A stretch of DNA of 64,000 bases, from contig DATBKZ010000054.1 in NCBI GenBank assembly GCA_036555615.1, positions 660 through 64,659 on the forward strand. The letters are read 5' to 3'. Made by a program: the position numbers and the translations under genes. The stretch comes from Burkholderiales bacterium. Its GTDB lineage: Bacteria; Pseudomonadota; Gammaproteobacteria; Burkholderiales; SG8-41. Below are positions 1 through 64,000 of the stretch, in pieces (within the stretch, counting starts at the first letter, position 1; each line of letters begins with the position of its first letter). The notes below the pieces were generated by a model. That model was not told the DNA's origin. It saw only the letters and a program-made list of their open reading frames with translations, and ran no database searches.

Positions 1-882
1 CTGCGTCATGGGGCGCGAGCCGTCCGCCGCCATGTGCTTGACGACCTCGGGCAGCGCAGCGGCCTTGACGAGCTCGGCGTGCAGGCGTTCCACGATTGCG
101 GGTGGCGTTCCGGTCCGGACCGACATGCCGTTCCAGATGACGTGCTCGAAGCCTTTCACGCCCGATTCGGCGATCGTCGGATATTCCGGCAGCAGCGGCC
201 AGCGCTCGGCGCTGCCCATGCCAAGGTTGCGAATGCGCCCCGCTCTCACGTGCGGCAGCGATGAAATCGGGTTGGTGAACGCACAGATGACCTCGCCGGA
301 AAGGAGCGCGATCGTGACGAGCGCGCTGCCCTTGTAGGGGACATGCAGGAGATCGACGCCGGCGTGGATCCTGAACAGCTCCCCGCCGAGGTGGGAACCA
401 CTGCCGATGCCCGCGGAGCCAAAGGTGATGTCTCGTGGCCGCGCTCGCGCCAGCGCAATGAACTCCATGACGGACCGCACCGGCAGCGACGCATGCACGA
501 TCAATGCGCCCGGCACCACCGCGAGGCGCGTCACCGGCGCGAAATCCTTGATCGGGTCGAACGGCAGCTTGCGCACGAGTGCGGGCGCTGACGTGAAAGA
601 GGTACTCACGAGAAACAGGGTGTAGCCGTCTGCCGGCGCCTTGACGACGATCTCGGAGGCGATGACGCCGGCTGCTCCCGGGCGGTTCTCGACGACCACC
701 GGCTGGCCCAGGCTCGCCGCGAGCCGGGCGCCGATCAGGCGCGCCGTCGTGTCGTTGCCGCCACCGGGCGCGAGCGGGACGATGATCCGCAGCGGCTTGA
801 CGGGGTAGCTCTGCGCATGCACGAGGCCTGCGTCAAGGCAGATGGCAGAAGTGAGAATGCAGACCATAACAATGTGCTTCAC
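1..882 (-). CDS. Bug/TctC-family (tripartite tricarboxylate transporter) substrate-binding protein; C-terminus runs off the window start
   Basis: Absent from the supplied ORF track because it has no stop inside the window. My reverse-complement translation from GTG 882-880 (alternative ATG 867-865) reads VKHIVMVCILTSAICLDAGLVHAQSYPVKPLRIIVPLAPGGGNDTTARL...HVPYKGSALVTIALLSGEV...PPAIVERLHAELVKAAALPEVVKHMAADGSRPMTQ. This is the same architecture as the other Bug paralogs in the window. Confidence 0.8.
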   Translation of the reverse strand, partial: MKHIVMVCILTSAICLDAGLVHAQSYPVKPLRIIVPLAPGGGNDTTARLIGARLAASLGQPVVVENRPGAAGVIASEIVVKAPADGYTLFLVSTSFTSAPALVRKLPFDPIKDFAPVTRLAVVPGALIVHASLPVRSVMEFIALARARPRDITFGSAGIGSGSHLGGELFRIHAGVDLLHVPYKGSALVTIALLSGEVICAFTNPISSLPHVRAGRIRNLGMGSAERWPLLPEYPTIAESGVKGFEHVIWNGMSVRTGTPPAIVERLHAELVKAAALPEVVKHMAADGSRPMTQ

Positions 883-885
883 GAT

Positions 886-920
886 TCTTCCCTCATCCTT
901 CATCCCTCAGCCCTCATCCC
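886..920 (-). repeat. Five tandem heptamers on the minus strand: GGGATGA GGGCTGA GGGATGA AGGATGA GGGAAGA
   Basis: Read directly. The repeat fills the gap between the SDR stop (932-930) and the Bug GTG start (882-880). It is related to the copy at 23753-23787. Confidence 0.85.
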
Positions 921-929
921 TGTCGTTCG

Positions 930-1721
930 TCAGATGCCCCGCGTCCTGCCGCCGTCCACATTGATCGCGGTGCCGCTGATGAGCGAGGCGCGCGCAGACG
1001 CGAGAAATACCGCAAGGTCGGCGATCGCCTCGGGTGTGATGACCTTGCCGAGGGGCACCTCGCGCAGCAGGTACTTCTCGGCGTCTGCGGCCGACATGTC
1101 GCGCTCGCGCGCGGTGATCCCCACGAGCTCGGTCCAGCGCCGCGTGGCGGTCGAGCCGGGGGCAATCGCGTTGACGGTGATGCCGAAGGGGCCGAACTCG
1201 TTCGCCATGGCCTTGGTCAGGCTTAAGGTCCCCAGATTGATTGGCCCGGACATCATCGAGTGCGCCTCGGGCTCGCGCCCGCGCGTGCCGGAGAGATGGA
1301 TGACGCGGCCCTGGTCGGACTGCATGAGGTACGGCAGCGTCTCGCGCGTCATCCGGACGAGCCCCAGCGGCTTGACCCGGAAATAGCGCTCCCATTCGTC
1401 GTCTGGAATTTCGGTGAGCCGACCGCGGTAGGCGCCGCCGGCGCAATTGACCAGGATGTCCACGCCGCCGAGCGCGGCAGCCGCCTTCTCTACCGCGGGC
1501 TTGATGGATTCGGGCCGGTGAAAATCATGCCATACCGCGAGCGCCTTCTGGCCCGAGTAGCGCGCGCGTAGCTCGGCGGCGAGCGCTTCGCAGCGCTCCC
1601 GGTCACGCCCGAACAGCGCGAGATGCACGCCCTCGGCGGCAAAAACCTTTGCGATCACCAGCCCGATGCCGCGGCTCGTGCCGGTGATGAAAGCCTTGCG
1701 GCCTTTCAGCCCGAGTTCCAT
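930..1721 (-). CDS. Short-chain dehydrogenase/reductase (SDR) family oxidoreductase
   Basis: 263-aa ORF. It has the N-terminal TGxxxGIG Rossmann motif (ITGTSRGIGLVIA), NCAGG, and a typical SDR C-terminus (GTAINVDGG). Confidence 0.9.
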   Translation of the reverse strand: MELGLKGRKAFITGTSRGIGLVIAKVFAAEGVHLALFGRDRERCEALAAELRARYSGQKALAVWHDFHRPESIKPAVEKAAAALGGVDILVNCAGGAYRGRLTEIPDDEWERYFRVKPLGLVRMTRETLPYLMQSDQGRVIHLSGTRGREPEAHSMMSGPINLGTLSLTKAMANEFGPFGITVNAIAPGSTATRRWTELVGITARERDMSAADAEKYLLREVPLGKVITPEAIADLAVFLASARASLISGTAINVDGGRTRGI

Positions 1722-1788
1722 ATCGTGATTTCCAGTCGAAGCCGCGAGCCGAGTCTAGCATCAAGAGACGTGATGAGCGGAGGCCGGC

Positions 1789-2514
1789 CTATCGTTGGCC
1801 GTCGTACCACGCGTAACAGTCTTTCCGGCTGCGCAGCGTCTTGCCTCCCGACACGATGGTCTTCAACACGAACCAGGACAGCCGGCCCCAGCCGTAGAGC
1901 CGCAGCTTGCGATCGCTCGTGAGCAGGGGATGGCGGTGCAGGATCACCATCGTTCGGCGGTCGCGCCGCGCGATGCGCTTCAGGCGCCGGGAGAGGTCGA
2001 CCTCTTCGCTCGCGTAGAGCTCCTCGCTGAAGCCGCCCGCCTCGCGGAAGGCCGCCGCTTCGCAGAAGATGAAGGACCCGGCGGCCCATCGGGTGATCCG
2101 GCTCAGCGCATTCCACATTCCGACCGCCAGGGCGGCGCCCGGATGCGTGTCCGCGTAGGTGACCGTGCTGCCCCCGCCGATGCAGCGCGCGGAGCCGATG
2201 GCGTCCGCGGCGTCGGAAAAAAGCTCCGCCGAGGGGTAGGAATCGGCATCCACGAAGATGATCCAGTCCCCGCCGGCCGCGGCGGCGCCGGCATTGCGCG
2301 CGCGACTGATCTGGTTCACCGGCTCGAAGACGACGCGCGCGCCCGCCTCCCGGGCGATCGCCGCCGTGCGGTCGGTGGAGTTGTTGTCGCACACGATGAG
2401 CTCGGACGCCCACCCACGCCGGGCGAACGCCTCCATGGCCGCTTGGATGCTGCGGAGCGAGGCGGGCAGCAATCGCTCCTCGTTGAACGCGGGAACGACG
2501 ACCGAAATTTTCAT
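1789..2514 (-). CDS. Family 2 glycosyltransferase
   Basis: 241-aa ORF. It begins MKISVVVPAFNEE and contains CDNNSTDRT and FVDADS (DxD-like), typical of the GT2 GT-A fold. Confidence 0.85.
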   Translation of the reverse strand: MKISVVVPAFNEERLLPASLRSIQAAMEAFARRGWASELIVCDNNSTDRTAAIAREAGARVVFEPVNQISRARNAGAAAAGGDWIIFVDADSYPSAELFSDAADAIGSARCIGGGSTVTYADTHPGAALAVGMWNALSRITRWAAGSFIFCEAAAFREAGGFSEELYASEEVDLSRRLKRIARRDRRTMVILHRHPLLTSDRKLRLYGWGRLSWFVLKTIVSGGKTLRSRKDCYAWYDGQR

Positions 2515-2569
2515 CCCCGAGATTTCGGCCTCTCGCGGAACATTCCTCCCCTTCCGGAGGGCGCAGGAT

Positions 2570-3574
2570 TCATTCCGGGATGATGCCGACGTCCCTCACG
2601 ACCTTGGCATACTTGGCCCGCTCGGACCGGATGAACTCCGCAAACTGCTCGGTATTCAGCTTGCTCGGCTGGATACCCTGTTCCGCAAGACGCTTGCGCG
2701 TGTCCGGAAGCGCGAGCACTTCGGCGAGGGCGGCGCGAAGCCGGGCGAGGCGTGCCTTCGGCACCCCTGCGGGGGTGCACAGTCCCTGCCAGGAGATGAC
2801 TTCGAATCCGGCCATGCCGGACTCGGCGATGGTGGGGACATCGGGCAGATCGGGGACGCGCGTGAGCGACGTGACGCCGAGCATCCGGATTCTGCCGGCA
2901 CGGGTCGCCGCGAGGAACGACGGCACGGTGGAAACCATCGCGTGAACCTGTTCTCCCATCAGGGCTGCGAGCGCCGGCCCCGCGCCCTTGAACGCAACGT
3001 GGACGACATCGATGCGAGCCGCGGTCTTGAACATCTCCATCATCAGCTGCGGCGAGGTCCCGACGCCGGGCGAGCCGTAGTTGAGCTTGCCGGGCCGCGA
3101 TTTCGCGAGGGCGATGAACTCGGCGATCGTATTCGCCTGGAGCGCGGGATGCACGACGATGGCGTTGGGTGTGCTGCCGATGAAGCCGATCGGCGCAAAA
3201 TCGGCAACGGGGTCGTAGCCCAGCTTGCGGTAGCGCGCGGGGCTCACCGCGAGCGACGCGATATTACACGCGAAAAGCGTGTAGCCGTCCGGTGTCGCGC
3301 GGGCCGCGATCTCGGCGCCTACGGTTCCCCCCGCCCCGCCGCGGTTGTCGGTGACGACGCTGTGGCCGAACCTTTCGGAAAGCCCGGCGGCCACGATGCG
3401 CGCCATGATGTCGGTCGAGCCGCCCGGCGGGAAGGGCACGATGTAGCGCAATGGCCGGGTCGGAAACTCCGGTCCGGCGGCCCGCGCCGGCATGCCGACG
3501 ACCAAAACGATCAGCGATGACAACAGGAGCAACCAGGGGAAAACAGGATGGAACGCGCGAACGAAGAACGTCAT
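2570..3574 (-). CDS. Bug/TctC-family substrate-binding protein
   Basis: 334-aa ORF with a signal peptide, then RPLRYIVPFPPGGSTD, VAFKGAGPALAALMG and a C-terminal F.EFIRSERAKYAKVVRDVGI block. Confidence 0.9.
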   Translation of the reverse strand: MTFFVRAFHPVFPWLLLLSSLIVLVVGMPARAAGPEFPTRPLRYIVPFPPGGSTDIMARIVAAGLSERFGHSVVTDNRGGAGGTVGAEIAARATPDGYTLFACNIASLAVSPARYRKLGYDPVADFAPIGFIGSTPNAIVVHPALQANTIAEFIALAKSRPGKLNYGSPGVGTSPQLMMEMFKTAARIDVVHVAFKGAGPALAALMGEQVHAMVSTVPSFLAATRAGRIRMLGVTSLTRVPDLPDVPTIAESGMAGFEVISWQGLCTPAGVPKARLARLRAALAEVLALPDTRKRLAEQGIQPSKLNTEQFAEFIRSERAKYAKVVRDVGIIPE

Positions 3575-3790
3575 TCTCGCCTCCTCTCATGGGGCGCGCC
3601 TGCAACGGCTCCCGTGACTTGCGGTTCGGGGGTGGTGACCAGTCCCCCGTCGTTCTTGTGGTCGCTGCAGGCAGGCCAACAACAATCATAGGCTCCTTCG
3701 GCCGGATTCCACAATGTGTACCGGCGAGGTCGTTGCACGGTTACTCGGGGTGCCGAGTGGAGGTGCGGAGCCGCGTTTCCGAGAACCTGT

Positions 3791-4426
3791 CTAGCCGAAG
3801 ACAAGATCGGGCAGCGGACGCAACGACCGGCTTTCGACGAGGGGTTTGGGCACGCCGGGAAGCGCGGGAAGGCCGACGCGATTGTGCCAATAGGCGTCCA
3901 TGCCCAGTGACTTCGCCCCGAAGAGATCGAAGGGCGATCCCGCGACCATGAGGCAATCCCCGGCCTTGACGCCCAGCTCCTGGAGCGCAAGGCCGTAGGC
4001 GCGGGGATCGGGCTTGTAGCAACCGGCGCGTTCAGCGGTCACCACGCTGCTGAACGCGACGCCGGTCGCCCGGGCGGCGATCTGGCCAAGCTGCTCCGAA
4101 CAGTTGGTCACGACAGCGATCGGCATGCGGGCGCGAATTTCCTCGAGCACGGGCTTTACGTCGGGCCACGGCCGGATGTCCTGCCAGAGCGCGATCAAGC
4201 GGGCAGTCGTGCGGGACGCGAGTCCCGCCTCCACGGCGGCCTCGGCGACGATCGCTTCGTACGGCCGATAGCTTCCCGTCTGGTAGTTCTTGCGCAGATA
4301 CGCCATGCGCCACCGCCGCCCGAGCTCGGCGCTGCCGGCCGCGGCATCCCACACGCTCCATGAGTCGAGCAGCGCGGTCAGGAGATCGAACATGACGGCG
4401 CGGTATTTCGCGCGTCTGGCCGGCAC
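3791..4426 (-). CDS. HAD-superfamily hydrolase (haloacid dehalogenase type II-like)
   Basis: This is the C-terminal part of the 564-aa track ORF. The real gene begins near GTG 4426 (VPARRAKYRAVMFDLLTALLDSW), with an alternative ATG at 4393. It has the HAD motif I-like FDLLTAL and VVTNCS. The upstream extension in the track is Arg/Ala-rich high-GC read-through. Confidence 0.8.
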   Translation of the reverse strand: MPARRAKYRAVMFDLLTALLDSWSVWDAAAGSAELGRRWRMAYLRKNYQTGSYRPYEAIVAEAAVEAGLASRTTARLIALWQDIRPWPDVKPVLEEIRARMPIAVVTNCSEQLGQIAARATGVAFSSVVTAERAGCYKPDPRAYGLALQELGVKAGDCLMVAGSPFDLFGAKSLGMDAYWHNRVGLPALPGVPKPLVESRSLRPLPDLVFG

Positions 4427-4446
4427 CTTCGCTTCAGATTCCGAGG

Positions 4447-5379
4447 CTACGGGCTGCGTGTGAGGGGCGGCGGGTCCTCGCGCAGGACCTGTTCGGCGAA
4501 CCGCATGTCCACGCAGTCCTCGTAGGCAAAGCGGGTGCGGATTGCCCCGGCGCCGAGCATGGCATCGCGCAGCCACTCCAGTCCCTCGCGCTGCAGCACC
4601 GGCGAGCGGTTCCAGAGCGCGAGCGTCCGGTAGCGTTCGCAGCAGGCGGCGAGCCGCGCCGCCGGCACGTCGGAAAAATAACCGGCGATGGCTTCCGCCA
4701 GCGCGCGTCCGTCGCGCGCCGCGATCCACTTGAGGGTGCGGTACATGGCGCGCGTCATGCGCAGGACGGTGTCCGGCTCCCGCTCGATGAAGGCGCGCGT
4801 GGTGTTGAGCGAGGTGTATGCCGTCGGTCCGCGGCTCGCGGCCGCGTACCACACACGCCCCACGCCTTCCTCCATCAGCGCCTGCGCGTAGGGCTGGAAT
4901 ACCTGGATCAGGTCCACTTGCCCCGCGCGCAGCGCGGCGGCGTTCTCCGCCATGGTGCGCCCGGGCGCGAGTTTCACTGAAGAGGGGTCGATCCCGGCGC
5001 GCCGGAGATCGTGTTGCAGGCAGATCCACGGTGTCGGCACCTCGGTGACCACCGCGAGGGCCCAGCGGGGAAGCTGAGCGGGCGTGAAGCCGGGGTTCGG
5101 AGTGCGCCCGATGAGGAAGAAGGGATCGCGTCCCACGACCTCGCAAAAGGCGACGTAGCCGCACTTCGGATCCTGGTCGAGGGCGGCCAGGATCCGAAGC
5201 GGCCCGCCCCACGAGACGTGGCCCGCGCCGGCGCTGACCGCCTGCAGGGCCTTGCCGAGCACCGCGGCGGGCTTCAGCTCGACCTCGAGCCCCTCTTCCT
5301 CGTACGCGCCGAGCGCACAGGCTGCGTAGAACGGCGCGTAGAACAGCGCGCGGAAGTTCTCGATCAGGACGACGCGCAT
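4447..5379 (-). CDS. NMT1/THI5-like (NitT/TauT-type) periplasmic-binding-fold protein
   Basis: 310 aa from ATG 5379 (MRVVLIENFRALFYAPFYAACALGAYEEEGLEVELKP...). The long N-terminal extension in the track (to 6450) overlaps the hydantoinase gene and is rejected. Confidence 0.75.
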   Translation of the reverse strand: MRVVLIENFRALFYAPFYAACALGAYEEEGLEVELKPAAVLGKALQAVSAGAGHVSWGGPLRILAALDQDPKCGYVAFCEVVGRDPFFLIGRTPNPGFTPAQLPRWALAVVTEVPTPWICLQHDLRRAGIDPSSVKLAPGRTMAENAAALRAGQVDLIQVFQPYAQALMEEGVGRVWYAAASRGPTAYTSLNTTRAFIEREPDTVLRMTRAMYRTLKWIAARDGRALAEAIAGYFSDVPAARLAACCERYRTLALWNRSPVLQREGLEWLRDAMLGAGAIRTRFAYEDCVDMRFAEQVLREDPPPLTRSP

Positions 5380-5381
5380 AC

Positions 5382-6812
5382 TCAGCAGGCGGGGCGCGAG
5401 CGGATCGCGTCGGCGATCTTGCGCGGGATGCTGGTCCCGCGCGCGCCGCCCAGAAACTCGCCCTTGTGGACCATGATCTTGCCACGCAGTATCGTGGTCT
5501 CCGGCCATCCCGCGATGTCGTGGCCCTCCCACGGGCTGTAATCGGTCTCGTGCAGATCTTCCACGCGCACCTTGCCCCGGACGGCGGGATCGAAGATGAC
5601 GAGATCGGCGTCGCTGCCCGCCGCGATCACGCCCTTGCGCGGGTGCAGCCCCATGAGGCGCGCGGCGTTGGTCGAGACGTGATCCACGAACGCCTCCAGC
5701 GAATAGCCGCGCTTCACCACCATTTCGCTGTACATCACGGAAAGCCGCGGCTCGACGCCGGCGCTGCCCCCCGTGGTGTCGTCGATGCGCTTGCCGTGGA
5801 TTTTCGTGCACAGGGGCGTGCAGATTCCGTCGGTCGCGACCGTGCTGATCTCGCCGTCCACCGTGCCCCGCCACAGCGCCTGCTGGTCCGCCTCGGTCTT
5901 GAGCGAGGGATAGGTGTGATAGATCTGTCCGTTGGGGCGCCGGTAATCGGAGGCGTTGTAGAGCATGTACTGATGCAGCGTCTCGCCGTAGATCGGGTAG
6001 CCCCGCGCGCGCGATTCGCGGATCGCCGCGACGCCGGTGCCCGCGCTCACATGCATCATGTAGAGCGCGGTGCCTTCGACGTTTTCCGCCAGCCGGATGA
6101 TGTGCCGGAACGCGAGATCCTCGGACAGCGCGCTGTGCACTTCGGGCATGTTCTCGAAGCCGACCCGTCCTTCCGCGATGAGCTTCTCGTACATGTGCAT
6201 CACGAGATCGTCCTCCTCGGCATGGATCGCTGCCAGCCCGCCGTGCCGCGCGAGCACCTTGAAGATTTCCCAGATGTCGCCGTACCCGACTTTCCTGCCG
6301 GTGACGGACGGCCGGATGTTCGTCGTGAAGATTTTCACCGTGGGGAAGCCCGCCTGCATCGCTTCCGGCAACTCGTTCACGATGGTGGGCGGAATCTTGC
6401 CGAGCAGCGTCACGTGAAACGCGTAGTCGCAATGGCACTGCCCGCGCCACTGGCGGTCGCGGCGCGCGATTGCCTGCTCCAGCGTCTCGCCCTGATTCCA
6501 GAAGGCGAAATCAACGAGCGTGGTCGTGCCGCCGAAGAGCGCCGCCCGGCTCACCTGCGCCGAACCGGCGCTCAGCAGCGGCGGGCCGCCGTCCTTGCCC
6601 GGCTGCACCTGCCAGTCGCAATGGATGTGCGGGTCGATGCCGCCGGGAAAGACGAGCTTGCCGCCGGCGTCGATCGTCCGCGCGGCGGGCACGTCCTTCA
6701 GCGCCTCGGGCGCGGCTACCGCGGCGATGCGCTCGCCGGCGATCGCGATATCCCGGGGGCCCGCGCCCTCCGGGGTGACCGCGAGACCGCCGCGTATGAT
6801 GAGATCGAGCAT
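5382..6812 (-). CDS. Dihydropyrimidinase/D-hydantoinase-type cyclic amidohydrolase
   Basis: 476-aa ORF with GGIDPHIH metal-binding motif 1, a TIM-barrel amidohydrolase layout and a DADLVIFDP C-terminal motif. Confidence 0.85.
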   Translation of the reverse strand: MLDLIIRGGLAVTPEGAGPRDIAIAGERIAAVAAPEALKDVPAARTIDAGGKLVFPGGIDPHIHCDWQVQPGKDGGPPLLSAGSAQVSRAALFGGTTTLVDFAFWNQGETLEQAIARRDRQWRGQCHCDYAFHVTLLGKIPPTIVNELPEAMQAGFPTVKIFTTNIRPSVTGRKVGYGDIWEIFKVLARHGGLAAIHAEEDDLVMHMYEKLIAEGRVGFENMPEVHSALSEDLAFRHIIRLAENVEGTALYMMHVSAGTGVAAIRESRARGYPIYGETLHQYMLYNASDYRRPNGQIYHTYPSLKTEADQQALWRGTVDGEISTVATDGICTPLCTKIHGKRIDDTTGGSAGVEPRLSVMYSEMVVKRGYSLEAFVDHVSTNAARLMGLHPRKGVIAAGSDADLVIFDPAVRGKVRVEDLHETDYSPWEGHDIAGWPETTILRGKIMVHKGEFLGGARGTSIPRKIADAIRSRPAC

Positions 6813-6864
6813 GCGTGTGCTCCTTTTGTCAGAGGATAGCCGGCGTCAGTGCAACGGTTCCGCC

Positions 6865-8220
6865 TCAGGATCGACCGTAGCGGCGCAGGGAGTTGGTCAG
6901 TTCGCGCACGCTCTGCCAGCGCTCGCAGCGCTCCGCAAGCTCTTCGATCCGGGCTACGCCTTCCGGGGTGAGCACGACCGCCGCGAGCTCCCGGAATTTC
7001 TCGCGAATCTCCGACTCCGCGAAGGGCTGCTGGAAGTCACCGCGGTGACTCTCGCGCGCGTGCGTGCTTTGCCGGCCGTCCTTCAGGGCGAGGGTCACGC
7101 GCGCGGGCCGCAGGCGCGGGGCGACGGCGCTCATCGCCGGATCCTCCCTCACGTGCACGCGATGACGCAGCGCGGCCACGGAAGGGTCGCGCAAGGCGGC
7201 GTCATCGAGCGCTGTGTAACCGGCATTACCTTTCACTACCATAACCGCCGCCGCGTGGGGCAGCGAATACTTCGATGCGAAATAATTGGGCGGATCCGGG
7301 CTGCGCATGAACGATGCGAAACGATAGGTGGCGACGTCGATGCGCTCGATGTCCTCGGGCCGGGGGCGCAGCGCGTCGAGAGCCTCGCGCAGGCAATCCA
7401 GGGCGGGATGGATGGGATTGCAGCACGCGTACTGGCGGAAATAGTTAAGCGTGATCTCCCAGCGGGTTCCAAGCTCATCGAGCAAACTGTCGGGCCTGAA
7501 CCCGTCCCCCACGAGATTCGCGAGCGCTTCCTCGATGGCGTCCCCCTGCGCCTCGAATCCGGCGCAGGCGAGCTCGGGGGCGAGCGCGCAGGCGAGCCCG
7601 CTCATTCCCCCAGCGACATTGAGCGCCGTCGCCCCCGCTACGGCGCTGGTGTAGCTCGGGGTCAGCACGAGTGTCGCGGCGATGCGCATGGCGAGGCTCA
7701 CCCCGGCCGCGTCCAGGCAGCGCATGCGCGCTCCCGCGGCGGCGGCGCCCACCAGTGTAGCCTGGCCGTTCTGATGCGCCAGCGGGCGCGGCGTGAAGGC
7801 GGAGCACAGACGGCCGGCGACATCGTAACCGAGAACGAAAGCGGCCATCATTTCGCGGCCGCTGCCCGATGCGGACTCGGCCACCGCCAGCGCGCCGGGC
7901 AGAATCTGGACCGCCGGCTGGCCGGTGACCAGACGCAGGCCTTCGCACAGTTCGATCGCGCGACCGGCAATGCCGTTGAGCAGCGCGGCAGTGCGCGGCT
8001 CGCTCGCGATCCAGCCCCGCGCCAGCACAGTGGCGCCGCTGCCCGCGGAGGGCAACAGCCGCGCCCGCAGCTGCCGCACCTCGGGCCGCTCGGACCCCGC
8101 GAGAATCACGCCGAGCGTATCGAGAAACACCAGCTTGGCATGCCGCTGCACGGGCCCGGGAATGTCCTCCCACCGTGTCTCCGCGGCGAACCGCGCCAGT
8201 TGCTCGATCTGCCGCCCCAT
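6865..8220 (-). CDS. MmgE/PrpD family protein
   Basis: 451-aa ORF. It starts QLARFAAETRWEDIPGPVQRHAKLVFLDTLGVILAG and ends with the PrpD-like ...HRGDFQQPF block. Confidence 0.85.
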   Translation of the reverse strand: MGRQIEQLARFAAETRWEDIPGPVQRHAKLVFLDTLGVILAGSERPEVRQLRARLLPSAGSGATVLARGWIASEPRTAALLNGIAGRAIELCEGLRLVTGQPAVQILPGALAVAESASGSGREMMAAFVLGYDVAGRLCSAFTPRPLAHQNGQATLVGAAAAGARMRCLDAAGVSLAMRIAATLVLTPSYTSAVAGATALNVAGGMSGLACALAPELACAGFEAQGDAIEEALANLVGDGFRPDSLLDELGTRWEITLNYFRQYACCNPIHPALDCLREALDALRPRPEDIERIDVATYRFASFMRSPDPPNYFASKYSLPHAAAVMVVKGNAGYTALDDAALRDPSVAALRHRVHVREDPAMSAVAPRLRPARVTLALKDGRQSTHARESHRGDFQQPFAESEIREKFRELAAVVLTPEGVARIEELAERCERWQSVRELTNSLRRYGRS

Positions 8221-8235
8221 CCCGGCGCCCCCGCC

Positions 8236-9237
8236 TCATTCGAGCTTGATGCCGGCCTCCCGAATGATGCGGGTCCACTTGGCGACCTCGTTACGGACGA
8301 ATTGCTCGAACTGGGCCGCCGTGCTGCCGACCGGGGTCGCGCCCTGCTCCAGCGTGCGCTCACGGATGACTGGCGTCGCCATCGCCTTGGCGGTTTCGGC
8401 GCTCAACCGCTCGACGATCGCGGGTGGCGTGCCGGATGGCGCCATCACGCCGAACCAGCCGATCGCCTCGTAGTCCTTGAATCCCGCCTCGATCGCGGTC
8501 GGCACGCCGGGCAGCGCCGACGCGCGTTCGCGCGTCGAAACCGCGAGCGCCCGCAGCCGGCCGGCGCGGATGAGCGACAGCACGGTTTCGATCGTATTGA
8601 ACGCCGTCGTGGCCTCGCCGCCCATCACGGCCACCGCCGTCGCGCCGCCGCCCTTGTACGGCACATGCGTGAGCCGGGTCTTGGTGACGATCCCGAACAG
8701 CGCGCCGGCAAGATGCATCGCGCTGCCGGCGCCGGCGGATGCATAGAGCACCTCGCCCGGCCTTGCCCGCGCGAGCCTGACGAAGTCGTTCAGGTCCCTC
8801 GCGGGAAAGGACGGAATCACGACGATGACGTGCGGCACCTGCACGACCTGCGAGACGCGCGCGAAGTCCTTGATCGAATCGTAGCGGAGCTTCGGGTAGA
8901 GGCCGGGGCTGAAGGAGAAGGAAGCCGAAGTCATGAGGAACGTGTAGCCGTCGGCCGGCGACCGGGCAACATGCTCGGTGCCCAGCGTGGAGCCGGCGCC
9001 CGGGCGGTTTTCGACGATGAATTGCTGGCCCAACGTTTGGGAGAGCTGTTGCGCCAGCAGGCGGGCGAAAATGTCGGTGCCGCCCCCGGGACCGAACGGC
9101 GTGACGATGCGCACTGTCTTTCCCGGCCACCTTTGCGCCGACGCGTCATCGATCCCGGCGACAGACAGAAGTGCGGCCGCAGCCGCCGCGCCTGCCAGCG
9201 CACGAACCGCCATGGCGGGATATCGCTCCGATTTCAT
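8236..9237 (-). CDS. Bug/TctC-family substrate-binding protein
   Basis: 333-aa ORF with a signal peptide, KTVRIVTPFGPGGGTD and VPYKGGGATAVAVMGGE. Confidence 0.9.
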   Translation of the reverse strand: MKSERYPAMAVRALAGAAAAAALLSVAGIDDASAQRWPGKTVRIVTPFGPGGGTDIFARLLAQQLSQTLGQQFIVENRPGAGSTLGTEHVARSPADGYTFLMTSASFSFSPGLYPKLRYDSIKDFARVSQVVQVPHVIVVIPSFPARDLNDFVRLARARPGEVLYASAGAGSAMHLAGALFGIVTKTRLTHVPYKGGGATAVAVMGGEATTAFNTIETVLSLIRAGRLRALAVSTRERASALPGVPTAIEAGFKDYEAIGWFGVMAPSGTPPAIVERLSAETAKAMATPVIRERTLEQGATPVGSTAAQFEQFVRNEVAKWTRIIREAGIKLE

Positions 9238-9297
9238 GGTACCCCCTCCGTCAATCCGCCACGTGCTCCAGTTGTTGGAGTGTCTGGAATCTGTCTT

Positions 9298-10326
9298 TCA
9301 TTCGATTCGGATCCGGGCCGCACGCGCGACTTCACCCCAGCGTTTGATTTCGCTCCCAATGTGTAAGCCGAACTCCTTCGGAGTCCCTCCGATGATCTCG
9401 ACTGAGGACGCCGCGAAGCGCTCGCGCAGGTCCGGCTGCCGCAGCGCCTTGTTGATTGCTGCATTCAAGCGGCTGATGATGTCCCGCGGCGTGCTTTTGG
9501 GCGCAAGCATGCCGTACCACAGGCCCGCTTCCATGCCTTGGTAGCCCTGCTCGGCGAACGTGGGCACGTCGGGCAACTGTGCAAGCCGCTTCGCGTTCGC
9601 GGCGGCGAGCGCCCGCAGCCTGCCTGCCTTCACGTGGCCGAGGAATGGCGGCGGGCCGTCAATCATGAAATGAACTTGTCCGGCGACCACCTCAGGCACC
9701 GCCGCCCCCGTGCCCTTATAGGGCACGTGCAGCAGGTCAACACCCGCCTTGAGCTTGAACAGTTCGGCGGCGAGGTGAGGGGGACTGCCGTTTCCGGCGG
9801 TGGCGTAGCGGTACTTGCCGGGGCTGGCCTTGAGCAACGTAACGACGTCCTTGAGGGTGGTTCCAGGCACCGACACATGGACAAACATGACCAGCGGGAT
9901 GCTTACCATCAATGCGATTGGCTCGAAGCTCTTGATGGGATCGTACGGCAGCTTCTGATAGAGATTGGGCCCGATGCCGTGGGTCGTCATGGTCGCCTCC
10001 AGCAGCGTGTAACCGTCGGGCGCGGCCCGCGCCGCCAGTTCGCTGCCGATGATTCCAGACGCTCCGCTGCGATTGTCCACCACCACCGATTGTCCGAGTA
10101 TTTCAGACATTTTCTGCCCGACGGTGCGCGCGGTGATGTCGGCGGAGCCGCCGGGCGCGAAGCCCACGATCACGCGGATTGGCTTGGACGGGAAGGACGG
10201 ATTATCGGCGGCCCCGGCCGGGAACACCGCAGGAAGAAGGGCCACTGCGGCAACGGCACCCAGCAATCGCTGGCGCGCCGTGATAAACGATCGGGTGCCA
10301 AGATGCGCGATCGGAGCCCGGGTCAT
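9298..10326 (-). CDS. Bug/TctC-family substrate-binding protein
   Basis: 342-aa ORF with KPIRVIVGFAPGGSADI and VPYKGTGAAVPEVVAGQV. Confidence 0.9.
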   Translation of the reverse strand: MTRAPIAHLGTRSFITARQRLLGAVAAVALLPAVFPAGAADNPSFPSKPIRVIVGFAPGGSADITARTVGQKMSEILGQSVVVDNRSGASGIIGSELAARAAPDGYTLLEATMTTHGIGPNLYQKLPYDPIKSFEPIALMVSIPLVMFVHVSVPGTTLKDVVTLLKASPGKYRYATAGNGSPPHLAAELFKLKAGVDLLHVPYKGTGAAVPEVVAGQVHFMIDGPPPFLGHVKAGRLRALAAANAKRLAQLPDVPTFAEQGYQGMEAGLWYGMLAPKSTPRDIISRLNAAINKALRQPDLRERFAASSVEIIGGTPKEFGLHIGSEIKRWGEVARAARIRIE

Positions 10327-10520
10327 CGGTTTTTCTCCTCGGCTATTGGCTTGGGGGTGGGATACCGCCCGAACATTATAGTCCGCTTCACACTCGACCT
10401 CCTGGCACGATTACTTTCGGCCGCGATTCAATGTGCGCACTGATGTCGCCGGGCCGTGTAACCCGGATCATATCGCGCTGGCCCGGGATTTATTTGACGG
10501 CGCGGCTGAACCGGCGCCTG

Positions 10521-10650
10521 CGGCGGGCTTCAGCTCGACCTCGAGCCCCTCTTCCTGGTATGCGCCGAGCGCGCAGGCCGCGTAGAACGGCGCGTAGAAG
10601 ACCGCGCGAAAATTCTCGATGAGGACGATCGGCACGCCGGCGATTCTCAT
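10521..10650 (-). pseudogene. 5' remnant (about 40 codons) of an NMT1/THI5-like gene, paralogous to 5265-5379
   Basis: ATG 10650-10648 overlaps the LysR stop (ATGA). It reads MRIAGVPIVLIENFRAVFYAPFYAACALGAYQEEGLEVELKPAA, then diverges and stops at 10468. The DNA is about 88 percent identical by eye to 5265-5379 over about 115 bp. Confidence 0.6.
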
Positions 10651-11624
10651 TCCCGCCGCGTGGGCCGGCGCGTCTTCGGCGCCGGCGTGCTGCGCGCACC
10701 GGAGCGGGCGTTGATTTCGGGCTCCCAGCCCGTCTCCGGAAAGATCTCGGAAACGAAATCGGCGAACGCCCGGACTTTCGCCGTCAGGTAGCGGTTGCTG
10801 GGATAGACCACCTTGAGCGGGGGCGCGAGCGCGACCCAGTCCCGGAGAATCGGCCGCAGGCCGCCGGCCCATTGCGGCAGGATCACGAGCGCGTCGGGCA
10901 CCTGCGCGATGCCGATGCCGTTCAGGGCGGCCGCGGCGGCGGCCTCGAGCGAGGTCACGCCGAGATTGCCGCGCGGAGTGAAGGCAATGCGCTCCTCGCC
11001 TTTCTGGAAGCGCCAGTCGACGGTGCGGCCGGTCGAGGGCGAAATGAAGCGCACGCAGTTGTGGCGCTCGAGATCGGCCACGCTCTGCGGCGTGCCGCGG
11101 GCCGCCAGATAATCGGGCGAGGCGCACGTCACCAGGCGCACGCTGGTAACCTGGCGCGCAACGAGCGTCGAATCGCCGGGAATCTCGACGCCGCGCACCG
11201 CGCAGTCGATGCCTTCCTCGACCAGGTTCACCGCGCGATCGGTCAGCGCCACCTCGACGGTCAGGTCCGGGTAGCGCGCGAGAAAGCGCGGCAGCGTGGA
11301 GAAAAAGATGAGGTGCACGAACGAATGCGGAGTGCTGACCCGCAGCAACCCGCGCGGAGAGGTACGGGCGCTGGAAAGGAGGTCCTCGGTTTCGGCGATG
11401 TCGCCCAGGATGCGCACGCAGCGCTCGTAGAAGGTGCGGCCGTCATCGGTGAGGCGGAGCCGGCGCGTCGTGCGGTGCAACAGCCGCGCGCCGAGCCGCT
11501 TCTCGAGCTGCGCGACGGCAGTCGTGGCGGTGGGCCGGGAGATCTCGAGGCTGTCTGCGGCGCGGGCGAACGAGCCGTGCTCCACGACGCGGGCGAAGGC
11601 GCGCATGCAGAAATAGTAGTCCAT
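10647..11624 (-). CDS. LysR-family transcriptional regulator
   Basis: 325-aa ORF with an N-terminal wHTH (FARVVEHGSFARAADSLEISRPTATTAVAQLEKRLGARLLHRTTR) and a LysR substrate-binding domain. Confidence 0.9.
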   Translation of the reverse strand: MDYYFCMRAFARVVEHGSFARAADSLEISRPTATTAVAQLEKRLGARLLHRTTRRLRLTDDGRTFYERCVRILGDIAETEDLLSSARTSPRGLLRVSTPHSFVHLIFFSTLPRFLARYPDLTVEVALTDRAVNLVEEGIDCAVRGVEIPGDSTLVARQVTSVRLVTCASPDYLAARGTPQSVADLERHNCVRFISPSTGRTVDWRFQKGEERIAFTPRGNLGVTSLEAAAAAALNGIGIAQVPDALVILPQWAGGLRPILRDWVALAPPLKVVYPSNRYLTAKVRAFADFVSEIFPETGWEPEINARSGARSTPAPKTRRPTRRE

Positions 11625-11627
11625 GGG

Positions 11628-11652
11628 GATTGTTCATAATCTGTAAACAATC
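11628..11652. promoter_or_regulatory. Candidate LysR-type T-N11-A operator: GATTGTT-N11-AACAATC
   Basis: Perfect 7-bp inverted repeat with an 11-nt spacer, 4 bp upstream of the lysR start. It lies in the AT-rich divergent region shared with the NmrA-like gene. Confidence 0.45.
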
Positions 11653-11743
11653 AATTTGCTCCAGCCGTGTTTATTTTGCAAGCGGCAATCAATAAAGTGC
11701 CGCTCCGTTGCATGCTCATACTCAACCTGAGAGGAGACTCACC

Positions 11744-12718
11744 ATGACTGCTGCTAGGAAAATCATCGCCGTACTGGGCGCGACCGGCGCGCAGGGCGGC
11801 GGACTCGTCCGCGCCATCCTCGCCGACCCGCGCGGCGGCTTCGCAGTGCGCGCGATCACGAGAGACGTCAATTCGGACAAGGCGAACGCGCTGGCGAAGC
11901 TCGGCGCCGAGGTCGTCGCCGCCGATGTCGACGACGCGAAGAGCCTGGAGCGCGCGTTCGCGGGCGCCCACGGCGCCTTCTGCGTCACGTTCTTCTGGGA
12001 CCACTTCTCGCCGGAACGGGAAAAGGAGCAGGCGCGCAACATGGCGCAGGCCGCCCGCCGCGCCGGGGTCAAGCACGTCATCTGGTCCACGCTCGAGGAT
12101 ACCCGCCGCTGGGTGCCGCTCACAGATGAGCGCCTGCCGACGCTTCAGAAGCGCTACAAGGTGCCGCATTTCGATGCGAAGGGCGAGGCCGATCGCCTGT
12201 TCACCGAGGCGGGTGTTCCGACCACTTTTCTCCTGACCTCGTTCTACTGGGACAACCTGATTCACTTCGGGATGGGCCCGAAGCCCGGCGCCGACGGCAA
12301 GCTCGCGTTCACCCTGCCCATGGACGACAAGAAGCTTCCCGGGATCGCCGCCGAGGACATCGGCAAGTGCGCCTACGGCATCTTCAAGCGCGGGGCCGAG
12401 TTCATCGGGAGGACCGTCGGCATCGCGGGCGAGCACCTCGACGGGAAAGAGATGGCGGCCGCGCTCACGCGCGCCCTGGGCACGCCCGTCGTTCATGACG
12501 CGATGGCGCCCGCGACCTACCGCGCCCTTGGTTTCCCCGGCGCAGATGATCTCGGGAACATGTTCCAATTCAATCGGGATTTCAACGCGGAGTTCCGCGC
12601 GGCGCGCAGCGTGGAGTTTTCGCGTTCACTCAACCCCGCGCTGCAGACCTTCGAGCGCTGGCTGGCGGCCAATGCGAAGCGCATTCCCCTGCCCGAGCCG
12701 GCCACGGCGGGGCGGTAA
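11744..12718 (+). CDS. NmrA-family NAD(P)-binding protein
   Basis: ATG at 11744 is preceded by GAGAGGAG. The protein reads MTAARKIIAVLGATGAQGGGLVRAIL.... The track ORF starts at an upstream TTG (11708). Confidence 0.85.
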   Translation: MTAARKIIAVLGATGAQGGGLVRAILADPRGGFAVRAITRDVNSDKANALAKLGAEVVAADVDDAKSLERAFAGAHGAFCVTFFWDHFSPEREKEQARNMAQAARRAGVKHVIWSTLEDTRRWVPLTDERLPTLQKRYKVPHFDAKGEADRLFTEAGVPTTFLLTSFYWDNLIHFGMGPKPGADGKLAFTLPMDDKKLPGIAAEDIGKCAYGIFKRGAEFIGRTVGIAGEHLDGKEMAAALTRALGTPVVHDAMAPATYRALGFPGADDLGNMFQFNRDFNAEFRAARSVEFSRSLNPALQTFERWLAANAKRIPLPEPATAGR

Positions 12719-12753
12719 GTGGGGCCGATGGCCGGCGAACGCTGTCGTAGTCG

Positions 12754-14934
12754 CTAGAGCTTGATCGGCAGCGATCGCATCCGCTTCGCGGTGGCGGAAA
12801 AGATGGCGTTCGCCACCGCGGGCGCGATGGGCGGGACGCCAGGCTCGCCCACGCCGGTCGGCTTCGCGCTCGATGCCACGATGTGCACCTCGACATGCGG
12901 CATCTCGTTGATGCGCAGCGGCGCATAGTCGTGGAAATTCGACTGCTCGACGATGCCGTCCTTGAGCGTGATCGCGCCGTGCAGCGCTGCCGTCAGCCCG
13001 AAGGCGATGCCGCTTTCCATCTGCGCGCGGATCACCGACGGGTTCACCGCCACGCCGCAGTCGACAGCGCACACCACGCGGTCGATCTGCAGCCGCCCGT
13101 CCCACACCGATACCTCGGCGACCTGCGCGACGAACGTATTGAACGACTCATGTACGGCAATGCCACGGCCGCGCCGCGCGCCCGTCGCCTGCGCGAGCGG
13201 CTTGCCCCAGCCGGACTTCTGCGCGGCGAGCTCCAGCACCCCCCTGTGGCGCGGGTGCTTGGCGAGCAGCGAGCGGCGAAACTCGTACGGGTCCTTGCCG
13301 CTTGCCGCGGCGAGCTCATCGAGGAAGGTCTCGGTGGAAAAAGCGGTGTGGCTCGAGCCCACGGAGCGCCACCACTGGACCGGGACGCCGATCTTCGGCG
13401 AATGCAGCTCGACGCTCAGATTGGGGATGGCGTAGGGGAGGGTGCTCGCGCCTTCGACCGAGGTGACGTCGATGCCGCCCTTGACCAGCGCGCTCTCGAA
13501 CGCGGTGCCGGTGAGGATGGATTGCCCGACGATGCGGTGATGCCAGGCGGCGATCCGGCCCTGCGCGTCGAGCCCCGCCTTGAGCACGTGATAATTCATG
13601 GGGCGGTAATAGCCCGCCTGCATGTCGTCCTCGCGCGTCCACACAAGCTTCACCGGCGCGCGCCCCTTGATCGCCTTGGCGATCTCCGCCGCCTCGAGCA
13701 GGTAATCGGAGTGGGGATTGGCGCGGCGGCCGAAGCTGCCGCCGGCGTAGAGCATGTTGAGGCTCACCTGCTCGGGCTTCAGCCCCACCACGCGCGCGAT
13801 GGCCGCCTGATCCACGGTCTGGAACTGCTCGCCGTTCCACACCTCGCAGGACTTCGGGCCGAGCCGCACCACGCAGTTCATCGGCTCCATCGCCGCGTGC
13901 GCGAGATAGGGAAACTCGTACGCGGCCTCCACGACCTTCGCAGCGCCGGCAAGCGCGCCGGTGATATCGCCTTCCCTGCGCGCGGAGAGCCCCAGCGTGG
14001 CCGCGAGCTTCCGGTACTCGGCCATGATCTGGGCCGAGCCAAGCCTGAAGGCGGCCGTCTGGTCCCATTCGACGACGAGAGCGTCGCGGCCTGACTTGGC
14101 CGTCCAGAAGTCGGGCGCCAGCACGGCCACGCCCTGCGGGATCGCCACGACGTCGGTGACGCCTTTCACTGCCTTTGCGGCTGCCGCGCTGAAGGATTTC
14201 ACCTTGGCGCCGAAGCGCGGCGGATGCGCGACGACCGCGGTGAGCATGCCGGGAAGCTTCACGTCCTGCGTGAAGGTCGCGGTGCCGGTGGATTTCGCGA
14301 TGCTGTCCGTGCGCGGCACGCGTCTGCCGACATAGACGAAATTCTTCGGGTCCTTGAGCTTGATGTTTCCCGGCACCAGCTGCTTCGCCGCGTCCGCGGC
14401 GAGCTGCCCGAAGCTTGCCTTGCGCCCCGAGGCCTTGTGCATCACCGTGCCGCGGCTCACCGTGATCGTGGCGGGTGGCACGCGCCAGCGCTGCGCGGCG
14501 GCGGCGACGAGCATCGCGCGCGCCGTGGCACCGGCCGTGCGCAATTGCTCCCAGGAATTCGCGATCGCGGTGCTGCCGCCCGTGCCCTGCGACGGTCCCC
14601 AGAAGAGATTGTTGTAACGGCTGGCATCAGCGGGTGCTCCCTCGACGCGGATCTGGCCCCAGTCGGCGTCGAGCTCCTCGGCGACGAGCGTGGGCAGCCC
14701 CGTATAGGTGCCCTGGCCCATCTCCAGGTGCTTGACGACGACGGTCACCCGGTTGTCGGCGCCGATGCGGATGAAGGCGTTCGGCTCGAACGTGCCGCGG
14801 GCGACGGCCTTGCCGCCCGCCCGACCCGGGCCGGCCTGGGCGAACGCTGCGGGCGCCGCGATGCCGAGCGTGAGGCCCGCGCTGGCCTTGAGGAAATCGC
14901 GCCGGCACAAGTTGACGATGTCGAATGTCTCCAT
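12754..14934 (-). CDS. Molybdopterin-binding subunit of an aldehyde oxidase/xanthine dehydrogenase-family enzyme (IorB-like), Tat-exported
   Basis: 726-aa ORF with a twin-arginine signal (CRRDFLKASAGLTLGIAAPAAFA) and large a/b-hammerhead plus MoCo-binding regions. It is adjacent to a 2Fe-2S subunit gene. Confidence 0.9.
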   Translation of the reverse strand: METFDIVNLCRRDFLKASAGLTLGIAAPAAFAQAGPGRAGGKAVARGTFEPNAFIRIGADNRVTVVVKHLEMGQGTYTGLPTLVAEELDADWGQIRVEGAPADASRYNNLFWGPSQGTGGSTAIANSWEQLRTAGATARAMLVAAAAQRWRVPPATITVSRGTVMHKASGRKASFGQLAADAAKQLVPGNIKLKDPKNFVYVGRRVPRTDSIAKSTGTATFTQDVKLPGMLTAVVAHPPRFGAKVKSFSAAAAKAVKGVTDVVAIPQGVAVLAPDFWTAKSGRDALVVEWDQTAAFRLGSAQIMAEYRKLAATLGLSARREGDITGALAGAAKVVEAAYEFPYLAHAAMEPMNCVVRLGPKSCEVWNGEQFQTVDQAAIARVVGLKPEQVSLNMLYAGGSFGRRANPHSDYLLEAAEIAKAIKGRAPVKLVWTREDDMQAGYYRPMNYHVLKAGLDAQGRIAAWHHRIVGQSILTGTAFESALVKGGIDVTSVEGASTLPYAIPNLSVELHSPKIGVPVQWWRSVGSSHTAFSTETFLDELAAASGKDPYEFRRSLLAKHPRHRGVLELAAQKSGWGKPLAQATGARRGRGIAVHESFNTFVAQVAEVSVWDGRLQIDRVVCAVDCGVAVNPSVIRAQMESGIAFGLTAALHGAITLKDGIVEQSNFHDYAPLRINEMPHVEVHIVASSAKPTGVGEPGVPPIAPAVANAIFSATAKRMRSLPIKL

Positions 14935-14942
14935 GCGCCCTC

Positions 14943-15401
14943 CTAGGCAAGCGCCTTGGCCGCGCGCTTGATGGCGGCGCGGATCGCGTTGTAGGTGCCG
15001 CAGCGGCAGACGATGCCGGTCATCGCGGCGTCGATGTCCGCATCGCTCGGATTCTTATTCGCCGCGAGGAGGGCCACCGCGGACATGATCTGCCCCGACT
15101 GGCAGTAGCCGCACTGCGGGACGTCGAGCGCAATCCAGGCGGCCTGCACCGCCTTGCCGATGCCGCCCGCGCCGATGCCCTCGATCGTCGTGATCGCCTT
15201 GCCGCCTGCGGCGCTCACCGGCGTCGTGCACGAGCGAATGGCTGCGCCGTCGAGGTGGACGGTGCAGGCGCCGCACAGCGCCAGTCCGCAGCCGTACTTG
15301 GTGCCGGTCAGGTTGAGATGGTCGCGCAGCACCCACAGGAGGGGGGTGCCGGGGTCGACGTCCACCTGCGTCTTCCTGCCGTTCACGTCGAGGGAAATCA
15401 T
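14943..15401 (-). CDS. (2Fe-2S)-binding small subunit (IorA-like)
   Basis: 152 aa from ATG 15401 ([52 protein letters not shown]...[10 protein letters not shown]...CRCGTY). Confidence 0.9.
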
Positions 15402-15523
15402 CGCGGAGCGCCTTTCGGAGAATCGGGACGGGAATCGATACGACCTGAAGTATGGCGCCAAAGACCGGCTGCCACAATTGGGCAAGCCCGATTGCAGCGG
15501 GCGCTACGCCCGCCCATCCCGCG

Positions 15524-17740
15524 TCACTCCAGTACGCCGGTGGCGACGATGCTCGTTGGGGTGAGGCCGGCGGCGAACGGACCCCCCGCGATCGGCATGA
15601 GGGCCCCGGTGGTCGCGTCGAGGGCATAGGCGGAAATGCTGTTGTTGTTGAGGCCGGAATTGACGGCGTAGGCGAACCTTCCGCTGATGTCCACGGTGAC
15701 CGACCGCGGTTGCAGGCCTGCGAGGAATGGGCTCCCGGGCACTGCCGTCAGCGCACCGGTGGCGGCGGTGATCGCGTAGGCGGAGATGCTGTTGGAACCG
15801 CTGTTCGCCACATAGGCAAACCGTCCGCTCGGATCGACCGTCACCGACCAGGGTGTCGATCCCGTGGCGAATGGGCTGCCGGCCAGGAGGGTCAAGGCGC
15901 CCGTGGCGGGGTGGATCGAATACGCCGATACGCCAGCGCCGCCGGCGACGTGCGTCACGTAAGCGAAGCGCCCGTTCGGGTCCACCGTCACCGACTGCGG
16001 AGACTGGCCGGTCGCGACTGCGGCGCCTATCGACGTAAGGGTGCCCCCGGTTACGTTCCGGCTCGTGTCGATCCGGTAGGCCGAAACGCTGTTTCCCTGA
16101 AAATTTGCGACGTACACGAACCGCCCGCTCGGGTCCACCGCCACGGACACGGGTTGGCTTCCCGCGGCATAGGGGGTAGCGAGACTATTGAGGGCCCCGG
16201 TGCTCGGGTCGATCGCGTAGGCTGAGACGTTGTTCGAGCCGATGTTCGCCGTGTAGACGAACCTGCCGCCCGGGTCGACCGCAATGGACTGCGGCCCGGC
16301 CCCGGCGGCCGGGCCGGCGAACGGGCTCCCCATCAACGGCGCGAGGGCACCGGTGCCGGGGTCGATTGCGTAACCCGAGATGTTGCTGGAATTGGCGTTC
16401 GCGACGTAGACGAATCGTCCCGTCGGATCGGCGGCGACCGATAGCGGCGTGTTCTCCGTGAGGCTGTTGCCCGCCGGCGCCAGAGCGCCCGTGGACGCGT
16501 TGATCGTATACGCGGAAACCGAGTTGCCCGCGCTGTTCGCCGCATAGGCGAATGCGGGTCGGAAGACGACCGGCGCCGTTCCCTTGCTCACGGCGATGGA
16601 TCTCGGAAGCGATTGCGTGCTGACGGTTGCGGAAATCGCCAGCGGCGTAAGCGCGCCAGTCGCGCTGTTCAGCCGGTACAGGGAGACGTCGTTCGAGCCG
16701 ACATTCGTCACGTAGACGAACTGGCCGCTCGGATCCACGGTAACGGCGCGTGGGCTGCTGCCCGCCGGGTACGGGCTCCCCGCCACCGGCATCAGCACCC
16801 CGCTCGCCGCGTCGATCGTGTACGCGGAAACCGTCCCCGACAGTTCGTTCGTCGCGAATGCGAATTTCCCGTTCTCGTCCACTGCGACACTGCTTGCGCC
16901 GCTGCCGGCCGGGAACGGGCTTCCCCCGACCTCCATCAGCGCCCCGGTGGCCGCGTCGATCCGGAACACGGAAACGCTGTTCGAGGGGGCGGCATTTGCC
17001 GCCAGGAGGAACCGCCCACCCGGCTCGACCCACGCCGACTGGAGACCGGGCGCCGCGGCGAACGGGCTGTTTGGCAGTTCGGTCAGATTGCCGGTGCTGA
17101 TGTCTATGGAGTACGCCGAGAGGGTCTGGACGGGGCCGTTGTTTGCCGCCACGTAGACGAAGCGTCCGGCCGGATCCACCGTCACGGAAAGCGGATTGGC
17201 GCCGGTCATGGACGGGCTCCCCGGCGCCGGTGTCAGGACTCCGGTGGCCGCGTTGATCGTGTAGCCGGAAATCGTATTGGAAAGCTGATTCACCGCGTAG
17301 GCAACGCGCCCGTCCGCGTCGACGTCCACGGAAACCGGAGAATTTCCGCCGGTGGCGAACGGACTGCCCGCAACGGCGGTCAGCGCCCCGCTCGTGGGGT
17401 TGATCGTATAGGCCGCGATCGTGCCCGGATTGACGTTGCTTGCCGCGAACAGGAACCGCCCGTCGGCGTCCATCGCGACCGACGCGGCTCCCGGGATGCC
17501 GGGGACATAGCCGCGGTGCCGCAGCTGCCCGCTGGCGGCGTCCACGACATAGACCGAGAGCGAACTCTCCTGGCCGTTGGCGACGTAGGCAAAGCGCGGC
17601 GCCGTCACCGGGGGCGACGGCGGTACGGGCGGCCCCGGTCCACCGCCTCCGCCTCCGCCTCCACCTCCGCCTCCGCCGCTGCACCCGGCAACGGCGAGAC
17701 AGGCGAGGAGCACCGATGTCCCGAGAAGACGGTGATTCAT
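15524..17740 (-). CDS. Lipoprotein with about 14 lactonase/YVTN-type beta-propeller blades (probably two tandem 7-bladed propellers)
   Basis: ATG 17740 gives MNHRLLGTSVLLACLAVAGC (lipobox), a run of 13 Gly, a Pro-rich linker, then a roughly 47-aa unit repeated: SAYxIDxxTGALTxxxGSPFxxGxxPxSVxVDPxGRFxYVAN. Confidence 0.8.
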   Translation of the reverse strand: MNHRLLGTSVLLACLAVAGCSGGGGGGGGGGGGGPGPPVPPSPPVTAPRFAYVANGQESSLSVYVVDAASGQLRHRGYVPGIPGAASVAMDADGRFLFAASNVNPGTIAAYTINPTSGALTAVAGSPFATGGNSPVSVDVDADGRVAYAVNQLSNTISGYTINAATGVLTPAPGSPSMTGANPLSVTVDPAGRFVYVAANNGPVQTLSAYSIDISTGNLTELPNSPFAAAPGLQSAWVEPGGRFLLAANAAPSNSVSVFRIDAATGALMEVGGSPFPAGSGASSVAVDENGKFAFATNELSGTVSAYTIDAASGVLMPVAGSPYPAGSSPRAVTVDPSGQFVYVTNVGSNDVSLYRLNSATGALTPLAISATVSTQSLPRSIAVSKGTAPVVFRPAFAYAANSAGNSVSAYTINASTGALAPAGNSLTENTPLSVAADPTGRFVYVANANSSNISGYAIDPGTGALAPLMGSPFAGPAAGAGPQSIAVDPGGRFVYTANIGSNNVSAYAIDPSTGALNSLATPYAAGSQPVSVAVDPSGRFVYVANFQGNSVSAYRIDTSRNVTGGTLTSIGAAVATGQSPQSVTVDPNGRFAYVTHVAGGAGVSAYSIHPATGALTLLAGSPFATGSTPWSVTVDPSGRFAYVANSGSNSISAYAITAATGALTAVPGSPFLAGLQPRSVTVDISGRFAYAVNSGLNNNSISAYALDATTGALMPIAGGPFAAGLTPTSIVATGVLE

Positions 17741-17808
17741 TCCGATCCCGATCCGGAGCGCATGATAGTCTCCCAGAGCCTCGGCCAACGAAGGGGAGAA
17801 GATAGCTC

Positions 17809-18807
17809 ATGAGAACTATAGACATCCATGCCCACGTCGTTCCCGAATCACTGTGGAAGGCGATCGACGCCAAGAAAGACTGGCACGGCTTTCGCCACGA
17901 GCCGGGCGAGGGCATGGGGGGAATGGTCGGAGGCGGCATGCGCACGGCCTTCACCTCGCCCAAGCTGCGCTACACGGTGGAGGAACGCCTGAAGGACATG
18001 GACGCGCAGAAAGTGGACGTGCAGGTGCTCTCCATCCACACGCCGTTCGTCGGCTATCACTTGGAGGCGGCCCAGGGACTCGCGCTCGCACGCGAAGTGA
18101 ACGACGAGATCGGCGCGACGGTCCGGGGAAACGCCGGGCGCCTGGCGGGGCTTGCCACGCTGCCCGTGCAGGACGTGAAGTCCGCGATCGGCGAGCTCGA
18201 GCGCGCGGTGACGAAGCTGGGGCTGAAGGGCGCCTCCCTCGACACGCAGGTGAACGGCGAGCAGTGGGACGAGCCCAAGTTCCTTCCCTTCTTCAAGACC
18301 GCCGAGCAGATGGGGGCGGTGCTGTTCTACCATCCGCAGCCGCAGAACAACTTTCTCATGCAGCGGATCAAGCGCCACGGGCTCTCCAACAGCCTCGGCG
18401 TGATCCTCGACGACGCGATCGTGATCGGGGTGCTGATCTGCGGCGGCGTGCTGGAAAAGTGCCCGGATCTCAAGGTCTGCATCGCGCACGGCGGCGGGCC
18501 CGCGTGCTTCGCAATGGGGCGGCTCGACCGCAACTGGCACGAGCGGCCGGCGACGCGCAGCACGCCGCAGCCGCCGGGCGCCTACCAGAAGCGGCTCTAC
18601 TACGACACCGTGGTCCCGAGCGAGGAGGCGCTGCGCTTCCTGATCGACCGGGTGGGCGTCGACCGGGTAGTGCTCGGCAGCGACTGGCCGTTCGTGCTGT
18701 GGCGTCCGTCGCCGGTCGCGTGGGTGCAGGGCTTGAAGTCGCTCACGCCGGAGGAGAAGGAGAAGATCCTCTGGAAGAACCTCGCGACGCTGCTCGATAT
18801 CCCGTAA
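17809..18807 (+). CDS. Amidohydrolase_2 family (ACMSD-like metal-dependent hydrolase/decarboxylase)
   Basis: 332-aa ORF. It begins MRTIDIHAHVVPE, contains CIAHGGG, and ends DRVVLGSDWPF. Confidence 0.85.
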   Translation: MRTIDIHAHVVPESLWKAIDAKKDWHGFRHEPGEGMGGMVGGGMRTAFTSPKLRYTVEERLKDMDAQKVDVQVLSIHTPFVGYHLEAAQGLALAREVNDEIGATVRGNAGRLAGLATLPVQDVKSAIGELERAVTKLGLKGASLDTQVNGEQWDEPKFLPFFKTAEQMGAVLFYHPQPQNNFLMQRIKRHGLSNSLGVILDDAIVIGVLICGGVLEKCPDLKVCIAHGGGPACFAMGRLDRNWHERPATRSTPQPPGAYQKRLYYDTVVPSEEALRFLIDRVGVDRVVLGSDWPFVLWRPSPVAWVQGLKSLTPEEKEKILWKNLATLLDIP

Positions 18808-18838
18808 CCCTCCCACCACCCCGCTTGCTTTTCAGTCA

Positions 18839-18909
18839 CCCCTCCTCCGGCAGGAGGGGATCGAAGGAGGGGAGCCGGGGACAGCCTCCTCGGTTGTCCC
18901 CCCCGGGCT
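18839..18909. terminator. Two GC-rich hairpins between convergent genes
   Basis: First hairpin: CCCCTCCT-ccggc-AGGAGGGG (18839-18859). Second hairpin: GGGGACA-12 nt-TGTCCCC (18877-18902), extendable by AGCC/GGCT. Neither has a clean U-tract. Confidence 0.35.
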
Positions 18910-18913
18910 TCGA

Positions 18914-19603
18914 TCAATTGATGGCGAAGCAGTAGAAGAATCCGTCGCCACCGGTGCCCTGCAGCGCCTTCTGCGTGCAGCCTCCGCGCGAGGGGTGCGC
19001 GGAGTTCCAGGAGGTCGCCCACGCGTGGGTCACGGGACCCGAGCGGTCGTGATGACCGACCATGACCGCGCCGTCGGCACCGCTCTTCGTCCAGTTGCCG
19101 CACGTCATGTCTCCAAACGGAGGAGAGGGCGGAAAGGCCGTGCCGTCCGGCCGCGAGCCGGTCAGGATGTCGTGCTTGTTCGGCTTCTCGGTGCGGCCGT
19201 TGACCATTCGCCCCCGCTCGTCCACTGCCGTTTCCTTGGTCACGTTGTTGCGGGCCGAGTGCAGCTCCTCGATGTTCCTCGCGATCATGACGCCCTTGGC
19301 GTTGTACCAGGGGCCGGCACCGATGCGGTCGCGCGCATGGATCGCTTTCGGGTCGGCCAACCCTCCCGTTGCCTGCGTGCTGAGATAGGCGCGCCAGGTC
19401 TTTCCGCCCGCGCCCGCCGCCTGGGCAAGCGACTGGCAGTGTCCGTCGGCGCCGGCGAGGCCACCGAGGTCGGCTCCCTTGCCCGAGCCGACGCTGGTGA
19501 CGAAAAAGCTCATCGAGTTCGATCCCGGCTGCATGTCGGCGCAGGCGCCGAGCGCGAGGGCCGCGCAGCCAACGAGGGAAATGCCGATCGTGCGGGTTTT
19601 CAT
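18914..19603 (-). CDS. Lipoprotein with an endostatin-like / C-type-lectin-fold domain (function unknown)
   Basis: 229-aa ORF with a lipobox (LALGAC). The mature part has four Cys and blocks resembling collagen XVIII endostatin: GADGHCQSLAQAAGAGGKTWRAYLST, TCGNWT and FFYCFAIN at the C-terminus. Confidence 0.7.
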   Translation of the reverse strand: MKTRTIGISLVGCAALALGACADMQPGSNSMSFFVTSVGSGKGADLGGLAGADGHCQSLAQAAGAGGKTWRAYLSTQATGGLADPKAIHARDRIGAGPWYNAKGVMIARNIEELHSARNNVTKETAVDERGRMVNGRTEKPNKHDILTGSRPDGTAFPPSPPFGDMTCGNWTKSGADGAVMVGHHDRSGPVTHAWATSWNSAHPSRGGCTQKALQGTGGDGFFYCFAIN

Positions 19604-19842
19604 TTACATCCTCCTGTCGAGAAAATGGTCGGAAAATCTGGTTTTCGGCGCTGTCACGCGTCGAAGCGAAGAACCCAACCGGCTCCGCCCCTCGGCGACC
19701 TCCTCGGCCTCAATCGGCGTTAACAGCCGCGCGGCGGAAAATGTTCCCGAGGGCGCAGCCTGGGAGCGGGGTGGCGGTCAACCATCGCCGGTCGCGTGGG
19801 TGGGACGGCCGGACGCCGGCCACGCGTCGCCAGCTTGGGGCG

Positions 19843-20826
19843 CTATTCGAGCACGATGCCCGCGTCGCGGATGAACTTGCCCCAGCGCGCCCGGTCCTCG
19901 CGCAGGAATTTTGCGAAGGACTCGCGCGAGGGGCTGCCACCCGGCTCGATGCCGGCGTAGTTCTGGCGCTTCCTCACTCCCGGCGCCAGCATCGCCTTGT
20001 TGATCTCGGTGAACAGACGGTCGGCGATCCGCGCCGGCGTCCTGGCCGGCGCGAAGATGCCGTTCCAGTTGCTGATGTCGAAGCCGGGGAGCGTCTCCGC
20101 GATCGGTGGCAGATCGGGCAGCAGCGGCTGGCGGTGCGCCGTGGTGACTGCGAGCGCCCGCAGCTTTCCCGAGTTCAGGTGCGGCACGGCCACAACGTAG
20201 GTCGAGAACATGACCTGGAGATCGCCCGACACGAGGTCGATCAGCGCCGGGCCGCCCCCCTTGTAGGGCACGTGCGTCATGCGCACGCCGGCGAGCCGCT
20301 GAAACTGGACTCCGGCGAGATGGTCGAGCTGGCCGGGCCCGGAGCTGCCGAAGCGGGTCTCGCCCGCGCGCTGCTTCGTTACCTCCATGAACTGCCTCGG
20401 GCTGCGCACCCCGCTCGCGGGATTGACCACCATCACGTTGATGATCTCGGCCGCGCGCGTGATCGGCAGAAAATCCCGCTCCGCGTCGTACGGCAGCCTC
20501 TTGTAGAGCCAGGGACTGATCGCAAGCGGGCCCACGCCGCCGACCAGCAGCGTGTAGCCGTCGGGCTCGGCCTTGGCGAGGAGATCGGTCGCCAGACGCC
20601 CGGCCGCGCCCGGGCGGTTGTCGATGACGATCGTCTGGCCGAGCTGCGCGGCGAGCGGCTCGGCGATGGTGCGTCCGATGGTGTCCGCGGCTCCGGCCGC
20701 CGGGAACGGGATGAGCACGCGGATCGGGCGCGCGGGGTATTTCTGCTGCGCCCACGCCGGCAGCGCCCCGGCAGCGATCGCGATGAGCAGCGCGGCACGA
20801 AGCCATATCGGTCTCTTCATGGTCAT
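19843..20826 (-). CDS. Bug/TctC-family substrate-binding protein
   Basis: 327-aa ORF with RPIRVLIPFPAAGAADT and VPYKGGGPALIDLVSGD. Confidence 0.9.
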   Translation of the reverse strand: MTMKRPIWLRAALLIAIAAGALPAWAQQKYPARPIRVLIPFPAAGAADTIGRTIAEPLAAQLGQTIVIDNRPGAAGRLATDLLAKAEPDGYTLLVGGVGPLAISPWLYKRLPYDAERDFLPITRAAEIINVMVVNPASGVRSPRQFMEVTKQRAGETRFGSSGPGQLDHLAGVQFQRLAGVRMTHVPYKGGGPALIDLVSGDLQVMFSTYVVAVPHLNSGKLRALAVTTAHRQPLLPDLPPIAETLPGFDISNWNGIFAPARTPARIADRLFTEINKAMLAPGVRKRQNYAGIEPGGSPSRESFAKFLREDRARWGKFIRDAGIVLE

Positions 20827-20835
20827 CTCCTCCGG

Positions 20836-21879
20836 TCAGGCCCGGGCTTTGGCCCGGGGGTGAAGCACGATCTTGTGCGCTTCCACGGTGCGCGCTTCGA
20901 GCAGCCTCAACGCGTCTTCGGCCTGCTCGAGCGGGAAGCGATGGCTGATGTAGCGGTCCGGATCCACGCGACCGCTCGCGATCAGATCGAGGCAGGCGGG
21001 AAACGCCCGGAAATTGCCGCGCGAGAAGTTGAGGTCGATCTCGCGGTCCTTGAGATATGCGATCGGGATCGTTGCCCGGTTCTCGGGAAACGTTCCCACG
21101 ACGGTAATCTGCCCGCCGCGCTTCACCATGGCGGCGGCGTCCGCCACGGTGCGCTCCTGGAAGCCGCCGACGCACTCGACCACCTTGTCGAAGCCTAGCC
21201 CGCCGGTTGCGGCCAGCGCGTGGGCGCCCAGCTCGCCGGCATCGGGATTCATGGTGTGCGGGATGCCGAGACGGCGCGCGAGCGCGAGGCGGTAGTCGAG
21301 CAGGTCGAGTATCGTCACTTCGGCGCCCATCGAGCGCGCGATGAGCGCGGCGCCGAGACCGATCGGCCCCGCGCCGATCACCGCAACGCGCTCTCCAGGC
21401 CGCGGCTTCACGCGGTCGGCGACGGCGTGATAGCTGATGCCCAGCACCTGGACGGCGGAGGCCTGGTCGTAGCTGACGTTCCCGGGCAGCCGGTGCAGGT
21501 TGAAGTCGGGCACCGCCGCGTACTCGGCGTACGCCCCGTCACGGTCGAAGCCCATCGTCTGCAGCCGTTCGCAGATATTGCCGCGGCCCTCGCGGCAGGG
21601 TCCGCACTGACCGCAAGCGAAATCGATGTCGCAGCAGACGCGATCCCCGGCGCGGAAGCCCTTTACCGCGCTCCCGAGCGCGACGATCTCGCCGGCGAAC
21701 TCGTGGCCGAGCACGCGCGGGAAGGTGAGCCGCGGGTGCTTGCCATGGTAGGCGTGCAGGTCCGAGCCGCAGATCGAGCACGCGCGGACCTCGACCACCG
21801 CCTCGTTGGGCGCCGGCGCGGGATCCGGGACGGTTTCCCGGCGCAGATCCCGCCCGCCGTGCAGCACCATCGCCTTCAC
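20836..21879 (-). CDS. Zinc-dependent alcohol dehydrogenase (MDR family, threonine/sorbitol dehydrogenase-like)
   Basis: 347-aa ORF with a GTG start, CSICGSDLH, GHEFAGE, a structural Zn Cys cluster (CGQCGPCREG) and the Rossmann motif VIGAGPIG. Confidence 0.9.
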   Translation of the reverse strand: MKAMVLHGGRDLRRETVPDPAPAPNEAVVEVRACSICGSDLHAYHGKHPRLTFPRVLGHEFAGEIVALGSAVKGFRAGDRVCCDIDFACGQCGPCREGRGNICERLQTMGFDRDGAYAEYAAVPDFNLHRLPGNVSYDQASAVQVLGISYHAVADRVKPRPGERVAVIGAGPIGLGAALIARSMGAEVTILDLLDYRLALARRLGIPHTMNPDAGELGAHALAATGGLGFDKVVECVGGFQERTVADAAAMVKRGGQITVVGTFPENRATIPIAYLKDREIDLNFSRGNFRAFPACLDLIASGRVDPDRYISHRFPLEQAEDALRLLEARTVEAHKIVLHPRAKARA

Positions 21880-21922
21880 GCCGGGCGCCTGCTGTCAGCG
21901 TGCGCTGGCGGGTAGCCGCCGC

Positions 21923-21976
21923 GTGTCGATCCGGGTCGGACCAGCACAAGTGTCGATCCGGGTCGGACCAGCACAA
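21923..21976. repeat. Perfect 27-bp tandem direct repeat x2 (GTGTCGATCCGGGTCGGACCAGCACAA)
   Basis: Read directly: 21923-21949 equals 21950-21976. It begins 44 bp upstream of the ADH start codon. Confidence 0.9.
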
Positions 21977-22206
21977 GTATCCGCTCCGTCACGATATTCC
22001 AATGAGAAAAGTCTGCAATCGAATCATAGAACGTCATTCTTGATATCGAAACTGGCGATTTCAGCTTCCGGGTTTCCTGCGCCGGACCTTCTAAAGGTTT
22101 CTCCAGCGCCGCGAATTTGCCTGCGGAAATGGCGTTCTAAGGCCCCTTAGGGCCGATAATTGATCGGCTTGTTGATTGAGAACAGGAGGTTGTACTGGTC
22201 CGACCC
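21933..22206. repeat. Inverted repeat pair (GGGTCGGACCAG[C/T]ACAA, 16/17 match) bracketing an AT-rich ORF-less segment; MITE-like
   Basis: Left copies are at 21933-21949 and 21960-21976, inside the tandem repeat. The inverted right copy is at 22190-22206. The interior is about 50 percent GC by eye against about 67 percent background and has no credible ORF. Confidence 0.3.
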
Positions 22207-22218
22207 CACTAAGCTGTG

Positions 22219-23040
22219 TCAGCCGAGGGTGAAATCGAGGTACATCATCCCGAGAAACCCCGTGAAGAGCATTGCTGTCGCCATGCCTTCGCGGCCGACG
22301 CGGTGCGTCTCGGGGATGATCTCCTCGCTAATCACGTAGAGCATCGCACCGGCGGAAAAACCGAGCCCCCACGGCAGGATGCCGCTCGCGAGCGCGATGG
22401 CGCCGGCACCGAGCACCGCGCCGACCGGCTCGACCACGCCGCTCAGCACGCCGACCGCGATCGCGGTACCGCGCGAATAGTTCTGCGAGAGCAATGCTGC
22501 GGCGACCGCCAGGCCCTCGGGGGCGTTCTGCAACCCGATTCCGAGCGCGACGCCGAGGGCGCTGCGCACGTCGCCCGAGGCGGCGGCGACGCCGGTCGCC
22601 ATGCCTTCCGGCAGGTTGTGGATGGTGATTGCGAGCACGAACAGCCACACGCGCCGCAACCGGTCGCAGCCCTCGCCCTCGCAGCCTTTGATGAAGTGCT
22701 CGTGCGGGACATAGCGGTGGATCGCCCACAGCACGGCGGCGCCGGCCGCGACCGCGAGCCCCATTGCAAGTCCCGCTGCCGGTTTCGAGCCCGAGGTCGT
22801 CTCCGCGAGCTCGAGCCCGGGCAGGAGCAGCGAGAAGATGCTCGCCGCGAGCATGACCCCGGCGGCGAAGCTCAGAAGCGCGGCGCTGCGCTTCTCGGCG
22901 AGCTGCCCGAACGCCAGCACCGAGAGCGTGCCGACCCCGGTCAGCACGATGCCGGCCAGCACGCTCAGCGTCAGCGCCGCGAGGACCGGCGAAGCCGTCA
23001 GCCAGGCCTGCACTGCGGCATGAAAACCTTCACTACCCAT
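22219..23040 (-). CDS. ZIP-family divalent metal transporter (ZupT-like)
   Basis: 273-aa polytopic membrane protein with HNLPEGMA and the GLQNAPEGLAVA signature typical of ZIP/ZupT. Confidence 0.85.
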   Translation of the reverse strand: MGSEGFHAAVQAWLTASPVLAALTLSVLAGIVLTGVGTLSVLAFGQLAEKRSAALLSFAAGVMLAASIFSLLLPGLELAETTSGSKPAAGLAMGLAVAAGAAVLWAIHRYVPHEHFIKGCEGEGCDRLRRVWLFVLAITIHNLPEGMATGVAAASGDVRSALGVALGIGLQNAPEGLAVAAALLSQNYSRGTAIAVGVLSGVVEPVGAVLGAGAIALASGILPWGLGFSAGAMLYVISEEIIPETHRVGREGMATAMLFTGFLGMMYLDFTLG

Positions 23041-23123
23041 GCGACACTATGGCGCCCGTTCGCCGCCGTGGAGCCCCTACGGCCCGATACGCGAGTATAG
23101 ACAATTGCCTGGGAAGGGAGTCG

Positions 23124-23759
23124 ATGAATCCTTCAACACCAAAGTCCTCCGAAAAATCGGACCCGCGGCGCTTCAAGCTGATTCCACCTGAACAGTTGAC
23201 GCCGGAGCAGAAGAAAGTCGCCGATGCGATCCGCTCGGGACCGCGCGCCGCGGTGAAGAACTCGTCGGCCGCCCGGCCGGGGCCGCTTGGCGGGCCGTTC
23301 AACGTCTGGCTGCGCAGCCCGGACGTCGGCAACATCATCCAGAGCCTGGGCGCGGAGATCCGCTTCAAGAGCTCGCTGCCGACGAAGCTGAACGAGCTTG
23401 CGGTCATCGTGACGGCGCGCCACTGGAGCTGCCAGTACGAGTGGCACGCGCATCACCGCCTCGCGCTGGAGGCGGGGCTCGATCCCGCGATCGGCGAGGA
23501 CATCGCGCAGGGGCGGCGGCCGGCGAAGATGGATGCGGACGAGCGACTCGTCTACGACTTCTCCCGCGAGCTGCACGAGACGCAGGGGGTGAACGATGCC
23601 ACATTCAGGGCCGCGCGCGACCGCTTCGGCGAGCGCGGCGTCGTGGATTTGATCGCCGTGAACGGGTTCTACGGACTGGTGTCGATGGCGCTCAACGTGG
23701 ACCGCACGCCATTGCCGGAGGGCGTGAAGCCGCCGCTGCCGCCGCTGGCGAAGGGATGA
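23124..23759 (+). CDS. Carboxymuconolactone decarboxylase (CMD/AhpD-fold) family protein
   Basis: ATG 23124 follows GGGAAGGGAG. The protein has LTPEQKKVADAIRSGPRA and ...RHWSCQYEWHAHHRLALEAGL. Confidence 0.8.
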   Translation: MNPSTPKSSEKSDPRRFKLIPPEQLTPEQKKVADAIRSGPRAAVKNSSAARPGPLGGPFNVWLRSPDVGNIIQSLGAEIRFKSSLPTKLNELAVIVTARHWSCQYEWHAHHRLALEAGLDPAIGEDIAQGRRPAKMDADERLVYDFSRELHETQGVNDATFRAARDRFGERGVVDLIAVNGFYGLVSMALNVDRTPLPEGVKPPLPPLAKG

Positions 23760-23787
23760 GGCGTGAAGGCTGAGGGATGAAGGATGA
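23753..23787 (+). repeat. Five tandem heptamers: GGGATGA GGCGTGA AGGCTGA GGGATGA AGGATGA
   Basis: Read directly. The first TGA (23757-23759) is the CMD stop codon. Successive TGAs fall in all three frames. Related to 886-920. Confidence 0.85.
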
Positions 23788-23847
23788 GGGCCGCAGGGGG
23801 CTGCTAGAATCTCACGGTCCCATACCGCCAGCCGAGGAGCTCCCCCG

Positions 23848-24492
23848 ATGAAGCTGATGCTGTACTACGCCCCGCTGACCTGCGCGCTGGTGCCGTTCGT
23901 GACGCTCACCGAGGCGGGCGCCGAGTTTGACGTGCGTCCCATCAACACGCGCAACGGCGACAACCGCAAGCCGGAATTCCTGCGGCTGAATCCCAAGCAC
24001 AAGGTGCCCGTTCTCGTCATCGACGGCGAGCCGTTGACGGAGAACATCGCCATCCAGATCTGGATTCACCGCCAGTTTCCCGCGGCGAAGCTGCTGCCGG
24101 CGGACCCGAAGGAGGAAATCAAGGCGATCTCGCTCATGGGCTTCTGCGGCTCGGGCATCCATCCGCATCTCACGCCCAACGCGCGTCCCCAGAACTACTG
24201 CGACCTCCCGGGCTCGGAGGAAAGCGTCAAGCGGGTCGCCAACAAGCTTCTGTTCGAGGACATGAAGGTCATGGACGACATCCTCGCCGGCCGCGAGTGG
24301 TTCTTCGGGCACTTCACCGCGTGCGACGCCTACTTCTTCTGGTGCTTCCGCCGCGCCGTCTCGTTCAAGCTCGACCTCTCGGGGTTCGGGAACTGCATGG
24401 CGCACTTCGAGCGCATGCATGAGCGCCCCAGCGTGCAGCGGGTGATCGCCTACGAGAAGCAGGTGCAAGAGGCCTTCGCCAGGGCGGCGTGA
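23848..24492 (+). CDS. Glutathione S-transferase
   Basis: 214-aa ORF with an N-terminal thioredoxin-like GST domain (KLMLYYAPLTCALVPFVTL...NPKHKVPVLVIDGEPLTE) and a C-terminal helical domain. Confidence 0.9.
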   Translation: MKLMLYYAPLTCALVPFVTLTEAGAEFDVRPINTRNGDNRKPEFLRLNPKHKVPVLVIDGEPLTENIAIQIWIHRQFPAAKLLPADPKEEIKAISLMGFCGSGIHPHLTPNARPQNYCDLPGSEESVKRVANKLLFEDMKVMDDILAGREWFFGHFTACDAYFFWCFRRAVSFKLDLSGFGNCMAHFERMHERPSVQRVIAYEKQVQEAFARAA

Positions 24493-24505
24493 TCGGAGGC
24501 GAGCG

Positions 24506-25405
24506 ATGCGCGCACGCAACATGACCTTCTGCACGCTCGCCGGGCGCGGCGGCGGCGCGCTTGGCCTCAGGACGGAGCGGGGCATCCTGGACGTGGCCAG
24601 GGCGTCCGCGTTGTTCCACATCCAGTCGCCGACGGACATTCACGCCGTGATCGAAGGGGCCGACTGCGCGCCGCTCCTGAAGCTCGCGGAAAAGGCGCTG
24701 GTCGATAAGCGCGGCAGGAGCGTGCTCATTCCGGAATCACGCGCGCGATTCGCTCCCGCCGTTCCGCGCCCGGGCAAGATCATCTGCGTCGGGCTCAACT
24801 ACCGCCGGCACGCGCAGGAGACGGGCAACCCGATTCCGCCGGTTCCAATTCTATTCAGCAAGTACCACAACACCCTCGTCGGGCATCGCGGCAGAATCCC
24901 GTTGCCGACGAAGGTGTCCTCGCAGTTCGACTACGAGGTGGAACTGGTGCTCGTCATCGGCCGCAAGTCGCGCGACGTGCCGGAGGACAAGGCGCTGTCG
25001 CACGTCTTCGGTTACGCCACCGGGAACGATTTCTCGGCGCGCGACCTGATGCGGGTCACGAGCCAGCTCATGCTCGGCAAGACCTGCGACGGGTTCGCGC
25101 CGCTCGGCCCCTGGATCGTCACTGCGGACCAGATCGCGGAACCGCAGAATCTCAGGATCACCACGTACGTGAACGGCGAGAAGCGCCAGGACTCGAACAC
25201 CTCCGACATGATCTTCAATTGCGCGCAGATCGTGAGCTATTGCTCACGCCACATGACGCTTCTCCCCGGCGACATCATCTACACCGGGACGCCGCAGGGC
25301 GTGATCCTGGGCTATCCGCCCGGGAAGCAGGTCTGGCTCAAGGCCGGCGACAAGGTCGTCACCGAGGTCGAGAAATGCGGCGCGCTCGAGGTGACGCTCG
25401 CATGA
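24506..25405 (+). CDS. Fumarylacetoacetate hydrolase (FAH) family protein
   Basis: 299-aa ORF (alternative start 24521) with KIICVGLNYRRHAQE, FDYEVELVLVIG, and GDIIYTGTPQGV. Confidence 0.9.
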   Translation: MRARNMTFCTLAGRGGGALGLRTERGILDVARASALFHIQSPTDIHAVIEGADCAPLLKLAEKALVDKRGRSVLIPESRARFAPAVPRPGKIICVGLNYRRHAQETGNPIPPVPILFSKYHNTLVGHRGRIPLPTKVSSQFDYEVELVLVIGRKSRDVPEDKALSHVFGYATGNDFSARDLMRVTSQLMLGKTCDGFAPLGPWIVTADQIAEPQNLRITTYVNGEKRQDSNTSDMIFNCAQIVSYCSRHMTLLPGDIIYTGTPQGVILGYPPGKQVWLKAGDKVVTEVEKCGALEVTLA

Positions 25406-26385
25406 CGAGCGCAAGCCCACGCACGCGGGTAGCCGGAGCGCAGGGAGCACGGTTCGAGCTCGTGCCGGTGGACGCCGCGCTGGGCGCGGAGGTGCGCGGC
25501 CTCGACCTGAGGATGCTCGATGACGCGGCGTTCCAGGCGCTGCATGTGGCGTGGCTGCACCACGTCGTGCTGGTCTTCCGGGGCCAGAGCCTCACCGCCG
25601 GGGATCTCGTCAACCTGGTGCGGCGTTTCGGCACGCCGGTGACCTCGTCCAATCTTCACAAGCGCAAGCTCGAGGAGCGAGCCGGCATGCGCCTGCTCAA
25701 CCTTCCGCCCGAGGTGACGGTCGTCTCCAACGTGCGCGAGCGCGGCGAGGCAATCGGCATCCTCGGCGACAGTGAAGTCGTGTGGCATGCGGATTTCTCG
25801 TTCAAGGAGCGGCCGACCGCGGCGCGGATGCTGGTCGCGATGGAAGTGCCCGCGCGCGAGGAGGGCGGCAACACGTTCTTCCTGAACTGCTTCGCCGCGT
25901 ATGACGCGTTGCCTGACGACTTGAAGCACCGCGTGTCCGGGATGACCATCAAGCAGGCGGACATCGTGGACACAGCGATGAAGGTCCGCCCCGGCATGTC
26001 CCTCGACATGGACATCCGCGCGGTGCCCGGGCCGAGCCATCCCGTCATCTCGACGCATCCCGAGACGGGGCACAACATGCTCTTCCTCGGCCGGCGTCAT
26101 GGCGCCTACGTGAATGGTCTCCCGCTAGAGGAATCGGAAGCGCTGCTCGACCGGCTGTGGGCGCACGCCACGCAACCGCGGTTCTGGTACGAGCACAAGT
26201 GGTCCACGGGCGACGTGGTGGTGTGGGACAACCGCGCGGCGCTTCACCGGCGCGACGCATTTGACGCGACGAGCCGGCGCGTCCTCTACGCTGCGCAGGT
26301 GGAGGGCCACCGCCCGGTCGAGGCGCCCGATGCCCTGAGCCGGCCGCCGCATCCCAGGGCACAGCGGACGGTGAGTGCCTCGTGA
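25402..26385 (+). CDS. TauD/TfdA-family Fe(II)/2-oxoglutarate dioxygenase
   Basis: ATG 25402 overlaps the FAH stop (ATGA). The protein has LGAEVRGLDL, VVWHADFSF, and VVVWDNRAALHRR. Confidence 0.9.
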   Translation: MTSASPRTRVAGAQGARFELVPVDAALGAEVRGLDLRMLDDAAFQALHVAWLHHVVLVFRGQSLTAGDLVNLVRRFGTPVTSSNLHKRKLEERAGMRLLNLPPEVTVVSNVRERGEAIGILGDSEVVWHADFSFKERPTAARMLVAMEVPAREEGGNTFFLNCFAAYDALPDDLKHRVSGMTIKQADIVDTAMKVRPGMSLDMDIRAVPGPSHPVISTHPETGHNMLFLGRRHGAYVNGLPLEESEALLDRLWAHATQPRFWYEHKWSTGDVVVWDNRAALHRRDAFDATSRRVLYAAQVEGHRPVEAPDALSRPPHPRAQRTVSAS

Positions 26386-26428
26386 CTGGTGACTCCTGAC
26401 AGTCCAGCGGCGGCGCAGGATGCCGCGG

Positions 26429-26710
26429 CTATTCCGCCCGCACCGGGCCGATCACGTGGACACGTACCGCGTAGCCTTCGAGCTCCTGGGGCGTGTTTGC
26501 GCGCACTTCCGGCCGCTCGCGGTCCAGGCTCACGATGATCGCCTGCCTGCCGTCCGCGTCGCGGCCGATGCCGACCGCGACGACGCCGGGCTGGGCCATG
26601 AGGCGCGCCTCGTGCCTGGCTTTGACTTCCTGGATGGTCGGCGGCATCTCGCCTCTTCCGAATGCGGTGACGGCGGCGAACGCCAGCGCGAGCGCGAAGA
26701 GCCGCTTCAC
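26429..26710 (-). CDS. Small secreted protein resembling the N-terminal domain of the adjacent protease
   Basis: 93 aa. GTG 26710 overlaps the protease stop (GTGA). It has a signal peptide (MKRLFALALAFAAVTAFG), then ...PGVVAVGIGRDADGRQAIIVSLDRERPEVRANTPQELEGYAVRVHVIGPVRAE. Confidence 0.6.
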   Translation of the reverse strand: MKRLFALALAFAAVTAFGRGEMPPTIQEVKARHEARLMAQPGVVAVGIGRDADGRQAIIVSLDRERPEVRANTPQELEGYAVRVHVIGPVRAE

Positions 26711-27723
26711 AGGGTGACCCCGAGCGCCGCGAAAACGTGCTCGATGCGGTTAATGATAGTGGTATTGTCGCTGCCCGCAAACAGCAGCCCGGTCAGCCGC
26801 TTCTGCTCGTCGAGCACTGCCGATCCGCTGTCCCCGCCCTGGCTCATCGCACCTGCCAGGAGCTGATCGGTGAACTGGGCGATGCGCCCGGCTCCGTACT
26901 GCACGTTGACGGTGACGTCCACCTGCAGGATCTCGCCGGTCGTAAGTCCGGTGGTGCGCCCGCTCTTCTGGAGACGCATGCCGAGCGTGCCCTGAACCAA
27001 GCCCTGTATCCGGCCGATGCCGAGGATCTCGTCGGTCACGGCACCCGCGGCGAGCGGCCGAGCGATCGCCGCATCGACGAGGTTCGGCGTCTGCTGTATC
27101 GAGACGACGCGGTAGCGGGTCCGGCTGCCGATCAGGCCGCAGCCGGCGTTCAGGACCGCGCTTACCGCCCGGGCGAATCCGCATTCGCTCGGCGGCTCGG
27201 GCGCGACAAACGAGATCGGAACGAACGCCTCCAGGCTGGCGATGTGATCGTTGGCGATCGTGCCCCCGTCGTGCGGGCCCGGCTGCAGGATCGGGTCTCC
27301 GGCCGCGGCCTCGTTGCTGTTCGCGAGCACGTGGTTGTTGGACAGGATGAAGGTGTTGCCGCCCTTCCTGACGAGGCATCCGAGGGTGCCAGCGGTGATG
27401 TCGCGGTGGCCGATGCTCACACCCCCGGGCGCCGGCCGGAACCGCCCCGTTGGAGGCTGCAGCGCGCGGATGATCCCGGTCTCGACCACGTCCGTGGCGA
27501 CACCTCGAATCGTGTCGGGAACCCGGTCCGCCGCCGCAAGCGCCGAGACCGGCAGCTTCCTCGCGACCGAGCACACCACGCACGGCAACGGCGTGCGCTT
27601 GCCACCGGTGACCTTGTACCCCGCGCCCGTGGCGAGTACGTTGCGGCGCGCAAGCAGCTCGCGGGACACCTCACGAAGCGCGGAACGTACGGGTTCGATC
27701 GATTCGGCCATGCGCGTCTCCAA
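26707..27723 (-). CDS. Chymotrypsin-fold (S1-like) serine protease without a recognisable signal peptide
   Basis: 338-aa ORF. Candidate catalytic triad: His in LSNNHVLAN, Asp in LVDAAIARP, Ser in QGGDSGSAVL. It has an N-terminal domain of about 90 aa. Confidence 0.75.
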   Translation of the reverse strand: METRMAESIEPVRSALREVSRELLARRNVLATGAGYKVTGGKRTPLPCVVCSVARKLPVSALAAADRVPDTIRGVATDVVETGIIRALQPPTGRFRPAPGGVSIGHRDITAGTLGCLVRKGGNTFILSNNHVLANSNEAAAGDPILQPGPHDGGTIANDHIASLEAFVPISFVAPEPPSECGFARAVSAVLNAGCGLIGSRTRYRVVSIQQTPNLVDAAIARPLAAGAVTDEILGIGRIQGLVQGTLGMRLQKSGRTTGLTTGEILQVDVTVNVQYGAGRIAQFTDQLLAGAMSQGGDSGSAVLDEQKRLTGLLFAGSDNTTIINRIEHVFAALGVTL

Positions 27724-27865
27724 TCTTTCGACTCCCGGCTCCCGTCGTCGGTTTCCTTCACCCTGCGCGCACTTGCGTCGCCAGGGGGCGACACATGCGT
27801 GCCAGCGAGGCGTCGCGCGGCGGGAACCGGTCGCCCGCGCACCGCAACGAAGTAGAATTCATTCG

Positions 27866-30196
27866 ATGTCCCTATTCAGGAATCTCCGGCGCAGGGTGCC
27901 GCGCCTCGGGAAGTTCGGGCGCTATGTCCGCTATGCCGCGCTCGGAATCGCACTGTTCGCGGCGGCCGTCACGCTATACCTCGACCTCCGCGTGCGCAGC
28001 GAATTCGAGGGCCGGCGCTTTGCGCTGCCCGCGCGCATCTATGCCCGCCCGCTGGAGCTGCACGCCGGGCTGCGCATCCCGCAGGCGAGCATCGTGGAGG
28101 AGCTGCGGCGGGCCGGCTACCACGAGGCGCGGCGCGAGGGCGAGTCGGGGTGGTTCATCCGCGACGGCGACGGACTGGAGATCGCGCTGCGGCCGTTTGT
28201 GTTCTGGGACGGGCCGCAGCCTGCGACGCGCGTCCGCGTGGCGTTCGAAAACGGCGCAGTGGCGTCGCTGCGCGACGCGGAAGGCCGGAACCTGCCCCTC
28301 CTGCGCCTGGAGCCCCTGGCGATCGGCGGCATCTACCCCGCGAACAATGAGGATCGCGTGCTCGTGCGGCTCGGCGAGGTGCCCAGGCATCTGGTGCAGG
28401 CGCTGCTCGCGACGGAGGACCGCAACTTCTACTCGCACGGCGGGTTTGATCCGCGCGGCATCGCGCGCGCAGCCGTGAGCTTCGTCCGCGGAAAGGGGCT
28501 GCAGGGGGGCAGCACGGTGACGCAGCAGCTGGTGAAGAATTTCTTCCTGAGCCCCGAGCGCACGTTGCGGCGCAAGGTGACCGAGCTTCTCATGGCGGTG
28601 CTGCTCGAGCTGCACTATGACAAGGACGAGATCCTCGAGACCTATCTCAACGAGATCTATCTCGGCCAGGACCGCGACCGCGCCATCCACGGCGTCGGGC
28701 TCGCCTCGCTTCACTACTTCGGCAAGACGGTCCAGCACCTGACGCTCGCGGAGAGCGCGCTGCTCGTCGCCATGTTGAAGGGCCCGGGCTATTACGACCC
28801 CTACCGCCACCCCCAGCGCGTGCTCGAGCGGCGCAACATGGTCCTGCGCGAGACCCGGGACCTGGGCTACGCCACGAAGGAGCAGTATGCGGTCGCGCGG
28901 GCCGCGGGCCTCGGAGTGAATCCGAAGGGCGCGCTCGGCACCTCGCCACACCCGGCATTTCTCGAGCTCGTGCACCGGCAGCTGCGGCGGGACTACGACG
29001 AGGCCGACCTGCGCTCGGAGGGCTTGCGGGTGTTCACCACGCTTGATCCCCGCGTGCAGGCCGTCGCGGAGCGCGTGCTCGAGCGCAAGCTTGCGCAGTA
29101 CGACAAGGAGAAGCGCTTCGGCCCGCCCGGCCTCGAAGGCGCGATCGTGGTCACCGACGTCCAGACCGGCGAAGTGCAGGCGCTGGTCGGCGGACGCGAC
29201 GTGCGCTTCCGCGGCTTCAACCGCGCGCTCGATGCGGGGCGCCCCGTGGGCTCGCTCCTGAAGCCGGTGATCTACCTCACGGCGCTGGCCGATCCCTCGC
29301 GCTATACCCTGGTCACGCCGATCGAGGACACGCCCTTCGTCTGGAAGAGCCGGGGCGCGCCGGACTGGCAGCCGCAGAACTTCGACAAGACTTTCCACGG
29401 GCCGGTGCAGCTGCGCACGGCGCTGGCGCTCTCCTACAACGCCGCGACCGCGCGGCTGGGCACCGACATCGGCATCGACCGCGTGCTCGCCACCGTGAAG
29501 CGTCTCGGCATCGAGCGCGAGCTGAAGCCGTACGCGGCGACGCTTCTCGGCGCGGTCGAGCTCTCGCCGCTCGAGGTCGCGCAGATGTACCAGACGATCG
29601 CGAGCGCGGGATTCCGCGCGCCGCTGCGCGCGATCCGCGAGGTGACGACGCAGGATGGCCGGCCGCTGCAGCCCTATCCCCTCAAGGTGGAGCAGGCGCT
29701 CGCGCCCGAGCCGACGTACCTGCTTACCGCCGCGATGCAGGGCGTCGTGAGCGAGGGCACGGCCGAGGCGCTCAAGAACTGGCTGCCGCCGGAAGCCGCC
29801 GTCGCGGGAAAGACCGGAACGACGGACGAGCAGCGCGACGCGTGGTTCGCGGGCTTCACCGGCGACCGGCTCGCCGTCGTGTGGCTCGGCTACGATGACA
29901 ACCGCGCGGCGAATCTTTCGGGCGCGGCTGCGGCGCTGCCTCTGTGGGGCGAGCTGATGGCGGCGCTCGATCCGCTGCCGCTGGCGCCGCCCCGGCCGGA
30001 TGGCATCGAGCTCGTGCTGATCGACCCGCAAAGCGGGCTGCGCGCCGACGCGCTCTGTCCCGGCGCGCTGGAGCTGCCGTTCGCGCACGGCTCGGCGCCG
30101 GTAGAGCGCGCGCCCTGTGCCTCGGCGCTGGGCGTCGCGGTCGAAGAGGTGAAGCAGCAGGCGAAGAGCTGGTTCGAGCGCCTCTTCGGGCGATGA
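27866..30196 (+). CDS. mrcB: Class A penicillin-binding protein 1B (bifunctional glycosyltransferase/transpeptidase)
   Basis: 776 aa from ATG 27866. It has a TM anchor, a UB2H-like insert, GT51 motifs (EDRNFYSHGGFD, GGSTVTQQLVKN, RKVTELLMAVLLE) and transpeptidase motifs including KTGTT. Confidence 0.9.
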   Translation: MSLFRNLRRRVPRLGKFGRYVRYAALGIALFAAAVTLYLDLRVRSEFEGRRFALPARIYARPLELHAGLRIPQASIVEELRRAGYHEARREGESGWFIRDGDGLEIALRPFVFWDGPQPATRVRVAFENGAVASLRDAEGRNLPLLRLEPLAIGGIYPANNEDRVLVRLGEVPRHLVQALLATEDRNFYSHGGFDPRGIARAAVSFVRGKGLQGGSTVTQQLVKNFFLSPERTLRRKVTELLMAVLLELHYDKDEILETYLNEIYLGQDRDRAIHGVGLASLHYFGKTVQHLTLAESALLVAMLKGPGYYDPYRHPQRVLERRNMVLRETRDLGYATKEQYAVARAAGLGVNPKGALGTSPHPAFLELVHRQLRRDYDEADLRSEGLRVFTTLDPRVQAVAERVLERKLAQYDKEKRFGPPGLEGAIVVTDVQTGEVQALVGGRDVRFRGFNRALDAGRPVGSLLKPVIYLTALADPSRYTLVTPIEDTPFVWKSRGAPDWQPQNFDKTFHGPVQLRTALALSYNAATARLGTDIGIDRVLATVKRLGIERELKPYAATLLGAVELSPLEVAQMYQTIASAGFRAPLRAIREVTTQDGRPLQPYPLKVEQALAPEPTYLLTAAMQGVVSEGTAEALKNWLPPEAAVAGKTGTTDEQRDAWFAGFTGDRLAVVWLGYDDNRAANLSGAAAALPLWGELMAALDPLPLAPPRPDGIELVLIDPQSGLRADALCPGALELPFAHGSAPVERAPCASALGVAVEEVKQQAKSWFERLFGR

Positions 30197-30630
30197 GATA
30201 CCTCCTTGCAGTGGCGGCGATCCTCGGCGGCTGCGCTGCCGTAGAGCAGCGGGCGCCCGTGTCGGATTCCATGCCGTCGCCTGCGCCAGCTCCGTCGACG
30301 ATCAGCGCGAGCGCGGCCGTGGCGAGCCTCGTGGCGAGTGCGCGCGCGGACATGGCCGCCGGACGGCTCACGCACGCGGCGGCCTCCCTCGAGCGCGCGC
30401 TTCGCATCGAGCCGCGCAATCCGCGCCTGTGGCAGGAGCTTGCGCGCGTGCGCCTGCAGCAAGGCGACTACGCGCAAGCCGAGAGCGTTGCGGCGCGCTC
30501 CAACTCGTGGGCCGGCCAGGACAGCCGGCTGCGTGCGGAGAACTGGCGCCTGATCGCGCAATCACGCGAGGCGCGCGGAGACGCGGCAGGCGCCCGCGCA
30601 GCGCTCGAAGCCGCCGACCGGTATCGGTGA
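30193..30630 (+). CDS. TPR-containing lipoprotein, LpoP-like candidate PBP1B activator
   Basis: 145 aa. The ATG overlaps the mrcB stop (ATGA). It has a lipobox (AILGGC), a Pro/Ser/Ala linker, then TPR-like helices (LERALRIEPRNPRLWQELARVRLQQGDYAQAE). Confidence 0.6.
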   Translation: MRYLLAVAAILGGCAAVEQRAPVSDSMPSPAPAPSTISASAAVASLVASARADMAAGRLTHAAASLERALRIEPRNPRLWQELARVRLQQGDYAQAESVAARSNSWAGQDSRLRAENWRLIAQSREARGDAAGARAALEAADRYR

Positions 30631-31475
30631 GGCGCGCGGGCGCGGCCGGTTCCCGCAAGGCGCGAGCGCGCCGTGTCCGGCTGGCATTCGTCCAGCCGCT
30701 CTCACGCTCGGGCCGGCGGGTGCTCCGGGAGCTGTGGGCCGCGCCGCTGCCGGTGCGGTTCGTCGCGGGGACGGCTGCCGTGCTGGTGCTCGTGCTGGCG
30801 CTCAACTGGCTCTACCAGGTGATCCGCAAGCCCGCCGAGATGTTCTTCCCGGTGAGCGGCGCGCTGCACAAGACGCCGGCCGAGACGTGGCGGCAGTACG
30901 GGACGCTCTTTCGCGCGCATTCCACCGCTGTCATGACGCCGGAGCTGCTGGCGGCGCTCGCCCAGGTCGAAGGCTCGGGCAACCCGGTGGCGCGGACCTA
31001 CTGGCGCTGGCGGCTCACCTGGAATCCATTCGAGATGTACCAGCCCGCCTCGAGCGCAGTCGGGATGTATCAGATCACGAACGCGGCGTTCCGCGATGCG
31101 CGGCGCTTCTGCATTCACCATCACGTCGTCGTGGAGGACGGCCCGTGGAGCCACTGGAGGTCGTGCTGGTTCAACGGCCTCTACACCCGCGTCATTCCCA
31201 GCCACGCCATTGAGATGACTTCCGCGTTCCTCGACCGCAGCGTCGCGCGGACGCTCGCGCGCCAGCGCGTGGCCGAGGCGACGCTCCAGCAGCAACAGGA
31301 TCTCGCCTCCGTCATTCACTTGTGCGGGCCGGGAACGGCAGACGCCTACGCGCGGCGGGGCTTCCAGCTCGCGGCCGCCACGCGCTGTGGCGACCATGAC
31401 GTGAGGAACTATCTCGCGCGAGTGAACGCGATGAAGCGCCAGTTCACGTGGCTTGCGGCTGCCGGAGGCCGGTGA
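30627..31475 (+). CDS. Membrane-anchored lytic transglycosylase (SLT-domain) protein
   Basis: GTG 30627 overlaps the preceding stop (GTGA). It has one TM segment (AAVLVLVLALNWLY), the catalytic-Glu motif ALAQVEGSGNP, and SAVGMYQIT. Confidence 0.7.
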   Translation: MRRAGAAGSRKARARRVRLAFVQPLSRSGRRVLRELWAAPLPVRFVAGTAAVLVLVLALNWLYQVIRKPAEMFFPVSGALHKTPAETWRQYGTLFRAHSTAVMTPELLAALAQVEGSGNPVARTYWRWRLTWNPFEMYQPASSAVGMYQITNAAFRDARRFCIHHHVVVEDGPWSHWRSCWFNGLYTRVIPSHAIEMTSAFLDRSVARTLARQRVAEATLQQQQDLASVIHLCGPGTADAYARRGFQLAAATRCGDHDVRNYLARVNAMKRQFTWLAAAGGR

Positions 31476-31500
31476 CGAGGCGCGGCGCGCACCGCGCCCG

Positions 31501-32475
31501 CTACTCCGGGCGCAATCCGATCTGGCGAACGAGCTTGGCGAACTTGTCCACCTCGCGCCTCATGTGGGCTGCGAGATCCTCGGGCCGATTGCCGATGCTG
31601 ACGAAACCGGCGTCGCCGAGGCGCTTCGCGGTTTCGGGAATCTTCAACGCAGCGACCGCCGCCTTGTGCACGGTATCGACGACGGTTTTCGGCGCCTTGG
31701 CGGGCGCCATCAGGCCGGCCCAGCTCGCGAACTCGTATCCGGGGACGGTCTCGGCGATCGCTGGCACCTCGGACAGCTCGCGCAGCCGCGTTGCCGTCGT
31801 CACACCGAGCGGCCTGAGCCGCTTGCCGGAAATGTGCGGCATCCCGGTCGAGATGGGAGTGAAATACACCGCGGTTTCGCCGGAGGCGATCGCGGTCAGG
31901 GCGGGGCCGCCGCCCTTGTAGGCGACATGCAGCATCTTGATTCTCACCATGCTGTTGAAATGCTCCGCCGCGAGATGCGTGCCGCTGCCGGTGCCGGCGG
32001 AGGAAAAGCCGATCGCGCCGGGACGCGCCCGCGCCAGGCTCACCAGCTCCCGCACGGACCGGGCGGGCAGGGACGGGTGCACGACCAGCACGAACGCAGA
32101 CACCGCAAGCTGCGTGATCGGGGCAAAGTCGGTGAATATGTCGTAGCCAAGCTTGGGATAGAGCGCGGTATTGATCGGGTGGTTGGTGTGGATCATGAAC
32201 AGAACGTAGCCGTCCGCCGGGGCCCTGGCCGCCACCTCGGCACCGATGTTCCCGCCGGCGCCGGCGCGATTCTCGACGACGATCTGCTGGCCGAGCACCT
32301 GCGCGAGGCCTGCCGCGACGATGCGGGCGAGGACATCGGGATTGCTGCCCGCCGAGCTTGCCACGATGAGCCGAACCGGCTTGACCGGGTAGCTCTGCGC
32401 CGACGCATCGCACAGGTGCAGAAGAATCGCCAGGCTAAGAGCGAGCGTTCGTGCAACTTGGGGACGCGCTGTCAC
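31501..32475 (-). CDS. Bug/TctC-family substrate-binding protein
   Basis: Probable GTG start at 32475 (VTARPQVARTLALSLAILL...). It has KPVRLIVASSAGSNPD and VAYKGGGPALTAIASGE. Confidence 0.85.
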   Translation of the reverse strand: MTARPQVARTLALSLAILLHLCDASAQSYPVKPVRLIVASSAGSNPDVLARIVAAGLAQVLGQQIVVENRAGAGGNIGAEVAARAPADGYVLFMIHTNHPINTALYPKLGYDIFTDFAPITQLAVSAFVLVVHPSLPARSVRELVSLARARPGAIGFSSAGTGSGTHLAAEHFNSMVRIKMLHVAYKGGGPALTAIASGETAVYFTPISTGMPHISGKRLRPLGVTTATRLRELSEVPAIAETVPGYEFASWAGLMAPAKAPKTVVDTVHKAAVAALKIPETAKRLGDAGFVSIGNRPEDLAAHMRREVDKFAKLVRQIGLRPE

Positions 32476-32659
32476 GGGGCAGGGAAGCAGGGCAGATTGG
32501 ACTCTTGATAAAGTATCGCGCCAAACCCCTGCCGGCGCCACCGCAATGCGGGCTCCGTTCCGGTGGCACGTAACCGACACCAACTACCCCTGATGAACCT
32601 CCCGGCTTCGCACCCCCCGTTGTCAAAGGGGCAGGGGGATCGGGAGGCGCGGTGACAGA

Positions 32660-33535
32660 ATGACGCGGGACGGTTTGCCCTCGGCTGTGCGCGGCGCCTT
32701 GTGGATGGGAGGCGCGTTGCTGTCGTTCATGCTCATGGCGGTTGCCGTGCGCGAGCTGCTGCGCACGCTGGGCAGCTTCGAGATCGTCTTTCTGCGCAGC
32801 CTGGTCTCGCTCCTCATGGTGCTGGCGGTGCTGCCGTGGTTCGGCATGCGGGCGCTGCGCACTCGCCACTTCGGCGTGCATCTCGCGCGCAACGTCTTCC
32901 ACTACGGCGGCCAGTTCGCGTGGGTGTATGCGATCGGGATGCTGCCGCTCGCGACTGTTTTCGCGATCGAGTTCACGATGCCGGTATGGACCGCCGTGCT
33001 CGCCGTGCTGATCCTGGGCGAGCGGCTGGACCGCGGCCGGGCCGTCATGCTTGCCCTGGGCGTAGCCGGCATACTCATCATCCTGAAGCCGGGCTTCGCG
33101 CAGGTACCGCCAGCCGCGTTCGTGATGCTCGGGGGATCGTTTGCCTATGCCGCGACCATGATTGCGACCAAGCGCCTCGCGGGGCACGACACCGCGTTCG
33201 CGGTGCTGTTCTACATGTCGGCGATCCAGGTTCCGCTCGGCCTGCTTCCGGCGCTTCCGGGCTGGGTCAACCCCGGGCTGGCCGAGCTGCCGTGGATCAT
33301 CGCGGTCGGCGCGAGCGGGCTCGCCGCGCATTTCTGCCTGACGCGGGCCCTGCGCGCCGCGGACGCGGCGCTCGTCGTTCCGATCGATTTTCTGCGGTTG
33401 CCGTTGATCGCCGTGGTCGGCGTGGCGCTCTACGGCGAGCCGCTCGAGCTCACAACGCTGCTCGGGGCGGCGGTGATATTTTCCGGCACCTACTACAGCA
33501 TTCGCCGCGAGAGCCGCGCCCCGAGGCGGCCGTGA
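32660..33535 (+). CDS. DMT-superfamily (EamA-like) transporter
   Basis: 291 aa with about 10 predicted TM helices and two EamA-like halves. Confidence 0.85.
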   Translation: MTRDGLPSAVRGALWMGGALLSFMLMAVAVRELLRTLGSFEIVFLRSLVSLLMVLAVLPWFGMRALRTRHFGVHLARNVFHYGGQFAWVYAIGMLPLATVFAIEFTMPVWTAVLAVLILGERLDRGRAVMLALGVAGILIILKPGFAQVPPAAFVMLGGSFAYAATMIATKRLAGHDTAFAVLFYMSAIQVPLGLLPALPGWVNPGLAELPWIIAVGASGLAAHFCLTRALRAADAALVVPIDFLRLPLIAVVGVALYGEPLELTTLLGAAVIFSGTYYSIRRESRAPRRP

Positions 33536-33553
33536 ACGCTCCGCCTCGCGTCG

Positions 33554-33583
33554 AAAAAGCCGGGCGCAGGCCCGGTTTCTTCT
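33554..33583. terminator. Bidirectional intrinsic terminator
   Basis: AAAAA-GCCGGGC-gcag-GCCCGG-TTTCTTCTCT, between the convergent EamA gene (stop 33535) and the small gene ending at 33584. Confidence 0.5.
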
Positions 33584-33928
33584 CTAGCGCTCGCCGGGTT
33601 TCCCGATCCCGTCGAGCGACACGTCGGAGGGAATCTCTTCGCGGAAGCCGGGCTGGTGACGCTCGAGCACGACGGGGGGCTTGGCGCTGTTCTTCTTCGG
33701 GCGGCCGGGCCTGCTCGTGACGTAGAAAACCTTGAGTGGGGGGACAGCCGGCGGTTTTTCCAGGAACCGGCAGTCGGACTCCGAGGGGACGCTCACCAGC
33801 GTGCCGATGCGCGTCTTGCCGACGTGCACGGTGTAGCGGAGCATCTGCCTCGAATACGGGATGGGCTCCGCGATCACCTCGTACTTCCCGACCATGAACC
33901 GCGCGCGCCCTGCGACAGGATCACTCAT
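33584..33928 (-). CDS. Hypothetical protein (114 aa)
   Basis: ATG 33928 overlaps the upstream stop (ATGA). It reads MSDPVAGRARFMVGKYEVIAEPIPYSRQMLRYTVHVGKTRIGTLVSVPSESDCRFLEKPP.... Codon third positions are GC-rich. I do not recognise the family. Confidence 0.5.
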   Translation of the reverse strand: MSDPVAGRARFMVGKYEVIAEPIPYSRQMLRYTVHVGKTRIGTLVSVPSESDCRFLEKPPAVPPLKVFYVTSRPGRPKKNSAKPPVVLERHQPGFREEIPSDVSLDGIGKPGER

Positions 33929-34179
33929 GCGGCGGGTCCAGTCTCGAGTGACTTCTTTTCCGCCCGGAGGGCCCTGGACTTGGCGTTGGCGGCCTTTCGC
34001 CGCTCGCTCAGCACGGCGTCGCATCGCTCCCTGATTTCAGGGTCGTTGAGCCGTTCCGCGTTGGCGCGCAACTGCTGTATCTCGGTCGTCGTCAGGGCGG
34101 AGATCCGGTCGCTGGTCCATTCAATCTTGCGTGTCGGTCTTGCGATGTTCATGGTTGACATCCTCTTGCCTGTCGACAT
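33925..34179 (-). CDS. Hypothetical small protein (75-84 aa)
   Basis: The best start is probably ATG 34152 (MNIARPTRKIEWTSDRISALTTTEIQQLRANAERLNDPEIRERCDAVL...), 8 nt after AAGAGGA. I do not recognise the family. Confidence 0.5.
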   Translation of the reverse strand: MSTGKRMSTMNIARPTRKIEWTSDRISALTTTEIQQLRANAERLNDPEIRERCDAVLSERRKAANAKSRALRAEKKSLETGPAA

Positions 34180-34201
34180 TGCATCCGGACGTTGCTGCTG
34201 T

Positions 34202-34229
34202 AAAAAAAAAGAGCCCGGCGGGTCCGGGC
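34202..34229 (-). terminator. Rho-independent terminator (minus strand)
   Basis: The minus strand reads GCCCGG-acccg-CCGGGC-UC-UUUUUUUUU (6-bp GC stem, 5-nt loop, 9 U). It lies about 100 nt downstream of the DUF1330 gene. Confidence 0.7.
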
Positions 34230-34332
34230 CATCTGATTACGCATTATAACGCAGGACGCATTTGACTGCTGGCTTTTCTTGACCCGCCGAAATCCGGCTA
34301 CCGGGCGCGGGCCCCGCCCCGGCGCGCAAGGG

Positions 34333-34626
34333 TCACTCCACTCCAGCGACGATGCGCAGGTCCCGCACGGCTCCGTCCCCGAGCGCTTTCAGCGCCGCCT
34401 GGTAGCCGGGGCTGTCGTGCACGGACATCGCCTTCTCCACGCTCTCAAACTCGATCACCACCACGCGCTGCATGGCGCCCGCCTCGTAGACTTTTGTGGG
34501 ATCTCCGCGCACCAGGAATTTCGCGCCCGATGCCTGCATCACGGGCGCGGCGAGCTTGCGGTAGGCCTCGACTTTCGCGGGGTCCTTGATGGAGCGGAAC
34601 ATGTTGATCCAGTAGCCCTTCGCCAT
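34333..34626 (-). CDS. DUF1330-domain protein
   Basis: 97 aa from ATG 34626: MAKGYWINMFRSIKDPAKVEAYRKLAAPVMQASGAKFLVRGDP...VVVIEFESVEKAMSVHDSPGYQAALKALG. Confidence 0.8.
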   Translation of the reverse strand: MAKGYWINMFRSIKDPAKVEAYRKLAAPVMQASGAKFLVRGDPTKVYEAGAMQRVVVIEFESVEKAMSVHDSPGYQAALKALGDGAVRDLRIVAGVE

Positions 34627-34731
34627 ACCGGTGTCCTCCCGAACAGTGAAGGCGAAAGGATGAAGGAGGAACGCCGGAGCTGCAAGGCCAATACCGATAC
34701 CCCATGAAACGGGGGCGAGAATCGAGAAACT

Positions 34732-34745
34732 TTGATCGACATCAA
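34732..34745. promoter_or_regulatory. Perfect FNR/Dnr-type box TTGAT-CGAC-ATCAA
   Basis: Read directly. The centre is about 68 nt upstream of the hemerythrin ATG (34807), in the region divergent with the DUF1330 gene. Confidence 0.55.
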
Positions 34746-34806
34746 GCCCGCCCGCGCGGCCTCGGCGGAAGATAGCTCGCCGGGCCATCCGGAGCAAAGG
34801 AATGCC

Positions 34807-35316
34807 ATGTCCAGAGCGCTCGATATCATCCGGAACGAGCACCGCTCGATCGCCGTCGTGCTGGAAAATCTTCGCCGGCTGGCGCGGGAGGGGCGCGTCC
34901 CGAAAATCAATTCCGCGGTATTCGGCGCAATGGTCAACTACCTCGAGAATTTCGCCAATCTCATCCACCATCCCAAGGAGGACGAGTACCTGTTCGCTCC
35001 CTTGCTGCGTCGCAGCGACCAGGCGGAAACGCTGATCGCCGGACTCGAGCGCGAGCATGCCGAGGGCGACCGGGCGCTGCACGGCCTCAGGACGAGCTAC
35101 GCGCGCCTGGAAGCAACGGGCGACGCGGGGCTGCCCGCGTTTGCTCGGGCGGTAGAGGATTTCGCGCGCGCCTATTACGAGCACATGCGCAAGGAGGAAG
35201 AGCAGCTGTTTCCGCTCGCGGAAAAACTGCTCACGCCCGAAGACTGGTCGGCGCTCGACCGCGCGTTCGAGGAACATCGCGACCCCATCGCCACCGGGGA
35301 GCTGAAGGCGAAGTGA
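34807..35316 (+). CDS. Hemerythrin-domain protein
   Basis: The ATG follows GGAG. The protein has MSRALDIIRNEHRSI, IHHPKEDEYLF, EREHAEGD and HMRKEEEQLFP (His/Glu/Asp iron ligand pattern). Confidence 0.85.
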   Translation: MSRALDIIRNEHRSIAVVLENLRRLAREGRVPKINSAVFGAMVNYLENFANLIHHPKEDEYLFAPLLRRSDQAETLIAGLEREHAEGDRALHGLRTSYARLEATGDAGLPAFARAVEDFARAYYEHMRKEEEQLFPLAEKLLTPEDWSALDRAFEEHRDPIATGELKAK

Positions 35317-35427
35317 CGCGGTGACGTAATCGCCGGAAAGCGTGGCCTCGCCCAGCGCCTCCTTTGCAGGCGGCCGCGGGCGTGGCAGACTGATGACCCC
35401 GAGTCACAGTCGAGGCGCGCCCAGTCC

Positions 35428-36069
35428 ATGCCGCGCGGGGCCAGTCCATTCGCTCATCTGGACGAGGCCGCGCTGCGCGCCCTGGCGCCGCGCAGCGCGG
35501 CGCGGACGTTTCCCAAGCACGCCATTTTGGTGAACGAGGGCGACGAGACCGACTCGCTCTACGTTCTGCTCTCGGGACGCGTCAAGGTGTTCGTCGCGGG
35601 TGACGACGGCCGGGAGGTGGTGGTCAACGTCATCGAGGCGGGCGACTACTTCGGCGAGCTGTCGCTCGACGGCGGCGCGCGCGCGGCATCGGTCATGACG
35701 CTGGAGCCATGCCGGCTCTTCGTGATTTCGCACGGCGACGTCGAGGGACTGCTCGCGGCGAACCCGCTGTTCGCCCGCGACTTGATCCGGAAGCTGATCG
35801 GAAAGGTACGGTCGCTCACCGGCAGGGTGCGGGATCTGGCGCTCAGGGACGTCTATGGCCGGTTTGTCAGATTCGTGGAAGAGAACGCCGTCGAGCGTGA
35901 CGGTGGCCGACTGGTGCCCGAGCGCTTGACCCAGCACGATATCGCCGCGCGCATAGGAGGCTCCCGCGAGATGGTAAGTCGCATCCTGCGCGACCTCACG
36001 GCGGGCGGCTATGTCGCGATGGACGCCAAGCAGATCCGCATTCTCAAGAAGCTTCCCCAGGACTGGTAG
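35428..36069 (+). CDS. Crp/Fnr-family transcriptional regulator (no N-terminal Cys cluster)
   Basis: 213 aa with a cNMP-binding-like domain (YVLLSGRVKVFV...GDYFGELSL) and an HTH with an E--SR recognition helix (IGGSREMVSRILRDL). Confidence 0.9.
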   Translation: MPRGASPFAHLDEAALRALAPRSAARTFPKHAILVNEGDETDSLYVLLSGRVKVFVAGDDGREVVVNVIEAGDYFGELSLDGGARAASVMTLEPCRLFVISHGDVEGLLAANPLFARDLIRKLIGKVRSLTGRVRDLALRDVYGRFVRFVEENAVERDGGRLVPERLTQHDIAARIGGSREMVSRILRDLTAGGYVAMDAKQIRILKKLPQDW

Positions 36070-36224
36070 CTCCCCTCCGGAAGGCGGCCCGGAGGAGACA
36101 TCTGTGCATATGACGCAATTTCCCTGCGTCAGGTGACGACGCCCTGCCGCGCGCGCTCCTTCAATATGGGCTCCGTCGGGCTGGCGATATCCGCCGCCCG
36201 GGAAGCCAACTGGAGGGGGTCAAG

Positions 36225-36416
36225 ATGGATCTGACGATGGCGGTGAACCTGATGTGGGACGTGGGGACGGGGATATCGGTGGGGCTCCTGGCGTATGGCG
36301 CGTTACTTTGCCTGGAGCACCGGCTCGGGGGCGACGAGCCCAAGGCGAGCAGCTTCCAAGCGGCCCCGGCGCGGCCCGTGCTCCCCGGGCAAGGCCGCTT
36401 CGGCAGCGTGGACTGA
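36225..36416 (+). CDS. Possible small membrane protein (63 aa)
   Basis: Strong SD (GGAGGGGG) 6 nt upstream. There is one hydrophobic segment (GTGISVGLLAYGALLCL), and codon third positions are GC-rich. Confidence 0.4.
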   Translation: MDLTMAVNLMWDVGTGISVGLLAYGALLCLEHRLGGDEPKASSFQAAPARPVLPGQGRFGSVD

Positions 36417-36425
36417 TTGCGGCGC

Positions 36426-37391
36426 TCACCGTGGCTTGATGCCGGCGGCCTTGACCACCTTGTTCCACTGCGCGATCTCGCGCCGGATGAGGCTCGCGAA
36501 CTCCTCCGGCTTGCGGTTAACCACCTCCACGCCCTGATCAGCGAGCCGGCTCACCACCTCCGGGCTGCTCGCGCCGCGCGTGAGGGCCTGATACAGGCGG
36601 TTGATGACCGGGCGCGGCGTGCCGGCGGGCGCGAGGATGCCGAACCACTGCGAGATCACGAAACCCGGCAGGCCGGACTCCCCGAAGGTCGCGACGTCGG
36701 GCAGGACCTGCAGCCGTTTCGGGGCCGTGACGCCGAGTGCGCGGAGCCGGCCGGACTTGACGTGGGGCATGGCGGACAACGCGGTGGAAACCGCGGCGGT
36801 GATTTCGCCGGAGATGAGGCTGATGAAGGCCATCCCGGAGCCCTTGAAGATCACCTGCGGCATGTCCACCCCGGCCGACTGCTTGAACAGCTCCGCCGTC
36901 ATGTGCGGGCTGGTGCCGATGCCCGGCGAGCCGAAGGTGAGCTCGCCCGGCTTTGTCTTGGCGAGCGCAATCAGGTCCTTCACGCTCCTCGCCGGGACCG
37001 AGGGGTTCACCGTCATGATCTGGAAGGCGTCCACCACAAGCGACACTGGCGCGAAATCGCGCACGGCGTCGTAGGGCATTTTCTTGATCATGCTCGGGTT
37101 GATGGTGAGCGAGGGCTGGATGATGAGCAGCGTGTAGCCGTCGGGAGTCGCTTTCGCGACGATGCCGGTGCCGATGACGCCGCTCGCGCCGCCGCGGTTG
37201 TCGACCACGACCTGCTGCCCGAGCTCGTCGCCCAGCTTCTGGGCGAGCAGGCGCGCGAGAATGTCGCTCGCGCCGCCGGGAGAGGAGGCGACCACCAGCC
37301 GGATGGGCCGGATCGGATACTTCTGCGCAACGGCGCACTCGATCCCGGAACCGAGCAGCGCGAGCGCCAGCAGGGCGACGACTCTTTTCAT
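36426..37391 (-). CDS. Bug/TctC-family substrate-binding protein
   Basis: 321-aa ORF. Its ATG overlaps the upstream CMD stop (ATGA). It has RPIRLVVASSPGGASD and VIFKGSGMAFISLISGE. Confidence 0.9.
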   Translation of the reverse strand: MKRVVALLALALLGSGIECAVAQKYPIRPIRLVVASSPGGASDILARLLAQKLGDELGQQVVVDNRGGASGVIGTGIVAKATPDGYTLLIIQPSLTINPSMIKKMPYDAVRDFAPVSLVVDAFQIMTVNPSVPARSVKDLIALAKTKPGELTFGSPGIGTSPHMTAELFKQSAGVDMPQVIFKGSGMAFISLISGEITAAVSTALSAMPHVKSGRLRALGVTAPKRLQVLPDVATFGESGLPGFVISQWFGILAPAGTPRPVINRLYQALTRGASSPEVVSRLADQGVEVVNRKPEEFASLIRREIAQWNKVVKAAGIKPR

Positions 37392-37939
37392 GGCAATCCT
37401 CCTTTTCTTGGTAATGGCCGCACTCCCAGAGTGCGGGTAAACGCCTGCATGCCGTAATGGAAGGCGATGAAGGCGCCCAGCTCCATGATTTGCGCCTCGG
37501 TGAAGTGCATCTTGCCTTCCGCGTAGAACACGCCGTCAATTTTCTCTGGATTGAGGTACATCTCGCGCGCGTAGCGCAGCGCCCATTTTTCCGCGGGGGA
37601 GAAGCGCTGGTCGCTCTCGAACTTGCCCGTCCCGGCCTCGATCGTTTTCTCGTCGAGCCCGGCCGCGCGCGCGCGCGCCGAGCGCAGGCCGGCGAAATAG
37701 GGGTCGCCCGCCGTGCGCGCGAGCTGCACGCGGATGATCTCCTTGAGACGGTGGTCCACATTGCCCGCGATGTGCGATTCGAGCAGGGCGCGGAGCAGCG
37801 CCTTCGCGTACGCCGGCACGCGCGCGAGGATAAGCGGAAAGAGTGCGTCGGGCACGCCCAGTGACTCACAGCGCCCGATCAGTTCGCGCAGCTCGGGGTC
37901 GCGGATTGCCTCAGGCTTCAGCGGCTCGATGTGCGGCAT
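37388..37939 (-). CDS. CMD/AhpD-fold protein lacking the redox Cys pair
   Basis: 183 aa from ATG 37939 (MPHIEPLKPEAIRDPELRELIGRCESLG...HRLKEIIRVQLARTAGDPYFAGLRSARARAAGLDEKTIEAG...). At the CxxC position it has D-P-Y-F. Confidence 0.8.
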   Translation of the reverse strand: MPHIEPLKPEAIRDPELRELIGRCESLGVPDALFPLILARVPAYAKALLRALLESHIAGNVDHRLKEIIRVQLARTAGDPYFAGLRSARARAAGLDEKTIEAGTGKFESDQRFSPAEKWALRYAREMYLNPEKIDGVFYAEGKMHFTEAQIMELGAFIAFHYGMQAFTRTLGVRPLPRKGGLP

Positions 37940-37976
37940 CGTCCGATCTAAGGGATGAGGGATGATGAAAGACCTG

Positions 37977-38594
37977 TCACTTCGTCGCGGCGGCCAACGA
38001 CGCAGGCACCGTGCCGTAGATGCGCGCCGACTCCTCCTGGCTGACCAGGCGCCCGTCGGGCGCGAACATCGGGTAGAACCTGAGCGTCCCGAAGAAGGTG
38101 TGATAGCCGATGTTGAAGCCGATAAAGGTACCGAGCTCGACAATCTCCTCCTCGGAATAGTGCCGGCGCAGCCCGTCGTAGAACGCGGCGTCGATTCTCG
38201 CCGGGTTGAGCGCCATCAGCTCGCTGTAACGCAACGCGAGCTTCTCGGCCTCGGTGAAGCGCGGGCTCGTCGCGTAGTCGGCGATGCCCTCGTCGATGTC
38301 GCCTTCGGTCAATCCCTGCCGCCTCGCCGAAGCGGACCGGACGTTTCCTCAGTAGACGCAGGAGGCCATGCGGGAGAGCTGCACCCGGATAATCTCCTTC
38401 AACGTGTGGCTGACGCGGCCGGTATTGAAGATGGTGTCCCAGGCGACGAACATCGCCTCGCACAGGTCGACGTTGTGGCCCATCATCGCGTGGAAGCCCG
38501 GGTCGGGCGCGCGGTGCTGGAGGCACTTGTCGATATAGGGCCGGAGCTTGGTCTTCCTCAGCTCCTCGATGTCGAGCATGGTGATGTTCGGCAT
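37977..38594 (-). CDS. AhpD/CMD-fold protein with an in-frame TGA (38351-38349) at the second Cys of the CxxC motif; candidate selenoprotein (alternative reading: nonsense pseudogene)
   Basis: Track ORFs 38349..38897 (real start ATG 38594) and 37977..38312 are in the same frame. The joined product is 205 aa: ...HTLKEIIRVQLSRMASCVY[TGA]GNVRSASARRQGLTEGDIDEG.... It is collinear with the paralog at 37388-37939. Confidence 0.6.
38319..38340 (-). promoter_or_regulatory. Candidate SECIS-like hairpin 9-30 nt 3' of the in-frame UGA
   Basis: The minus strand reads CCGGUCCGC-UUCG-GCGAGGCGG. By hand this gives 8 pairs with two single-nt bulges and a UUCG tetraloop. It was not folded computationally. 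Confidence 0.3.
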
Positions 38595-38664
38595 GGCGCA
38601 AATCTTACACCGGCCCCATTTACCTGACCGGCAGATGTCTGCCTCCCCCCTGCGCGCTACTGGC

Positions 38665-38678
38665 TTGATCTGGGTCAA
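38665..38678. promoter_or_regulatory. Near-consensus FNR-type box TTGAT-CTGG-GTCAA (9/10)
   Basis: It lies in the 160-bp divergent region between the TGA-containing AhpD-like gene (start 38594) and the BamE-like lipoprotein gene (start 38755). Confidence 0.35.
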
Positions 38679-38754
38679 GACGGCTGAGGTGCGTGCGCGA
38701 GAGACTGTTCCAGTCGAAGTGTCCCCTGGCGGGCAACCGCTGAAGGAGTCATCC

Positions 38755-39183
38755 ATGAACAAGCGCTTGTGGCTCGCACTGCTGCCCATGATATTGGCGG
38801 GTTGCATGACGGCCCCGGAGCATCGTGCCGCGGTCGAGGGCGAGGGAACCGACCGCCTGACGGTCGGCAAGGTCCAGCGCGAGATCCGCGTGGGCATGAC
38901 CGGGGCGGAGGTGGTTCAGGTGCTCGGTACTCCGAACATCGTCAGCACGGACGAGGAGCGCCGCGAGGTCTGGGTCTATGACCGGGTATCCACCACGACA
39001 GTGCATTCGGAGAGCCGCGCCGGCGTCCTGGCGCTGGTTTTCGGCGGAAGCGGCGGTGCGCTGGGCGGTGTCGGCGGCGACGCCGGCGCGCGCAGCACGA
39101 CACAGCGCACCCTCACGGTCATCATCAAATTCGACAAGGACTCGCGCGTCCGGGACTTCGCCTACCACGCCAGCCAGTTCTGA
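38755..39183 (+). CDS. BamE/SmpA/OmlA-like lipoprotein with a Gly-rich tail
   Basis: ATG 38755 follows GAAGGAG. It has a lipobox (MILAGC), the SmpA_OmlA-like block LTVGKVQREIRVGMTGAEVVQVLGTPN...EVWVYD, and the Gly-zipper-like FGGSGGALGGVGGDAGA. Confidence 0.7.
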   Translation: MNKRLWLALLPMILAGCMTAPEHRAAVEGEGTDRLTVGKVQREIRVGMTGAEVVQVLGTPNIVSTDEERREVWVYDRVSTTTVHSESRAGVLALVFGGSGGALGGVGGDAGARSTTQRTLTVIIKFDKDSRVRDFAYHASQF

Positions 39184-39194
39184 CGGGGGCGGCG

Positions 39195-39764
39195 ATGAAG
39201 CGCCGTGTGGACCTCCGCGCTCCGTCGCTGCTTGCTGCCGCGGTGGTGCTGGCTGTGAGCGCGGTGGCGTGCGCCCCGGGCACCGGGAAGAAGGAGGTGC
39301 AGCCGCGGCCGGAGCTGGCGGCGGACCGGGAGCTGCAGGCGCGGCGCTTCGAGGGCATCAGCGAGGAGAAGCTGCTGGCTGCATCCGTTGGCGTGCTGCA
39401 GGACCTCGGATTCACGATCACGGTTGCCGATGCCGAGATTGGAATGGCGACCGGCGTCAAGGACCGAGATGCGAAAGCGCCCGAACAGAGGGCCGCCGTG
39501 ATCGTCCTCATGATCCTGCTCACTGCGGCATCCGGGCATGCACCGCCGACCGGCGACATGAGAGAGGAGCAAACAATCAGGGTATTGCTGACGACACGCC
39601 CTGTCCGGGGCAGCAGCGACGCCTACGAAGTGCGGGTGACATTCCACCGGTTCCTGCGCCAGCCCCTGGTCGTCGAGGCTGGCGGCTTCCGTGACCCGAG
39701 GCTGTACGAGGGATTCTTCGAGCTTCTGTCCAAGGCGATCTTTCTGGAGGCACACAGACTGTGA
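39195..39764 (+). CDS. Uncharacterised lipoprotein, paralog A
   Basis: 189 aa with a signal and Cys (AVSAVAC). The shared core is LQARRFEGISEEKLLAASVGVLQDLGFTITVADAEIGMATG...VRVTFHRF...DPRLYEGFFELLSKAIFLEAH. Confidence 0.65.
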   Translation: MKRRVDLRAPSLLAAAVVLAVSAVACAPGTGKKEVQPRPELAADRELQARRFEGISEEKLLAASVGVLQDLGFTITVADAEIGMATGVKDRDAKAPEQRAAVIVLMILLTAASGHAPPTGDMREEQTIRVLLTTRPVRGSSDAYEVRVTFHRFLRQPLVVEAGGFRDPRLYEGFFELLSKAIFLEAHRL

Positions 39765-40213
39765 ACCGAAACAGCGCCATCCTCATCCTGGCGGCGCTCG
39801 CCTGCATACCCGCGCTGTCATCGTGTGCGTCGTCCCCCGAGAGCGGGGTCCTGTCGAGTCCCGAAAGCCAGTTGAAGCTGCGCAGCATCCAGTCGCGCGC
39901 CTACGACACTACCGACCGGCTGATGGTGCTGAGAGGCGTGGTCGCCACGCTGCAGGACCTCGAGTTCATGATCGAGGCGGCCGATGCTGCGCTGGGGTTG
40001 GTGACGGCGCGGAAGCTTCTGCTGCCCAGGGACACGCTCCTCGGAAGCAACTTGATGCTGACGGTGACGGTGCGTCCGCGCGGGGAGAAGCAGATGCTGG
40101 TGCGGCTCAACGCGGAGTTCAACCGGCGCGCAGTTGAGGACCCGGAGGTTTACCAGAGCTTCTTCGTGGCGCTCGGCAGGACTCTGTTCATGAGCGGGCA
40201 CGAGGTCGATTGA
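39761..40213 (+). CDS. Uncharacterised lipoprotein, paralog B
   Basis: 150 aa. Its GTG overlaps the preceding stop (GTGA). It has a good lipobox (ALSSC). The core is IQSRAYDTTDRLMVLRGVVATLQDLEFMIEAADAALGLVTA...VRLNAEFN...DPEVYQSFFVALGRTLFMSGH. Confidence 0.7.
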   Translation: MNRNSAILILAALACIPALSSCASSPESGVLSSPESQLKLRSIQSRAYDTTDRLMVLRGVVATLQDLEFMIEAADAALGLVTARKLLLPRDTLLGSNLMLTVTVRPRGEKQMLVRLNAEFNRRAVEDPEVYQSFFVALGRTLFMSGHEVD

Positions 40214-40216
40214 GCC

Positions 40217-40816
40217 GTGCGCCGTGTTGGCCGGGTTTTCCGCTTGCCGGGGGGTGGCATCGCCCACGCGTCCGGCTTGCTGCGGCTTCTCGCGCTGGTG
40301 GTGCTGCTGCTCTTCGCGCACGGGTGTGCCACCGAGCCAAAGCTGGCGCAGTTGATGCAGGTCGGGCCGGAAGCGGCGGCCAACCGGGCGTTACAGACGC
40401 GACGGTTCAGTGAAGTGAGCGAGGCCGAATTGCTCGCGGCCTGCGTCAGCGTATTGCAGGATCTTGGCTTTCGCATTACGGCATCGGAAGCGCGGCTCGG
40501 CGTGGTAACCGGCGACAAGCCCCGGTCCGACGCGGACATGCTCGCCGACGTCGGCCGCCTGAGTCTCCTTGCCGGCATTACGATGGGGCTCCACCCGGAA
40601 CTCTCCAAGGGGTTTGCCGATAGCTTCGGCGTCGTGCTGGCGACGCGAGGCGTCGGCGGCGGGGCGCGCGTTCACGAAACCAGAGCCACTTTTTATCGGG
40701 GGTACGTCGGCGGGTACGGCGGGAGACACGCCGTGCTCATCACGAGCCCGGTGCTCTATCAGCGGTTTTTCGGCATGGTCGATACGACGCTGGCCCGAAC
40801 GCGCTCCGGCAACTGA
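40217..40816 (+). CDS. Uncharacterised lipoprotein, paralog C
   Basis: 199 aa, starting 4 nt after the previous stop. It has a signal and Cys (LLFAHGC). The core is LQTRRFSEVSEAELLAACVSVLQDLGFRITASEARLGVVTG...TRATFYRG...SPVLYQRFFGMVDTTLA. Confidence 0.6.
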   Translation: MRRVGRVFRLPGGGIAHASGLLRLLALVVLLLFAHGCATEPKLAQLMQVGPEAAANRALQTRRFSEVSEAELLAACVSVLQDLGFRITASEARLGVVTGDKPRSDADMLADVGRLSLLAGITMGLHPELSKGFADSFGVVLATRGVGGGARVHETRATFYRGYVGGYGGRHAVLITSPVLYQRFFGMVDTTLARTRSGN

Positions 40817-40885
40817 GCGCGGCGCGTCATACGGACGCCGAGTTCGCGTAGACTCCTGCTTCCGAATCAACCGGGAGGATAAGAC

Positions 40886-41500
40886 ATGCTTCGCTTGTAC
40901 GGCTCGGTCCGGTCCCGCGCCATCCGCGTCCTGTGGATGGCGGGGGAGCTCGGGCTCACCTTCGATCACAAGGACTGGCTTCCGCGCGCGCCGGAGACGC
41001 GCACGCCGGAATACCTGGCCCTGAACCCCAATGGGCGCGTGCCGACGATTGACGACGACGGGTTCATCCTCTCGGAGTCGATGGCGATTAATCTCTACCT
41101 GGCCAAGAAGCACAAGAGTCCGCTCTATCCCGCCGACCCGAAAAACGAGGCGCGGGCCATCCAGTGGAGCCTGTGGGAAACCGACCGCCTCGACCGCCAG
41201 ATCGTGAACTACTGCAGGCACACCCGCGACCTGCCGGAAGCCGAGCGCAAGCCGGCGATCGCCGCGGAAGCGTGGAAGGAAATCGAGCCTGCGTTCGGCG
41301 TGCTCGAGACCGCGCTCTCGCGGTCGCAGTGGCTCGCCGGGCCCGCATTCTCGGTGGGCGACCTCAACGTCGCCGCGGCGCTCTACCGGGCGCTCTCGCT
41401 GGACCTCGGTAAGTGGCCGCACCTCGATGCGTGGCTCAAGCGCTGCTGGGACCGTGCGCCGGCGAAGAAGGTGCGCGTGATGCGCGAAGCGAAGGGCTAG
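40886..41500 (+). CDS. Glutathione S-transferase
   Basis: 204-aa ORF: MLRLYGSVRSRAIRVLWMAGELGL, NPNGRVPTIDDDGFILSESMAI, and a C-terminal GST helical domain. Confidence 0.9.
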   Translation: MLRLYGSVRSRAIRVLWMAGELGLTFDHKDWLPRAPETRTPEYLALNPNGRVPTIDDDGFILSESMAINLYLAKKHKSPLYPADPKNEARAIQWSLWETDRLDRQIVNYCRHTRDLPEAERKPAIAAEAWKEIEPAFGVLETALSRSQWLAGPAFSVGDLNVAAALYRALSLDLGKWPHLDAWLKRCWDRAPAKKVRVMREAKG

Positions 41501-41540
41501 CCGCCACGAACGTCTGCCGCTACGCGCGCCGGTCGTCGAA

Positions 41541-42398
41541 TCACGCTGTGCGGGCTTTGAGGTCCGCCGCTGTCACATCCCCCGTGAAGACGTAGCCGGT
41601 TTCCTCGACGCTGCCCGCGCCGGCGTAGATGCCGATGACTTCCAGCGGCTCGGTCGGGCTCAGATTGTGCAGGAAGTGCTCGACGCCGCGAGGGATGTAA
41701 TGGACGTGACCGCCGCGCACCTCGGCGCGGTCGGGGCCAGCGCCCGCAAGGCCGTGGCCGCGGATCACGTAATAGACTTCCTCGCAGTTCTCGTGGCGGT
41801 GCCTCTTGTGCACGGCGCCGGGCATGAACTTCGCCCAGAACAGCGTGGTCGGGCTGCCGTTGTGGCGGCCGATGGGCATGCGGAAGTCCGTGATGCTCCA
41901 GCCTTCTCTTGCGTCCATGCGCGCGGGCTTCACGTCGTCGATGTGGACGAGGATGCCATCGGTGAACTTTTCCCGGCGCGGCGACTTGAGGTCTGCAGGG
42001 GTCACTGCGCCGCGGAATTCGTAGCCCGTGTCCTCGACGCTCTTCGCGCCGACGTAGAAGCCGACGACGAGCGCTCCCTCGTCTTCCGTCTCGTTATAGA
42101 AGAAGTGCTCCATGCCCCTGGGCATGAGGCGGCAGTGTCCGGCGCGCACCACGCTGCGTTCGTCACCGAGCCCGACGGCCCCATGGCCCTTCAGGTATAC
42201 GGCGATCTCGTCGCAATTGCGGTGCAAGTGCTTTGCGTGAGTGGAGCCGGGCCGGAAGATCGAGTGAAAGAGGGTAGTCGAGCTGCCGTTTCGCCCCGAG
42301 ATCGGCAGCCGGAACTCGGAGATCGCCCAGCCTTCGCCCTGCTTCATGTTCTCGGGCCGGATGTCGTCGACGTGCACCAGGGGGTACTTGAGCGGCAT
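41541..42398 (-). CDS. Bicupin protein (two tandem cupin domains)
   Basis: 285 aa. The halves are clearly homologous: ...GSTHAKHLHRNCDEIAVYLKGHG...MPRGMEHFFYN... and ...GAVHKRHRHENCEEVYYVIRGHG...IPRGVEHFLHN.... Confidence 0.85.
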   Translation of the reverse strand: MPLKYPLVHVDDIRPENMKQGEGWAISEFRLPISGRNGSSTTLFHSIFRPGSTHAKHLHRNCDEIAVYLKGHGAVGLGDERSVVRAGHCRLMPRGMEHFFYNETEDEGALVVGFYVGAKSVEDTGYEFRGAVTPADLKSPRREKFTDGILVHIDDVKPARMDAREGWSITDFRMPIGRHNGSPTTLFWAKFMPGAVHKRHRHENCEEVYYVIRGHGLAGAGPDRAEVRGGHVHYIPRGVEHFLHNLSPTEPLEVIGIYAGAGSVEETGYVFTGDVTAADLKARTA

Positions 42399-42682
42399 GT
42401 CAGGACGGGTGACGAGTGATCAATCGCTGGAAGGATGAAGGACGCAGGGGAAGTTTGCAAGTCTGCACGCTGCGATCAGCAGCGAAGGACGTCGAGCTTC
42501 CGCTCGAAGCGGCTCTGCCAATGGCGCAATCTGTGTGTGAGTAGCCAATCCGGTTCCAACCGGGCAGGGGACTCGACCCTATTCCCGGCACGACGTTCCG
42601 GCGAGGACGGGGGAGTCGAGCCTACTCCTTCCGTCTTCGTTGTATGATCCCGTCACTTCCGCAGACAGGGGAGGATGCGCCC

Positions 42683-43042
42683 ATGACGCTCAAGCTCAAC
42701 CATTTGCATCTGAAGACCAAGGATCCGGACAAGACGGCGAAGTTCTACGTCGACACGTTCGGCGCGAAGATCCTAAACAAGAACCCGGGCGGCGGCTACC
42801 GCCTCGATCTGCTCGGGCTGCACCTCAACGTCTCGGGCTTTCTCGAGGACCAGACGCGCGAGCAGAAGTACGGGATGGAGCATATCGCCATCGACACCGA
42901 CCAGCTCGACGCGCTCATCAAGAAGCTCGAGGCCCAGGGCATCCGGATTCTCGAGAAGACGGTTGTCTCCGGCGGCCGGCGCGTGTGCTTCTTCGAGGGG
43001 CCGGATGGGGTCCAGCTCGAATTCATCGAAATGAAGAAATAG
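42683..43042 (+). CDS. VOC (glyoxalase/bleomycin-resistance/dioxygenase) family protein
   Basis: ATG 42683 is preceded by GGGGAGG. The protein has MTLKLNHLHLKTKDPDKTAKFYVDTFGAKI and GMEHIAIDTD. Confidence 0.85.
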   Translation: MTLKLNHLHLKTKDPDKTAKFYVDTFGAKILNKNPGGGYRLDLLGLHLNVSGFLEDQTREQKYGMEHIAIDTDQLDALIKKLEAQGIRILEKTVVSGGRRVCFFEGPDGVQLEFIEMKK

Positions 43043-43053
43043 AAAGGGGACGC

Positions 43054-44160
43054 ATGGCATCATCCAGTCGATTGCGGGTTGGCTTGATCGGAGCAGGCGG
43101 GCGCTGGGGCCCGTGGGCGCATGTGCCGGCGCTCACGCAATTGCCGGAGACCGAGCTCTACGCGGTTTGCACGGCGCATGCGGACACGGCGCAGGCGGCC
43201 GCCGACAAGTACGGCGTGAGGCACGCGTACAGCGACGTCAAGGCGATGAGCGCGGATCCGCAAGTGGAAGCGGCGCTCGTCGCCGTGCGCGTGCCGGCGC
43301 ACCTCGCGCTCACGAAAGCCGCCCTCGATGCGGGCAAGCATGTCTACTGCGAGTGGCCGCTCGGGGCGAACACGAAGGAGGCGGAGGAGCTGGCGGCGCT
43401 CGCCCGCAAGAAGAAGCTGCTCACGATGGTCGGTCTGCAGCGGCGCGCCTCCCCCGCGTACCTCTACATGCGGGAGCTCATCCGGGACAGCTACGTGGGC
43501 GAGATGCTGTCGGTCAACATGACGATGCAGAACAGCGGCGTGCTGACGCGCACCTCTGACCGCACGTGGCAGCGCGATGCAAGGCTCGGCGCAAATCCCC
43601 TCACCATCACCTTCGGTCATGCCATCGACGCCGTGTGCATGGTCGTGGGCGAGTTGACGGAGGTCTCGGCGGTCGTCAGCACCCAGGCCAAGCAGTGGTT
43701 CGAGACCGACACGAAGAAATACGTCGACACCAGCGCGCCCGACAACATCATGATCCAGGGCCGGCTCGAAAACGGCGCGGTGATCAGCGCGAATGTGGGC
43801 GTCCAGCCCTATCTCGGCAGCGGCTACCGCTTCGAGATCTATGGGAAGGACGGCACGCTCATGATGATCGGCGGCGGGGAAGCCGGGCAGGAGGCGAGCC
43901 GCAAGATCATGGGTGGCCACAAGGACGACAAGGCGCTGCAGGAGTTGCCCGTGCCCGAGCGGCTCAAATGGGTGCCGGAAGCCGTGCGCAAGGAGGGCCG
44001 CGCCTACGACGTCGGCCAGATGTGGGTCAATTTCTCGAAAGCGATCCGCGCGGGCGAGGGCGTCGAGCCCGATTTCGACCACGCCGTGCGCCGCCACCGG
44101 ATGCTGGATGCCATCGTGCGCGCCTCCGAGACCGGCCAGCGGCAGAAGATCAGCGCGTAA
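43054..44160 (+). CDS. Gfo/Idh/MocA-family oxidoreductase
   Basis: 368 aa from ATG 43054 (MASSSRLRVGLIGAGGRWG...HVYCEWPL...). The track fuses it to an upstream out-of-context extension (42640). Confidence 0.9.
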   Translation: MASSSRLRVGLIGAGGRWGPWAHVPALTQLPETELYAVCTAHADTAQAAADKYGVRHAYSDVKAMSADPQVEAALVAVRVPAHLALTKAALDAGKHVYCEWPLGANTKEAEELAALARKKKLLTMVGLQRRASPAYLYMRELIRDSYVGEMLSVNMTMQNSGVLTRTSDRTWQRDARLGANPLTITFGHAIDAVCMVVGELTEVSAVVSTQAKQWFETDTKKYVDTSAPDNIMIQGRLENGAVISANVGVQPYLGSGYRFEIYGKDGTLMMIGGGEAGQEASRKIMGGHKDDKALQELPVPERLKWVPEAVRKEGRAYDVGQMWVNFSKAIRAGEGVEPDFDHAVRRHRMLDAIVRASETGQRQKISA

Positions 44161-44611
44161 GCGTCAGTCGCCACGCCGCCGCATCGAGTGCCCGCGCCGC
44201 ATTGCGAAGCGCGTCGGCCAGGCCACGGCACGTGCGCGCCAGCGCGCGGTATGCGCGGCCGCGCGCCGTCACGATGAAATCGATCACCGGCTCGTATTGC
44301 TCGGCAGCCTCGAACAAGCTCGCGTAGCGCTCCTGCACGTGCGGCGGCAAGGAGGCGGCGGCGGTCTTCCAGTACGATTCGGCCATGGGGCGCTCCTTTT
44401 CGAAAGCGGTATTGGACGGCAGCGTGCGCTTGCGCGCTCGCGCGCGGGTCGCTGCCGGTGTGCCGCGCGCGATCAGCGTGACGAGTCCGCGCACTGCGCC
44501 GCGGAACATGCGGGCGAGGGCTTCCGCGCGCTCGCGGCGCGCAGCTTCGATGAGGGCGTCGATCTCCGCGCGCGTCGGATAGCGGGAACGCATGATCATC
44601 ATGTCAGCCAA
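44150..44611 (-). CDS. Hypothetical protein
   Basis: About 150 aa (ATG cluster at 44602-44591 after AAGGA). It has RSRYPTRAEIDALIEAARRERAEAL. Codon third positions are GC-rich. I do not recognise the family. The 3' end overlaps the convergent oxidoreductase gene by 11 nt. Confidence 0.45.
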   Translation of the reverse strand: MADMMIMRSRYPTRAEIDALIEAARRERAEALARMFRGAVRGLVTLIARGTPAATRARARKRTLPSNTAFEKERPMAESYWKTAAASLPPHVQERYASLFEAAEQYEPVIDFIVTARGRAYRALARTCRGLADALRNAARALDAAAWRLTLTR

Positions 44612-44826
44612 TCCTTTCGCAAAATGCCTCGCGAGATGATAGGCCGCGAGCGTCGCGTTGACACGCGATATTAAGTATCGCTAAACGCGAAATAGATTCA
44701 CGCGTCGCCATCCGGCGACGCACCAGCTTCGCGCAACGCGCGCACCGCTTCCGAAGCGGCCGCACCAGCAACGATCAGCGCTGCGAGTTGTTCACGCTTC
44801 GTTCATCAAGTTGAAACGTTCGGCGC

Positions 44827-46065
44827 TCAAGGCCGGTGCAGCGTCGGCATCTCGTGCGTGAATACGCGCCGGCCGCGCTTGAAGCCCGTCAGCGGTTGCG
44901 CCACGGTGGCGATCACGTCGGACGGCGAGGCCGCGTTCCACACGACAAGATCGGCGGGGTTGCCGACCGCGATGCCGTAGTCGCTCCGGCGTACGATCTG
45001 CGCCGGGCGGCTCGACACCATCGCGAAGCACTCGGCGAGCTCCTCCGGCCTCGAGCGCTGCACGACGTTGGCGTAGAGGTTCGCGATCCGCACCAGCGAG
45101 CAGTCGCCGTAGGGCGTGAAGGCATTCAACACGTTGTTGGTCGAAATGGAGCAGTTCGCCCCTTCGGCGATGAGCGCGTTGGCGTCGGCGACGCCGCGGA
45201 TGACGCTGTGCTCGAGGTGGCGCCCGCTGGTGAACATGTCGGTCGCCGGGAGCACCGCCACGGCGACTCCTGACGCGGCGAGCCGCTTGCCGAGTGCAGC
45301 CAGCTCGGCCGGGGGCAGGCAGGAGTACTTGTTGCCGTGACCGATCGCGACGCGCCCGCCCCAGCCAATCGCGTCCGTGAGGTCGCATACCTGCCAGATG
45401 TCCATGTCGTGGGTCGTGTAACCGCCGTCGAGATGGATATCCACGTCGACGTCGAATTCCTTCGCGAGCGCGAAGATGCGGCGGATCTGGCCGGGGCCGT
45501 CGGTGTCGTAGCGCGGCGCGCCGCCTACCACACGCACGCCGCGCTTGAGCGCCGCCACGACGTTCGCCTCGGCGCCCGGCACATTGGTCCACCCCTCCTG
45601 GAGGAAGACGCAGAGCTGAACATCGATCGCCCAGGCGTAATCGCGCGCCAGGCGCTCGATGGCATGAAAGCCGTGCAGACCCACGTTCGGGTCGACCTCG
45701 ACGTGGGTCCGCATGTGGGCAACCCCGTTCAGCACGCACTGCTCGAGCGTCCGGCTCGCGCGCGCGTGGATGTCCTCGGCCGTGAAGGTGTGCTTGATCG
45801 CGGAAGTGCGCGCCATGTGGTCGGTCGCGCGGCGATCCTTCTGCGGCGCGCATCGGTCCACGATCCGCGACTTGTCGAGGTGGAAGTGGCTCTCCACGAG
45901 GCCCGGGGACACGAAACGCCCGGCGGCATCGACGACATCGCGCGCGCCGGAGATTCCGGGCGCGACGGCGGCGATGCGTCCATCCGCGACGGCAATGTCG
46001 ACAGTTGCGCGCGCTGCATTGCCATCCGCCAGCCGCGCGTTTCGCACGATGAGGTCGTAGGCCAC
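44827..46065 (-). CDS. Cytosine deaminase-like amidohydrolase
   Basis: 412 aa from GTG 46065 (after GGGGAG): VAYDLIVRNARLADG, SPGLVESHFHLDK, VDIHLD, and NPADLVVW. Confidence 0.85.
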   Translation of the reverse strand: MAYDLIVRNARLADGNAARATVDIAVADGRIAAVAPGISGARDVVDAAGRFVSPGLVESHFHLDKSRIVDRCAPQKDRRATDHMARTSAIKHTFTAEDIHARASRTLEQCVLNGVAHMRTHVEVDPNVGLHGFHAIERLARDYAWAIDVQLCVFLQEGWTNVPGAEANVVAALKRGVRVVGGAPRYDTDGPGQIRRIFALAKEFDVDVDIHLDGGYTTHDMDIWQVCDLTDAIGWGGRVAIGHGNKYSCLPPAELAALGKRLAASGVAVAVLPATDMFTSGRHLEHSVIRGVADANALIAEGANCSISTNNVLNAFTPYGDCSLVRIANLYANVVQRSRPEELAECFAMVSSRPAQIVRRSDYGIAVGNPADLVVWNAASPSDVIATVAQPLTGFKRGRRVFTHEMPTLHRP

Positions 46066-46115
46066 TTCTCTCCCCTTTGATTGCAGATCAAACGTTCCGG
46101 CGCCGCGGCCGGCCG

Positions 46116-47369
46116 CTACTTGTTCGCGAGCTCGAGCAGCGCGGCGGTGAGCACGCGCGCGCCGGCGGCGAGGTCGGCGGGCTTTGCGTTCTCCGCCTCG
46201 TTGTGGGACACCCCCTTCTCGCATGGCACGAAGATCATCGCGGTGGGGCAGATGCGCGCCATGTACATCGCGTCGTGGCTCGCTCCCGAGGTGAGACGCA
46301 TGCTGGGGACCCCGAGCTCGTTTGAGGCACGCTCGATCGCACCCACGACGTTCGGGTCGAACACGCACGGGTCGTCGTGCAGCGTGGGCGTGACCTTGAC
46401 GGCGCAGGGCGCCGCGGCTTTCGTTGCCGCGGGCACCACGGCGTTGCCGAGACGGTCGATGGTTGCCGGGTCCGGATGCCGGATGTCGACGGAAAAGAGC
46501 ACATGGCTCGCCACCGAATTAGGCGAGTTCGGGGTCACCAGCATGCGCCCGACGGTAAAGCGCACGGTGTCGGTCGCGTCGCGCGTCAATTCCTGAAGTG
46601 CTTGAATGATGTGGATGGCACTGCGCAGCGCGTCCTGCCGCAGCGCGAGCGGCGTGGTGCCGGCATGGTCGGTCTTGCCGAAGACCTCGATGTTGAACCA
46701 GCGCAGGCCCTGGATGCCGGTGACGACGCCGATCGTCTTGCGGGCGCTTTCCAGCAGCGGCCCTTGCTCGATATGCGCTTCGATGTAGGCGGTGGCGCGC
46801 GCGTTGATGGGCCGCCGCGCGAGGCCGGGTGTGGCGGTAAGCGTCTCCCAGAGCGCATCCCTTAGCGCGACGCCTTCGTTGTCCCGGACCTCGAGAAATT
46901 CCTCCAGCTTGCGCGCACCGGTGTAGACCGCCGATCCCATCGTACATGGCTGGAAGCGTGCGCCTTCCTCGTTGGTCCAGGCGACGAGCTCGATCGGGCG
47001 CCTGGTCTTCACGTCCGCCTCGTCCATCGCTTGCAGCGCCTCCAGCGCGGCGAGCACGCCGTAGATCCCGTCGAAGCGTCCGCCCCGGGGCTGGCTGTCC
47101 ATGTGGCTGCCGGTCATCACCGGGGCGGCGGCGGCGTCGCTACCCGGGCGGCGCACGAACAGGTTGCCGATGGCGTCCACCGCGACCTGGAAGTTGCGCT
47201 CACGGGCCCAGCCGATCAGCACCTTGCGCGCGGCGATGTCCTCTTTCGACAACGCGGCGCGGTTGACGCCGTTGCCGGGAATCGCGCCGATTTGCGCCAT
47301 TTCCATGTGGCGGCGCCACAGGCGCTCCTCGCTGACGCGGGCGACCGCGTCCTGGTGGGCTTCACGCAT
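46116..47369 (-). CDS. M20-family Zn hydrolase (allantoate amidohydrolase / N-carbamoyl-L-amino-acid hydrolase type)
   Basis: 417-aa ORF with GSHMDSQPRGGRFDGIYGV, WTNEEGARF, and SGASHDAMYMA. Confidence 0.9.
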   Translation of the reverse strand: MREAHQDAVARVSEERLWRRHMEMAQIGAIPGNGVNRAALSKEDIAARKVLIGWARERNFQVAVDAIGNLFVRRPGSDAAAAPVMTGSHMDSQPRGGRFDGIYGVLAALEALQAMDEADVKTRRPIELVAWTNEEGARFQPCTMGSAVYTGARKLEEFLEVRDNEGVALRDALWETLTATPGLARRPINARATAYIEAHIEQGPLLESARKTIGVVTGIQGLRWFNIEVFGKTDHAGTTPLALRQDALRSAIHIIQALQELTRDATDTVRFTVGRMLVTPNSPNSVASHVLFSVDIRHPDPATIDRLGNAVVPAATKAAAPCAVKVTPTLHDDPCVFDPNVVGAIERASNELGVPSMRLTSGASHDAMYMARICPTAMIFVPCEKGVSHNEAENAKPADLAAGARVLTAALLELANK

Positions 47370-47435
47370 TTCGCGATTATGAAGCTTTTTGCGCTATCTT
47401 TAACCCGTCACCCGTCCCCCTTCACTCCATAACAC

Positions 47436-48539
47436 ATGACACTCAAACGCCCCAAAGGCCCCGCCGGCAGGTTGATCGTGCTGGGTCACACCTCGCAGAT
47501 CCTCAAGGACAACCCCCTCGGCGACCCGCACGAGCGCAGCCTCGGTGTGTGGCTGCCGCCGCAGTATGACGCGAGCGACAAGCGCCGCTTCCCCGTGCTC
47601 TACGATCTGGTGGGATTCACGGGATCGGGCCTCTCGCACCTCAACTGGAAGCCGTTCGGCGACAACGTCCCGGAACGCGCGGCGCGCCTCATCCGCGAGG
47701 GCAGGATGGGGCCGGTCATCATTGTCTTCCCGGACTGCTTCACCGCATACGGCGGCAACCAGTACGTGAACTCTCCTGCGATTGGCAACTACGCGGATTA
47801 CCTCACGCGGGAGCTTGTCCCGTTCGTGGACCGCCAGTTCCGCACGCTCGCGCGCCGCGAGCACCGCGGCTGCTTCGGAAAATCATCCGGGGGCTACGGC
47901 GCGATCATGCACGGCATGAAATACGCCCGCTACTGGGGCGCGGTCGCGGATCACTCGGGTGACGCCTATTTCGATTTCTGCTACTGGACCGACTGGCCGA
48001 ACACGCTGAACGAGCTCGCCAAGCACCGCTCGCCCAAGCGCAGGGCCGGCCGCTACGACGCGCGCCGGGAGGCGGGGCGGCGGGGACTCGCGCAGGGGCG
48101 CGACGATGGCCGCATCAAGCGCTTTCTCCAGCATGTGTGGAAGAAGGAGAAGGTCTCGAACGCGGAGAGCCTGTGCATCATGAACCTGTGCATGGCGGCG
48201 ACCTACGACCCGGACCCGAGGGCGCCGCTCGGCTTCCGCGTGCCGGTGAACCTCGAGACGGGGGAGGCGCTCTGGGAGCGCTGGAAACAATGGCACCGGC
48301 ACGACCCGGTTCATCTCGTCGCGAAGTATCGGGCGAGCTTGAAGTCGCTACGCGGCATCTACATCGACTGCGGCTGGCGCGACCAGTTTCATATCCACTT
48401 CGGCACGCGCATCCTGTCGCAGCGCCTTGCGGCAGCCGGCATCCGCCACACCTACGAGGAATTCGACGACAACCACTCCGACATCGACTACCGGATGGAC
48501 GTCAGCCTGCCGTTCCTCTACCGGGCGCTGAAACCGTAG
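47436..48539 (+). CDS. Esterase-family alpha/beta hydrolase (putative esterase / esterase D-like)
   Basis: 367 aa with FPVLYDLVGFTGSG and the nucleophile elbow CFGKSSGGYGA. Confidence 0.8.
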   Translation: MTLKRPKGPAGRLIVLGHTSQILKDNPLGDPHERSLGVWLPPQYDASDKRRFPVLYDLVGFTGSGLSHLNWKPFGDNVPERAARLIREGRMGPVIIVFPDCFTAYGGNQYVNSPAIGNYADYLTRELVPFVDRQFRTLARREHRGCFGKSSGGYGAIMHGMKYARYWGAVADHSGDAYFDFCYWTDWPNTLNELAKHRSPKRRAGRYDARREAGRRGLAQGRDDGRIKRFLQHVWKKEKVSNAESLCIMNLCMAATYDPDPRAPLGFRVPVNLETGEALWERWKQWHRHDPVHLVAKYRASLKSLRGIYIDCGWRDQFHIHFGTRILSQRLAAAGIRHTYEEFDDNHSDIDYRMDVSLPFLYRALKP

Positions 48540-49396
48540 AGCGTTTCCGGGTTGGTGACGAGGATGCGATTGCGCGTTTTCTCGTCCACCGCCCATTCGG
48601 CAAGGAGATCGAACAAGCGCGCATCGTCGGGCTTTTCCTTCTCGCTCGGGTGCGGCCAGTCGCTGCCCCACACCAGGCGCTCCGGCGCCGCTCTCACGAA
48701 AGCCTGCGCGATTCTTGCTGAGTCCGCATAGCTCGGCGGGCCGATTTGCGAGTTGAAGTAGGCGCCCGCGAGCTTGATCCAGGTCCGGCCCTTCTCGATC
48801 AGGCTGAGGATGATCTTGTACGCCGGATGGGCAAGCCCGGCCGCCGGGGGGAGCCGCCCCATGTGGTCGATCACGATCGGGATGGGCAGGCGCCGCAGGA
48901 GCTCCGCGTTCTCCGCGATCATGTCGCCCGGCAGGTGCAGCTGCACGTGCCAGCCGAGAGGAGCGATGCGCCGCGCGAGCGGCTCCACCATGTCGATCGT
49001 GACGACCGCGGTGGCCGGGTCGCCGAGCGAGAACCGGATGCCGCGGATGCCGCCGGCGTCGAGCCGCTTCAGCTCGGCATCGCTGACCGTCGGGTGCAGC
49101 ACCGCGATGCCGCGCGCGCCCGCCCCGAGCTGCGCCACTGCGTCGAGCGTGACCTGGTTGTCCGTCGCGTGGTTGCGCGGCTGCACGACCACGACGCGCG
49201 TCGTCCCGATGCGCTTCTGCAGCAGCCGGTACTCCGGCACGCCGGCGTTGGCGACGGGCGATCGCGAGGCGAGCTGCGGCGCGCGCGCGTCGTAGATGTG
49301 CATGTGGCAGTCGGCCGCGTTTGCCGGAGCCGCCGTTCCCGGCCGCGCGGTTCCGGAGGAATTGGGCACGACATGGCCCGGGACGTTGCTCGTCAC
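48518..49396 (-). CDS. Amidohydrolase_2 family protein
   Basis: 292 aa with ADCHMHIYD, IVIDHMG and the VWGSDWPHP C-terminal motif. The 3' end overlaps the esterase gene by 22 nt. Confidence 0.85.
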   Translation of the reverse strand: MTSNVPGHVVPNSSGTARPGTAAPANAADCHMHIYDARAPQLASRSPVANAGVPEYRLLQKRIGTTRVVVVQPRNHATDNQVTLDAVAQLGAGARGIAVLHPTVSDAELKRLDAGGIRGIRFSLGDPATAVVTIDMVEPLARRIAPLGWHVQLHLPGDMIAENAELLRRLPIPIVIDHMGRLPPAAGLAHPAYKIILSLIEKGRTWIKLAGAYFNSQIGPPSYADSARIAQAFVRAAPERLVWGSDWPHPSEKEKPDDARLFDLLAEWAVDEKTRNRILVTNPETLYGFSAR

Positions 49397-49401
49397 CGAA
49401 G

Positions 49402-50328
49402 TCAGTCCAGCTTCCGCGTGACGGCGTCGAAGAGCTCGTCCACCTTGAAACGCTTCGGGATCAGCTGCTGCTGGTAGACGTAGTCAATCGCGACCTCGAG
49501 GTTGCGCCGGTTCGGCTCCAGTCCGATCGGGGTCATGTCGAGCTCGCTCGCGGCGGGCGCGGGGGCGCGGCCCTTCGCTTCGCGCAGCAGCCGGTAGACT
49601 TCGCGTACCGCGTCCGGATCGGATTTCGACAGCGAATCCCTCACCACCACCATGTGGTTGATCTGGATCGCGCGGTTCTTTGCGTGCCAGTTGCGGGCCG
49701 CCTGGTCTGGGTCGGCAATGAGGCGCTTCAGGCGCGGGTCCGGCAGCGTGGGGTCGCGCAGCACCGCCGCGTCCACCTCGCCGTCGAGCAGCATCTTCAT
49801 CAGGTCGCGGCCCTCGGGGGCGCGCTCGACCGAGGGCGGATCCTTGAACTCCGCCACGTGCGGCTCCTCGAACGTCACCCAGCGCACGGAGTCGATATCG
49901 ACCCCGTAATCGTTGGCGAGTATGCCGCGCAGCCACATGCTCGTCGTCACCGAGTAGGAGCGGATGCCGACGCGGCGGCCGTTCAAGTCCTGCGGGCGTA
50001 ATTCGCCGCGCGCCGAGTTGTACACGAGGAACGGATGCTGGAAGCGCCCGAGCACGACCGCCGGCAGCAGCACGTAGGGCTTACCGTGCGCCTTGGCCAT
50101 GAGGTAGGTCACGATCGCGAGCTCGGAGACGTCGAACTCGAGGTTGCGCACCGTGCGCTTGAACGCGCTGGCAACCTGCGGGACGTCGGCGAAATCGAAG
50201 GCGACGCGGGGTGAGCTCAACTCTCCCCGCCGCAGTGCCCGCGTGGTCGGGTAGTCGCCGAGCAGGGTTTTCAGCCGCGTGACGCGCGGCGATGCGGCCG
50301 GTGTGGCGCGTTGGGGTGCGGATGGCAT
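49402..50328 (-). CDS. 4,5-dihydroxyphthalate decarboxylase-like / NMT1-type PBP-fold protein
   Basis: 308 aa from ATG 50328. The layout, as I recall PhtD-like proteins, is YPTTRAL, LEFDVSELAIVTYLMAKAHGKPYVLLPAVVLGRFQH, and RRVGIRSYSVTTSMWLRGIL. Confidence 0.55.
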   Translation of the reverse strand: MPSAPQRATPAASPRVTRLKTLLGDYPTTRALRRGELSSPRVAFDFADVPQVASAFKRTVRNLEFDVSELAIVTYLMAKAHGKPYVLLPAVVLGRFQHPFLVYNSARGELRPQDLNGRRVGIRSYSVTTSMWLRGILANDYGVDIDSVRWVTFEEPHVAEFKDPPSVERAPEGRDLMKMLLDGEVDAAVLRDPTLPDPRLKRLIADPDQAARNWHAKNRAIQINHMVVVRDSLSKSDPDAVREVYRLLREAKGRAPAPAASELDMTPIGLEPNRRNLEVAIDYVYQQQLIPKRFKVDELFDAVTRKLD

Positions 50329-50448
50329 ATATACGCCTCTCTTGCAGGAGACCGGAGTGCGGAGCGTATCACGCCGCAAGTTGACGGGCATGTCGCGCGT
50401 CCACTATGTTCCCGATGACATCCGCAGAAATTCAGGGAGGCGAGAGCC

Positions 50449-51420
50449 ATGAAACGAATTGGATTGACGGTCTTGTCGTGTGCTTTGATTGCGGCCGGCA
50501 TGCCGGCGGCGCTGGCGCAGACGGAGAAATATCCCGAGCGACCGATCAGGCTCATCTCGCCGTTTCCGCCGGGAGGCACGGTGGACGTGAATGCGCGGAT
50601 CCTCGCGCCCGCGGTCGCCAGGTCGATCGGCCAGCAGGTCGTGGTGGACAATCGCGCCGGGGCTTCCGGCATCATCGGCACGGCCGCAGCGGCGCGGGAG
50701 AAGCCGGACGGCTACTCGCTCATCATCAATACCACCCCGATGGTGACGAACACGCTCATGTACAGCAAGGTCCCGTACAACGTGCTCAGGGACTTCGACT
50801 GGATATCGATCCTCTCGACCACGCCCTCGTTCCTGAGCGTGCATCCGTCGGTGCCGGCCCGGTCGGTGCGCGAGCTGCTGCAGCTCGCGAAATCGCGCCC
50901 GGGAGCGCTCAATTACGCCGCCGCGGGCACCGGCACCAATCCACACATCGCGGGGGAGCTGTTCAATCTGCTGGGGAAGGTCGACATCCAGGCCGTGCAG
51001 TTCAAAGGCGGGGGTCCCGCGCTGGTCGCGGCGATCAGCGGCGAGGTGGGCGTCGCGTTTTCGGGCGTTGCGGGTGCGGTGCAATTCGTGCAGTCGGGGC
51101 GCCTGCGCGCGCTCGGGGTAACAAGCCGGAAGCCCGTCGCCGCGCTGCCCGGGGTTCCGCCGATTGCCGAAGCCTTGCCCGGCTACGAATTTGTCGCGTG
51201 GTTCGTGCTGGCTGCGCCGAAGGGCACGCCGCGCGAGGTCATCCTGACGTTGAACGAGCACTTCCGCAAGGCCATGACGTTTCCCGAGTCGATCCGGCGC
51301 TTCCAGGGCGAAGGGCTCGAGGTCGTCGGCAGCACGCCGGAGCAGGCGGCGGCCACGATGGAATCCGAGCTCAAGAAATATGCGGTCCTGATCCGGGAGC
51401 GGCGGATGAAGGCCGACTGA
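50449..51420 (+). CDS. Bug/TctC-family substrate-binding protein
   Basis: 323-aa ORF with RPIRLISPFPPGGTVD and VQFKGGGPALVAAISGE. Confidence 0.9.
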   Translation: MKRIGLTVLSCALIAAGMPAALAQTEKYPERPIRLISPFPPGGTVDVNARILAPAVARSIGQQVVVDNRAGASGIIGTAAAAREKPDGYSLIINTTPMVTNTLMYSKVPYNVLRDFDWISILSTTPSFLSVHPSVPARSVRELLQLAKSRPGALNYAAAGTGTNPHIAGELFNLLGKVDIQAVQFKGGGPALVAAISGEVGVAFSGVAGAVQFVQSGRLRALGVTSRKPVAALPGVPPIAEALPGYEFVAWFVLAAPKGTPREVILTLNEHFRKAMTFPESIRRFQGEGLEVVGSTPEQAAATMESELKKYAVLIRERRMKAD

Positions 51421-51421
51421 T

Positions 51422-52126
51422 TTACTTCGTCGCGCTGCGGCGCCCGGGCACCGGCAGTTTCCGCGGCTCAGCCGGCTTGAGGGGCCCCCACACGCGGCTA
51501 TAGTAGGTGTCGGCGAGCTGCAGCGCGGCGACCGGGTTGTGGCCGAGGACGCGATCCTTCGCGACAAGGACCGTCGTGAGCCCCTTCGCGTGCCGGAAGA
51601 ACAGGCTGTCGTGGCCGATGCACAGGCCCAGCACGATGTTGAACTCGCAGCCGTGCTCGTTCAAGAGCTCGGCCTGGCATACCGGGTTGCACAGCGCCTC
51701 GAACTGCCCCGGGCGGACCTTCTCGCTGTCGGCGATGCCCAGGTCTTCTTTGGGGATGCTTCCGGTCTTGCACGCGGCCGATACCACCTCGAAGCCGTGG
51801 CTCTCGAGTATGCCGCTCAGGACGTAAGCGTGGTCGACGAAGCTGATGCAGTTCGCGATGCCGATCCTGCGGTAGCCCATGCGCTTGGCGAACTGCACGA
51901 TCTCCTCGACCCGCGTCCACTTGCAGTAGCCTTCTGATTCCACCAGCGCCGATTCCCGCGAAATCTTGCGGATCTCCGGGTCGTCGTAGCGCGCAAGCGC
52001 GTGAGCCTGGGTTTCGGGGTCGACGCGGGTGGGGCAGAACCCGGGGCCGCGCTCCGCCTCTTCACCCTGGCGGCAGGCCTTGACCGTCGGCGGACAGTAT
52101 GCGCAGGCGGGGTCTTCGTATCTCAT
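51422..52126 (-). CDS. DUF1847-like Cys-rich metal-binding protein
   Basis: 234 aa with an N-terminal Cys cluster (CAYCPPTVKACRQG...FCP) and the conserved LGLCIGHDSLFF...VLVAKDRVLGHNP block that I associate with DUF1847. Confidence 0.7.
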   Translation of the reverse strand: MRYEDPACAYCPPTVKACRQGEEAERGPGFCPTRVDPETQAHALARYDDPEIRKISRESALVESEGYCKWTRVEEIVQFAKRMGYRRIGIANCISFVDHAYVLSGILESHGFEVVSAACKTGSIPKEDLGIADSEKVRPGQFEALCNPVCQAELLNEHGCEFNIVLGLCIGHDSLFFRHAKGLTTVLVAKDRVLGHNPVAALQLADTYYSRVWGPLKPAEPRKLPVPGRRSATK

Positions 52127-52254
52127 GGCGGCTCCTTGGCCAACACGTGGTTCGGTCCACTATAGAGGCGTACGGGAGCGCCCGGTTTGTCCTGGATCAA
52201 ATCCCGGGGCCGCCAATTGAGGCAAAGGGCCTCTATCATCCGCGTTCCTGTTCT

Positions 52255-52260
52255 TATAAT
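52255..52260 (+). promoter_or_regulatory. Consensus -10 hexamer TATAAT upstream of the OmpA-like gene
   Basis: It lies 30 nt upstream of ATG 52290, with the SD (GAGGAGG) between them. No convincing -35 is present. Confidence 0.3.
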
Positions 52261-52289
52261 GGGCGTCCGGGTTATCGAGGAGGCCAGTC

Positions 52290-52973
52290 ATGTTCATGCA
52301 AAATCGTGCAGTGAAGACCGCCTTTGCGGTCACGCTCGCCGTCGGCGTGGCGGCCGGCTGCCAGACCACCGACCCCTACACGGGCGAGACCAAGACGACG
52401 AGCGCGACCTATGGCGCGTTGATCGGCGCGGGCGCGGGTGCGGCAATCGGAATGATCTCCGGCGATGACTCCAAGGAGCGCCGCAAGCGTGCTCTCATCG
52501 GCGCTGGCGTCGGCGCGCTCGCGGGCGGCGCGGTCGGCGCCTACATGGACAAGCAGGAAGACGAGCTGCGGCGGGTGATGCGCGACAGCGGCGTGACCGT
52601 CACGCGCAAGGGCGACGACGTCATTCTCAACATGCCCGGCAACGTCACGTTCCGCACCGACAGCGCCGATCTCAACGCGCAGTTCTACAAGGTGCTTGAC
52701 GGCGTTGCGCTGGTGGCGAAGAAATACGACAAGACCATCATCGAGGTCGCCGGCCACACCGACAGCACCGGCACGGCGGAGTACAACCGGCAGCTCTCGC
52801 AGCGCCGCGCGTCCTCGGTGGCCGGCTATCTCGTGAGCCGCGGCGTCGCGCAGGGGCGCATCATGACAGCGGCCGGCGGCGAGGAGTACCCGATCGCGAG
52901 CAACGCGAACGAGCAGGGCCGCGCCGCCAACCGGCGGGTCGAGATCACGCTGACACCGCTGACTGCGGGCTGA
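52290..52973 (+). CDS. OmpA-family lipoprotein with a glycine-zipper region (YiaD-like)
   Basis: 227 aa with a lipobox (VAAGC), Gly-zipper (GALIGAGAGAAIGMI...GAGVGALAGGAVGAY) and an OmpA_C domain (VAGHTDSTGTAEYNRQLSQRRASSVAGYL...NRRVEI). Confidence 0.9.
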   Translation: MFMQNRAVKTAFAVTLAVGVAAGCQTTDPYTGETKTTSATYGALIGAGAGAAIGMISGDDSKERRKRALIGAGVGALAGGAVGAYMDKQEDELRRVMRDSGVTVTRKGDDVILNMPGNVTFRTDSADLNAQFYKVLDGVALVAKKYDKTIIEVAGHTDSTGTAEYNRQLSQRRASSVAGYLVSRGVAQGRIMTAAGGEEYPIASNANEQGRAANRRVEITLTPLTAG

Positions 52974-52998
52974 GCGGGATCGCGCGCCTGCCGCTCGC

Positions 52999-53847
52999 CT
53001 ACGCCGGGCGCAGCTCGCCCGGCGCGGCGGCTCCCAGCATTCGCACGTCGCGCCGCTGCGGCGGAATCACGATGCCGCGCGCGCGGAACGCCTCGACGAC
53101 GGCCTGGCCGATCTCGCCGCTGGCCGTACCAAAGTCCGGCACCTTGACCCACGGGTAGACGCCGATGATGACAAAGGAATCGGCGAGCTGAATCACCCGT
53201 GTCAGCGGCGCCGGGTCCTTCAATACCCGCGGGTTGCTCTGCAACAGCTCGCGGAGGGTTGCGAGCGCCCGATCCAGATCGGCGTCGTAGGCGACACGCA
53301 CCTCGACCTGCACCTGCCGGATCCGCCCGAAGTTGTGGAGGATCTCGCCCACGATCCTGCGATTGGGGATCACGACCCGCGAAAGGTCCGGGTGGGCGAG
53401 CGTCGTGCTGAAGAGGCTGATTTCCGTCACCTCGCCCTCTTCCTTGACGATGGAGATGAACTCGCCGACGCGAAACGGCCGCGTCAGGATGATCGTCAGG
53501 CCGGCGGCCAGGTTGCCGAGGACGCCCTGCATGGCCAGCGCGATTCCCGCGCCCGCCACGCCCAATCCCGCGACGAGCGGGAGCAGCTCCACGCCCAGGT
53601 TCTGCAGCGCCATGATGGCGAACAGAACCAGCACCAGCACCCGCGTGATACTCAGCAGGAGCTGGCGCACCGGGGGCTCGAGCTCGAGCCGCTGGAGCAT
53701 GCGCCCGACCACCCCGGCGGTCCAGCGCGCAACGAGATAGCCGGCGACCATGACCAGAATGGCGACCAGCAGTTTCGGGCCGAACCTCATTCCGAGGTCG
53801 ATGGCCGTGCTTTTTATTTGATCCAGTGCTGCGAAGTTGGGGTCCAT
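52999..53847 (-). CDS. Small-conductance mechanosensitive channel (MscS family)
   Basis: 282 aa from ATG 53847, with three TM helices, then GNLAAGLTIILTRPFRVGEFI. The upstream track extension is rejected. Confidence 0.9.
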   Translation of the reverse strand: MDPNFAALDQIKSTAIDLGMRFGPKLLVAILVMVAGYLVARWTAGVVGRMLQRLELEPPVRQLLLSITRVLVLVLFAIMALQNLGVELLPLVAGLGVAGAGIALAMQGVLGNLAAGLTIILTRPFRVGEFISIVKEEGEVTEISLFSTTLAHPDLSRVVIPNRRIVGEILHNFGRIRQVQVEVRVAYDADLDRALATLRELLQSNPRVLKDPAPLTRVIQLADSFVIIGVYPWVKVPDFGTASGEIGQAVVEAFRARGIVIPPQRRDVRMLGAAAPGELRPA

Positions 53848-54000
53848 GGGTTCCTCCAGGTGATGGCCAGCGACCCGCATTCTATCTTCCAGGCTCGCGC
53901 GAGCGGCCCATCCGGGGATTCCTTGCGCCAGATCAATGCATGAATTCCCCGGGCGTCTATCCTCTGTGCGCTGGCTGGAGTCGCGCTGGAGCATCGTCCC

Positions 54001-54639
54001 GTGCTCGACCGCCGTCAATTTCTGGGGGTATTGCTCATGTCCGCCACAGCTTTCGCGCAGGAAACCCGCGTCATCAAGCTTCCTCCGCCCCAGACCGCCG
54101 GTGGCGGGGAGCTGCTCCAGGCACTGAAATTGCGCAAGAGCACCCGGGCGTTTTCGGCGCGTCCGCTTCCGCAGGAGCTGCTGTCGACCCTCCTGTGGGC
54201 CGCCTTCGGGATCAACCGGTCCGCCAGCGGAGGACGCACCGCGCCCTCGGCCCACAACTGGCAGGAGATCGATGTCTACGCGGCGCTCGCCGACGCACTG
54301 TATCGCTACGACGCCCAAGCGCACGCGCTGAACCTCGCCGTTTCCGGAGATCTGCGGCCGCTGACGGGGGTCCAGGATTTCGTGGGAACGGCGCCGCTCA
54401 ATCTGGTGTACGTCGCCGATTTCTCGCGGATGAAAGACGCGAGCGAAACCGACCGCACGTTCTTCGCGGCCACGGATGCCGCGGTGATCGCGCAAAACGT
54501 CTATCTGTTTTGCGCCGCGATGAATCTGGCTGTGGTGGTGCGCGGCTTGGTCGACCGGAGGAAGCTCGCGCCCGCCATGGGACTGCGCCGCGAGCAGCGC
54601 ATCGTGCTGGCGCAGAGCGTGGGATTTTCCGCGGCGTGA
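54001..54639 (+). CDS. Nitroreductase-family (SagB-type) protein with a twin-arginine signal
   Basis: 212 aa with a GTG start, MLDRRQFLGVLLMSATAFAQ, then LRKSTRAF, LLWAAFGINR, and VIAQNVYLFCAA. Confidence 0.8.
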   Translation: MLDRRQFLGVLLMSATAFAQETRVIKLPPPQTAGGGELLQALKLRKSTRAFSARPLPQELLSTLLWAAFGINRSASGGRTAPSAHNWQEIDVYAALADALYRYDAQAHALNLAVSGDLRPLTGVQDFVGTAPLNLVYVADFSRMKDASETDRTFFAATDAAVIAQNVYLFCAAMNLAVVVRGLVDRRKLAPAMGLRREQRIVLAQSVGFSAA

Positions 54640-54668
54640 GCGGCGTCCGCCGCGGGAAAGGATAGATC

Positions 54669-55091
54669 ATGCGGATCGTGAAGCGGCGGGCGAAGCCCGG
54701 CGCGTCGGGGAAGGGGCGGTTCTTTCATATTCAGCTCCGGCCGAACGCGCAGTTCGTGCGCTTCCGGGTGCAGGACGTCGGCGGCCGGGGTGGCGTCGAG
54801 CGCGTCGCCGGGCAGCGCAGCAGCGGTACCTGGGACACGGTTAAATGGCTGGTCGAAAAGTCCCACGCGCACGTTCGTGGCGAGACGCTTGTCGCCGACA
54901 CCGCGGAAGCTCGGAAGCTCCTGCGCAGCCTCGGCTCGGCGCCAGTGCGCGTCAGAGGCGACCGTTTCCGGGCGGCACCGCGCGCCAACATTCCCGAGAG
55001 CGCGAAGCCGACGCCGAGGCAGCGCCGCGCCTGGCGGCGCAATATCCTCAAGGCCCAGCAGGCCTGGCGAAGGAAGAAGCCTCCCCGCTAG
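54669..55091 (+). CDS. Hypothetical basic protein (140 aa)
   Basis: SD (AAGGA) upstream. Codon third positions are GC-rich, and the C-terminus is Arg/Lys-rich. I do not recognise the family. Confidence 0.55.
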   Translation: MRIVKRRAKPGASGKGRFFHIQLRPNAQFVRFRVQDVGGRGGVERVAGQRSSGTWDTVKWLVEKSHAHVRGETLVADTAEARKLLRSLGSAPVRVRGDRFRAAPRANIPESAKPTPRQRRAWRRNILKAQQAWRRKKPPR

Positions 55092-55483
55092 CGCGGGCTT
55101 GAACGGCTGCTTGTGCCCGAATGGGCCGCGTTCTTGGGCCTGATATGGCCGGCGAACGACTGTACCGCAATCCGCCCGTTGCGCACGACAAATGTATCTG
55201 TGACCACTTCGTCCGCATTGTCGGCGGTCTCCGCTGCCCCCAGAATGTAACCGTAATCGCCCTCGACCGACAGGTGCTTCAGGCTGAACGCTGCTCCCGG
55301 CTTTCCGAACTCTGCGAGCATCGCCTGGAACAACGGCCTGATCGCGTCGACGCCCCTGAGTGGGCCCTGCGGCGTGAACAGGACGGCATCCGGTGCATAG
55401 TCAGACAGGATGCCGTCGAGGTCACGAACGCCAAAGCATTTCAGGTGGCTGTCGATCACGTCCCGGGTTGAACGCATTGCCAT
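55088..55483 (-). CDS. SnoaL/NTF2-like fold protein
   Basis: ATG 55483 (the track starts at TTG 55495). It has RDVIDSHLKCFGVRDLDGILSDYAPDAVLFTPQGPLRGVDAIRPLF and FVVRNGRIAVQSF. Confidence 0.7.
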   Translation of the reverse strand: MAMRSTRDVIDSHLKCFGVRDLDGILSDYAPDAVLFTPQGPLRGVDAIRPLFQAMLAEFGKPGAAFSLKHLSVEGDYGYILGAAETADNADEVVTDTFVVRNGRIAVQSFAGHIRPKNAAHSGTSSRSSPR

Positions 55484-55491
55484 GACGGGCC

Positions 55492-56349
55492 TCAACGTTT
55501 GGTGATTACGACTTCCAGATACTCGCCCGGCACCACCAGCGAAGAGGGTCCCGCGGAATTGAGCCGGTTGAGCAAAGCCGTAATGTCATCGGCGAGCGCT
55601 GCCTGCCGCGCCGGGTCGAGCGCCGCGAACGCCTTGTGCGTTGGCCCGTAGTAGTCGCGGAAGATCTGCAGCCAGTGCGCTGCTGAGCGATAGCGGAAGT
55701 TGAAATTCCTGCGTTGGGCGCGAATGTCGGAGGCCAGGGCGCCAAACAGCTCCGCGATGTGCGCCTCGGTGCCCCACAGCGCGGGCGATTTCAGGCCCGC
55801 TGGCGCCGGAATGTAGTTACCGATGACCTTGAACAACTGCCCGATAAAGCCTTCGGGGGTCCAGTTGGCGAGCCCGATGCGGCCGCCTGAGCGCACCACG
55901 CGCAGCATCTCGCGTGCGGGCCGCGTGTGGTCGGGGGTGAACATCGCGCCGAACGTGGATAGCACCACGTCGAAGGATCCGCCGTCGAACGGCAGGCTCT
56001 CGGCGTCCGCGACCCGGAACTCGACATCCAGTCCCTCGGCAGTGGCCCGCGCGGCGCCTTTCTCAAGCAGGTGCGGCACGTAGTCGGTGGAGGTCACCTG
56101 CGCGAAGCGGCGGGCGGCAGCCAGGGTGGCATTGCCGTTGCCCGCCGCGACGTCGAGCACTCGCTCGCCGGCGCGCACGTCAGCCGCCTCCGCCAGCGAC
56201 TCGCCGACGATCTGCAGCGTTGTGCCGACGACCGCGAAGTCGCCGCTGGCCCACGTGGCCTGCTGGCGCTGCTTGATTGCCGCGTAGTCCGGCGCGGCAG
56301 GGACGGCGTGCTTGTGGTGTGACGGCGCGGATACAGCAAGAGTGGTCAT
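55492..56349 (-). CDS. Class I SAM-dependent methyltransferase
   Basis: 285 aa with motif I (VLDVAAGNGNATL) and a downstream FDVVLSTFG. Confidence 0.9.
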   Translation of the reverse strand: MTTLAVSAPSHHKHAVPAAPDYAAIKQRQQATWASGDFAVVGTTLQIVGESLAEAADVRAGERVLDVAAGNGNATLAAARRFAQVTSTDYVPHLLEKGAARATAEGLDVEFRVADAESLPFDGGSFDVVLSTFGAMFTPDHTRPAREMLRVVRSGGRIGLANWTPEGFIGQLFKVIGNYIPAPAGLKSPALWGTEAHIAELFGALASDIRAQRRNFNFRYRSAAHWLQIFRDYYGPTHKAFAALDPARQAALADDITALLNRLNSAGPSSLVVPGEYLEVVITKR

Positions 56350-56515
56350 GCTTCGTTCTCCTTGTGGTCAGTTGACGGTTGGGAACGGAGCGGTCATTCA
56401 TGCACGTCCCGCAGCTCCGTTTGATGAGCTGAAGTATCAGGGCGCATCGCGGGGCGGTGTTGATCAGGAGTCCGGCGTTTTTGCGCGGGACTCCGGAGTT
56501 GCCGATAATTCCGGG

Positions 56516-57484
56516 ATGGACGCCCTTTCCGACGCGCTGCGCGTGCTGCGCTTGGCCGGAGCGGTGTTTCTCGACGCTGAATTCACCGCGCCCTGGTGCG
56601 TTGTGACCCAGTCCGGCCTACCCGATGCTCCGGAGGTGTCGGGCGGGCGGAACATCATTTTTTTTCATGTGCTTACCGAGGGACGCTGCAAGGCGCGGCT
56701 CGCTTCGGGAGGGCCGACTCTGGAATTCGCGGCGGGCGATGTGGTCATGCTGCCACGCGACGACACGCATTTGCTCGGCAGCGACTTGCGCCTGGCTCCC
56801 ACGCCTGCCGAGACCCTTGTGCGAACCGGGGCGAGCGGGGAGCTCGCGCGCATCGTGCATGGCGGCGGGGGCGAGAAGACGCGGTTTGTCTGCGGCTTTC
56901 TGCGCTGCGACCAGCGGCTGTCCAGGCCCATGCTCGAAACCCTGCCGCGGATCCTGCGTGTGCCGCTGGACAAGGGACCTACGACCGCGTGGCTGACGAG
57001 CCTGCTGCAGGCGGGAACCCGGGAAACCACCGCGCCGCGTCCCGGAGGGGAGACAGTCCTCGCGAAGCTCTCGGAGCTGTTGTTCGTGGAAGCCCTGCGC
57101 CGCTACATCGAGCTGCTGCCGGAGCAGCAGACCGGGTGGCTAGCCGCCCTGCGCGACCGGTTTGTGGGCCGCGCGCTCGCGCTGATGCACGAGCGCCCGG
57201 AGAGAAACTGGACGGTGGAGGAACTCGCCGCTGCCGTCGGCCTGTCGCGCTCGTCGCTCTCGCAGCGATTCACCGATTTCATCGGCCAGCCGCCGATGCA
57301 GTACCTCACGCGCTGGCGGCTCACCATCGCGGCGCAGCGGCTGCGCAGCGAGAAATCGAGCCTCGCGCGCATCGCGGCGGACAGCGGCTACGATTCCGAA
57401 GCTGCGTTCAACCGCGCGTTCAAGCGCGCGCTCGGCACGACGCCGGCCGCGTGGCGCAGGGGCGATCGCGCGTCACTTTCGTAG
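56516..57484 (+). CDS. AraC-family transcriptional regulator with an N-terminal cupin-type sensor domain
   Basis: 322 aa from ATG 56516 (MDALSDALRVLRLAGAVFLDAEFTAPW...). The C-terminal double HTH has WTVEELAAAVGLSRSSLSQRF and IAADSGYDSEAAFNRAFKRALG. Confidence 0.9.
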   Translation: MDALSDALRVLRLAGAVFLDAEFTAPWCVVTQSGLPDAPEVSGGRNIIFFHVLTEGRCKARLASGGPTLEFAAGDVVMLPRDDTHLLGSDLRLAPTPAETLVRTGASGELARIVHGGGGEKTRFVCGFLRCDQRLSRPMLETLPRILRVPLDKGPTTAWLTSLLQAGTRETTAPRPGGETVLAKLSELLFVEALRRYIELLPEQQTGWLAALRDRFVGRALALMHERPERNWTVEELAAAVGLSRSSLSQRFTDFIGQPPMQYLTRWRLTIAAQRLRSEKSSLARIAADSGYDSEAAFNRAFKRALGTTPAAWRRGDRASLS

Positions 57485-58378
57485 CCGATACCACGGGTGC
57501 GGGTTTCCCGGCGCCTTGACGCGCAGAGTGTAGAGCGAGGTGTACGCGCAGCAGAGGAGCGTTTTCAGGTCCGGGCCCCCGAACGCGAAGTTCACCGCCT
57601 GCTCGGGAAAGCGGATGATGCCGGCGCGCCGCCCGTCCGGCGTGAAGACCCAGATGCCTCCGGGCCCCGTGCAGTAGACGCGACCGAGGCTGTCCACTTT
57701 CAAACCGTCGGGCGCCCCGGGCTCCGTGCCCTCGTTTAGGTCCGCGAAAATGCGGCGCCGCGTCATGTTTCCGGCCGCGTCGAGCTCGATCGCGTGGACG
57801 TATTTCGATGAGCGCGTATTCGCGACGTAGAGCGTCCGCTCATCCGGGGAGAACCCGAGCCCGTTCGGATACTCGCAGTGCGCGAGCACGCTGAGGCCGC
57901 CGTCGGGCATGACGCGATAGACGCGCGCGCCATCCCAGAGATTGTCGATGCCGGCCGGGCCCGGTTGCTCGCGCCGGGCATAGGGCACCCGCTTGTCCGG
58001 GTCGGTGAAGTAGAGGCTGCCATCGGAGCGGCAGGCGACATCATTGGGGCGGTTGAAGCGCCCGCCCTGGTAGCGCTCCGCCACCGTCTCGACCTTGCCG
58101 TCCGGCCCGGTGCGGGTGACCTTCTGCCCGTCGCCTTCGCACAGGATCAGGTTGCCTTTCAGGTCGAACGTCGTGCCGTTGCCGCCCTCGGTCTTGCGGA
58201 CGACCTCGGGTGGTTGCCCGGGCCGGATCCGGTGCAGGTTGTTGCGGCGGAGGTCCACGAAGTACCAGTAGCCGTCGGGATGCCAGAGCGGGCCTTCGGT
58301 GAAAATAAACCCGGTCGCAACACGCTCCGCTTCGTTCGTTTCCAGGACGTCCGGCAGGTTATTCGCGGCAGTCATCAT
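57473..58378 (-). CDS. SMP-30/gluconolactonase/LRE-family protein
   Basis: 301 aa with FTEGPLWHPDG, RFNRPNDVACRSDGSLYFTDP, PNGLGFSPDERTLYV, and PDGLKVD. Confidence 0.9.
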   Translation of the reverse strand: MMTAANNLPDVLETNEAERVATGFIFTEGPLWHPDGYWYFVDLRRNNLHRIRPGQPPEVVRKTEGGNGTTFDLKGNLILCEGDGQKVTRTGPDGKVETVAERYQGGRFNRPNDVACRSDGSLYFTDPDKRVPYARREQPGPAGIDNLWDGARVYRVMPDGGLSVLAHCEYPNGLGFSPDERTLYVANTRSSKYVHAIELDAAGNMTRRRIFADLNEGTEPGAPDGLKVDSLGRVYCTGPGGIWVFTPDGRRAGIIRFPEQAVNFAFGGPDLKTLLCCAYTSLYTLRVKAPGNPHPWYRLRK

Positions 58379-58426
58379 TCTTTTCCTTCTTGTTGCCGGC
58401 GGGTCGGCCCGCCAAGTGCAACGTTG

Positions 58427-59713
58427 TCAGCGCTCGATCTCGAGGATGTCGAAGCCGCAGTTGCGGTCGACGATGTAGACCAGGCCGCGCGCGTCGATTT
58501 CCACGTCGTTGGTCTGCGGGGTGGCATAGCCGCCGCGCGGCTCCGGGATGAACCAGGCGACCTCCTGGGGAGACGCCGGATCGCGGATATCGACGACCCG
58601 CAGCCCCCCGGAAAACCACGCGCAATAGACGAGCGTGCCTTCGACGTGCTCCTGGAACTGGTGCGCGCCGAAGCGGCCGCCTTTGCGCGCCCACGGCGTG
58701 TCGAGCTCGCTTACCTGGAAGTGGCCGATCGGCTGGATGCGCTGGAGATCGCTCACATCGAACAGCCACATGCCGGCGGGTATCTGGCCGTGATGGCGGC
58801 CGTGCGCCTCGTCCATCGCGATCGCGACGTCGCGCCCGGCGATCTTGCGCGGGACGCGCAACACCGTGTGGGTGGGATCGCCGATCGGCGGATGGTAATT
58901 GTAGGCGCCGACTGTCCGCGGGCGCGCGATGTCGGACACGTCGATCACACGCAGCCCCGCGTTGAAGCAGCCCGCCCAGAGTTCGTTGCCGCAGCGCATC
59001 GCGTGGTGGAGGTGCCAGATTTCGGAGGGAGCTTCCGGCGTCTCGCCGCCCGCGATGTGCTGGCCGGGCAGCCACCAGCGCGACACTTCCCGCGGGCGTG
59101 CGGGAGCGCTCACGTCGAAATTGACCAGGATGTTGCCGCCGTAGCCGTCTATCCCGGTGGAGATGTAGGCGTAGCGCTCATCGACGTCGAAGCGGTGCAC
59201 GCCCACGCCGCCGGTCTTGACGTGGGTAATCAACCGCGGCTTCGCGATGTCCGATATGTCCCAGACCCGGAAGCCGGCGCGGGGAAACCCGGTGCGGGCG
59301 AGCTCCTCGAGCTTGGGGAGATCCGATTCCTTGACTCCGAGACTGGCCGCGACCTCGGCCGGGGTTGGGGCGCGCCCGAGTGACTTTTCGAGGTCCGCGC
59401 GCGTTGCCGCCAGCCGCGCGGCCTTGGCCGCGAGCCGCCGGCCCGGGCGCTCCACGTTTGTGTACATGACGTCGCCCACCGCGCGCACCTTGTGGCTGTG
59501 CTCGTCCGGCCGTTCGAGCGGGATCCCGGCGACAACGCGCGGTTGCCTCGGGTCCGACACGTCGACGATCGTGGTACCGTGCGGGGCCTCCATGTGCCCG
59601 AGAAATGCATAGTGGTCTTGAACCACGACCTGACCGCTGCCCGGCAGATCGAGGTGCCCGAGCCGCTTCACGCGATGGGCAAGGGGTGACGTAGACGGAA
59701 GGTTGGTGTCCAT
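58427..59713 (-). CDS. LVIVD-repeat beta-propeller protein
   Basis: 428 aa from ATG 59713. It has repeated xxVxDVSDPxxPxxV motifs: TTIVDVSDPRQPRVV, FRVWDISDIAKPRLI, LRVIDVSDIARPRTV, LRVVDIRDPASPQEV. Confidence 0.75.
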   Translation of the reverse strand: MDTNLPSTSPLAHRVKRLGHLDLPGSGQVVVQDHYAFLGHMEAPHGTTIVDVSDPRQPRVVAGIPLERPDEHSHKVRAVGDVMYTNVERPGRRLAAKAARLAATRADLEKSLGRAPTPAEVAASLGVKESDLPKLEELARTGFPRAGFRVWDISDIAKPRLITHVKTGGVGVHRFDVDERYAYISTGIDGYGGNILVNFDVSAPARPREVSRWWLPGQHIAGGETPEAPSEIWHLHHAMRCGNELWAGCFNAGLRVIDVSDIARPRTVGAYNYHPPIGDPTHTVLRVPRKIAGRDVAIAMDEAHGRHHGQIPAGMWLFDVSDLQRIQPIGHFQVSELDTPWARKGGRFGAHQFQEHVEGTLVYCAWFSGGLRVVDIRDPASPQEVAWFIPEPRGGYATPQTNDVEIDARGLVYIVDRNCGFDILEIER

Positions 59714-59792
59714 GATTCGGAAAGGGCCGGGGGGAGGGTGGTGCGACAATAGTGCCCGGAGCGAGTCGCGTCGACAAGTATTCGTGCCGCGG

Positions 59793-61043
59793 ATGAACGA
59801 AGACATTGCCGGAGGGGTGCGCGAAGCGGTGGGAGCCGTCTACCGGTCGGAAGCGCGCCGCGTCTTTGCCACGCTGGTCCGCCTGCTGGGCGATTTCGAC
59901 CTCGCCGAGGAGGCGCTGCACGAGGCATTCCGGGCGGCGCTCGAGCAGTGGCCGCGCGAGGGCATACCCGCCAATCCGCGCGCGTGGCTGGTATCGACGG
60001 GGCGCTTCAAGGCGATCGACGGAATTCGCCGCAGCGCGCGCTTCGATCCGCTCGAGGAGGACCACGAGGAGATCGCCGCGACCGACGATCCCGCGTCGTG
60101 GGCGGCCGATGAGATCGCGGACGACCGGCTGCGGCTGATCTTCACCTGCTGCCACCCGGCCCTGCCGTCTGACGCGCAGGTGGCGCTCACGCTGCGGGAA
60201 GTGTGCGGGCTTACGACCGAGGAGATCGCGCACGCGTTTCTTACCGCCGCGCCAACCCTTGCCCAGCGCATCGTGCGCGCGAAATCGAAAATCCGCGACG
60301 CGAAGATTCCCTATCGCGTCCCCTCGCCAGCGGAGCTGCCCGAGCGGCTGGAGAACGTCCTGCGCGTGATCTACCTGGTTTTCAACGAGGGCTATGCCGC
60401 ATCGGCGGGCGCAACGCTCACGCGCCACGATCTGTCAGGCGAGGCGATCCGGCTTGCGCGGCTGCTCGTCGACTTGCTGCCCGAGCCCGAGGCGGTGGGG
60501 CTGCTCGCCCTGATGCTGCTGCACGAGTCGCGCCGCGCCGCCCGCGCTTCGGCCAGGGGTGACCTGATCCTGCTGGAGGACCAGGACCGCTCGCTCTGGA
60601 ACCGCGAAATGATCGCGGAGGGCAGGGCCTTGGTTGAGCGGGCAATCGCGTCGCGCCGCTTTGGTCCGTACACGCTTCAGGCGGCAATATCGGCGGTGCA
60701 CGCCGGGGCGCCCAACGCGGCAGCGACCGATTGGGCGCAGATCGTCGCGCTCTATGACCTGTTGGCGCGCCTTGAGCCCTCGCCCGTGGTGGAGCTCAAC
60801 CGCGCGGTGGCAGTGGCGATGCGCGATGGACCTGCAGCCGGTCTCCAGTTGATTGACGCGATCCTGGCACGCGGGGAGCTTGCGGACTACCGCCTCGCGC
60901 ACGCGGCGCGCGCGGACCTGTGCCGCCGGCTCGGCAGGACGGCGGAGGCGAGGACTTCCTACGAGCGGGCGCTTTCCCTCACCCGCCAGGAGCCGGAGCG
61001 GCGCTTTCTCGAACGCAGGCTTGCTGAGCTGGCAGACACCTGA
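59793..61043 (+). CDS. ECF sigma factor with a long C-terminal TPR-like extension (ECF42-type as I recall the classification)
   Basis: 416 aa from ATG 59793. It has region 2 (LAEEALHEAFRAALEQWP...NPRAWLVSTGRFKAID), region 4 (ALTLREVCGLTTEEIAHAFLTAAPTLAQRIVRAK) and a helical tail of about 200 aa. Confidence 0.9.
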   Translation: MNEDIAGGVREAVGAVYRSEARRVFATLVRLLGDFDLAEEALHEAFRAALEQWPREGIPANPRAWLVSTGRFKAIDGIRRSARFDPLEEDHEEIAATDDPASWAADEIADDRLRLIFTCCHPALPSDAQVALTLREVCGLTTEEIAHAFLTAAPTLAQRIVRAKSKIRDAKIPYRVPSPAELPERLENVLRVIYLVFNEGYAASAGATLTRHDLSGEAIRLARLLVDLLPEPEAVGLLALMLLHESRRAARASARGDLILLEDQDRSLWNREMIAEGRALVERAIASRRFGPYTLQAAISAVHAGAPNAAATDWAQIVALYDLLARLEPSPVVELNRAVAVAMRDGPAAGLQLIDAILARGELADYRLAHAARADLCRRLGRTAEARTSYERALSLTRQEPERRFLERRLAELADT

Positions 61044-61150
61044 GGGGCGCGTTGTCGAAATCACGGCCTCCCAAACGACTAAGCGGTACACGAAGCCGAA
61101 CGATACAGCAGCCTGGATAAACTTTTGTCGTGGAAACAAGGAGTTCGAAC

Positions 61151-61573
61151 ATGCGGTTCATGATCATCGTGAAAGCCACCCGGGAGTCCGAGGCCGGGTT
61201 ATTCCCGCCGGACAAGGAACAGCTCTTCGCCGACATGGCGACCTACCACGAGGAGTTGAAGCAGGCCGGGATGCTGCTCGACGGGTCCGGCCTCCAGCCG
61301 AGTTCGAAGGGCTGGCGGATCAGGTATTCCGGGGACAAAGTCACCGTAGTCGACGGGCCCTTTGCCGAGACCAAGGAACTGGTGGCTGGCTACACGCTCA
61401 TCGAGGCGAGATCGCGGCAGGAAGCGCTCGAATGGACGAAGCGCTTCCCCAATCCGGGGGGGAAGGGCAAGACGTGCGAGATCGAGGTGCGCCAGCTGTA
61501 CGAGCTCGAGGATTTCGGCCCGGTCGAGGCCATCGATCGCTTTCGCGAAATGGGCATGGGCGGAACGAAATAG
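61151..61573 (+). CDS. YciI-family (DGPF-domain) protein
   Basis: 140 aa from ATG 61151 after AAGGAG: MRFMIIVKATRESEAG, VVDGPFAETKELVAGYTLIEARSRQEALEW. Confidence 0.85.
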   Translation: MRFMIIVKATRESEAGLFPPDKEQLFADMATYHEELKQAGMLLDGSGLQPSSKGWRIRYSGDKVTVVDGPFAETKELVAGYTLIEARSRQEALEWTKRFPNPGGKGKTCEIEVRQLYELEDFGPVEAIDRFREMGMGGTK

Positions 61574-61605
61574 CCGCGCCTGTCACCCGGAGAAAGAGCG
61601 CGATC

Positions 61606-61803
61606 ATGCAGAAGATCACTCCTTTCCTATGGTTCGACCATCAGGCGGAAGCAGCCGCGAGGTTCTACGTGTCGATCTTCAGGAATTCCGGAATCGTGAG
61701 CGTCAACCGCTGCAGAGGCGAGTCCGCGAAGGCCAGCGGGAGGCCGAAGGGTCCCGTCATGACCATCGGTATCGCGCTCGATGGGCAGCATTCACGGCGC
61801 TGA
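61606..61803 (+). pseudogene. 5' fragment of a PhnB/VOC-like (MQKITPFLWFD-type) gene, frameshifted and truncated
   Basis: It reads MQKITPFLWFDHQAEAAARFYVSIFRNSGI...PVMTIGIALDGQH, then stops. The expected FTAL continues in another frame (1 nt missing at about 61790). Homology ends where the SD and ATG of the next gene begin. Confidence 0.6.
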
Positions 61804-61818
61804 AGAAGGAGAGGAACC

Positions 61819-62346
61819 ATGCTCAAGATCACCGGAATCATCATCGCCATCGCGGTCGCCGCCGTGCTCCTGCTCGCCGCGAACAAGCCCGATTTCTTCC
61901 GCGTCGAGCGCCGCGCCAGCATCCAGGCCCCGCCGGAAAAAATCTTTCCGCTCATCAACGACCTTCGCGCCTTCAATACCTGGAACCCATACGAGAAAAA
62001 GGATCCGAACCTGAAGGGTCGCTACAGCGGGCCCGCCAGCGGTCGCGGCGCGGGGTATGCTTTCGAAGGGAACAAGGACGTGGGCAAGGGCAGTGTCGAG
62101 ATTCTGGAGTCGTCGCCGCCCTCGAAAGTCACGATGAAGCTCTCCATGGTCGAGCCATTCAGGGCGGAGAACACAGTCGAGTTCACGCTTGTCCCCAAAG
62201 GCGGCGCGACCCGCGTCACCTGGGCCATGCAGGGACCGGCGCCGTTCATTGCGAAAGTGATCCACGTCTTCATCGACATGGACAAGATGGTCGGCAAGGA
62301 CTTCGAGTCCGGCCTTGCCAGTCTCAAGGTGATTGCGGAAAGGTAG
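61819..62346 (+). CDS. SRPBCC-family protein with an N-terminal TM helix
   Basis: 175 aa: MLKITGIIIAIAVAAVLLLAA, then a polyketide_cyc2-like beta-grip sequence (...FNTWNPYEKKDPNLK...GKGSVEILES...). Confidence 0.8.
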   Translation: MLKITGIIIAIAVAAVLLLAANKPDFFRVERRASIQAPPEKIFPLINDLRAFNTWNPYEKKDPNLKGRYSGPASGRGAGYAFEGNKDVGKGSVEILESSPPSKVTMKLSMVEPFRAENTVEFTLVPKGGATRVTWAMQGPAPFIAKVIHVFIDMDKMVGKDFESGLASLKVIAER

Positions 62347-62389
62347 CGGGCCCGGATCATTCACGTAATCGACACGAGGAGAGCACAAC

Positions 62390-62851
62390 ATGTCCAGGGT
62401 AAAGCCGGTTCCCGACGGAATGCACACCGTCACGCCGCACCTGGTTTGCGCCGGCGCGGCCAGTGCCATCGAGTTTTACAGGAAGGCGTTCAACGCCGTG
62501 GAGGAAGGGCGGCTGCCGGGCCCCGATGGAAGGCTCATGCACGCGATGATCCGCATCGAGGGCTCGCCCGTGATGCTGGTCGACGAAATGCCCGAGTGGG
62601 GCGCGTTGGGTCCGAAGTCCCTCAAGGGCTCGCCGGTCACGATCCACCTCTACGTTGAAAACGTCGACGCGTTCGTCAAGCGCGCAGTCGCGGCGGGCGC
62701 CAAGATCACGATGCCGGTCGCGGACCAGTTCTGGGGCGATCGCTACGGCAAGCTCGAGGATCCGTTCGGCCATTGCTGGTCGGTCGGCACGCACCTTCGC
62801 GACGTCAGTGTGGAGGAGATGCAGCAGGCCATGAAGAGAATGGGCGGCTGA
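62390..62851 (+). CDS. VOC-family protein (PhnB-like glyoxalase fold)
   Basis: 153 aa with VTPHLVCAGAASAIEFYRKAFNA, HAMIRIEGSPVMLVDE, and FWGDRYGKLEDPFGHCWSV. Confidence 0.85.
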   Translation: MSRVKPVPDGMHTVTPHLVCAGAASAIEFYRKAFNAVEEGRLPGPDGRLMHAMIRIEGSPVMLVDEMPEWGALGPKSLKGSPVTIHLYVENVDAFVKRAVAAGAKITMPVADQFWGDRYGKLEDPFGHCWSVGTHLRDVSVEEMQQAMKRMGG

Positions 62852-62869
62852 GCGGGAGGGGAGGAAACG

Positions 62870-63292
62870 ATGAAGTACTTGTGCCTGATATGCGCCGAGA
62901 AGGTGATGGAGCAGATGACCGAGGCCGATGCCGCGCGCCATTTCGAGGAGTACCGCACATTCATCGCGGACATCCGGGCGAGCGGCCACTACCTCGGATG
63001 CAATCGTCTGCTGCCGCCCGATAGCGCGACCACGATCCGCGTGCGCAAGGGCAAGGTTGCGGTCACCGACGGCCCGTGGGTCGAGACCAAGGAGCAGCTC
63101 GGCGGCTACTTTCTCATCGAGGCGCGGGATCTCGACGAGGCGATCGGCGTGGCGGCGCGGATTCCGGGCGCCTGGATCGGCTGCGTCGAGATCCGGCCGG
63201 TCGCGGAGGACGCGCGCACGCTCGAGGTCCTCGGGCTTTCCGGGGGGAAGGCGGCCGCGCGCGCGGCCGAAAATTCACACACACGCGGATGA
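62870..63292 (+). CDS. YciI-family (DGPF-domain) protein
   Basis: 140 aa with MKYLCLICAEK, VTDGPWVETKEQLGGYFLIEARDLDEAIGVAARIPG. Confidence 0.85.
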   Translation: MKYLCLICAEKVMEQMTEADAARHFEEYRTFIADIRASGHYLGCNRLLPPDSATTIRVRKGKVAVTDGPWVETKEQLGGYFLIEARDLDEAIGVAARIPGAWIGCVEIRPVAEDARTLEVLGLSGGKAAARAAENSHTRG

Positions 63293-63316
63293 ACGCGGAT
63301 CCGAAAGGGACGAACG

Positions 63317-64000
63317 ATGACACGCACGTCAAGAGGAGCAGCAATCCGCAAGTCAGGCGCGAAGTCACGCGCGCGCCGCGCGCTGGTGCTGGTCGCGACG
63401 CGCAAGGGCGCGTGGCTCTATCACAGCGACGGAGCGCGCAAGACCTGGCGCGCGGACGGCCCACATTTCCTCGGCCACAACGTGAGCCACCTCGTGCTCG
63501 ACCCGCGCGACGGCAGGACGCTCCTCGCCGCGGCGAAGACTGGCCATCTCGGGCCGACGATCTTCCGCTCAACCGACCTAGGGAAGAGCTGGAAGGAAGC
63601 CGCGCGGCCACCCGCGTTCGCAAAGGCCGCGGACGGCACCGGCCGCTCGGTGGACCACACCTTCTGGCTCGCACCGGGTCGCGTGCAGGACCGCGACGTG
63701 TGGTACGCGGGCACCTCGCCCCAAGGCTTGTTCCGATCGACGGACGGCGGCGTCGCGTGGGAGCCGTTCTCGATCATCAATGACGATCCGCAATTCCGCG
63801 AGTGGATGGGAACCGTGCAGGACGGCACGCCCGACGGGCCGAAGCTGCACTCGATCGTCGTCGATCCGCGCGACGCCCGGCACCTTTACATCGCGATGTC
63901 GGGCGGCGGCGTGCACGAATCCACCGACGGGGGCCGCACCTGGAAGACGCTCATCAAGGGATTGGACGTCGTGGAAGGCTTCGGCTTCGACCCGGCCAAG
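63317..64000 (+). CDS. BNR/Asp-box repeat (sialidase-fold, glycosyl-hydrolase-like) protein; 3' end beyond the window
   Basis: Not in the ORF track because it has no stop in the window. My translation is open from ATG 63317 to the window end. It contains three Asp-box-like motifs (STDLGKSW, STDGGVAW, STDGGRTW). Confidence 0.75.
   Translation, partial: MTRTSRGAAIRKSGAKSRARRALVLVATRKGAWLYHSDGARKTWRADGPHFLGHNVSHLVLDPRDGRTLLAAAKTGHLGPTIFRSTDLGKSWKEAARPPAFAKAADGTGRSVDHTFWLAPGRVQDRDVWYAGTSPQGLFRSTDGGVAWEPFSIINDDPQFREWMGTVQDGTPDGPKLHSIVVDPRDARHLYIAMSGGGVHESTDGGRTWKTLIKGLDVVEGFGFDPAK

What the first reader, a model, noticed from the sequence alone, without database searches (positions are those of the whole stretch)
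37977..38594. In-frame TGA at the second Cys of the CxxC motif of an AhpD-fold protein: candidate selenocysteine
- The two minus-strand track ORFs (38594-38352 and 38312-37977) are in the same frame. They are separated only by TGA 38351-38349 and 12 sense codons.
- The joined translation reads ...HTLKEIIRVQLSRMASCVY-TGA-GNVRSASARRQGLTEGDIDEG....
- It aligns position for position with the paralog immediately downstream: ...HRLKEIIRVQLARTAGDPYFAGLRSARARAAGLDEKTIEAG....
- The TGA falls where AhpD/carboxymuconolactone-decarboxylase-fold peroxidases carry the second Cys of the GCxYCxxxH motif, giving C-V-Y-U.
- No other damage is visible: there are no frameshifts, GC3 stays high on both sides, and the C-terminal half is intact.
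- By hand I can draw a hairpin with a UUCG loop 9-30 nt after the UGA (38340-38319), which is where a bacterial SECIS sits.
- As I recall, selenoproteome surveys have reported AhpD-like selenoproteins with CxxU, but a gene caller would split or discard this one.
- The gene heads an operon with a Cys-less paralog (D-P-Y-F at the motif) and a Bug-family binding protein.
Basis: partly seen in the sequence, partly recalled or inferred. Interest (0 to 1): 0.8.

Follow-up and report, generated by a model that had tools for sequence, protein, structure and literature searches.

The report
Unannotated selenocysteine gene, AhpD-like family
The "stop" codon that splits this small redox-enzyme gene very probably encodes selenocysteine, because it is kept in all 80 related genomes examined and is followed by a conserved RNA hairpin; this class of selenoprotein has been known since 2005, but gene callers still cut this gene in two.

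Summary

- **The gene.** Minus-strand 38594..37977 is one 205-codon reading frame. Its only interruption is TGA 38351-38349, in the motif C79-V-Y-TGA.
- **Conservation.** All 80 related loci, from alpha- and betaproteobacterial genomes at 71-92% identity, carry TGA at exactly this codon and no other internal stop.
- **Selection.** dN/dS is 0.03-0.2 on both sides of the TGA.
- **Cys counterparts.** Relatives at 25-40% identity have CxxC in the same columns.
- **Hairpin.** A 6-7 bp hairpin with a GGC loop lies 17-33 nt after the U of UGA (window 38335-38319). It is paired in 72 of 72 distinct sequences. It coincides with the only four conserved codons in the gene that show about zero synonymous variation.
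- **Sec machinery.** tRNA-Sec, selA and selB lie within 10 kb in 15 of 80 loci. selD lies directly downstream in 6.
- **Fold.** Pfam, PDB matches and an AlphaFold model all give the AhpD/CMD fold.

- The loop is GGC, not UUCG.
- The motif's His is Arg here.
- The Bug/TctC gene is not a conserved partner.
- The Cys-less paralog is a conserved partner (77 of 77 loci, and fused in some). A thioredoxin gene precedes the pair in 21 of 80 loci.

The Sec machinery of the window's own genome could not be checked. AhpD-like CxxU selenoproteins are already known, so this is a new member of a known kind.

The parts
37977..38594 (-). Complete selenoprotein gene: 205 codons plus a TGA stop; AhpD/CMD-fold protein with Sec at codon 82
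   Evidence: One frame with a single internal TGA. Pfam CMD PF02627 scores 31.7 bits against a cutoff of 23. 80 orthologous loci at 71-92% identity. dN/dS is 0.03-0.2 on both sides of the TGA. The AF2 model of ortholog P0001 matches only AhpD/CMD structures.
38349..38351 (-). UGA codon 82, read as selenocysteine
   Evidence: TGA in 81 of 81 orthologous genes. It aligns with the second Cys of CxxC in 57 distant relatives. Full-length database homologs show 'W' here, most likely TGA translated with genetic code 4 (inference).
38349..38360 (-). Redox motif C79-V-Y-U82 (CxxU)
   Evidence: Direct reading. Cys79 is invariant: TGC in 73 genes and TGT in 8. In the AF2 model of P0001 a helix spans residues 80-92, so the motif sits at its N-terminus.
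38319..38335 (-). SECIS-like hairpin, upper stem-loop: 7 bp in the window, with a GGC loop at 38328-38326. The U38331·G38323 pair is a wobble in the window.
   Evidence: RNAfold and RNAalifold results. The six core pairs are standard in 72 of 72 distinct sequences. Codons 88-91 (GCT TCG GCG AAG) are the only 4 of 110 conserved degenerate codons with about zero synonymous variation. The loop starts at nt 24 after the U of UGA, against nt 22 in E. coli fdhF folded the same way.
38312..38342 (-). Extended hairpin: a lower stem of up to 4 bp plus an internal loop around the upper stem
   Evidence: MFE fold of the window sequence is -15.0 kcal/mol over the first 45 nt, against -14.9 for E. coli fdhF. 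The lower pairs are less conserved: 13-36 is paired in 46 of 72 sequences and 15-34 in 59 of 72.
37388..37939 (-). Cys-less paralog (D-P-Y-F in place of C-x-x-U), 183 aa, starting 37 nt after the selenoprotein gene; inferred partner subunit
   Evidence: Directly downstream on the same strand in 77 of 77 loci that have sequence there. Fused in frame with the selenoprotein in L018 and L024 and in database proteins P0003, P0004, P0009-P0014. CMD scores 22.5 bits, just under the cutoff.
36426..37391 (-). TctC/Bug-family periplasmic binding protein gene, overlapping the paralog's stop by 4 nt. A local neighbour, not part of the conserved module.
   Evidence: PF03401. ATGA overlap by direct reading. 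In this position in only 1 of 80 loci.

Best explanation
**What it is.** Window 38594..37977 (minus strand) is a single gene for a roughly 22-kDa AhpD/CMD-fold selenoprotein. UGA 38351-38349 is decoded as selenocysteine.

**How decoding works (established bacterial mechanism).** SelB carrying Sec-tRNA(Sec) is recruited by the hairpin that lies in the coding sequence 17-33 nt after the UGA.

**Active site.** The result is a C79-x-x-U82 centre at the N-terminus of a helix.

**Catalysis (inferred by analogy with AhpD-type CxxC enzymes).**
- The selenolate of U82 attacks an oxidised substrate. A hydroperoxide or an oxidised protein or small-molecule thiol is the most likely candidate.
- C79 resolves the intermediate into a selenenylsulfide.
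- A thioredoxin re-reduces it. A thioredoxin gene is co-encoded upstream in 21 of 80 related loci. In this window the cell's general thioredoxin would have to serve.

**Partner (inferred).** The protein works as a hetero-oligomer with the catalytically dead paralog encoded immediately downstream.

**Shown:** the conserved in-frame UGA, the conserved hairpin, the fold, the Cys counterparts, the linkage to sel genes, and the conserved pairing or fusion with the paralog.

**Inferred:** actual Se incorporation, the substrate, the reductant and the heteromer.
For: 1. TGA sits at codon 82 in 81 of 81 genes, from 80 loci on 79 contigs of alpha- and betaproteobacterial genomes at 71-92% identity, with no other internal stop.
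2. Purifying selection acts on both halves: dN/dS is 0.03-0.2 for the window against eight orthologs, at dS 0.13-0.6.
3. A Sec/Cys pair exists: 57 relatives at about 25-40% identity carry CxxC in the aligned columns.
4. The hairpin's six core pairs are standard in 72 of 72 distinct sequences. Every stem substitution preserves pairing. L022 has one full compensatory change (U-A to C-G), and the window carries the U·G intermediate.
5. Of 110 conserved degenerate codons, only the four consecutive codons 88-91 at the hairpin apex have about zero synonymous variation.
6. Spacing, loop G residues and stability match E. coli fdhF folded identically. [quoted passage not shown]
7. tRNA-Sec lies within 10 kb in 14 of 80 loci. 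selA/selB lie there in 15 of 80, confirmed by Pfam SelA and SelB domains in L032. selD lies directly after the paralog in 6 loci.
8. Fold: Pfam CMD is above its cutoff. PDB sequence matches align CxxC with C-x-x-U. An AF2 model with pLDDT 79 matches only AhpD/CMD structures.
9. The paralog is adjacent in 77 of 77 loci and fused in L018 and L024. A thioredoxin gene lies upstream in 21 of 80 loci.
10. AhpD-like and CMD-like CxxU selenoprotein families are documented (PMC1088965, PMC2398784, PMC13188914).
Against: - The window's 64 kb hold no tRNA-Sec, selA, selB or selD, so the Sec capacity of this particular genome is unverified.
- Single-sequence folding energy of the region after the UGA is not unusual for 67% GC DNA: z = +1.25, and 183 of 200 shuffles fold at least as well.
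- Formal covariation support is weak because the element hardly varies. One pair has a double change, and 51 of 500 shuffles reach the observed score.
- No reliable Cys-containing ortholog exists within the close family. The only one, P0016/L087, is a 518-nt contig at 1.27x coverage with an in-frame TAG.
- No Rfam family matches.
- There is no experimental evidence of Se incorporation. Substrate and reductant are inferred from context only.
- The His of the AhpD proton relay is replaced by Arg.
Confidence: 0.88

Rival explanations
1. Pseudogene: the TGA is a nonsense mutation in a decaying AhpD-like gene.
For: Gene callers split the gene into 81-aa and 111-aa pieces. No sel genes lie in the window.
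Against: The same TGA occurs in 81 of 81 orthologs with no other stops or frameshifts. dN/dS is 0.03-0.2 downstream of the TGA as well as upstream. Nucleotide-level constraint falls on the hairpin.
Confidence: 0.01
2. In this particular genome the gene is a recent relic. The family is a genuine selenoprotein, but the window's organism has lost the Sec machinery, so only the 81-aa fragment is made.
For: No selABCD or tRNA-Sec in the 64 kb. The window's hairpin carries a weakening change, K91R (AAG to AGG), which turns a U-A pair into U·G.
Against: About 25 species-level genomes of the window's own clade (L001-L024, at least 80% identity, dS up to 0.6) keep the TGA, the hairpin and low dN/dS in the C-terminal half. 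In most loci the sel genes also lie more than 10 kb away, so their absence from the window says little. U·G still pairs, and the fold is -15.0 kcal/mol.
Confidence: 0.05
3. UGA is read through without selenium, for example by near-cognate Trp or Cys insertion stimulated by the downstream hairpin. The product would then be a CxxW or CxxC protein.
For: Database translations show W at this position. Downstream structures can stimulate read-through in general (background knowledge).
Against: The W is best explained by code-4 translation in metagenome gene calling: the same proteins also read through their terminal TGA into W-containing tails. The position is the catalytic second Cys of CxxC in relatives, and Trp there would be inert. 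tRNA-Sec, selB and selA are adjacent in 15 of 80 loci.
Confidence: 0.03
4. Two separate functional genes: a programmed stop gives an 81-aa N-terminal protein, and re-initiation gives a 111-123-aa C-terminal protein. The two then assemble into a split AhpD fold.
For: Start-like codons follow the TGA in many orthologs, where callers begin at V/M-RSASAK or MTEGD.
Against: The called starts are inconsistent between orthologs. In most sequences the 'MRSASAK' position is GTC, which is not a start codon. The split would fall inside the active-site motif at a helix N-terminus. It does not explain the TGA-specific conservation: never TAA or TAG in 81 genes.
Confidence: 0.02

Closest known systems
AhpD-like (COG2128 / TIGR01926) and CMD-like (PF02627) CxxU selenoproteins, described from the Sargasso Sea and GOS metagenomes (Zhang, Gladyshev and colleagues; PMC1088965, PMC2398784; tabulated in PMC13188914)
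   Same: - AhpD/CMD fold.
- Sec at the second position of the CxxC motif (CxxU).
- A bacterial SECIS hairpin with a G-containing apical loop just after the UGA.
- Cys homologs are widespread, and the function is uncharacterised.
   Different: - This protein scores below the curated cutoffs of TIGR01926 (39.6 against 81.8 bits) and NF053654 (65.6 against 310). It is therefore a separate subfamily with no curated model.
- It always comes with a Cys-less paralog, which is sometimes fused to it.
- It is found here in soil, groundwater and freshwater alpha- and betaproteobacterial MAGs, not in marine samples.
- No mention of the pairing, the upstream thioredoxin gene or the sel-gene linkage was found in the papers searched.
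Mycobacterium tuberculosis AhpD and the Pseudomonas aeruginosa AhpD/PA0269 structures (7xw1, 2ijc, 2o4d)
   Same: - Same all-helical fold: best Foldseek matches have TM-score up to 0.76 on the target.
- The redox dyad sits at the same place.
- A Glu lies 12 residues before the first Cys (E67...C79). The corresponding AhpD spacing, Glu118...Cys130, is recalled from memory.
   Different: - Sec replaces the second Cys.
- Arg replaces the His at +4 (the AhpD CxxCxxxH relay is recalled from memory).
- About 60 extra N-terminal residues compared with PA0269.
- A heteromeric partner is inferred, whereas these structures are homo-oligomers.
- No AhpC gene lies nearby.
Debrominase Bmp8 (PDB 6ohi, 6ohj)
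   Same: Best sequence match among solved structures (E = 3.4e-10). It covers residues 31-159, and its C-M-Y-C aligns with C-V-Y-U. This shows that the fold supports thiol-based reductions other than peroxide removal.
   Different: Only about 22% identity. Bmp8 uses Cys, not Sec. No bromopyrrole biosynthesis genes lie nearby.
E. coli fdhF SECIS element
   Same: - A hairpin within the coding sequence directly after the UGA.
- The apical loop begins with G residues at nt 22 (fdhF) against nt 24 (here), counted from the U of UGA.
- Similar predicted stability: -14.9 against -15.0 kcal/mol over 45 nt.
- A bulged U on the 5' side appears in the folds of the betaproteobacterial consensus (L032, U16) and of alphaproteobacterial L048 (U18).
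   Different: - The upper stem is longer, at 6-7 bp.
- The loop is GGC, where fdhF has GGUC.
- Binding by the cognate SelB is untested.

Membership tests
Bacterial selenoprotein gene (Sec-decoding UGA) | In-frame UGA conserved across orthologs in an otherwise intact ORF under purifying selection | tested here: met
   81 of 81 genes have TGA at codon 82 and no other stop. dN/dS is 0.03-0.2 on both sides.
Bacterial selenoprotein gene (Sec-decoding UGA) | Homologs with Cys aligned to the UGA (Sec/Cys pair) | tested here: met
   57 relatives at about 25-40% identity have CxxC in the aligned columns. Caveat: the only close Cys form (P0016/L087) is an unreliable contig at 1.27x coverage.
Bacterial selenoprotein gene (Sec-decoding UGA) | SECIS: a stem-loop immediately downstream of the UGA with a small apical loop containing G | tested here: met
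   A 6-7 bp stem with a GGC loop at nt 17-33, paired in 72 of 72 distinct sequences. Synonymous variation is abolished at codons 88-91 only. Geometry is comparable to fdhF.
Bacterial selenoprotein gene (Sec-decoding UGA) | Compensatory covariation in the SECIS stem | tested here: inconclusive
   Only one pair has a double change (L022). 51 of 500 shuffles reach the observed covariation score. The element is too invariant for the test to be informative.
Bacterial selenoprotein gene (Sec-decoding UGA) | selA, selB, selC and selD present in the same genome | not testable with these tools
In ortholog-bearing genomes the feature is met: sel genes lie within 10 kb in 15 of 80 loci.
Bacterial selenoprotein gene (Sec-decoding UGA) | Selenium actually incorporated at the UGA position | not testable with these tools
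   Needs 75Se labelling or mass spectrometry.
AhpD / carboxymuconolactone decarboxylase fold (Pfam PF02627) | Match to the CMD profile above the gathering score | tested here: met
   31.7 bits against a cutoff of 23, with Cys substituted for Sec. The paralog scores 22.5 bits, just below.
AhpD / carboxymuconolactone decarboxylase fold (Pfam PF02627) | All-helical AhpD-type tertiary fold | tested here: met
   The AF2 model of ortholog P0001 has pLDDT 79.4 and pTM 0.74. The top 38 Foldseek PDB matches are all AhpD/CMD-family structures.
AhpD / carboxymuconolactone decarboxylase fold (Pfam PF02627) | CxxC redox dyad at the canonical position | tested here: met
   C79-x-x-U82 aligns with the CxxC of Bmp8 and PA0269 and of 57 relatives.
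AhpD / carboxymuconolactone decarboxylase fold (Pfam PF02627) | His at +4 after the second Cys (the CxxCxxxH proton relay of M. tuberculosis AhpD, recalled from memory) | tested here: not met
   Position +4 is Arg86 (U-G-N-V-R), invariant in 81 genes. Its CxxC relatives likewise read C-x-Y-C-G-N-Q-R.
NCBIfam TIGR01926 'peroxidase-related enzyme' (the model given for AhpD-like selenoproteins in PMC13188914) and NF053654 'YciW-related (seleno)protein' | Score above the curated whole-protein cutoff | tested here: not met
   TIGR01926 scores 39.6 against 81.8 bits. NF053654 scores 65.6 against 310 bits. Orthologs and their CxxC relatives give the same picture. The protein is related to these families but is not a member of either.

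The most novel reading that the evidence does not exclude
The module of thioredoxin, Sec-AhpD-like protein and Cys-less partner may not be a peroxide-defence enzyme. It could instead be part of selenium metabolism itself.

- In six alphaproteobacterial genomes the order is selA, selB, selC on one strand, then trx, the U-gene, the paralog and selD on the other. In 15 of 80 genomes the module abuts the sel genes.
- A selenol/thiol heterodimer reduced by thioredoxin could reduce or traffic selenite, selenotrisulfide or a perselenide, and hand selenide to SelD.
- That would be a selenoprotein acting in the supply line for selenoprotein synthesis.

The evidence does not exclude this reading. It is equally explained by a selenoprotein gene and its decoding machinery travelling together as one transferable island.
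Probability: 0.1. Interest if true: 0.7.

Novelty: new member of a known kind. Interest (0 to 1): 0.35.

Why it matters
**Annotation.** This widespread gene is found in at least 79 species-level alpha- and betaproteobacterial genomes and hundreds of metagenome contigs. Public annotation systematically splits it into an 81-aa piece and a piece of about 112-127 aa. The pieces are labelled 'hypothetical' or 'carboxymuconolactone decarboxylase family protein'. No curated NCBIfam model covers it. Recognising the Sec codon restores a complete redox enzyme and flags these organisms as selenium users.

**Biology.** Three things are not reported in the papers I could search: the strict pairing (and occasional fusion) with a Cys-less paralog, the frequent upstream thioredoxin gene, and the placement next to selABCD. 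Together they give a concrete, testable picture of a thioredoxin-dependent heteromeric selenoenzyme.

**The principle is not new.** CxxU AhpD-like selenoproteins have been known since 2005.

Tried and rejected
- **Single-sequence folding as evidence for a SECIS.** The 81-nt region folds no better than shuffles (z = +1.25), which is uninformative in 67% GC DNA. I replaced it with comparative analysis.
It gives only 3 bp and -3.6 kcal/mol. The GGC-loop core gives -7.0, and the full fold about -13 to -15. Rejected.
- **Rfam scan of 37900-38800 at E up to 10.** No match. This says only that nothing in that library reached threshold.
- **Promoter and terminator consensus scan of 36100-38900.** Nothing found, so the operon boundaries are not defined.
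- **Covariation test.** Weak, with one double change and 51 of 500 shuffles reaching the score. I do not claim covariation. The argument rests on pairing conservation and synonymous-site suppression.
- **A close Cys ortholog (P0016).** Its contig L087 is 518 nt at 1.27x coverage, carries an in-frame TAG at a conserved Phe codon and has a hairpin identical to the consensus. It is a sequencing error or a very recent conversion, so I did not use it as evidence.
- **Bug/TctC as a functional partner.** It is in that position in only 1 of 80 loci. Rejected as part of the conserved module.
- **Sec machinery in the window.** tblastn with SelA and SelB (from L032) and E. coli SelD, plus ARAGORN, found nothing.
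- **Other in-frame TGA candidates in the window.** The six other same-frame TGA junctions look like ordinary adjacent genes and have no redox motif.
- One Pfam call failed on wrong coordinates.
Full report
**1. The observation**

- Window 37977-38594, read on the minus strand, translates as one frame of 205 codons. It has a single internal stop, TGA at 38351-38349: MPNITML...RVQLSRMASCVY*GNVRSASARRQGLTEGD...AAATK*.
- GC3 is 0.97 before the TGA and 0.90 after it.
- The next gene downstream (37939..37388, 37 nt later) is a paralog. It aligns column for column and carries D-P-Y-F where this gene has C-V-Y-TGA.
- A TctC/Bug-family gene overlaps the paralog's stop by 4 nt.
- The same sequence, TGA included, occurs on at least four independent JGI metagenome contigs. 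There the gene was called as separate 81-aa and 111-aa genes.

**2. The TGA is conserved, not damage**

- A protein search found hundreds of homologs. Most are fragments of 112-127 aa that begin just after the TGA, meaning gene callers split them in the same way.
- Every full-length homolog has 'W' exactly at this codon (C-[VSN]-Y-W-G-N-V-R-S-A-S-A-K). These proteins also read through their terminal stop into W-containing tails. The simplest reading is that TGA was translated with genetic code 4 on short metagenome contigs (inference).
- A scan of one genome per prokaryotic species returned 80 loci at 71-92% identity. They come from Burkholderiales and other betaproteobacterial MAGs and from alphaproteobacteria: Xanthobacteraceae, Pseudolabrys, Aquabacter and the isolate Rhodoplanes tepidamans DSM 9987.
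- In all 80, and in the window, codon 82 is TGA and there is no other internal stop.
- dN/dS between the window and eight orthologs is 0.03-0.17 for codons 1-81 and 0.13-0.20 for codons 83-200, at dS 0.13-0.6. The part after the 'stop' is therefore under the same protein-level selection as the part before it.

This excludes a pseudogene.

**3. Cys counterparts**

- A full HMMER search of 1.84 billion cluster representatives with ortholog P0001 gave 880 relatives.
- Among the fetched sequences that cover the motif, 57 have C-x-x-C in the aligned columns. Typical forms are ...VSRSVKC-EYC-GNQRS... and ...C-GYC-GTVRS..., at 25-40% identity.
- A further 38 are DxxF paralogs.
- The classical Sec/Cys-pair criterion is met at the family level.
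- The only Cys form within the close family (P0016) sits on a 518-nt contig at 1.27x coverage. That contig has an in-frame TAG at a conserved Phe codon and a hairpin identical to the consensus. I do not rely on it.

**4. The hairpin**

Counted from the U of UGA, nt 17-23 pair with nt 27-33 around a GGC loop (window 38335-38319). A weaker lower stem extends this to nt 10-40.

- RNAalifold on 72 distinct sequences returns the six-pair core, nt 18-23 with 27-32.
- All six pairs are standard in 72 of 72 sequences. The substitutions seen are C-G to U·G (19 sequences), G-C to G·U (3), and U-A to U·G (the window itself) or to C-G (L022, a full compensatory change).
- Formal covariation is weak: one double change, and 51 of 500 shuffles reach the score. 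The reason is that the element barely varies.
- The stronger evidence is at synonymous sites. Of 110 conserved degenerate codons in the gene, the only four with about zero synonymous variation are the consecutive codons 88-91 (GCT TCG GCG AAG: 80/81, 81/81, 81/81 and 79/79). These form the apex of the hairpin. Other four- and six-fold sites average 1.2 bits.
- Mean pairwise nucleotide identity is 0.905 for nt +10 to +36, against 0.767 for the gene as a whole.
- Folded the same way, the E. coli fdhF element has its loop at nt 22-25 and -14.9 kcal/mol over 45 nt. The window has its loop at nt 24-26 and -15.0 kcal/mol.
- The loop starts with G residues, the feature stressed for bacterial SECIS elements (PMC1088965, PMC1794560).
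- In the alphaproteobacterial clade two co-occurring synonymous changes (TCC to TCT, CGG to CGA) re-register the base of the stem and leave a bulged U. This is suggestive only.
- The single-sequence folding energy is not special (z = +1.25).
- Rfam has no match.

**5. Sec machinery**

- The window has no tRNA genes and no selA, selB or selD.
- Among the 80 loci, each with at most 10 kb of flank, tRNA-Sec (anticodon TCA) is present in 14.
- selA/selB are present in 15, with Pfam SelA, SelB beta-barrel and SelB winged-helix domains confirmed in L032.
- A Cys-type selD follows the paralog directly in six alphaproteobacterial loci.
- In those six the order is selA, selB and selC on one strand, then trx, the U-gene, the paralog and selD on the other.
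- tRNA-Sec is the most frequent tRNA gene near this family. This linkage is far above chance, and it shows that the family lives in Sec-decoding organisms.
- For the window's own genome the machinery could not be checked. The argument there is indirect: about 25 species-level genomes of the window's own clade keep the TGA, the hairpin and a constrained C-terminal half.

**6. What the protein is**

- Pfam CMD (PF02627) is above threshold, at 31.7 bits against 23.
- The best NCBIfam matches are NF053654 'YciW-related (seleno)protein' (65.6 bits against a cutoff of 310) and TIGR01926 'peroxidase-related enzyme' (39.6 against 81.8). Both are far below cutoff, for orthologs and their CxxC relatives as well. 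It is a separate subfamily without a curated model.
- The best solved relatives are the debrominase Bmp8 (E = 3.4e-10), P. aeruginosa PA0269/AhpD, Atu0492 and several 'peroxidase-related' structural-genomics proteins. Their CxxC aligns with C-x-x-U.
- An AlphaFold2 model of ortholog P0001 (pLDDT 79.4, pTM 0.74) is all-helical, with the motif at the N-terminus of helix 80-92. It matches only AhpD/CMD structures in the PDB.
- Glu67 lies 12 residues before Cys79, as in AhpD (the AhpD spacing is from memory).
- The His at +4 is replaced by an invariant Arg86.

**7. Conserved partners**

- The Cys-less paralog lies directly downstream on the same strand in 77 of 77 loci that have sequence there.
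- It is fused in frame, through an Ala/Pro-rich linker, in L018 and L024 and in many database proteins, including one from a SAR324 MAG. This is a Rosetta-stone argument for a heteromer of one active and one dead subunit.
- A thioredoxin gene (WCVPC) lies immediately upstream on the same strand in 21 of 80 loci of both classes, including Rhodoplanes tepidamans. The window clade lacks it.
- The Bug/TctC gene is not conserved in this position (1 of 80 loci).

**8. Mechanism**

- Shown: a conserved recoded UGA with a SECIS-like hairpin in an AhpD-fold gene, linked to sel genes.
- Established knowledge: SelB bound to Sec-tRNA(Sec) binds the hairpin and delivers Sec at the UGA (PMC1794560).
- Inferred:
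  - U82 is the nucleophile, corresponding to the second Cys of AhpD, which I recall as the reactive one.
  - C79 resolves the intermediate to a selenenylsulfide.
  - Thioredoxin recycles it.
  - The paralog is a structural or regulatory partner.
  - The substrate is a peroxide or another oxidised sulfur or selenium species.

**9. Comparison and novelty**

- AhpD-like (COG2128, CxxU; 27 sequences in the Sargasso Sea and 299 in GOS) and CMD-domain (PF02627, CxxU) selenoproteins have been described since 2005 (PMC1088965, PMC2398784). They are listed in a 2026 review and a 2026 database (PMC13188914, PMC13326102).
- The principle is therefore known. This is a further subfamily that current pipelines still mis-annotate.
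- In the papers I could search I found no description of the obligate paralog partner, the fusions, the upstream thioredoxin gene or the position between selC and selD. That is a limited negative.

**10. Verdict**

- Probability that this UGA encodes Sec in the family: about 0.95.
- Probability that it does so in this organism: about 0.88.
- Novelty: new member of a known kind.
- Interest: moderate to low (0.35).
- There is a minority reading (about 0.1) that the module serves selenium supply to SelD. That would be considerably more interesting.

Noticed in passing
L040, L048, L055, L058, L059, L062 (about 6000-12300 in the 20-kb loci): In six alphaproteobacterial MAGs the selenoprotein module is embedded in the Sec-machinery cluster. 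selA, selB and tRNA-Sec lie on one strand. Thioredoxin, the U-gene, the paralog and a Cys-type selD lie on the other.
   Followed up: partly
21 loci, e.g. L025 1384-1737, L032 9651-9983, L079 9652-9969: A thioredoxin gene (WCVPC) ends within about 20-70 nt of the selenoprotein gene's start, on the same strand, in 21 of 80 loci. It is absent from the window and its closest relatives.
   Followed up: partly
L018 and L024 (genes of 434 and 423 codons); proteins P0003, P0004, P0009-P0014: Natural in-frame fusions of the Sec-containing domain and the Cys-less paralog through an Ala/Pro-rich linker of about 70 aa. They include a SAR324 MAG protein that NCBI annotates starting after the TGA.
   Followed up: partly
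Proteins P0172 (376 aa, two CMD domains) and P0237 (170 aa): More distant CMD-family proteins with 'W' at the second CxxC position (C-EYW, C-PEW, C-SYW). They are probably further TGA/Sec sites translated with code 4, which would make them additional unannotated AhpD-like selenoprotein subfamilies.
   Followed up: no
L087 (ENA contig of 518 nt, coverage 1.27x): The only close homolog with TGC (Cys) where the family has TGA. It keeps a hairpin identical to the consensus and has an in-frame TAG at a conserved Phe codon. It is a sequencing error or a very recent Sec-to-Cys conversion.
   Followed up: yes
window 38755-40816 (+): A divergently transcribed row of four small lipoprotein-like ORFs (142, 189, 150 and 199 aa). 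The first has a faint BamE hit. The other three share an LQDL[GE]F-I motif and look like tandem paralogs with no Pfam family.
   Followed up: no
L070 and L076 (both on contig CBDIHQ010000013.1, Aquabacter sp.): Two copies of the selenoprotein-plus-paralog module lie about 40 kb apart on one contig, both with TGA.
   Followed up: no
L048 about 10640-11250: The paralog appears frameshifted in this long-read MAG. This is probably an assembly indel and not biology.
   Followed up: no
window 38323-38324 (codon 91, AGG): The window's hairpin has AAG to AGG (K91R), which turns a U-A pair into U·G. L022 has the same AGG plus a compensating GCT to GCC, giving C-G. These are the only two sequences that deviate at this pair.
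   Followed up: yes
Public annotations of P0009, P0044, P0055 (NCBI) and L082-L085 (JGI): The gene is annotated as fragments labelled 'hypothetical protein' or 'carboxymuconolactone decarboxylase family protein'. No NCBIfam model reaches its cutoff for this subfamily.
   Followed up: partly

What the first reader, a model, noticed from the sequence alone, without database searches (positions are those of the whole stretch)
38755..40816. Tightly coupled four-gene lipoprotein operon: BamE-like protein plus three mutually paralogous lipoproteins I cannot assign
- Four consecutive plus-strand genes are separated by 11 nt, a 4-nt GTGA overlap and 3 nt. Each encodes a signal peptide ending in Cys.
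- The first gene has a SmpA/OmlA (BamE-like) block and a Gly-zipper tail.
- The next three are clear paralogs of one another.
  - Shared N-terminal core: R(R/A)(F/Y)...LL.A...VLQDLGF.I....A.LG..TG.
  - Shared C-terminal core: VR..F......P.(L/V)Y..FF..L......
- Paralogs A and C carry an extra hydrophobic middle segment (AAVIVLMILLTAASG and LSLLAGITMGL).
- I do not recognise the family. The arrangement suggests a hetero-oligomeric envelope complex.
- A near-consensus FNR-type box lies in the upstream divergent region (38665-38678).
Basis: seen in the sequence. Interest (0 to 1): 0.7.

Follow-up and report, generated by a model that had tools for sequence, protein, structure and literature searches.

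The report
Conserved BamE-like/BamC-like lipoprotein operon
Four tightly packed genes encode membrane-anchored lipoproteins built from the same folds as two helper proteins of the outer-membrane protein-assembly machine (BamE and BamC); the first three form an unnamed gene trio found in the same order across more than ten bacterial phyla, and its function is unknown.

Summary
Four + strand genes (38755-39183, 39195-39764, 39761-40213, 40217-40816) are separated by 11 nt, a 4-nt GTGA overlap and 3 nt. Each starts with a signal peptide ending in Cys.

- **Gene 1** is a BamE-superfamily lipoprotein (Pfam above threshold). Its Gly-rich stretch is an internal loop of variable length, not a tail.
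- **Genes 2-4** are true paralogs with no Pfam, NCBIfam, PADLOC or PDB sequence match. AlphaFold models of genes 2 and 3 both match the N-terminal helix-grip domain of BamC best, and a profile comparison gives weak support in the same register.
- **Distribution:** genes 1-2-3 occur in that order in every complete fetched locus, across Proteobacteria, Planctomycetota, Verrucomicrobiota, Nitrospirota, Spirochaetota and others. They have no conserved neighbours. The trio also sits on an 8-kb Acinetobacter plasmid. Gene 4 is a Burkholderiales-only addition.
- **Complex formation (inferred):** supported by stop/start overlaps in most loci and a recurring gene 2-gene 3 fusion.
- **Regulation:** the FNR-type box is real. 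It is conserved upstream of gene 1 in all nine Burkholderiales-clade loci, and a Crp/Fnr-family regulator lies 2.7 kb away.

Function is untested. My best guess is a self-contained, membrane-associated lipoprotein complex for envelope homeostasis. No published description was found.

The parts
38665..38678 (.). FNR/FixK-type box TTGATCTGGGTCAA. Its centre lies 83.5 nt upstream of the g1 ATG, in the 160-nt divergent intergenic region.
   Evidence: It is one of two matches in the window against 0.06 expected. A TTGA-N6-TCAA box with at most 1 mismatch lies within 200 nt upstream of g1 in all 9 Burkholderiales-clade loci, including those with a different upstream gene.
38755..39183 (+). g1: BamE-superfamily lipoprotein of 142 aa, with lipobox LAGC (Cys17).
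   Evidence: Pfam BamE 27.9 bits against a 23.2 cut-off. All 26 orthologs tested hit BamE. The g1 family profile matches PDB BamE chains at E 3.6e-5.
39019..39090 (+). Gly/Ala-rich insertion in g1 (residues 89-112), between the first and second strands of the BamE fold.
   Evidence: The ortholog alignment shows the insertion varies from about 4 to 25 residues, while the flanks are invariant. No Gly-zipper Pfam family matched at E<=1.
39195..39764 (+). g2: long paralog, a lipoprotein of 189 aa (Cys26) with a single BamC-N-like helix-grip domain.
   Evidence: AlphaFold model with pLDDT 83. The top Foldseek hits are BamC N-terminal domain entries, E 6e-5, TM 0.52-0.54 on the target. 546 homologs, none with a Pfam domain.
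39492..39536 (+). Conserved uncharged hydrophobic helix inserted in g2 (residues 100-114, AAVIVLMILLTAASG).
   Evidence: An uncharged run of 7-22 residues (12-22 in 39 of 40) is present in all 40 g2 orthologs examined, and the best 11-residue window has hydropathy 2.3-3.5. The model places a helix at residues 96-113.
39761..40213 (+). g3: short paralog, a lipoprotein of 150 aa (Cys22) with the minimal helix-grip domain and no hydrophobic insert.
   Evidence: AlphaFold model with pLDDT 80.5. The top 13 Foldseek hits are all BamC chains, E 1.7e-7 to 1.5e-5, about 20% identity. hhalign against a BamC alignment gives E 1.1e-4.
40217..40816 (+). g4: third paralog of 199 aa, g2-like, with Cys37 in the atypical lipobox FAHGC. 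It is a lineage-specific addition.
   Evidence: BLASTP to g2 gives 6e-20. A fourth family gene is present only in Burkholderiales relatives L003-L005 and L007-L011.
40559..40591 (+). Hydrophobic insert of g4 (residues 115-125, LSLLAGITMGL).
   Evidence: Alignments.
35428..36069 (+). Crp/Fnr-family transcription factor, a candidate reader of the box. The link to the operon is inferred.
   Evidence: Pfam cNMP_binding (3e-23) and HTH_Crp_2 (4.6e-9). The recognition helix reads REMVSR, the E-x-x-S-R pattern of FNR-type regulators (sequence; the pattern is from established knowledge).

Best explanation
**What is shown**
- The locus is a translationally coupled operon for four Sec-exported lipoproteins.
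- Genes 1-3 are one copy of a widespread, self-contained three-gene module:
  - g1 is a BamE-fold lipoprotein.
  - g2 is a 'long' single-domain lipoprotein.
  - g3 is a 'short' single-domain lipoprotein.
- In g2 and g3 the domain has the fold of the BamC N-terminal helix-grip domain. They may also be remotely homologous to it.
- g4 is an extra g2-like copy found only in this Burkholderiales lineage.

**What is inferred**
- After lipidation the proteins are probably sorted to the inner leaflet of the outer membrane. None has Asp at +2.
- They probably assemble into a hetero-oligomer around a g2-g3 pair plus g1, with g4 as an added or alternative g2-type subunit.
- The conserved uncharged helix of g2 and g4, and the hydrophobic start of the g1 loop, are too hydrophobic for a soluble surface. 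They are also too short and wrongly placed to span a membrane. They probably dip into the leaflet or form the subunit interface.
- The module needs no dedicated partner genes and moves horizontally as a unit.
- In this lineage transcription is likely driven from a Crp/Fnr-type box upstream of g1.

**Likely role, the weakest step**
- An accessory envelope complex for outer-membrane homeostasis or biogenesis under a redox or low-oxygen signal.
- It would act at the membrane surface, as BamE and the KA1-like fold do. It is not itself BamE or BamC.
For: - **Gene structure and lipoboxes:**
- **BamE superfamily for g1:**
- **Paralogy of g2-g4:**
- **Fold:**
  - Two independent models (pLDDT 83 and 80.5) both have BamC N-terminal domain as best PDB match.
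  - hhalign of the g3 family against BamC aligns g3 residues 59-139 with BamC 118-202. The score is 35.8, against a column-shuffled null of mean 13.9 and maximum 23.2 (n=200).
- **Synteny:**
  - g1-g2-g3 are in the same order and on the same strand in 79 non-redundant loci from more than ten phyla. The remaining two loci are cut at a contig end after g2.
  - No flanking gene family is shared by more than 5 loci.
- **Coupling:** g2 and g3 overlap by 4 nt in 47 of 79 loci and by 11 nt in 9 more.
- **Fusion and duplication:**
  - A g2-g3 fusion protein, P0122, has three cluster members on three contigs.
  - Duplications occur as g2'-g3' pairs.
- **Hydrophobic insert:** conserved in every g2 ortholog examined.
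- **Mobility:** the trio is cargo on an 8-kb Acinetobacter baumannii plasmid. It also sits next to an IS5 on an Azospirillum plasmid.
- **Regulation:**
  - The box is rare in the window.
  - It is conserved in 9 of 9 clade loci.
  - A Crp/Fnr-family regulator and a second, perfect box lie 3-4 kb upstream.
Against: - No complex prediction or experiment was possible, so assembly is inferred only from genomic linkage.
- Outer-membrane localisation rests on the E. coli +2 rule, which does not hold for all taxa.
- Foldseek TM-scores are moderate (about 0.5), and the hhalign probability is only 56%.
- The same fold occurs in AMPK/KA1 domains and in DUF4468, so the fold alone does not point to BAM.
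- In the one fusion locus read (L090), no g1 is visible upstream, although a scaffold gap intervenes.
- No ECF or sigma-E-type promoter signal was found that would tie the module to envelope stress.
- The nearby regulator has only one Cys, so it is not an oxygen-sensing FNR. Its link to this box is untested.
Confidence: 0.55

Rival explanations
1. The module is an alternative or ancestral set of BAM accessory lipoproteins. g1 and the BamC-like paralogs would dock on BamA/BamD, or on another Omp85 machine. There they would replace or supplement canonical BamE and BamC, in this lineage under Crp/Fnr control.
For: Both folds in the operon are those of the two small BAM lipoproteins, which sit together in the BamCDE subcomplex (the subcomplex is established knowledge). 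The module is present in phyla usually said to lack BamC and BamE (that absence is my own knowledge, not tested here). One family member, P0233, carries a C-terminal TPR domain, and BamD is a TPR lipoprotein.
Against: g2-g4 lack the long N-terminal BamD-binding segment of BamC, with only 12-22 residues between the Cys and the first helix. g1 scores 20.8 against a cut-off of 93 for the BamE equivalog model. The trio is never next to bamA, bamD or any other conserved gene.
Confidence: 0.18
2. The helix-grip paralogs are lipid- or hydrophobic-ligand-binding proteins of the START/Bet v 1 type. They would carry or sense a lipid at the periplasmic face, with g1 as an adaptor.
For: Weaker Foldseek hits include Bet v 1/START-like proteins such as PYL9, MtN13, CoxG, PRELID and major latex protein. 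KA1 domains with the same fold bind acidic phospholipids, and BamE binds phosphatidylglycerol (both established knowledge). g2 has a conserved hydrophobic helix.
Against: The START-like hits have poor E-values (0.003 to 0.08) and low TM-scores (0.2-0.35) compared with BamC and KA1. BamC and KA1-type domains have no ligand cavity (established knowledge). No cavity analysis could be done here.
Confidence: 0.12
3. The proteins are periplasmic immunity proteins against lipid- or envelope-targeting toxins, like the BamE-like immunity proteins described for Lipocone toxins.
For: A BamE-like fold is used by membrane-anchored immunity proteins (PMC12419801). The module is mobile and sits on a small plasmid.
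Against: Those immunity proteins are described as rapidly evolving. g1 is instead 44-64% identical between phyla and has 19 invariant positions. No toxin-like or other conserved neighbour exists. PADLOC gave no hit.
Confidence: 0.05
4. The four genes are functionally independent lipoproteins that happen to be adjacent, or some are gene-calling artefacts.
For: None beyond the absence of direct interaction data.
Against: Every one of the 79 non-redundant loci that was not cut off has the same order. Stop/start overlaps are the rule. A fusion exists. All four have conserved homologs.
Confidence: 0.02

Closest known systems
BamE (SmpA/OmlA; Pfam PF04355), the small lipoprotein of the beta-barrel assembly machine
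   Same: g1 is a lipoprotein of similar size. It matches the Pfam BamE domain above threshold. Its best PDB sequence hits are BamE chains, followed by BLIP, which shares the fold.
   Different: g1 is far below the equivalog threshold, 20.8 against 93 bits. It carries a variable Gly/Ala-rich insertion between strands. It is always followed by the two paralog genes, which canonical bamE is not. It also occurs outside Proteobacteria.
BamC (NlpB; Pfam PF06804), N-terminal helix-grip domain (PDB 2YH6, 2LAF)
   Same: It is the best structural match for both modelled paralogs, at about 20% identity for g3. A profile comparison aligns the same domain in the same register, well above a shuffled null. 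BamC is also a lipoprotein.
   Different: The Pfam BamC model gives no hit at E<=1. Each paralog has one domain rather than two. The long N-terminal BamD-binding segment is missing. g2 and g4 have a hydrophobic helix inserted between strands 3 and 4.
KA1 / AMPK alpha C-terminal domains
   Same: They share the small two-helix, antiparallel-sheet fold, with TM up to 0.64 on the target. KA1 domains act at membrane surfaces (established knowledge).
   Different: They are eukaryotic and cytosolic, with 7-13% identity and no sequence signal. This is very likely fold resemblance only.
DUF4468 (PDB 4E6F, Bacteroides ovatus)
   Same: It is a bacterial protein of unknown function with a related fold (E 6e-4 to 2e-3).
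   Different: Identity is about 10%, there is no Pfam hit, and the domain is larger.
Glycine-zipper outer-membrane lipoproteins (SlyB/Pcp type)
   Different: No Gly-zipper Pfam family matched. The Gly-rich loop of g1 is nearly absent in several orthologs, so it is not a defining feature.

Membership tests
BamE superfamily (Pfam PF04355) | Match to the Pfam BamE domain at or above the gathering score | tested here: met
   g1 scores 27.9 bits against 23.2. All 26 orthologs match at E<=0.01.
BamE proper (NCBIfam NF008585 equivalog) | Score at or above the equivalog cut-off of 93 bits | tested here: not met
   20.8 bits.
BamE proper | Physical association with BamA POTRA5 and BamD | not testable with these tools
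   No interaction data. No bamA or bamD gene lies near the trio in any of 81 loci.
BamC (Pfam PF06804) | Sequence match to the family model | tested here: not met
   No hit at E<=1 for g2, g3 or g4.
BamC | Helix-grip fold of the globular domain | tested here: met
   BamC N-domain chains are the best Foldseek PDB hits for both models (E 6e-5 and 1.7e-7; TM on the target 0.46-0.54).
BamC | Long unstructured N-terminal segment that binds BamD, followed by two helix-grip domains | tested here: not met
   Each mature protein has one domain, and only about 12-22 residues separate the lipidated Cys from the first helix. The BamC architecture is from established knowledge (PDB 3TGO, 2YH6, 2YH5).
BamC | Remote homology detectable by profile comparison | tested here: inconclusive
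   hhalign gives probability 56% and E 1.1e-4 in the correct domain and register. The real score is 35.8, against a shuffled maximum of 23.2. The BamC alignment was enterobacterial only, so its diversity was low.
Bacterial lipoproteins (PROSITE PS51257-type lipobox) | Signal peptide with [LIVMFWSTAG](2)-[LIVMFYSTAGCQ]-[AGS]-C | tested here: met
   g1, g2 and g3 pass. g4 fails on His at -2, but its Cys is conserved and orthologs have canonical boxes. No LipoP or SignalP run was available.
FNR/FixK-type regulated promoter | TTGAT-N4-ATCAA box at a promoter-compatible distance, conserved in relatives | tested here: met
   The box matches 9 of 10 consensus bases. It is rare in the window and conserved in 9 of 9 clade loci, 55-93 nt before the ATG. 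Binding and the transcription start are untested.
Glycine-zipper lipoproteins (SlyB/Pcp) | Conserved Gly-zipper hairpin (Pfam Gly-zipper families) | tested here: not met
   No Pfam hit. The loop length varies from about 4 to 25 residues.
   None of them appears among the top 50 Foldseek hits for either model.

The most novel reading that the evidence does not exclude
The trio is a previously unrecognised BamE/BamC-type accessory module. It would dock on BAM, or on another Omp85-family machine, in many phyla that lack canonical BamC and BamE. It would represent either the ancestral form from which BamC's tandem helix-grip domains arose or a horizontally spread alternative set. In this Burkholderiales lineage it would be switched on by a Crp/Fnr-family regulator.
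Probability: 0.15. Interest if true: 0.8.

Novelty: new variant of a known kind. Interest (0 to 1): 0.55.

Why it matters
**What is known and what is not.** BamC and BamE are the least understood parts of the outer-membrane protein-assembly machine. They are usually described as restricted to Proteobacteria (my own knowledge, not tested here).

**What this locus adds.**
- Here a BamE-fold lipoprotein and BamC-domain-like lipoproteins form a fixed three-gene unit.
- The unit has no family name. NCBI's pipeline annotates its genes as 'hypothetical protein'.
- It occurs in at least 469 species genomes across more than ten phyla, which is a lower bound, and it even travels on a small plasmid.
- It therefore gives a compact, genetically tractable system for asking what these two folds do together. 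Azospirillum brasilense and the Acinetobacter plasmid are candidate hosts.
- It also gives a possible evolutionary link for BamC.

**Limits.** If the module has nothing to do with BAM, it is still a widespread envelope module of unknown function that deserves a family definition. The finding is descriptive, because no function has been shown.

Tried and rejected
- **Sequence searches for g2-g4.** Pfam, NCBIfam and PADLOC scans, and both single-sequence and profile PDB searches, gave nothing usable.
- **Conserved neighbours.** All-against-all clustering of 774 flanking ORFs from the fetched loci found no family shared by more than 5 loci, and those 5 were close relatives.
- **Promoter motifs.** Sigma-E/ECF, sigma-54 and sigma-70 patterns upstream of g1 in 76 loci were not enriched over shuffles. 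Only the FNR-type box was, and mainly in one clade.
- **Terminator-like site inside g1 (39017-39034).** One was found against 1.4 expected, so it is chance.
- **Base composition.** There is no GC anomaly, hence no sign of recent acquisition in this genome.
- **Literature.** Five searches (BamE-like or BamC-like lipoprotein operons, helix-grip paralogs, BamE/BamC in Planctomycetes/Verrucomicrobia, OmlA with FNR) found no description of this trio.
- **BamC homolog search.** The last homolog search, for BamC, listed only enterobacterial sequences of at least 81% identity. The BamC profile was therefore shallow.
- **Gly-zipper reading of g1.** Rejected because the loop is not conserved.
- **Transmembrane reading of the g2 helix.** Rejected because the helix lies inside one folded domain, with both halves modelled at pLDDT of about 96, and is only 7-22 uncharged residues long (12-22 in 39 of 40 orthologs).
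- **SECIS search.** Folding the RNA behind the in-frame TGA of the neighbouring CMD gene gave no structure beyond shuffles. Rfam found no match, and the window holds no tRNA gene.
Full report

Yes. The ORF table and the sequence show four + strand genes:

| Gene | Coordinates | Length |
|---|---|---|
| g1 | 38755-39183 | 142 aa |
| g2 | 39195-39764 | 189 aa |
| g3 | 39761-40213 | 150 aa |
| g4 | 40217-40816 | 199 aa |

- They are separated by 11 nt, a 4-nt GTGA overlap and 3 nt.
- Each product begins with a basic stretch, a hydrophobic stretch and a Cys.
- Under a PROSITE PS51257-style rule, g1 (LAGC), g2 (AVAC) and g3 (LSSC) qualify as lipoproteins.
- g4 (FAHGC) fails on His at -2. Its Cys is nevertheless conserved in orthologs that have LASGC, LAGC or LTGC.
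- None has Asp at +2.
- The start of g4 could be GTG at 40217 or TTG at 40277. Either start gives a signal peptide.

**2. The first gene**

- g1 matches Pfam BamE above the gathering score, 27.9 against 23.2 bits.
- All 26 orthologs from other phyla that I tested match too.
- The profile of the g1 family finds E. coli BamE chains in the PDB at E 3.6e-5, followed by BLIP, which has the same fold.
- g1 is not BamE proper. The NCBIfam equivalog model gives 20.8 bits against a cut-off of 93.
- The Gly-rich stretch (residues 89-112) lies between conserved strands, so it is not a tail.
- Its length ranges from about 4 to 25 residues among orthologs, and it is almost absent in six of those shown. It is therefore not a defining glycine zipper.

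**3. The three paralogs**

Paralogy:
- BLASTP gives g2-g4 6e-20 (38% identity), g2-g3 2e-9 and g3-g4 1e-8.
- The g2-family and g3-family profiles match with probability 99.9%.

No named family by sequence:
- None of the three matches Pfam, NCBIfam, PADLOC or any PDB sequence.
- Public records call the homologs 'hypothetical protein' or 'lipoprotein'.
- The family is sizeable. It has 546 hits with g2 as query, and 2157 cluster representatives at 50% identity with E<=0.001.

Fold:
- AlphaFold models of g2 (pLDDT 83) and g3 (pLDDT 80.5) give one strand-helix-strands-helix domain.
- Both models have the N-terminal helix-grip domain of E. coli BamC as best PDB match. For g2 the E-value is 6e-5. For g3 the E-values run from 1.7e-7 to 1.5e-5, at about 20% identity, and the top 13 hits are all BamC chains. 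TM-scores on the target are 0.46-0.54.
- Next come AMPK/KA1 domains and DUF4468.

Profile comparison with BamC:
- hhalign of the g3 family against an enterobacterial BamC alignment aligns g3 residues 59-139 with BamC 118-202. That is the same domain in the same register. The E-value is 1.1e-4 and the probability 56%.
- Two hundred column-shuffled controls gave mean 13.9, sd 2.5 and maximum 23.2. The real scores were 32.3 and 35.8.
- I read this as a shared fold with probable but unproven remote homology.
- The paralogs lack BamC's long N-terminal BamD-binding segment and its second domain, so they are not BamC.

**4. The hydrophobic inserts**

- g2 residues 100-114 (AAVIVLMILLTAASG) form a helix between strands 3 and 4 of the model.
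- An equivalent uncharged run of 7-22 residues (12-22 in 39 of 40), with 11-residue hydropathy of 2.3-3.5, is present in all 40 g2 orthologs examined. It is absent from g3.
- g4 has a weaker one (LSLLAGITMGL).
- The g4-like genes of a second Burkholderiales subgroup have an aromatic-rich insert instead.
- The helix sits inside one folded domain and is short, so I do not think it spans a membrane.
- Either a monotopic dip into the leaflet or a buried subunit interface fits better. This is an inference.

**5. Distribution and synteny**

- A scan of one genome per species found at least 469 species with a relative.
- I called ORFs in the 80 best loci and scored them with the family profile and the four window proteins.
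- Every locus has g1, then a g2-type gene, then a g3-type gene on one strand. Two loci are cut at a contig end after g2.
- The taxa include Burkholderiales, Gamma- and Alphaproteobacteria (Azospirillum, Magnetospirillum, Inquilinus), Desulfobacterota, Syntrophia, Bdellovibrionota, Planctomycetota and Verrucomicrobiota. They also include Nitrospirota, Nitrospinota, Spirochaetaceae, Latescibacterota, Balneolales, Hydrogenedentota and Binatia.
- A fourth family gene occurs only in the Burkholderiales relatives.
- Six loci, five alphaproteobacterial and one from Comamonadaceae, carry an extra g2'-g3' pair upstream.
- No flanking gene family is shared beyond close relatives.
- The trio is also the main cargo of an 8-kb Acinetobacter baumannii plasmid. 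In Azospirillum brasilense it lies next to an IS5 on a 704-kb plasmid.
- In this window the GC content matches the flanks.

**6. Evidence that the products work together**

- The gene order is fixed.
- g2 and g3 overlap by 4 nt in 47 of 79 loci and by 11 nt in 9 more.
- Duplication occurs as g2'-g3' pairs.
- A g2-g3 fusion protein exists in which the g3 signal peptide is replaced by a short linker. Its cluster has three members on three contigs.
- I could not run a multimer prediction, so assembly remains inferred.

**7. Regulation**

- TTGATCTGGGTCAA (38665-38678) matches 9 of 10 consensus positions of the FNR box. It is one of two matches in 64 kb against 0.06 expected.
- A TTGA-N6-TCAA box with at most one mismatch lies 55-93 nt before the likely g1 ATG in all nine Burkholderiales-clade loci. 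This holds even where the upstream gene differs.
- Across all 76 loci analysed, 13 have such a box against 5.4 in shuffles.
- The other box in the window is a perfect TTGATCGACATCAA at 34732-34745. It precedes a hemerythrin-domain gene.
- A Crp/Fnr-family regulator with an E-x-x-S-R recognition helix follows at 35428-36069.
- That regulator has a single Cys, so it is not an iron-sulfur oxygen sensor. 'Low oxygen' is a plausible signal but not a demonstrated one.

**8. How it most likely works**

Shown:
- a coupled operon of four lipoproteins;
- a BamE-fold subunit;
- three BamC-N-fold paralogs;
- a conserved, self-contained and mobile three-gene core;
- a conserved Crp/Fnr-type box.

Inferred:
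- the proteins sit on the periplasmic face of a membrane, probably the outer membrane;
- they form a hetero-oligomer around a g2-g3 pair plus g1;
- they use the hydrophobic insert for membrane contact or assembly.

Guessed:
- the role is accessory envelope homeostasis or biogenesis under a redox-related signal.

Rival explanations:
- A true BAM accessory set. The missing BamD-binding segment, the patchy and plasmid-borne distribution and the lack of linkage to bam genes argue against it.
- START-like lipid binding. Those structural hits are weak.
- Toxin immunity. g1 is far too conserved, and no toxin gene is nearby.
- Unrelated neighbours. The synteny excludes this.

**9. Novelty**

- The folds are known.
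- The g2-g4 family, the fixed trio and its breadth across phyla are not named in Pfam or NCBIfam.
- They were not found in the searchable literature.
- I rate it a new variant of a known kind and of moderate interest, because the function is unknown.

Noticed in passing
window 37977-38594 (- strand); TGA at 38349-38351: A carboxymuconolactone decarboxylase (CMD/AhpD-like) gene, divergent from g1, is interrupted by one in-frame TGA (…SRMASCVY-TGA-GNVRS…). The TGA aligns exactly with the second Cys of the CxxC motif of homologs (TCPVC, GCAFC). It is therefore either a CxxU selenoprotein candidate or a pseudogene. No SECIS-like fold stands out over shuffles (z=+0.5), Rfam gives no hit, and the window holds no tRNA gene.
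   Followed up: partly
window 34732-36069: A perfect FNR box, TTGATCGACATCAA (34732-34745), precedes a hemerythrin-domain gene (about 34807-35316). A Crp/Fnr-family regulator gene follows at 35428-36069. Together with the box at 38665 this suggests a small local regulon.
   Followed up: partly
L087 4892-6277 (Acinetobacter baumannii plasmid CP061710.1, 7989 bp): The g1-g2-g3 trio is carried on an 8-kb Rep-type plasmid beside a RelE/ParE toxin-antitoxin pair and a SulP transporter. All three genes are annotated as hypothetical.
   Followed up: yes
L026, L029, L031, L055, L064, L072: These loci carry an extra g2'-g3' pair directly upstream of g1-g2-g3, making five genes. The paralog pair therefore duplicates as a unit.
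   Followed up: partly
P0122 / L090 2986-3882; P0233: P0122 is a natural g2-g3 fusion with three cluster members. In L090 a scaffold gap lies upstream, so the presence of g1 is unknown. P0233 is a g2-type protein with a C-terminal TPR extension.
   Followed up: partly
L001 1949-6964 (Inquilinus limosus): The trio lies just downstream of dapD and dapE (with truA between, on the opposite strand). In E. coli bamC lies directly after dapA (L085). This may be coincidence, as it was seen only in the two Inquilinus loci, L001 and L039.
   Followed up: no
L007-L011, fourth gene (e.g. L008 about 3890-4486): A second type of g4-like paralog replaces the hydrophobic insert with an aromatic-rich one (FWQGYWQTMRNTFTFQWH).
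   Followed up: no
window 37388-38143 (- strand): A second CMD-family paralog sits next to the TGA-containing one. It has no Cys at the CxxC position (TAGDPYF) and scores just below the Pfam cut-off, 22.5 against 23 bits.
   Followed up: no
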